A stretch of 24,000 nt of DNA from Aeromonas sp. (GTDB lineage Bacteria > Pseudomonadota > Gammaproteobacteria > Enterobacterales > Aeromonadaceae), in NCBI GenBank assembly GCA_051652185.1, contig JBOFTS010000008.1, forward strand, positions 57,820 to 81,819, written 5' to 3'. The position numbers were made by a program, and so were the translations under genes. Shown here piece by piece: positions 1 to 24,000 of the stretch. Positions within the stretch are counted from its first letter, which is position 1. Each line of letters opens with the position of its first letter. The notes under the pieces were generated by a model. That model saw only the letters and a program-made list of their open reading frames with translations. It had not been told where the DNA came from and made no database searches.

Positions 1-2
1 CC

Positions 3-260
3 GTGGGCCTTAAAGGTTATGAAGTATTCAAAGCAGAAGAGTTAGATCAAACCGTTCAAGCGTTCTTAGCTCATCCGGGACCTGCACTGCTTGATGTTCA
101 TACCAACCGCTACGAACTCGTATTTCCACCCACCTTAACCGCAGAGCATGTAGTAGGCATGGCGGCCTATAGCGTGAAAGCACTGTTAGCAGGGCGTTAC
201 CGTGACGTCGAGGGCGTAGTTGAGAACACGGTTGATAATTTCAAACACAAGATTTTATAA
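3..260 (+). CDS. poxB: 3' end of a thiamine-diphosphate-dependent pyruvate oxidase / pyruvate dehydrogenase (quinone), PoxB-like; 5' part lies outside the window
   Basis: The open frame runs from the window edge to a stop at 258-260. The tail ...GPALLDVHTNRYELVFPPTLTAEHVVGMAAYSVKALLAGRYRDVEGVV... aligns by pattern with the E. coli PoxB C-terminus as I recall it (P.L.DV....EL..PP.....G..Y...A..GR.D.V). A terminator follows. Confidence 0.55.
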   Translation: MGLKGYEVFKAEELDQTVQAFLAHPGPALLDVHTNRYELVFPPTLTAEHVVGMAAYSVKALLAGRYRDVEGVVENTVDNFKHKIL

Positions 261-282
261 CTCACTCAATAAGCCAATAACA

Positions 283-305
283 ACAGGGCCGCACGGCCCT
301 GTTTT
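283..305 (+). terminator. Rho-independent terminator downstream of the poxB-like gene
   Basis: Inverted repeat acagggcc(g) / (c)ggccctgt at 283-302, followed by tttt at 302-305. Confidence 0.7.
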
Positions 306-435
306 GCTAGTTAACCCCCTAAATGATTAGGCATCCCCATTTTTTTATAATGTTGTGCGCATTTCACACTCTCTTCACGAACGAGGGTGAATAATGGCCC
401 CACTTAAACAGAACAACCCATTAGGAAAACGCCAC

Positions 436-810
436 ATGAAAGCTATCACCGTAACAGCATTGACCATCTTAACCGCTTTAAGCTTGCCTGCTTTTGCCGC
501 ATACAATGGCCCTGAGCACAAAGTCTCTGTCAGCCAAGTGAAATCCCAGCCAGACGACGCTTGGGTCACCATGCAGGGTAAATTGGTCAAGCGTTTAGGT
601 GAAGATAACTTCATGTTCCGCGATGCCACCGGCGAAATGATGGTAGAAGTTGATGACGATGCATGGCGTGGCCAGGATATTTCACCCAACGATACCGTTA
701 AAATTAACGGTGAAGTGGACAAAGAGTGGAATAATATAAAAGTTGATGTGTCATCACTGAGCAAAGTCGGTGGAAGCCCAGTAAGTAAAGGCGGTTTTAA
801 CGCTAAGTAA
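436..810 (+). CDS. ygiW: YgiW/YdeI-family periplasmic OB-fold (BOF) stress protein
   Basis: An internal ATG at 436 gives MKAITVTALTILTALSLPAFA|AYNG, a classic signal peptide. The mature part (VSVSQVKSQPDDAWVTMQGKLVKRLGEDNFMFRDATGEMMVEVDDDAW...VKINGEVDKEW) has the YgiW/BOF pattern. The upstream extension to 394 lacks signal-peptide logic. Confidence 0.8.
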   Translation: MKAITVTALTILTALSLPAFAAYNGPEHKVSVSQVKSQPDDAWVTMQGKLVKRLGEDNFMFRDATGEMMVEVDDDAWRGQDISPNDTVKINGEVDKEWNNIKVDVSSLSKVGGSPVSKGGFNAK

Positions 811-893
811 TCATGTGATGACAGATAACGATAGAGCAACACTGCGAATCCCCTTCGTCACTGTTTATAACATCATCATCGTTATCAAGAATG

Positions 894-920
894 GTCCCTG
901 CTATATAGCGGGGACTTTTT
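894..920 (+). terminator. Rho-independent terminator of ygiW
   Basis: Stem gtccctgct (894-902), loop atat, stem agcggggac (907-915) with one G-U pair, then ttttt (916-920). Confidence 0.75.
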
Positions 921-1093
921 GCATTGAAAATTAATTAAATCCTATGGTCAGTCAGTATTAATTCACTTATCTATAACACCAACAAATTAGCGTAAAAATG
1001 TGCTAACTATTCATTTATAGGCGTGTAACAGTTAGCTAAACTGTGCAAAACACGATCGCAAGCCAACTATTACACGTCTATTTAAATTACTTC

Positions 1094-2836
1094 CTATGAT
1101 CCCTTTAGGTAATTTAGTTCATCTTTATATGATATTGTTGGTTCATATAGCTGGTGGTATCCCTTACCTACAGCCCCTCTAAATTGAATCAAATTAGGCT
1201 TATTATTACCAATGGATAGAATGTGATCTATTGCGATTCCCGGGTATGGATCAATATACACAATATCTTTAATTCCTAATTGATAGGCTTTTTTAGCACA
1301 CAACTCACAAGGGCTAGCTGTAGTAAATAGCTTACCTCCTTCAATACCTGCAGTACCATATTTTGCTAACTGCAGAAAAGCATTTTCTTCAGCATGAAGC
1401 GATCTGGTGTGTACTTGATTACCAGACTTATCTATATTATTCTTAATATCTTTAAAACAGTATGATAAATTTTTACCCTGAGTTCCTTCTTGACCTGATA
1501 TTTTTATTAACTCACCTTTAGCCGCCGTTCTAAACGCTTTATTATTCCGCTCATAAATACTATAAGTAATTTCATCAAAGTCATCAACTAATCCATTTAA
1601 CGACCTCAAATTACATGGCACTTGCCCTTTTGCTACATCATTCCAACCAACAGACTTTATAGAATAATGTTCATCAGTAACAACTGCACCAACTTGGCGA
1701 GAAACACAACCTGAGTTAACTTTTGCTGTATAAGCAATCTGCATAACACGTTCAAGGTTTGTTGGAGATATTATTCCTGGATGTTTTATTAATGCTAAAT
1801 ACCAAGCTAGTTGCGCTTTTAATACATTATTGTTATCAGGTTCATTCCTAGGATTGAATATATGAATATCAGATATCTCAATGCACCTTTTAACATTTTG
1901 ACTGATAAAATCGCCATCTTCAACTTGAGTTTTACCTGATTCTTTTTGTTCGAGTTCATCAAACTCATCTACTGTATATTTATACTCATTTTGTAAATAT
2001 GCCTTACGATCTTCATTTGGAGCATTTATTGACATTAAATAAAATGCTGAATAACGATCTTTAAAGAACTTTACTTCAAAAGGATTTCGAATTGCATCAA
2101 TTACAATAAAGGCTCCACCAGACTTTATTTGCCTAATATACTTTATACATTTATTTATTGTTTCAGGCAAATGAAATACTGACTCCGGTTTGAACGGTTC
2201 GGTATTAAAAGATGATTGAACACATCCTGTTCTACGAATAGAGTTTCCTGCTGCTTGGTAAAGTTTTATATACAGTTTATTATGGAGCGCCCCTAATTCT
2301 TTTTTAAAATCTCTGGTGAATTTCTTGATCAATTTCATATATGAGAAAAATTTTGTTTTTTCTTGATCAGTCAACTCGACGTTACCAGTATGATTTAATA
2401 TTTTATCCGATATTGATTTTAAATAACCTTTTTTCGTAAAGCTAGAATTGAAGCTGCCTTTATTTATTACGTTGTCTATTTTTTCTTTACTAACGTCACA
2501 GGATTGATTTTGTATAAAATTAGATAATTGAGTATCAGAGAGCGTTAATATGTATGCCGAGATTAGATCACTAACCTTAATTGAAATGAAAGGGCTATAA
2601 TTTTCAACAATGTAATTCGATGCAACCTTGTATCTCTTTGAGTCTAAATTAGAAAAAAACAGTTCACTCCCGAGCTTCACATCTTCAACTTGTGGAAAAT
2701 TAGCTGTTTCATTTTCTAGAATGTTTGCTGCTGTAGTACAACCTGAACCTGTTCTTCCGGTCAACCCTATAACAACAAATTTACTGCGCTCATGAAACAG
2801 ACTAGAAATCATTGCATTGTTTTTTGTTTTAGACAA
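1094..2836 (-). CDS. avcD: AvcD-like / 'dCTP deaminase'-type anti-phage protein: P-loop (kinase-like) N-terminal domain fused to a zinc dCMP/dCTP deaminase domain
   Basis: 580-aa ORF. The start is TTG at 2836 with GGAG 7 nt upstream; the first ATG is at 2812. The N-terminus has the Walker-A-like GLTGRTGSGCTT (aa 24-35) and the kinase-like FIVIDAIRNPFE (aa 243-254). The C-terminus has the cytidine/dCMP deaminase zinc signature HAEENA (aa 481-486, nt 1379-1396) and PCELC (aa 509-513, nt 1298-1312). The gene is strongly AT-rich relative to its flanks. Confidence 0.75.
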   Translation of the reverse strand: MSKTKNNAMISSLFHERSKFVVIGLTGRTGSGCTTAANILENETANFPQVEDVKLGSELFFSNLDSKRYKVASNYIVENYSPFISIKVSDLISAYILTLSDTQLSNFIQNQSCDVSKEKIDNVINKGSFNSSFTKKGYLKSISDKILNHTGNVELTDQEKTKFFSYMKLIKKFTRDFKKELGALHNKLYIKLYQAAGNSIRRTGCVQSSFNTEPFKPESVFHLPETINKCIKYIRQIKSGGAFIVIDAIRNPFEVKFFKDRYSAFYLMSINAPNEDRKAYLQNEYKYTVDEFDELEQKESGKTQVEDGDFISQNVKRCIEISDIHIFNPRNEPDNNNVLKAQLAWYLALIKHPGIISPTNLERVMQIAYTAKVNSGCVSRQVGAVVTDEHYSIKSVGWNDVAKGQVPCNLRSLNGLVDDFDEITYSIYERNNKAFRTAAKGELIKISGQEGTQGKNLSYCFKDIKNNIDKSGNQVHTRSLHAEENAFLQLAKYGTAGIEGGKLFTTASPCELCAKKAYQLGIKDIVYIDPYPGIAIDHILSIGNNKPNLIQFRGAVGKGYHQLYEPTISYKDELNYLKGS

Positions 2837-3071
2837 TTGTTAACTCCATAAATATGTAAATACTTGGACTCATAATAGCAATGAGATGAAAAACGGTACT
2901 AATCCAATAGCAGAGCCTTCTGTATAACTCCGCACCGTCACAAAATAATTTATTTCAATATCATAACATTATCAGCCACTGTTGAGTATCTGAACGTGTT
3001 CGTTTGACCACCGCCTTTCGCAACACCATGTTGGATGCTACGACAATCCCCCTACTGAAATATGCCTCTCG

Positions 3072-3098
3072 TGATACTCCTGATACTCTTGATACACC
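3072..3098. repeat. 3 x 9-bp tandem repeat TGATACTCC / TGATACTCT / TGATACACC
   Basis: Read directly at 3072-3080, 3081-3089 and 3090-3098. It is followed at once by the inverted repeat ccgaatt (3098-3104) / aattcgg (3120-3126). Confidence 0.8.
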
Positions 3099-3136
3099 CG
3101 AATTCAACTCACAAGTATCAATTCGGTGACGCCTAA

Positions 3137-3826
3137 TTAGTCCCCGTACAGTTTGATCTCTAATACATTGGCAATGGCGCTGCCATTCCAGTGGTACTCC
3201 AGATGCTGGGATTGGTTAATTTTGGTCACTAGGCAGGGGCGATAGAGCACATAGCAGTTATGGCTGCTGTGGCGCACCGAACGGTAATGGATACCGTCCA
3301 TCCCTTTAGTTTTCTGCTCTTGGGCGAAAGCTTGGGAGTGGCCATAGCTGGTTGCGTGATAAAGCGGGGTTGAAAGAAATTCGGTGCTAGTAATATCCAC
3401 CAGATTGGCGCTGAACTCGGTATACAGCACCCGCATTTGTACTTTTTGCGCAGGTTCGTTGGTATAGCCAAACATCCGTTCTTGGTGATAAACCGTCTCT
3501 TTGATGGCGGTATCAAGCAGAGGGGCACAGTAATAACCGCCAAAATCACCAGTGGTGAAGCGGGCTCCATCTGGATTGATATGGGTGAACGCCGCCATCA
3601 CATAGCTGCTGCCATTTAGCCCCACCAGCCAATCTTCTTTTGGTACCCGCATCAGATCACCTGCGGCTTCATTCAACCGTTCATTGGTCAGCGCCTCGAT
3701 AGCCCAGATGGCTTCCAGTTCATCTGCATTGGCCACATCTTCATAGAGATCGATAGTGGGATAGCGGCTTGGGATGATCCGATAGGCTTGCCCTGCCTTT
3801 AGTTCAATCAGCGGTGACGCTTGCAT
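3137..3826 (-). CDS. RES-domain toxin (NAD+-targeting RES family) of an Xre-RES type II TA pair
   Basis: The ATG at 3824-3826 overlaps the upstream antitoxin stop (3826-3828) as ATGA; an alternative in-frame ATG lies at 3847. The N-terminal ...AYRIIPSRYPTIDLYEDVA... and C-terminal ...GIHYRSVRHSSHNCYVLYRP segments are typical of RES proteins partnered with DUF2384 antitoxins. Confidence 0.8.
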   Translation of the reverse strand: MQASPLIELKAGQAYRIIPSRYPTIDLYEDVANADELEAIWAIEALTNERLNEAAGDLMRVPKEDWLVGLNGSSYVMAAFTHINPDGARFTTGDFGGYYCAPLLDTAIKETVYHQERMFGYTNEPAQKVQMRVLYTEFSANLVDITSTEFLSTPLYHATSYGHSQAFAQEQKTKGMDGIHYRSVRHSSHNCYVLYRPCLVTKINQSQHLEYHWNGSAIANVLEIKLYGD

Positions 3827-4230
3827 CAGGCCATCCCCCCACGCCAAGCATGCAAGCGGGTGGCCACTTCATACAAATCAGCCACATGACCCGCATTCAT
3901 CACGTCCATTGCGCTACGCCCAGCAAAGAAGGGATGGCTGTTAGGTTTGCGCACCCACCCGTAGATGCTGTCATCGGCACTGAACAGTATTCTCAAACAC
4001 TTATGGATGTTGAGGATGTAGCTCATCCGCTCTTGCATATCCACGGTCAGACGGATCCCACCGCTTGATTCCTTATATTTGTTCAATGTTGAACGTGATG
4101 AGATGCCAAGCAGTTTAAGCTGTTCATCTGTATTGCAGTGCCACTTATCTAAGATGCGAAATACCACAGGCAGTGCCTTGCTGGGATCAATGGCGTTATT
4201 TTTTAGGGATTTCTGTACTTTATTGGCCAT
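3826..4230 (-). CDS. Xre/MbcA/ParS-like antitoxin (HTH plus DUF2384 toxin-binding domain)
   Basis: ATG at 4228-4230 is preceded by AGGAGG (complement of 4234-4239). The sequence MANKVQKS...DEQLKLLGISSRSTLNKYKES... is HTH-like. The C-terminus ...HPFFAGRSAMDVMNAGHVADLYEVATRLHAWRGG fits the DUF2384 pattern. The ORF-track extension to 4320 has no SD. Confidence 0.8.
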   Translation of the reverse strand: MANKVQKSLKNNAIDPSKALPVVFRILDKWHCNTDEQLKLLGISSRSTLNKYKESSGGIRLTVDMQERMSYILNIHKCLRILFSADDSIYGWVRKPNSHPFFAGRSAMDVMNAGHVADLYEVATRLHAWRGGMA

Positions 4231-4290
4231 ACATCCTCCTGATGTAGTTAGCGTAAGATAGTCGTATCGCTCAAGAAGGTTCACTTTAAG

Positions 4291-4360
4291 TATGTACACC
4301 CATGTGTAAGGCATGCACAAGGCATGTATATATATATATATTTTACCTAGTCATGTACAA
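4291..4360 (-). promoter_or_regulatory. Putative promoter/operator region of the Xre-RES operon
   Basis: The minus strand reads TTGTAC (4355-4360), then a 16-17 nt spacer, then TATATA inside the TA tract. Downstream are the direct repeats CATGCCTT x2 (plus strand aaggcatg at 4308-4315 and 4319-4326, 11-bp period). TGTACAT palindrome cores sit at about 4292-4298 and 4353-4359. Confidence 0.4.
4327..4340. repeat. (TA)7 dinucleotide tract
   Basis: tatatatatatata read directly at 4327-4340, followed by tttt. Confidence 0.9.
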
Positions 4361-4430
4361 ACTTGAACAAGTATAAGCCTAGATGAGCATAGATGGGTCT
4401 ATTCCTGCGGTGGGCTTAGCTAAAACAAAC

Positions 4431-4455
4431 AAAACCCGGCGCGAGGCCGGGTTTT
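4431..4455. terminator. Bidirectional rho-independent terminator (serves lacZ on the minus strand)
   Basis: aaaacccggc (4431-4440), loop gcgag, gccgggtttt (4446-4455). On the minus strand a T-rich run (ttttgtttgtttt) follows. It lies 55 nt downstream of the lacZ stop. Confidence 0.8.
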
Positions 4456-4509
4456 GTAGAGCGTCCTTATGGGCTGAGGCACCCATGGGATTAGGCTAAG
4501 CCCTGCGGG

Positions 4510-8935
<4,426 letters not shown>

Positions 8936-9065
8936 TACTTGTAACTAGCTCGTAACTAGCTTGTGATTCACAAGCTAAATGTTTGGGCGAACCAAGCGAT
9001 TCCCCCCACTTTTCACGCAGATTACGCCAGCCAAATGGGCTTTACTGTGACCCAGCAAACAGTTG

Positions 9066-9081
9066 GTGTAACCGGTATCAC
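9066..9081. promoter_or_regulatory. GalR/LacI-type operator upstream of lacY-lacZ
   Basis: GTGTAACCGGTATCAC is 12/16 self-complementary. It fits the GalR operator pattern GTGnAAnCGnTTnCAC as recalled. It lies about 130 bp upstream of the lacY start and 40 bp downstream of the CRP-like site. Confidence 0.6.
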
Positions 9082-9102
9082 CGCTGGACGGTTTTAGGTA
9101 TT

Positions 9103-9124
9103 TTTTGTGACCGCCATCACGGAA
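9103..9124. promoter_or_regulatory. CRP (cAMP receptor protein) binding site candidate for the lacYZ promoter
   Basis: tttTGTGAccgccaTCACGgaa has TGTGA-N6-TCAC at the canonical spacing (TGTGA 9106-9110, TCAC 9117-9120). Confidence 0.55.
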
Positions 9125-9363
9125 GTGGGGGTAGTCAGTGGGGACGAGCCTTCAGTAATTGCCTTGCAATGCTCTTGTCATTGCCTTGCAATGGCTCAGC
9201 ACCAAGAAAACGGTACCATCCAGAGCCCATGCGGGTTACCAAGGTGGGATGCGAGTGGAAATAGAAGAGAAAAATGTAAAAGAGAAGCGCGAAAGAAGTG
9301 GCGAATGTAAGCATTCCACACGAGCACCTCTTGCAAGCACTTTTCGCACGTACGCTGCTGCGC

Positions 9364-9397
9364 AAAAAAAATGGAGGGGAATTTGCTCCCCCTCCAT
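9364..9397 (-). terminator. Rho-independent terminator downstream of the alpha-galactosidase gene
   Basis: Plus strand: aaaaaaa(a) at 9364-9371, then the hairpin atggagggg (9371-9379) / cccctccat (9389-9397). On the minus strand this is a hairpin followed by a T8 run, about 110 nt after the stop at 9509. Confidence 0.75.
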
Positions 9398-9508
9398 GTG
9401 AGTCACCCCCGTCAATGGCGATGACAGGTCACAACCCTTTATCGCTACCGGACGTGACTGCCGCCCTTATCACTGGGCGATATGACAAGGTGATATAGCA
9501 AGGCGATC

Positions 9509-11632
9509 TTACAGGGCCGTGAACTCAATCAAGATGGCGGTGCTAGGATCGAGCACCGCCATCGCTAGGCCTACCTCTGTTAGCCACTCACCGGTTAGCT
9601 CGATCCCTTCATGGGTCCAAGCGGGCTGTTGATTGACTAAGCCCTGATGGAAATTGTCTGCCTGTGCCACCAATTTCACTCGGTAATGGCGATCTGCCGC
9701 TAAACCTGGCACCCGTAATACTCCGCCAAGGGCGTAGGTTTGCATATCGACCAATGCCACCATCACCAGCGCGGCGGATTGATCGGCAGCGACCACCCCG
9801 TGGATCATCTGGGCGGTATCATCTGCAGCAATGCGATAAGTGGTACCGGTGTGCAACAATTCCCGATATTGCTTATGCAACGCAATGTATTTGGCAAAGC
9901 CGGCTTTCTCTTGGACGGACTCTTTCACAGGATCAAGCTCAATGCCCATGTGACCAAACAGGGCCGTGATACCGCGAAAATGAATATCTGACACCCGTCG
10001 AGTGGCGTGGCAGTGACGCGCACCGATGTGTGAGCCCATCACCTCTGGTGGGAAGAAGTAGCTAAAGCCACGCTGGATCACTTGCCGATTAAGGGCGTCG
10101 TTGTTATCTGATGGCCAGAATCGTTGCACTCGCTTGAGCACTTCAAAATCGACTCGACCACCACCACTGGCACAAGATTCAATTTCTACCTGAGGATGTT
10201 TGGCTTTGAGCTCATCAATCAGCCGATAAAAGTTGTGCACCTGCGCATGTTGGGCCGCGCGGCCCTCATGGCCTGGCTGCACCACTTCGCGGTTCATATC
10301 CCACTTCAGGTAGCTGATGGGGTAGCGGCTAAGCAGCGCATCGAGTCGCTCTGACAAATAGGCAAATACCGCCGGATTTTGCAGATCGAGCACATATTGA
10401 TTGCGCCCCATGGGCTGCTCATAGGCGGGCATGGCCAGCAACCAATCAGGATGTTGGCGATAGAGATCCGAGTCTTTGTTGATCATTTCAGGCTCAACCC
10501 AGATCCCAAATTCCATCCCTTTGGCCAGCACATGGTTGATCACCGGATCCAGCCCTTCTGGGTATTTTTGCTCATCTAAATACCAGTCGCCGAGGGCAGC
10601 CTTGTCATTGTTGCGGCCCTTAAACCAACCATCATCGATGATAAAACGCTCAACCCCCATGCTGGCGGCTTCCGTGGCCATTTGCATGATGTACGCCGGA
10701 TCGTGATCAAAGTAGATCCCCTCCCACGTATTTAGGTGCACAGGACGCATCCGTTGACCCGATTGGCGCACCGGGAGCTGCAAAATCTCATCTCTGACAA
10801 AGCGATGGAACTGCTGGCTCATCAGGTTCAGGCCTTCACCACTGTAAGTGGCATAGAGCCACGGGGTGCTCAGTTGCTCCCCCTGCGCCAAACAGATTTC
10901 GCCGGGATGATAAATCGCCTCGGCCTGCAAGAAGCGGCGACCATCGGCTTTTACGTCAACCCGCATCCGGTGGTTACCACTCCACGCCAAATGGGCGCCC
11001 CACACTTCCCCTTGCTGCTCACTAAAGCCGTTGCTGCCAACCACTAATGCCGGAAAATGCTCATGGGAGGTGCGACCCCGGCGATTTTCTTGCTGATAGC
11101 CGCCGTGCTGCAAGGTGTGGCGATGCTGCTGAAACTCATTCACCCAGCGACCATAAAAAGAGAGGCAGTCATTGGCGCGGGCAGGCAGTGGCAAGGTGGT
11201 GGCGAGGCGATTGACGGTAAATGGCTCGGCGCCATCGTTGCGCAAAGCATGGCGAATGCTTAGCACATCACTGTCTGGGTCTAGCCGTAACTCACTGGTT
11301 AACGTCAGGTGAGCGGCCTTATCTTGGCTTATCAACCGCAAGCTATGGGGCTGTGGGTCAATTTCGATCAGGCTAAACACCGGTGACCAATCTTGGCCAT
11401 TGCGGTGCCCTTCGAGCGCCGGTGAGCTAAACACCCCACGCCCCGCATCCGGGAACAGGGTCAGTGGCACGTCCACATCTAACCGGCCATAAGGCACGGC
11501 CCGCACCAATGCTTGGCTTTGAGTGGGCTGAGGTTGGTGTAACTTTTTACCCCAGTGGATCAGCTCTGCCCCTTGCTCAAGGTTGATCAACAGATCGGTG
11601 TGCTTGCCGCTCAGTGTGATGATGTGCTTCAT
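9509..11632 (-). CDS. Alpha-galactosidase, glycoside hydrolase family 36 (RafA/AgaA-like)
   Basis: 707 aa, the same size class as E. coli RafA. GH36 hallmarks are present: ERFIIDDGWF, ISYLKWDMNR (nucleophile Asp region), EIESCASGGGRVDFEVL, WPSDNNDA. Confidence 0.88.
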   Translation of the reverse strand: MKHIITLSGKHTDLLINLEQGAELIHWGKKLHQPQPTQSQALVRAVPYGRLDVDVPLTLFPDAGRGVFSSPALEGHRNGQDWSPVFSLIEIDPQPHSLRLISQDKAAHLTLTSELRLDPDSDVLSIRHALRNDGAEPFTVNRLATTLPLPARANDCLSFYGRWVNEFQQHRHTLQHGGYQQENRRGRTSHEHFPALVVGSNGFSEQQGEVWGAHLAWSGNHRMRVDVKADGRRFLQAEAIYHPGEICLAQGEQLSTPWLYATYSGEGLNLMSQQFHRFVRDEILQLPVRQSGQRMRPVHLNTWEGIYFDHDPAYIMQMATEAASMGVERFIIDDGWFKGRNNDKAALGDWYLDEQKYPEGLDPVINHVLAKGMEFGIWVEPEMINKDSDLYRQHPDWLLAMPAYEQPMGRNQYVLDLQNPAVFAYLSERLDALLSRYPISYLKWDMNREVVQPGHEGRAAQHAQVHNFYRLIDELKAKHPQVEIESCASGGGRVDFEVLKRVQRFWPSDNNDALNRQVIQRGFSYFFPPEVMGSHIGARHCHATRRVSDIHFRGITALFGHMGIELDPVKESVQEKAGFAKYIALHKQYRELLHTGTTYRIAADDTAQMIHGVVAADQSAALVMVALVDMQTYALGGVLRVPGLAADRHYRVKLVAQADNFHQGLVNQQPAWTHEGIELTGEWLTEVGLAMAVLDPSTAILIEFTAL

Positions 11633-11812
11633 GGCTCTCCCTCAACGTGGTGTGTAGACGGGCTAGATGATCCCGCCAATATCAATAACCTGGTGCAACA
11701 AGTGGGCCTGCAACATGGATCGTCAACGCGATCGGTACGGGCCTAAATGGCAATGGATGAGGTAGAGAGTAACGAAAAGCCAAAGGGCATGCTGTGACCT
11801 AGCTGGCAATTA

Positions 11813-11828
11813 GTGGAAGCGGTAACAA
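11813..11828. promoter_or_regulatory. GalR/LacI-type operator upstream of the alpha-galactosidase gene
   Basis: GTGGAAGCGGTAACAA matches 13/16 to E. coli gal OI (GTGGTAGCGGTTACAT) as recalled. It lies about 180 bp upstream of the start at 11632. A weak CRP-like TGTGA-N6-TGGCA sits next to it at 11793-11808. Confidence 0.5.
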
Positions 11829-11999
11829 CTCCCCATCAGCAGCCCGATCATGGTGATCGAGCCTGATGATCAGGCCTAATGATCTGATGATCAGGCGTAA
11901 GACGGTGCGCGGTGATCGTGCTAGGCACCATTGAGTAACAGGTGCCATCCACCAAGACGAAGCAAAGCAGACATAACAAAAGGGAGGACCACGCTAATC

Positions 12000-13016
12000 C
12001 TAGCGAGTGAAGCCCGCCACGTGAGGGGCCACCGACTGGCGATTGATCAAAATAGGGCTGTAGATCCGCGACTGGGGCGGGAGTGGCTCCCCTCGGATCA
12101 AGGCCAATGACAAACGCGCCGCCTGCGCCGCCATCAATTCGATGGGATAACGCATGGTGGTCAGTTTAGGGCGCAGATAACGGGCATAAATAATGTCATC
12201 AAAACCAATCACCGAGACCTCTTCAGGTACTCGCACACCATTATCAGCGAGCACCGAGAGCGCCCCTGCCGCCATCGCATCGTTGTGAGTCACAATCGCA
12301 GTCAGGGGTACCCCTTTGGCTAGCAGGTTTAGCATGGCGTGCTCGCCCCCCTCTTCATTGGGCTTTGCATACTCAATCAACTCACTATTGGCAGCGATGC
12401 CGGCCTCAAATAGCGCATCTTGATAGCCAATCAAACGAGAACTGGCATCTTCAATGGGCTGATTGGAGCCTAAATACGCGATCTGAGTGTGCCCTTGCCC
12501 CAACATATGGCGAGTGGCCAAGGTGGCACCTTGTTGGTTATTAAGGGCAATGCAACGCCCCTCAAGGGCTGGAATATCACGATTAATCAATACCATGCCG
12601 GGAATGCGCTGCGCATATTGCAGCAACTCATCATCGGTGAGTGCTTTGCTGTGTACCACCAATCCTTCACAGCGACGGGCAATCAGCAGCTCAATGGCCT
12701 CCCGCTCACCCAATGCGGTGTGCAAACCATTGCCCACCAACAGATGCAATCCTTGCTCTGTGGCGACAGTGCCGACCCCTTTCACCAAGGCCCCGAAAAA
12801 TGGATCAGCCACATCACCGACCACCACCCCAAAGGTGTCACAGCTTTGATTGGCAAGGGCACGGGCATTGGCGTTAGGGGTGTAATCCAGCGCAGTCATG
12901 GCCGTTAGCACGGCACTTCGCGCCGCAGCACTGGCTTTAGGTGAGTTATTCAACACTCGTGAAACCGTGGCCACGGACACCTCGGCAAGACGCGCTACAT
13001 CCTTGATAGTGCTCAT
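12000..13016 (-). CDS. galR: LacI-family galactose repressor (GalR/GalS-like)
   Basis: MSTIKDVARLAEVSVATVSRVLNNSPKASAAARSAVLTAMTALDYTPNANARALA closely parallels the E. coli GalR N-terminus as recalled. The ORF is colinear through ...GFDDIIYARYLRPKLTTMRYPI.... It is divergent from galE. Confidence 0.88.
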   Translation of the reverse strand: MSTIKDVARLAEVSVATVSRVLNNSPKASAAARSAVLTAMTALDYTPNANARALANQSCDTFGVVVGDVADPFFGALVKGVGTVATEQGLHLLVGNGLHTALGEREAIELLIARRCEGLVVHSKALTDDELLQYAQRIPGMVLINRDIPALEGRCIALNNQQGATLATRHMLGQGHTQIAYLGSNQPIEDASSRLIGYQDALFEAGIAANSELIEYAKPNEEGGEHAMLNLLAKGVPLTAIVTHNDAMAAGALSVLADNGVRVPEEVSVIGFDDIIYARYLRPKLTTMRYPIELMAAQAARLSLALIRGEPLPPQSRIYSPILINRQSVAPHVAGFTR

Positions 13017-13098
13017 ATATTTCGCTTTTCATGGTTTGGCATGACGCCAGTATACCGTGACCCCAACCCTAAAAATGGGAGCAAACAGCCAAAAATGG

Positions 13099-13135
13099 CA
13101 TTGATGCATCATTGATACACCCTTGATGCACCATT
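13099..13135. repeat. About 3.4 copies of an 11-bp tandem repeat (CATTGATGCAT / CATTGATACAC / CCTTGATGCAC / CATT) in the galR-galE divergent region
   Basis: Read directly. The first unit contains the perfect 10-bp palindrome TGATGCATCA (13102-13111). Confidence 0.8.
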
Positions 13136-13167
13136 TTGTAAACTGGCTCAGATCTTGCGCAAAACCA

Positions 13168-13183
13168 CTGTAACCGATTACAC
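13168..13183. promoter_or_regulatory. GalR operator (OE-like) upstream of galETKM
   Basis: CTGTAACCGATTACAC matches 13/16 to E. coli gal OE (GTGTAAACGATTCCAC) as recalled and is 12/16 self-complementary. It lies about 85 bp upstream of the galE ATG. Confidence 0.65.
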
Positions 13184-13262
13184 CGTTTGTCGAGGCGGTC
13201 ACAGTTTCATGAAATTGGCTCGTTTACACTGCCTCGCAACTAACCTGGTAGGGGAAAATGGG

Positions 13263-14276
13263 ATGAAAATTCTGGTAACCGGCGGTTGTGGCTATATCGG
13301 CAGCCACACCACCTTGGCGTTGATGGCTGCAGGGCATGAGCCTGTGCTATTTGACAACCTGTGCAATAGCAACATCGCCGTACTGGATCGGATTACCGCC
13401 ATTACGGGCCGTCAACCGCGCTTTTATCGTGGGGATGTCCGTGATGAAGCCTTGCTCGAGCAAGTGATGCGCACCGAACAGATTGATGCGGTGATCCATT
13501 TTGCTGCCCTCAAGGCGGTGGGTGAATCGACCCAAATTCCCCTCGATTACTATGAAAACAACCTGACCGGCACCTTGGTGTTGCTGCGCGCCATGAAAAC
13601 GTGCCAAGTCCACACCTTGGTATTTAGCTCATCGGCCACTGTGTATGGCGATCCGGCATCCGTGCCTATTCGTGAAGATTTTCCGCGCTCTGCCACCAAC
13701 CCTTACGGTCGATCCAAGTTGATCATCGAGCAGGTGATGGAAGATCTTCAGGCTGCTGAGCCGCATTGGAGCATGGTGCAACTGCGCTACTTCAACCCTG
13801 TTGGCGCCCATGAATCTGGCACCATGGGTGAAGATCCCCAAGGGATCCCCAACAATTTGATGCCTTATATTACCCAAGTTGCGATCGGTCGCCGCGAGCA
13901 TTTGAGTGTGTTTGGTGGCGATTACCCCACCGTCGATGGCACTGGGGTTCGCGACTATATCCATGTGATGGACTTGGCCGAAGGTCACGTCAAAGCCCTC
14001 GAGCATTGCCACGCCAAGCAAGGGGTGCATACCTATAACCTCGGCACTGGCAAGGGTTATAGCGTGCTGCAAATGGTGGCGTCGTTTTCTCAAGCCTGTG
14101 GCCGCCCGCTGCCTTATCAGATTGTGCCACGCCGCGCCGGCGATATCGCTGAGTGCTGGGCCGATCCGGCCAAAGCGCAGCAAGAGCTAGGGTGGTACGC
14201 CAGCCGCGATCTGCCGGCCATGTGCGCCGACAGCTGGCGCTGGCAGTCCACTAACCCCAAAGGGTATGAGGCATAA
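13263..14276 (+). CDS. galE: UDP-glucose 4-epimerase
   Basis: MKILVTGGCGYIGSH (Rossmann GxxGxxG) and the PYGRSK (YxxxK) catalytic motif. The ORF-track start at 13155 is a TTG extension that covers the operator. ATG 13263 gives the canonical N-terminus. Confidence 0.93.
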   Translation: MKILVTGGCGYIGSHTTLALMAAGHEPVLFDNLCNSNIAVLDRITAITGRQPRFYRGDVRDEALLEQVMRTEQIDAVIHFAALKAVGESTQIPLDYYENNLTGTLVLLRAMKTCQVHTLVFSSSATVYGDPASVPIREDFPRSATNPYGRSKLIIEQVMEDLQAAEPHWSMVQLRYFNPVGAHESGTMGEDPQGIPNNLMPYITQVAIGRREHLSVFGGDYPTVDGTGVRDYIHVMDLAEGHVKALEHCHAKQGVHTYNLGTGKGYSVLQMVASFSQACGRPLPYQIVPRRAGDIAECWADPAKAQQELGWYASRDLPAMCADSWRWQSTNPKGYEA

Positions 14277-14356
14277 ATTCTCACTCGCCATGTTTGTTAT
14301 ATCGCGCCACGGACCTCACATGTTGGGCGCCTTTTTACCACTTTTAAGGAGTGATG

Positions 14357-15436
14357 ATGTTTAACCCAATTGATCATCCGCACCGTCGTTTTAATCCACT
14401 CACTGGCCAATATGTGCTGGTATCACCGCACCGAGCCAAGCGTCCTTGGCAAGGGCAAGTTGAAAAAGTAAGTGCCGCGCCCAAGCAGGCTCATGATGCT
14501 GAATGCTTCCTTTGCGCTGGCAATACCCGCGTGACCGGTGACATTAACCCGCACTATCAGGGCACCTTTGTATTTACCAACGACTTTGCAGCCCTGATGC
14601 AAGACACCCCAGCAGCAGAGCAATCGAGCGATCCGCTGCTCAAGTTAGAAGCGGCCCGTGGTACCAGCCGCGTGATCTGCTTTTCTCCGGATCACGGTAA
14701 GACCCTACCTGAGCTGCCGTTGCCTGCCATCGAAGGGGTGATCAGCACCTGGATCGATCAGGTCAACGAGCTGTCAGGTCAGTGGAATTGGGTGCAAGTT
14801 TTTGAAAATAAAGGGGCCGCCATGGGTTGCTCCAACCCGCACCCCCACGGTCAAGTGTGGGGCAGCGATTTTGTGCCTAACGAAATTGCCCGCGAAGAGC
14901 AGCTGCAACAAGCATGGCTGGCCACCCACGGCAGCCCCATGCTGCTGCAATATGTTGAGCGGGAATTAGCCGATCGCTCGCGCATCGTGGTCGAAACCGA
15001 GCACTGGCTGGCGGTTGTCCCATTTTGGGCCGCCTGGCCGTTCGAAACCTTGCTGCTACCTAAGGCTCATGTGCCTTCAATGACCGATTTAACCATCGCC
15101 CAGCAGCAAGATCTCGCCATTGCCCTTAAAGAGCTGACCAGCCGCTACGACAACCTGTTCGAATGCAGCTTCCCTTACTCCATGGGTTGGCACTTTGCCC
15201 CGCCGCACTCTGAGTGCCCTGAAGCGTGGCAGTTGCATGCCCATTTTTATCCACCGTTGCTGCGCTCAGCGACTGTACGCAAATTTATGGTGGGTTTTGA
15301 AATGCTGGCCGAAACCCAGCGCGATCTGACCCCCGAGCAAGCGGCCGAACGCCTGCGGGCCGTCAGCCCGATCCACTTCAATCACACCCAACACGCTAAC
15401 GCCAATCAAGCTACCGCCAATGAGGAGGCCCTATGA
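14357..15436 (+). CDS. galT: Galactose-1-phosphate uridylyltransferase
   Basis: (M)[33 protein letters not shown] and [11 protein letters not shown] (the His-Pro-His active site). AAGGAG sits at 14346-14351. The start is ATG 14357 or 14354; GTG 14351 is unlikely. Confidence 0.93.
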
Positions 15437-16581
15437 CCCCTAACCAACGCGTTCGTACCGTTTTTGCCGAACAATTTCTCAAAGCGCCCGATCTCCTCGT
15501 GCGTGCGCCAGGTCGCGTTAACCTTATCGGCGAACACACCGACTACAACGATGGCTTTGTGCTGCCTTGCGCCATCGATTACGAAGCTTGTGTGGCCATT
15601 GGCTTGCGTGACGATAACAAGGTGCAGGTGATTGCTGCCGACTATGACAATCAGCGTGATGAGTTCGATTTAGATCAACCCATCACCCATCACCCAGACC
15701 AACGCTGGAGCGATTATATTCGCGGCGTGGTGAAGTGCCTGCAAGAGCGCGGCTATGGGCTGCGCGGCCTGGACTTAGTGGTCTCAGGTAACGTGCCACA
15801 AGGAGCCGGTCTCTCCTCTTCTGCATCATTAGAAGTGGCCATTGGCCAAGCCTTTAAAGAGGCGCAAGGTCTCGATATCAGCCAGGCAGACATTGCCCTT
15901 AACGGTCAGCAGGCCGAGAACCAGTTTGTTGGCTGTAACTGCGGCATCATGGATCAGATGATCTCTGCTAGCGGCAAAGCTGACCACGCCCTGCTGCTAG
16001 ATTGCCGTTCACTCGAAACCCGCTTGATCCCTATGCCAACCAATTTGGCAGTGCTGATCGTCAACTCCAATATTCGCCGAGGCCTGGTTGATAGCGAATA
16101 CAACACCCGCCGCGAGCAGTGTGAAGCGGCGGCTCGCCACTACGGCGTGAAAGCGCTGCGGGATTTAGATCTGGCCGGTTTAGAAGCGGGCAAAGCTGGC
16201 TTAGATGAAGCCTGCTATCGCCGCGCCCGTCACGTGGTGGGTGAAAATGCGCGCACCTTGGCGGCAGCCGATGCGCTGGCTAGCCACGATTTGACTCGCC
16301 TTGGCGAGCTGATGGCCGAATCTCACGCCGCCATGCGCGATGACTTTGAAATCACCGTGCCCGCCATTGATGGGCTAGTTGAAATTATCAAAGCCCGCAT
16401 TGGGACTGAAGGCGGCGTGCGGATGACCGGCGGCGGTTTTGGCGGGTGCGTGGTAGCTCTGCTGCGCCCAGAGAAAGTGGCCGAGGTGATTGCCGCCGTT
16501 GAAGCCCAATACCCCGCTATCTCTGGCCTTAAGGCAGATTGCTATGTCTGCTCTGCTCGCGCAGGTGCAGGCAAGGTATGA
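15433..16581 (+). CDS. galK: Galactokinase
   Basis: [23 protein letters not shown] and [12 protein letters not shown], the GHMP kinase motifs. The start overlaps the galT stop as ATGA. Confidence 0.93.
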
Positions 16582-17546
16582 TCCCGTTCGAGCTGGAAAA
16601 TAAGGAGGGGCTGCGCCTGCGCGGCCTCGACTTTGGCGCCACCTTAACCTCCCTCACGTTGCCGCTGGCTAATGGCCGGCGGGAAGTGCTGCTCGATTGC
16701 CCCGATGAGGCATATCCCACCCAGCAAGTGTGGTTAGGCGCCGTGGCGGGTCGCTTTGCTAATCGTATTGGCGGCGCTGAGCTGGTGCGTGACGGTCAGT
16801 GCTGGCCACTGAATGCCAATCAGGCAGGTAACTGCTTGCACGGTGGCCACCAAGGCTTTCATCGCCGCACTTGGCAGATTGAAGAGCAAGAGGCCGATCG
16901 GGTTAAGCTCTCTTTATTATCTAAAGAGGGCGATCAGGGGTTTCCGGGTAACTTACACGTCAACTTAGAATATCGCCTTGAACAGCACGATCTGGTGGTG
17001 GAGTTTAGCGCCACGACCGATGCGCCAACGCCGGTTAGCCTCACTAGCCACGCCTACTTTAATCTCAATGGCGGCGGCGATGTGCGCACCCACACTATCA
17101 GCCTCAATGCAGATAACTTTGTTCCCACCGATCAACAGAGCCTACCGCTTGGCATTGCGCCTGTTGAAGGGCCCTTTGATCTGCGATCACCGCGCGCCAT
17201 TGGGCAAGATTGGCTAAGCCACCCCCAGCTGCAACAAGCTAAGGGCTATGATCACGCCTTTGTGCTCAATAACCCATTGAATGAGTGCGCAGCCAAGGTG
17301 GTGTCAGCCGATCAGCAATTGGCGCTTGAGGTCTATACCAACCAGCCCTCATTACAGTTTTATAGCGGTAACTGGTTAGCCAATACCCCCATGAGCCAAG
17401 ATCAGGTGTATCAGGATCACAGCGGTTTTTGTCTTGAAGCGCAGCAACTGCCGGACAGCCCTAATCGTCCAGAGCTAGGTGACCCTTGGCTACAACCAGG
17501 TCAGCGTTATTATCATCAGACCCGCTATCGCTTTATCCCCGCCTGA
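16578..17546 (+). CDS. galM: Aldose 1-epimerase (galactose mutarotase)
   Basis: ATG 16578 overlaps the galK TGA as [21 protein letters not shown] and TSHAYFNL are mutarotase motifs. The ORF-track start at 16539 lies inside galK. Confidence 0.88.
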
Positions 17547-17608
17547 AGATGTCGGAGCGAATGCATTTTTACATAGCCTCGCTCACCACAATCGCGCAAA
17601 ATACGTCA

Positions 17609-17632
17609 CCCCAGCAGCCGCTGGGGTTTTTT
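17609..17632 (+). terminator. Rho-independent terminator of the gal operon
   Basis: ccccagc (17609-15), loop agcc, gctgggg (17620-26), then tttttt (17627-32). Confidence 0.8.
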
Positions 17633-17676
17633 ATCTATCCGCCTTATCTACAAACCAAGTAAGGACTGTTTGTTCG

Positions 17677-18492
17677 ATGATTGACACCTATAACCTGCTG
17701 GTCGCCTTTATTTTGGGCGTCGTTGAAGGGCTGACCGAATTTCTCCCTGTTTCCTCTACTGGCCACATGATTATCGTGGGCCACCTGCTGGGCTTTGACG
17801 GGCCTAAGGCTGCGACGTTTGAAGTAGTGATCCAACTCGGCTCGATCCTTGCCGTGGTTGCCGTCTTCTGGCGCCGGCTATTTGGCCTCATTGGCATCCA
17901 TTTTGGCCAAAAACCCACCCAAAATCATGCCACCTTGTCACTGGTGCATGTGATCCTCGGCATGCTGCCCGCCGTCATCATCGGTCTTGCTATCCATAGC
18001 TGGATCAAGGCCCACCTGTTTGGCCCAGAGACCGTGATGTATGCGCTGGTTGCTGGCGGTATCTTGTTGATCATTGCCGAAAAATGCCGCCCAGCCGTCA
18101 TCGCCGAAACCTTAGATGACATCAGCTATAAGCAGGCATTTGGCATTGGCCTATTTCAATGTCTGGCGCTGTGGCCAGGTTTTTCACGCTCTGGCGCCAC
18201 CATCAGTGGGGGAATGTTGATGGGGATTAGCCGCCATGCGGCCGCTGAATTCTCCTTTATCATGGCCGTGCCGATGATGGTTGCGGCTAGCGGGCTGGAT
18301 CTTTACAAGAGCCGTGATTTTCTATCGATGGCTGATTTGCCAATGTTTGCAGTGGGCTTTATCACCGCCTTCGTGGTGGCGATGTTTGCCATCAAGACCT
18401 TCCTGGCGTTGATCCGTCGCATGACGTTTATTCCGTTCGCCATCTACCGTTTTATCGTGGCGTTTGCGGTTTATCTGCTTTTTGTTGCCTAA
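17677..18492 (+). CDS. uppP: Undecaprenyl-diphosphate phosphatase (BacA/UppP)
   Basis: ATG 17677 gives [40 protein letters not shown]..., colinear with E. coli UppP as recalled. The [15 protein letters not shown] motif is present. The ORF-track start at 17479 overlaps galM and the terminator. Confidence 0.92.
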
Positions 18493-18512
18493 TCCATTCG
18501 CGGCAACACCAT

Positions 18513-18541
18513 AAAAAAGGGACCTTATTGGTCCCTTTTTT
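18513..18541. terminator. Bidirectional rho-independent terminator between the convergent uppP and LON-domain genes
   Basis: aaaaaagggacc (18513-24), loop ttatt, ggtccctttttt (18530-41), with perfect 12-bp arms. Confidence 0.85.
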
Positions 18542-18583
18542 AGTCTGTTATTGGCCCGCTTTAACGCAGGCCCCTCGCCGCCA

Positions 18584-19150
18584 TCAGTGGCTCGCCATGA
18601 GCACCCCTTGGATCAATGCCAGCGCAGACTGACTATCGGAGGCGGCCAGCAACGACTGCTTTTGCTCAACGGGCAGCGGCAGCACTTCAAGCCAACGCTG
18701 GGCGATCCAGCTCCCCTCATCCCAGCAAGGGGCGGTATAGAGTTCGGCATAATCAGGAGAGTCGGCAAAGACCCCTTGCAACCCTTCAACGAGGGGCAAC
18801 TGATCAGGGCTCAGTGGCTGAGTGGGCCATGGCGCCAGTGCCATCACCTGACCAACACGCAAGCCATCGCTCTCTTGCCACACCTCGTCGATGGCGACCC
18901 GCTCAACCCCTTGTACGGTAATCCCTAAGGTGCCATCTGATAGCTGATCAAAATCGATAATGGTGACGCGGGTTGCGATCGGCAACATGTTGCGCAAGGC
19001 ATCGGGCTGCTCAGGGTTCACCATGCAGATGGCAAAGCCCGTCTCGCCAGCCTCAATAATCATCCGTTGGTATCTTGGTTCAAAAATGCGCAGTGGCATG
19101 ATGCCACCGGGTAGCAGTTGCGATGAAAGGGGAAACAGCGCCAGTTGCAT
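18584..19150 (-). CDS. LON N-terminal (substrate-binding) domain-containing protein
   Basis: MQLALFPLSSQLLPGGIMPLRIFEPRYQRMI is the typical start of stand-alone Lon N-domain proteins. GAGGAG lies 7 nt upstream of ATG 19150. Confidence 0.75.
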   Translation of the reverse strand: MQLALFPLSSQLLPGGIMPLRIFEPRYQRMIIEAGETGFAICMVNPEQPDALRNMLPIATRVTIIDFDQLSDGTLGITVQGVERVAIDEVWQESDGLRVGQVMALAPWPTQPLSPDQLPLVEGLQGVFADSPDYAELYTAPCWDEGSWIAQRWLEVLPLPVEQKQSLLAASDSQSALALIQGVLMASH

Positions 19151-19467
19151 AGCACACTCCTCGGTGAGGTATTGCTGTTGATATGCTCGGCCAAACAGCC
19201 GAGATGATGGGCGGCGTCAAATCGGTGGCGTCAAAAAGAAGCGTAAACATGAGCCAGGTGCCGCCAAGATACCCAGCTTGGGGGCGCGAGAAACATCAAT
19301 GGTGGCCATATTACCGCTGTAAGCACAGATATGGGCGTTAAAAGTGCGTAAATGTCTGCCCAACTGCCCACGACGGGTCATCCCTATAGTTTTCTCGAGC
19401 CGATGCGGGTAAAATTCACGCTCTTATATTTCAGTCATTTTTCGACGAGCAACCTTGGTGGTCAGTT

Positions 19468-21213
19468 ATGAAAGAGCATATTCATCATCTACTTGAACAA
19501 ACGGTAGCCAACCTCAAGTCAGCGGGCATGTTGCCAGCAGACTTAGAAGCCCGAGTACAAATAGATCGATGCAAGGAAAAAGCTCACGGTGACTTGGCTA
19601 CCAACTTGGCCATGTTGCTGGCTAAACCGGCTCGCAAAAACCCCCGTGAGCTGGCCGCTGCCATCATCGAGCACCTGCCGGCCTCTGACCTTATTGCCAA
19701 GGTCGAAATCGCAGGGCCTGGCTTTATCAACTTCTTCTTCGACCAGCGCTGGCTCGCAGGCCAAGTTGAGGCCATGGTCACCTCGGCTAACGCCAACATC
19801 AAGTTGCCAACCCCGCAAACCGTGGTGGTGGACTACTCCGCCCCTAACGTGGCCAAAGAGATGGCGGTGCACCACATTCGCTCCACCGTTCTTGGCGATG
19901 TTGCCGCGCGCGCACTGGAGTTTTTGGGTCACAAGGTGATCCGCGCGAACCATATCGGTGACTGGGGAACCCAGTTCGGTATGCTGATCGCCTATCTAGA
20001 AAAAATGTCTAACGAGCACGCCAGCGACATGGCCCTCAAGGATCTGGAAGCCTTCTACACCCAAGCCAAGCGTTGCTACGACGAAGATGCCGCGTTTGCC
20101 GAGCGGGCCCGCAACTACGTGGTCAAGCTGCAAGGTGGCGATGAGTACTGCCGCACCATGTGGAAAAAATTGGTCGATATGACCATGGCGCAGAACCAAC
20201 TCAACTACGACCGGCTGAATGTCTCCCTGACCAACAAAGACATCATGGGCGAGTCGATGTACAACGATATGCTTGCCCCCATCGTCGCTGATCTCAAAGC
20301 CAAAGGGTTAGCAGTAGAAAGCGAAGGGGCAACCGTGGTGTTCTTAGATGAGTCTAAGAACAAAGATGGCGAGGCCATGGGCGTCATCATCCAAAAAAGT
20401 GACGGCGGCTTCCTCTATACCACTACCGACATCGCCTGTGCCAAGTATCGTTACGAAACCTTGCGGGCCGATCGGGTGATGTACTTTATCGACTCCCGTC
20501 AGCACCAACACCTGATGCAAGCGTGGGCCATTACTCGCAAAGCCGGTTATGTGCCTGAATCTGTGCCGCTTGAGCACCACGCCTTTGGCATGATGCTGGG
20601 CAAAGATGGCCGCCCTTATAAAACCCGTACCGGCGGCACCGTTAAGCTAGTTGATCTGCTCAACGAAGCGCAAGAGCGGGCAAGCGCGCTGCTTGAAAGT
20701 CGCAACAGCGACCTTTCTGCCGAAGAGAAAGCCGATGTCGTCAATGCCATCGCCATGGGCGCGGTAAAATATGCCGATCTGTCTAAGAACCGCACCACTG
20801 ATTACATCTTCGACTGGGACATGATGCTCTCGTTTGAAGGCAACACGGCCCCTTATCTGCAATATGCCTACACCCGGATCCAGTCCATCTTCCGCAAGGC
20901 CAACATCGATGCCAACACCCTCACTGGTCATGTGACCCTGAACGAAGAGGCCGAAGAGGTGCTGGCGCAAAAACTGATCCAGTTCTCTGATGCGGTCAAC
21001 GCCGTTGCGGACAAAGGCATGCCGCACCTGCTTTGTACCTACCTGTACGAGTTGTCTGGCAACTTCATGACCTTCTATGAAGCTTGCCCCATCAACAAAG
21101 AGGGCGTCGACGAAGCGACCCGTCAGAGCCGTCTGCTGCTATGCGCCGCCACTGCCAAGGTGCTGAAGTTGGGTCTTGGGGTGCTGGGCATCCACACGCT
21201 GGAGCGCATGTAA
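19468..21213 (+). CDS. argS: Arginine--tRNA ligase
   Basis: Colinear with E. coli ArgS as recalled ([13 protein letters not shown]; [13 protein letters not shown]; [26 protein letters not shown]; [20 protein letters not shown]; [16 protein letters not shown]; [20 protein letters not shown]). Confidence 0.95.
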
Positions 21214-21216
21214 GAG

Positions 21217-22365
21217 ATGGCAACCCAGGATTATGTCGGTAGCGGTTCACGACGTCGGGCCGGTGGCCGCGGTAAGGGTACTAACGGCGGTGGGAACAAA
21301 AAGCCCACTGGCCGCCGCTTTCCTGCAATTCCCGCCTTAGTGGTTGCCGCATTGATAGTCGGCTTTGGTGGCTTTCTCTATCTCATTAATGGCCAGGGGG
21401 ATGATGCCCCCACCATTGAAGAGCAGGTCAAAGCCAATAAACCAAAACCGAAAAATGATGGCCTCCCGCAAGAGAAGTGGACCTATATCGAACGGCTCGA
21501 AAATAAGCAGGTCGATGTCATCGCGCCCCCTCCTCAACCGGGTGTCTTGCCGCCACCTCCGTCTGAAGTGCTGACCCAGCCGCCAGCTAATATGCAGCAG
21601 GCCGCTATCGAGCCCAAGCCGTATCAGCCCAATCCGGCGACGACGCCGGTGACAGATACCCCGGTCGAGAACGTGCAGCAGCCGGTGATCGATCGCCAAG
21701 CGGAGCAAGCGCGCATAGCCCAAGAGATTGCTCGCAAGGCTGAACGCGAGCGGCTCGCCGAGCAAGAGCAATCGAACCTGCTCGAAGATCGCCAAGCCGA
21801 GCAAGCGCGATTAGCAAAAGCCAATGCCCGTAAAGCCGAGCAAGCACAACTAGCGAAAGAGCGGGCCCGCAAGGCGGAACAAGCACGCCGCACCGCGCAA
21901 GAGCTTGAACGCAAAGCGGCGCAAGAGCGCTACGCACTGCAAGAGATCGAACGCAAAGCTAAGCAAGAGCGCAAAGCCGAGCAAGCGATCGAACGCCAGG
22001 CAGAGCAAGCACGCCAAGCTGAGCGAGAGCAGATGGAGCGTGAGATCCGTGCCCAAGTAGCCAAAGAGCGCGCGGCCGCCGCCAAAGCGGTGCCAGTGGC
22101 CAGTCAAGAGAAGCCAGCGAGCGCGGACCATAGTCGTTATATGATCCAATGTGCAGCACTGCGCTCACAAGAGTCGGCTGAGTCACTCAAGGCGCGAATT
22201 GCGTTTAGCTCTGGCCTCAGCTCTAGCTTGCAGGTGGCCAATAGCGCCAATGGCACTGTCTATAAAGTGATGGTCGGCCCCTTCAAGGGCAAAGAGGCCG
22301 TCAGTGACGCCAGCGGTACGTTACAAGGCGCAGGCATCAACGGCTGTATTGTCAAAAGAGGCTAA
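21217..22365 (+). CDS. ftsN: Cell-division protein FtsN (N-terminal TM anchor, long charged linker, C-terminal SPOR domain)
   Basis: MATQDYV...RRFPAIPALVVAALIVGFGGFLYLI (TM segment) and GLPQEKWTYIERLENKQ (conserved FtsN helix). The C-terminus YMIQCAALRSQESAESLKARIAF...VYKVMVGPFKGKEA is SPOR-like. The gene sits immediately upstream of hslVU, as in E. coli. Confidence 0.85.
   Translation: MATQDYVGSGSRRRAGGRGKGTNGGGNKKPTGRRFPAIPALVVAALIVGFGGFLYLINGQGDDAPTIEEQVKANKPKPKNDGLPQEKWTYIERLENKQVDVIAPPPQPGVLPPPPSEVLTQPPANMQQAAIEPKPYQPNPATTPVTDTPVENVQQPVIDRQAEQARIAQEIARKAERERLAEQEQSNLLEDRQAEQARLAKANARKAEQAQLAKERARKAEQARRTAQELERKAAQERYALQEIERKAKQERKAEQAIERQAEQARQAEREQMEREIRAQVAKERAAAAKAVPVASQEKPASADHSRYMIQCAALRSQESAESLKARIAFSSGLSSSLQVANSANGTVYKVMVGPFKGKEAVSDASGTLQGAGINGCIVKRG
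21691..22089 (+). repeat. Intragenic low-complexity / imperfect tandem repeat region encoding (R/K)(Q/K)AEQAR-rich charged helix in FtsN
   Basis: GATCGCCAAGC(G/C)GAGCAAGCGCG occurs at 21691 and again at 21787 (96-nt offset). A related gaacgccaggcagagcaagcacgc occurs near 21990. The protein shows RQAEQAR x3 and many ARKAE/ERKA units. Confidence 0.8.
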
Positions 22366-22385
22366 TCATTCGATTGGCGATAACG

Positions 22386-22420
22386 CAGGGCCGGGTCATG
22401 ACACCCGGCCCTGTTTTTTT
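22386..22420 (+). terminator. Rho-independent terminator of ftsN
   Basis: cagggccgggt (22386-96), loop catgac, acccggccctg (22403-13), then ttttttt (22414-20). Confidence 0.85.
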
Positions 22421-22475
22421 GTGGCCGCCGCCGCCATCGCGGCTCATCTCCTTGCATCACCGACTACCCCCAGGG

Positions 22476-22503
22476 TTGAAAAGCAGGGTAACCATCCCCA
22501 TCT
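22476..22503 (+). promoter_or_regulatory. Sigma-32 (heat-shock) promoter candidate for hslVU
   Basis: gTTGAAA (22476-81), a 14-nt spacer, then CCCCATCT (22496-503). This matches the sigma-32 consensus CTTGAAA-N13-15-CCCCATnT. hslVU is sigma-32 dependent in E. coli. Confidence 0.65.
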
Positions 22504-22554
22504 TTCTTGCCATGCACAGTCAGGCCGTCATTCGGCTCAAGCGAGGTAAGTAAA

Positions 22555-23088
22555 GTGACTACCATAGTTTCAGTTCGTCGCAACGGTCAGGTCGTCATCG
22601 GTGGCGATGGCCAAGTTTCCCTTGGCAATACCGTCATGAAGGGCAACGCCCGCAAAGTTCATCGTCTTTATAACGGTAAAGTGCTGGCAGGCTTTGCCGG
22701 CGGCACCGCCGATGCCTTCACCCTGCTTGAGCGTTTCGAAGCCAAATTACAGGCTCATCAGGGTAATTTAGAGCGTGCCGCCGTGGCGCTGGCTAAAGAG
22801 TGGCGCACCGATCGCGCCCTGCGCCGTCTTGAAGCGCTACTGGCCGTGGCCGACGAACATAAATCCTTCATCATCACCGGTAACGGTGACGTGGTGCAGC
22901 CAGAGCACGATCTCATCGCCATCGGCAGCGGCGGTAACTTCGCCCAATCGGCCGCCATCGCGCTATTAGAAAACACCGAACTCGATGCCAAGACCATCGT
23001 TGAAAAGTCGCTCAAAATTGCCGGCGATATCTGCGTGTTCACCAACGGCAACCACACCATTGAAGTGCTGGATTACGCCGCCCAATAA
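22555..23088 (+). CDS. hslV: ATP-dependent protease subunit HslV
   Basis: GTG 22555, with GAGG 8 nt upstream, gives (M)[34 protein letters not shown]..., the canonical HslV N-terminus with catalytic Thr. The ORF-track start at 22507 adds a non-homologous extension. Confidence 0.93.
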
Positions 23089-23164
23089 CAGCGCACGCGT
23101 ACCCCACCCTTGACCCCATTTTGCAAGGGGTGGCCCAGCCCACCCCGGATATAGGAAGCTAATC

Positions 23165-24000
23165 ATGTCTGAGATGACGCCTAGAGAGATCGTCCACGAA
23201 CTGGATCGTCACATCATTGGCCAAGCCGACGCCAAGCGCGCGGTTGCCGTTGCCCTGCGTAACCGCTGGCGCCGGATGCAGCTCACTGAAGAGATGCGCC
23301 ATGAAGTCACCCCCAAAAATATTCTGATGATCGGCCCAACCGGGGTCGGTAAAACTGAGATCGCCCGTCGTCTGGCCAAGCTAGCCAACGCCCCCTTCAT
23401 CAAGGTTGAAGCCACCAAGTTCACCGAAGTCGGGTATGTGGGCAAAGAAGTCGACACCATTATTCGTGACCTGACCGATGTCGCTATCAAGCTGGTGCGC
23501 GAGACCGAGATGGCGAAGATGAAATTTCGCGCCGAAGAAGCGGCCGAAGAGCGCATTCTCGATGCATTGCTGCCTAACCCACGCAATACCTGGGGCGAAG
23601 AAGAGAAGGCCAACAACGACAACACCCGCCAGGTCTTTCGCAAAAAATTGCGCGAAGGCCAGCTCGATGACAAAGAGATTGAACTAGAGCTTGCAGCCAA
23701 CCCAATGGGGGTTGAGATCATGACCCCGCCGGGCATGGAAGAGATGGCCAGCCAGCTGCAGGGATTGTTCCAAAACATCGGCCAGAACCAGAAGAAAGCG
23801 CAGAAGATCAAGGTCAAAGAGGCCATGAAAGCGCTGATCGATGAAGAGGCGGCCAAACTGGTTAACCCAGAAGAGCTCAAGCAAAAAGCGATCTCGGCGG
23901 TAGAAAACAACGGCATCGTGTTCCTCGACGAGATCGATAAAGTCTGTAAGCGCGGCGAAAGCTCAGGCCCTGATGTTTCTCGCGAAGGGGTGCAACGCGA
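23165..24000 (+). CDS. hslU: ATP-dependent protease ATPase subunit HslU (3'-truncated by window edge)
   Basis: This ORF is absent from the supplied ORF track because it runs off the window. ATG 23165 with AGGAAG upstream translates as [40 protein letters not shown]...[41 protein letters not shown], which closely parallels E. coli HslU as recalled. Confidence 0.93.

Follow-up and report, generated by a model that had tools for sequence, protein, structure and literature searches.

A probable anti-phage dCTP deaminase gene of the Escherichia coli AW1.7 type in an AT-rich islet of an Aeromonas genome

The stretch of DNA analysed here, 24,000 nt of an Aeromonas sp. contig (JBOFTS010000008.1; referred to below as the window), contains a variable islet of 3.5 kb (about 941..4428) that lies between the terminators of ygiW and lacZ and that carries a deaminase gene together with a RES/Xre toxin-antitoxin (TA) pair. 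A terminator scan placed a ygiW terminator-like hairpin at 893-916 on the plus strand and a lacZ terminator-like hairpin at 4457-4429 on the minus strand, bearing out the first-pass annotation of this DNA, which had proposed an islet set between terminators and had recognised the adjoining TA module. This module consists of a RES-domain toxin gene of the type II RES/Xre kind (3137..3847, minus strand; Pfam RES 104.8 bits, E 6e-30) and of an Xre/ParS-type antitoxin gene (3826..4230, minus strand), which likely starts with MANKVQ at 4230, while the listed open reading frame (ORF) extends to 4320. The antitoxin carries an Xre-like helix-turn-helix domain (Pfam Xre-like-HTH, 36.6 bits, E 5.6e-9) and an Xre/MbcA/ParS C-terminal domain (Xre_MbcA_ParS_C, 33.8 bits, E 3.5e-8); both scores and that of the RES domain exceed their cutoffs, and there is a weak match to the NCBIfam Xre_ParS_antitoxin model as well.

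In a related genome (L086), the DNA is 97% identical up to window position 940 and then continues with other defence cargo, namely a WYL regulator and PDC-M09A. The left boundary of the islet is given by this one genome. In search of an empty-site reference, the RES toxin and LacY were looked up as exact proteins, with no match, and the ygiW region of the window had no match in a plasmid collection that included a mis-filed A. caviae chromosome.

The deaminase gene itself (1094..2836, minus strand) is an intact ORF of 580 amino acids with a TTG start codon, which the ORF list and the sequence place 7 nt after a GGAG, and this start context is kept in L001 and L081, the nearest relatives. Were the ATG at codon 9 used instead, the product would have 572 aa. 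We ran the profile searches that the first-pass annotation had proposed. The protein scores 444.4 bits against NCBIfam NF041025, the equivalog model for anti-phage dCTP deaminases (cutoff 400 bits), with aa 20-571 aligned to profile positions 1-437 of 437; the PADLOC dCTPase model matches with an E value of 1.8e-146, and Pfam PF00383 (dCMP_cyt_deam_1) matches the C-terminal domain with an E value of 1e-14. These matches uphold the earlier reading of the gene as a single-gene nucleotide-depletion defence enzyme that joins a P-loop/kinase-like part to a zinc deaminase. A housekeeping dCMP deaminase (ComEB/Dcd-like), acting in dTTP synthesis with an accessory domain and with no role in defence, would account for a C-terminal domain homologous to dCMP deaminases. 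Against such a role, however, the ComEB equivalog model (TIGR02571, cutoff 219 bits), which describes a stand-alone enzyme of about 150 aa, gives the 580-aa protein 39.4 bits, confined to aa 477-531, and the protein has a 355-aa N-terminal domain that is required in homologues; furthermore, the gene has a G+C content of 33% in a host of about 55-60%, is missing at the same site of the related genome and is sporadic in its distribution. We consider this explanation barely credible.

Searches with the 580-aa protein returned 4231 homologues at E<=1e-10, and an NCBI protein identical to it (P0001), from an Aeromonas sp. metagenome-assembled genome (MAG), is named 'anti-phage dCTP deaminase [Aeromonas sp.]'. 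DNA nearly identical to the gene was absent from the E. coli genomes searched, and a full-length homologue was absent from phage records, where matches cover the phage dCMP deaminase domain only. The Aeromonas deaminase is thus an ordinary member of a described family, and the exact protein already carries that label publicly. The family is the one named 'dCTP deaminase' in Tal et al. 2022 and AvcD/DcdV in Hsueh et al. 2022.

Within this family, the characterised enzyme of E. coli AW1.7 (WP_045268677.1, 576 aa) aligns with the Aeromonas protein along its whole length, at 56% identity and 75% similarity over 574 aa. The two share a two-domain layout, a GSGCTT variant of the P-loop in which Cys replaces Lys, the HAE and PCELC motifs, the segment at aa 400-480, and the cysteines equivalent to C370 and C401 of AW1.7; both genes are AT-rich, and both lie in a mobile or defence context. 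They differ in setting: the AW1.7 gene sits in a tRNA-Phe integrase island, whereas the gene described here sits in the ygiW-lacZ islet of an Aeromonas MAG and starts with TTG, and neither the 5' nor the 3' flanks of the two loci are homologous. The AW1.7 enzyme depletes dCTP upon infection and protects against several phages, and mutation of its G29, C30, C370 or C401 abolishes defence (bioRxiv 10.1101/2021.04.26.441389). These residues correspond to G32, C33, C377 and C408 of the Aeromonas enzyme, all of them conserved and invariant in an alignment of 23 clade members, in which the 580-aa protein aligns end to end with 22 homologues. Likewise, E384, C411 and C414, which are essential in V. 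cholerae AvcD (bioRxiv 10.1101/2021.03.31.437871), correspond to the invariant E483, C510 and C513. On the strength of these profile matches and alignments, we conclude that the product of 1094..2836 is very probably an E. coli AW1.7-type anti-phage dCTP deaminase.

The relationship to AvcD is looser. The AvcD-type protein of enterotoxigenic E. coli (ETEC) H10407 p58 is 29% identical to the Aeromonas protein over 375 aa, its N-terminal region being barely or not significantly alignable, and V. cholerae AvcD has 532 aa against 580 here. Nevertheless, NF041025 covers the ETEC p58 homologue as well, so that the AvcD type and the Aeromonas enzyme come under one family name, and both types combine a P-loop-like domain with a dCMP-deaminase domain in which the catalytic E and the CxxC are kept. 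By sequence, the Aeromonas enzyme groups in the AW1.7 clade, with V. cholerae-type AvcD on a more distant branch. The label 'AvcD-like' in the first-pass annotation is therefore right as to family, but the protein is nearer to AW1.7 than to the AvcD type; the suggestion that it is a divergent subtype did not hold, since it falls into one clade with the 576-aa AW1.7 enzyme, and about 575-580 aa is the normal length there. Both types of enzyme presumably have the same chemistry and the same trigger, transcription shutoff.

Translation confirmed the 580-aa ORF and the motifs quoted from it, at the positions first given, and the alignment and an AF2 model agree on two domains in one polypeptide, matching the family layout of about 530-620 aa. 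The C-terminal part is a predicted zinc-dependent dCMP/dCTP deaminase domain (aa 356-580; 1097..1771, minus strand), with a catalytic HAE at aa 481-483 (1388..1396, minus strand), in which H481 would be a zinc ligand and E483 the proton shuttle, and a zinc-binding PCELC at aa 509-513 (1298..1312, minus strand; C510 and C513), both motifs being invariant. Its sequence matches include T4 Cd (1vq2) and the S-TIM5 enzyme (4p9c), and a Foldseek search with the domain model retrieved the dCMP deaminases 4p9e, 2w4l, 1vq2 and 7fh4 at E values of 2.6e-6 to 1e-4. The segment of aa about 400-480, between VGWND and HAE, had been taken for a long insertion; it does exist, but it is a family-wide feature that is present in all 23 aligned members, where C408, Y459-C460-F461-K462 and H476 are invariant, and it also aligns to the ETEC AvcD-type protein. 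T4 Cd too has about 50 extra residues between HAE and its C49, which aligns with the cysteine of VPC408. The deaminase fold and catalytic motifs are common to the Aeromonas domain and to T4 Cd, the cyanophage S-TIM5 enzyme, human DCTD and PBCV-1 bi-DCD, but these are stand-alone metabolic enzymes of 130-190 aa that have no 355-aa N-terminal domain. They are under allosteric control by dCTP/dTTP and are not triggered by infection.

Weak Pfam matches to MafB19-deam (19.9 bits), Bd3614-deam and APOBEC_N raise the alternative of a polynucleotide-editing or toxin deaminase of the MafB19/DddA kind, which would mutate DNA or RNA instead of acting on free nucleotides. All three, however, score below the respective cutoffs and coincide with the generic HAE/PCxxC core, whereas dCMP deaminases are the best matches in both structure and sequence; the protein has no domain for secretion or toxin delivery, and the AW1.7 enzyme edits neither genome nor transcriptome (bioRxiv 10.1101/2021.04.26.441389, legend to Figure S2). 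We give an editing or toxin function next to no weight and retain deamination of free nucleotides as the predicted activity.

The N-terminal domain (aa 1-355; 1772..2836, minus strand) is tentatively a derived, kinase-like P-loop domain with a large helical insert at aa about 88-237; AF2 models most of its length with pLDDT values of 80-95. The PDB contains no member of the family with this domain. Its P-loop-like motif, GRTGSGCTT at aa 27-35 (2732..2758, minus strand), reads GxxxxG-C-T and does not match the canonical Walker A GxxxxGK[ST]: in G27-RTGS-G32-C33-T34, Cys33 takes the position of the catalytic Lys. The whole motif is invariant among the 23 aligned clade members, including Cys33. 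A second motif, FIVIDAIRNPFE at aa 243-254 (2075..2110, minus strand), comprises a beta-strand that ends in Asp247, as in a Walker-B-like hhhhD, followed by AIRN; residues 242-247 are modelled as a strand, and V245, D247, A248, I249, R250 and N251 are invariant in the same alignment. Similarity to known kinases stays below significance throughout: the best kinase match of the full model in Foldseek was 5ukd (E 8e-3) and that of the isolated domain 4zo4 (E 0.27), a profile search against the PDB gave a dephospho-CoA kinase at E 0.7, and Pfam AAA_18 was a sub-threshold match in 18 of the 23 members (best E 0.0022, under the cutoff). All of the weak matches to this domain lean towards kinases (dephospho-CoA, adenylate, UMP/CMP, gluconate and APS kinases) and AAA_18. 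The trend towards P-loop kinases is thus weak but consistent, and the kinase-like label proposed in the first-pass annotation denotes the motif plus weak, sub-threshold similarity in fold and profile. The domain is required for activity in homologues (bioRxiv 10.1101/2021.03.31.437871; 10.1101/2021.04.26.441389), and we consider the binding of a nucleotide or regulator a likelier role for it than conventional kinase action.

The deaminase gene stands out in composition, as first noted, with a G+C content of 33% overall and of 28-36% in 300-nt windows, rather than the 25-27% initially counted; the neighbouring genes have 48-54% (RES/Xre), 56-60% (lacZ) and 43-48% (ygiW). Across the family, G+C ranges from 0.26 to 0.45 whatever the G+C of the host, which is consistent with horizontal spread. 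The settings of close relatives include an OLD/AriA/GajA-like ATPase as neighbour, a tRNA-Phe integrase island and the vicinity of a P2-like prophage. The distribution of the family is sporadic (bioRxiv 10.1101/2021.04.26.441389), and the Aeromonas gene shows the same sporadic, horizontally acquired, defence-island character, with its AT-rich islet, the alternative cargo and a TA neighbour. The locus shows the spot downstream of ygiW to be a hotspot for defence cargo.

The deaminase and the RES/Xre pair share a strand and an islet, and nothing resembling a terminator separates the RES stop from the start of the deaminase gene. This would fit a single defence system of three genes in which, for instance, Xre controls the deaminase. 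However, a tblastn search of 89 related deaminase loci found no RES/Xre homologues within 5 kb of the deaminase; the G+C content of the TA pair differs from that of the deaminase gene; and similarity to relatives reaches no further than 39 nt upstream of the deaminase ORF. A joint system is accordingly highly improbable, and the RES/Xre pair is a separate TA module, unrelated to the deaminase. Since a scan of the minus strand upstream of the deaminase found no sigma-70-like promoter, transcription of the gene may occur by read-through from RES/Xre.

By analogy with characterised homologues, the deaminase would be kept inactive in the uninfected cell, and a lytic phage that shuts off host transcription would cause this restraint to be lost. 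The C-terminal zinc deaminase (H481/E483/C510/C513) would then deaminate dCTP, and probably also dCMP, to deoxyuridine nucleotides, and the resulting collapse of the dC pool would stall replication of the phage DNA. For the activity, trigger and phage range of the Aeromonas enzyme, we infer from the tested enzyme at 56% identity. In this light, the locus would be a further example, from Aeromonas, of a defence gene that depletes dCTP, and would call for little beyond correct annotation.

The point of wider interest is regulation. In V. cholerae-type AvcD/DcdV the restraint is a small RNA (sRNA), AvcI/DifV, with which the deaminase is reported to form AvcID, a type III TA system (Hsueh et al. 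2022, 2023). AvcI (152-174 nt) is encoded directly upstream of avcD, in the same orientation, and is co-transcribed with it. The homologues of AvcI have no sequence similarity to one another and are often annotated as small ORFs (bioRxiv 10.1101/2021.03.31.437871). Were the Aeromonas locus a full system of this kind, the 300-nt spacer upstream of the deaminase gene (2837-3136) would encode a locus-specific AvcI-like sRNA that binds and inhibits the deaminase and decays when the phage shuts off transcription. A spacer of 280-380 nt does precede the gene both here and in four related loci (L002, L081, L082 and L085), and in the window it contains a same-strand ORF of 48 aa (2961-3107) and a 9-nt sequence repeated three times in tandem (3068-3095). 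However, the small ORF lies 124 nt from the deaminase start, as compared with 12 nt for the 60-61-aa small ORF that occupies the AvcI position in the AvcD-type loci of ETEC and Klebsiella, and the protein belongs to the AW1.7 clade, outside that of AvcD.

Conservation argues in the same direction. The sole flanking DNA common to the closest relatives is a 39-nt leader with the Shine-Dalgarno GGAG (2837..2875, minus strand). Similarity to L001 and L081 in blastn is limited to window positions 1081/1095-2875, ending about 40 nt upstream of the start and about 13 nt past the stop, and the remainder of the upstream region up to the RES stop (2876..3136, minus strand) is a non-conserved spacer. In Smith-Waterman comparisons of the relatives' upstream regions against shuffles, positions -40..-1 gave z scores of 14-17 and positions -300..-41 scores of 0-1.8, and the 5' flank, compared with seven close loci by MAFFT, by blastn at word size 7 and by Smith-Waterman scoring relative to shuffles, had nothing in common with them beyond -40. 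Thus, relatives whose ORFs are 83% identical in DNA share nothing further upstream, although their four-fold degenerate sites are still 57-65% identical.

A search for the RNA itself was likewise negative. The spacer folds no better than its shuffles (z -0.59), while the -250..-31 regions of 66 related loci gave a mean fold z of -0.95, which is uninformative. Rfam, searched at gathering thresholds and at E<=1, returned a single match, below threshold, to the rnk leader at the lacZ terminator; it gave no match on the ETEC AvcI region either, and so has no model for AvcI. Synonymous-codon conservation, examined in 32 non-redundant homologues for an RNA embedded in the deaminase ORF, was flat (0.36-0.52). 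As a control for AvcI conservation, the AvcD-type loci of ETEC and Klebsiella, at 50% amino-acid identity, are too diverged for a test at the DNA level, and what is conserved between them is limited to the synteny of the small ORF. Because AvcI homologues are reported to be dissimilar in sequence, absence of an AvcI-like RNA is unprovable in silico; an equivalent is nonetheless unrecognisable at the Aeromonas locus and in its close relatives, and the regulatory model of a type III TA system can therefore not simply be transferred here. We consider a full AvcID-type organisation of this locus unlikely.

As the DNA conserved in the AW1.7-type clade stops at the ORF boundaries, the published AvcI model may not apply to it. 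We tentatively suggest, as a possibility to which we give somewhat more weight, that this clade conserves and exchanges only the ORF with its leader of about 40 nt and has no cis-encoded AvcI-like RNA, the restraint and the trigger being of an undescribed kind. The Lys-less P-loop domain might, for example, sense a nucleotide or a labile host factor and thereby keep the enzyme autoinhibited. Should the clade indeed lack a cis-encoded RNA antitoxin, the statement that AvcID is a type III TA system would be valid for one branch of the family only.

On the 3' side, a 21-bp imperfect inverted repeat (1017..1081, minus strand) begins 13 nt after the deaminase stop and forms a long hairpin; the fold z score of this flank is -4.16, and none of 200 shuffles was as stable. 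The repeat is specific to this locus, occurring once in the window, and the similarity to relatives ends at 1081. Possibly, it serves as a transcript-end or stabiliser element.

Judged by its sequence, the 580-aa protein encoded at 1094-2836 on the minus strand belongs to a known family of defence enzymes, in which it has already been annotated: it is an anti-phage dCTP deaminase of the well-populated AW1.7 type. The profile searches agree on this assignment: Pfam recognised the zinc-binding region of dCMP/cytidine deaminases over aa 360-527 (E 1e-14), the PADLOC dCTPase model matched the protein with an E-value of 1.8e-146, and the NCBI equivalog NF041025 'anti-phage dCTP deaminase' was matched over the entire profile at 444 bits (cutoff 400), while the housekeeping ComEB model reached only 39 bits (cutoff 219). 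A large protein database contains an identical protein, titled 'MAG: anti-phage dCTP deaminase [Aeromonas sp.]', together with over 4,000 homologues (E<=1e-10), the best 120 of which are mostly 572-582 aa long. The core interpretation of the first-pass annotation, a single-gene dCTP-deaminase defence family, was therefore right, as seen from the profile matches, conserved active site and islet context, and translation places the four motifs it had read at the residues it gave: GRTGSGCTT (aa 27-35), FIVIDAIRNPFE (aa 243-254), HAE (aa 481-483) and PCELC (aa 509-513).

The start codon is a TTG (2834-2836) with GGAG 7 nt before it. This start context, TATGGAGTTAACAATTG, is conserved in the two closest relatives, and a TTG start with a preceding GGAG is common to the closest deaminase loci of our comparison set (L001, L002, L081 and L085); the conserved TTG may hold down translation of an enzyme that could be toxic. 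The gene has a G+C content of 33% overall (28-36% per 300-nt segment) against 43-60% in its neighbours, so that the AT-rich contrast first described is real, but the 25-27% originally quoted was too low.

Since the AW1.7 enzyme of E. coli (576 aa), whose gene we located by searching complete E. coli genomes at the DNA level, shares 56% identity and 75% similarity with the window protein from end to end, whereas the AvcD-type protein of ETEC H10407 p58 (532 aa) is only 29% identical over 375 aa, with a barely alignable N-terminal region, the earlier suggestion of a divergent subtype longer than AvcD is the wrong way round. On these alignments, the window protein is the mainstream AW1.7-type form, and AvcD, whose homologue in strain H10407 was tested by Hsueh et al., is the more distant branch. 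The AW1.7 enzyme was cloned and characterised by Tal et al.; upon infection it strips dCTP from the pool, several phages are resisted, and defence is abolished by G29A/C30A, in the 'kinase' nucleotide-binding motif, and by C370A/C401A (bioRxiv 10.1101/2021.04.26.441389). These residues correspond to G32, C33, C377 and C408 of the window protein, none of which varies in an alignment of 23 sequences with identities of 57-86%. In V. cholerae AvcD, the catalytic Glu E384 and the CxxC cysteines C411/C414 mutated by Hsueh et al. (bioRxiv 10.1101/2021.03.31.437871) correspond to E483 and C510/C513. The segment at aa 400-480, initially taken for an insertion peculiar to this homologue, is in fact conserved clade-wide, with C408, YCFK459-462 and H476 invariant in the 23-sequence alignment, and can also be aligned with the ETEC protein; in T4 dCMP deaminase, too, additional residues separate Cys49 (the equivalent Cys) from HAE.

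In an AlphaFold2 model built on the same alignment (mean pLDDT 74, pTM 0.70; N-terminal domain better defined), the C-terminal domain resembles the solved dCMP deaminases of cyanophage S-TIM5, human (DCTD), T4 (Cd), S. mutans and PBCV-1 (bi-DCD), with E-values of 2.6e-6 to 1e-4. The N-terminal 355 residues lean weakly but consistently toward P-loop kinases: fold matching gave UMP/CMP kinase 5ukd for this part of the full model (E 8e-3), and for the isolated domain dephospho-CoA kinase 4zo4 (E 0.27) and target TM-scores of 0.35-0.48 against adenylate, gluconate and APS kinases; the PDB profile match was to dephospho-CoA kinase (E 0.7), Pfam AAA_18 appeared sub-threshold in 18 of the 23 aligned members, and PDB sequence searches found no solved structure with this family's N-terminal domain. 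Because the motif reads GxxxxG-C-T, with a Cys at the Walker A lysine position, we call the domain P-loop-like, not a demonstrated kinase; of the P-loop/kinase-like assignment first made, the motif stands and the kinase similarity is weak.

A related genome (L086) encodes an identical YgiW protein on a contig that matches the window at 97% DNA identity as far as position 940; beyond that point its gene content is quite different (7376-11020, the site matching window 941 onward): a 144-aa secreted-looking protein, a WYL/WCX regulator, a small CxxCxxCC protein and the PADLOC candidate PDC-M09A. Positions 941 to about 4428 (3.5 kb) thus form a variable islet, and the site downstream of ygiW is a defence-cargo hotspot. 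As first proposed, the islet lies between core-gene terminators, terminator-like hairpins ending ygiW (893-916, plus strand) and lacZ (4457-4429, minus strand); elsewhere in the window the genes are ordinary core genes (lacZ, lacY, melibiase, a LacI-family regulator, galETKM, uppP, argS and hslV). Below threshold, Rfam matched the Pseudomonas rnk leader at 4422-4524 on the minus strand (30.8 bits, gathering score 55, E 0.018); this match overlaps the lacZ hairpin, which probably produced it by chance.

The neighbouring toxin-antitoxin module proved to be a complete pair on the same strand as the deaminase and on its upstream side, a RES-domain toxin (3137-3847) and an Xre/ParS-type antitoxin (3826-4230), both above Pfam cutoffs and overlapping by 22 nt; the antitoxin ORF, as listed to 4320, probably begins internally at 4230. 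Their G+C content of 48-54%, against the lower deaminase value, suggests separate acquisition. We rejected the pair as a deaminase partner, a RES or Xre homologue lying within 5 kb of the deaminase in none of 89 related loci. Two 27-nt arms, 81% complementary and separated by 252 nt, form an inverted repeat, one arm lying within the Xre gene (4072-4098) and the other upstream of it (4351-4377). At the other end, a 21-bp imperfect inverted repeat with a 23-nt loop (1017-1081) begins 13 nt after the deaminase stop, in a 3' flank that folds 4.2 SD better than shuffles; it has no U-tract after it, is unique within the window and not common to relatives, and may be a transcript-end hairpin or an insertion scar.

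In experiments on homologues, the enzyme is activated when infecting phage puts an end to host transcription; it deaminates dCTP and dCMP to dU nucleotides, the dC pool collapses and phage DNA replication fails, and both domains are required (PMC10511110; bioRxiv 10.1101/2021.03.31.437871; 10.1101/2021.04.26.441389). For the window gene, the analysis shows that it belongs to this family, that its active site and P-loop-like motif are intact, and that it lies in an islet. By analogy, its product, possibly expressed through read-through from RES/Xre, would be switched on by loss of host transcription and collapse the dC pool, and its Lys-less P-loop may bind rather than transfer phosphate.

In V. 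cholerae, AvcD is bound and inhibited by AvcI, a 152-174-nt sRNA encoded directly 5' of avcD on the same strand, which decays once phage halts host transcription (bioRxiv 10.1101/2021.03.31.437871; PMC10511110). The first-pass annotation had left this RNA partner out of account. A locus-specific AvcI-like RNA in the 300-nt gap upstream of the deaminase (2837-3136), which holds a 48-aa minus-strand ORF (2961-3107) with 3.1 tandem copies of the 9-nt unit GTATCANGA (3068-3095, minus strand; found in none of 91 related loci), is improbable, and we retain it at all because AvcI homologues are said to have no sequence in common (bioRxiv 10.1101/2021.03.31.437871). Similarity to the closest loci (ORF DNA identity 83%) covers only window positions 1081-2875, the deaminase ORF with a 39-nt leader and at most 13 nt past the stop; positions -40 to -1 score 14-17 SD above shuffles against the closest relatives and positions -300 to -41 remain at shuffle level, and this divergence is not saturated, since four-fold degenerate sites of the ORF are 57-65% identical. 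Also against such an RNA, the spacer is no more stably folded than shuffled versions of itself (z -0.59), gave no minus-strand promoter-like site or Rfam match, and differs from AvcD-type loci (ETEC p58, Klebsiella small plasmids), in which a 60-61-aa ORF precedes the deaminase by 12 nt. Synonymous-site conservation is flat along the deaminase ORF, and so gives no sign of an embedded RNA element.

Between relatives in the comparison set (L001-L091), DNA similarity usually stops within about 60 nt of the start and about 15 nt of the stop, and in most clade pairs with 73-88% identity it likewise breaks off sharply at the borders of the ORF, as if the bare deaminase ORF were the unit exchanged between genomes. 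As the one mildly novel reading of the locus, we tentatively raise the possibility, itself somewhat doubtful, that the AW1.7-type clade moves as a bare ORF and is held in check otherwise than by an RNA encoded in cis. Low G+C (0.26-0.45) is family-wide, even in hosts with flanks above 60%. Close relatives adjoin an OLD/AriA/GajA-like ATPase or a PIN-domain gene; other settings are a tRNA-Phe integrase island and a site beside a P2-like prophage. A 42%-identical homologue, without annotation under the match, lies in NZ_AP026896.1, a chromosome-sized (4.94-Mb) Aeromonas caviae record filed among plasmids. The AW1.7 deaminase, together with flanks of at least 700 nt upstream and 400 nt downstream, is 97-99.9% identical over four genera (Buttiauxella, Erwinia, Pseudocitrobacter and E. 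coli AW1.7; L016, L017, L018 and L087), an identity that indicates very recent horizontal transfer of this island. A Yersinia copy (88%) has about 215 nt of AT-rich upstream sequence in common with it, including a promoter-like TTGATT-17-GATAAT.
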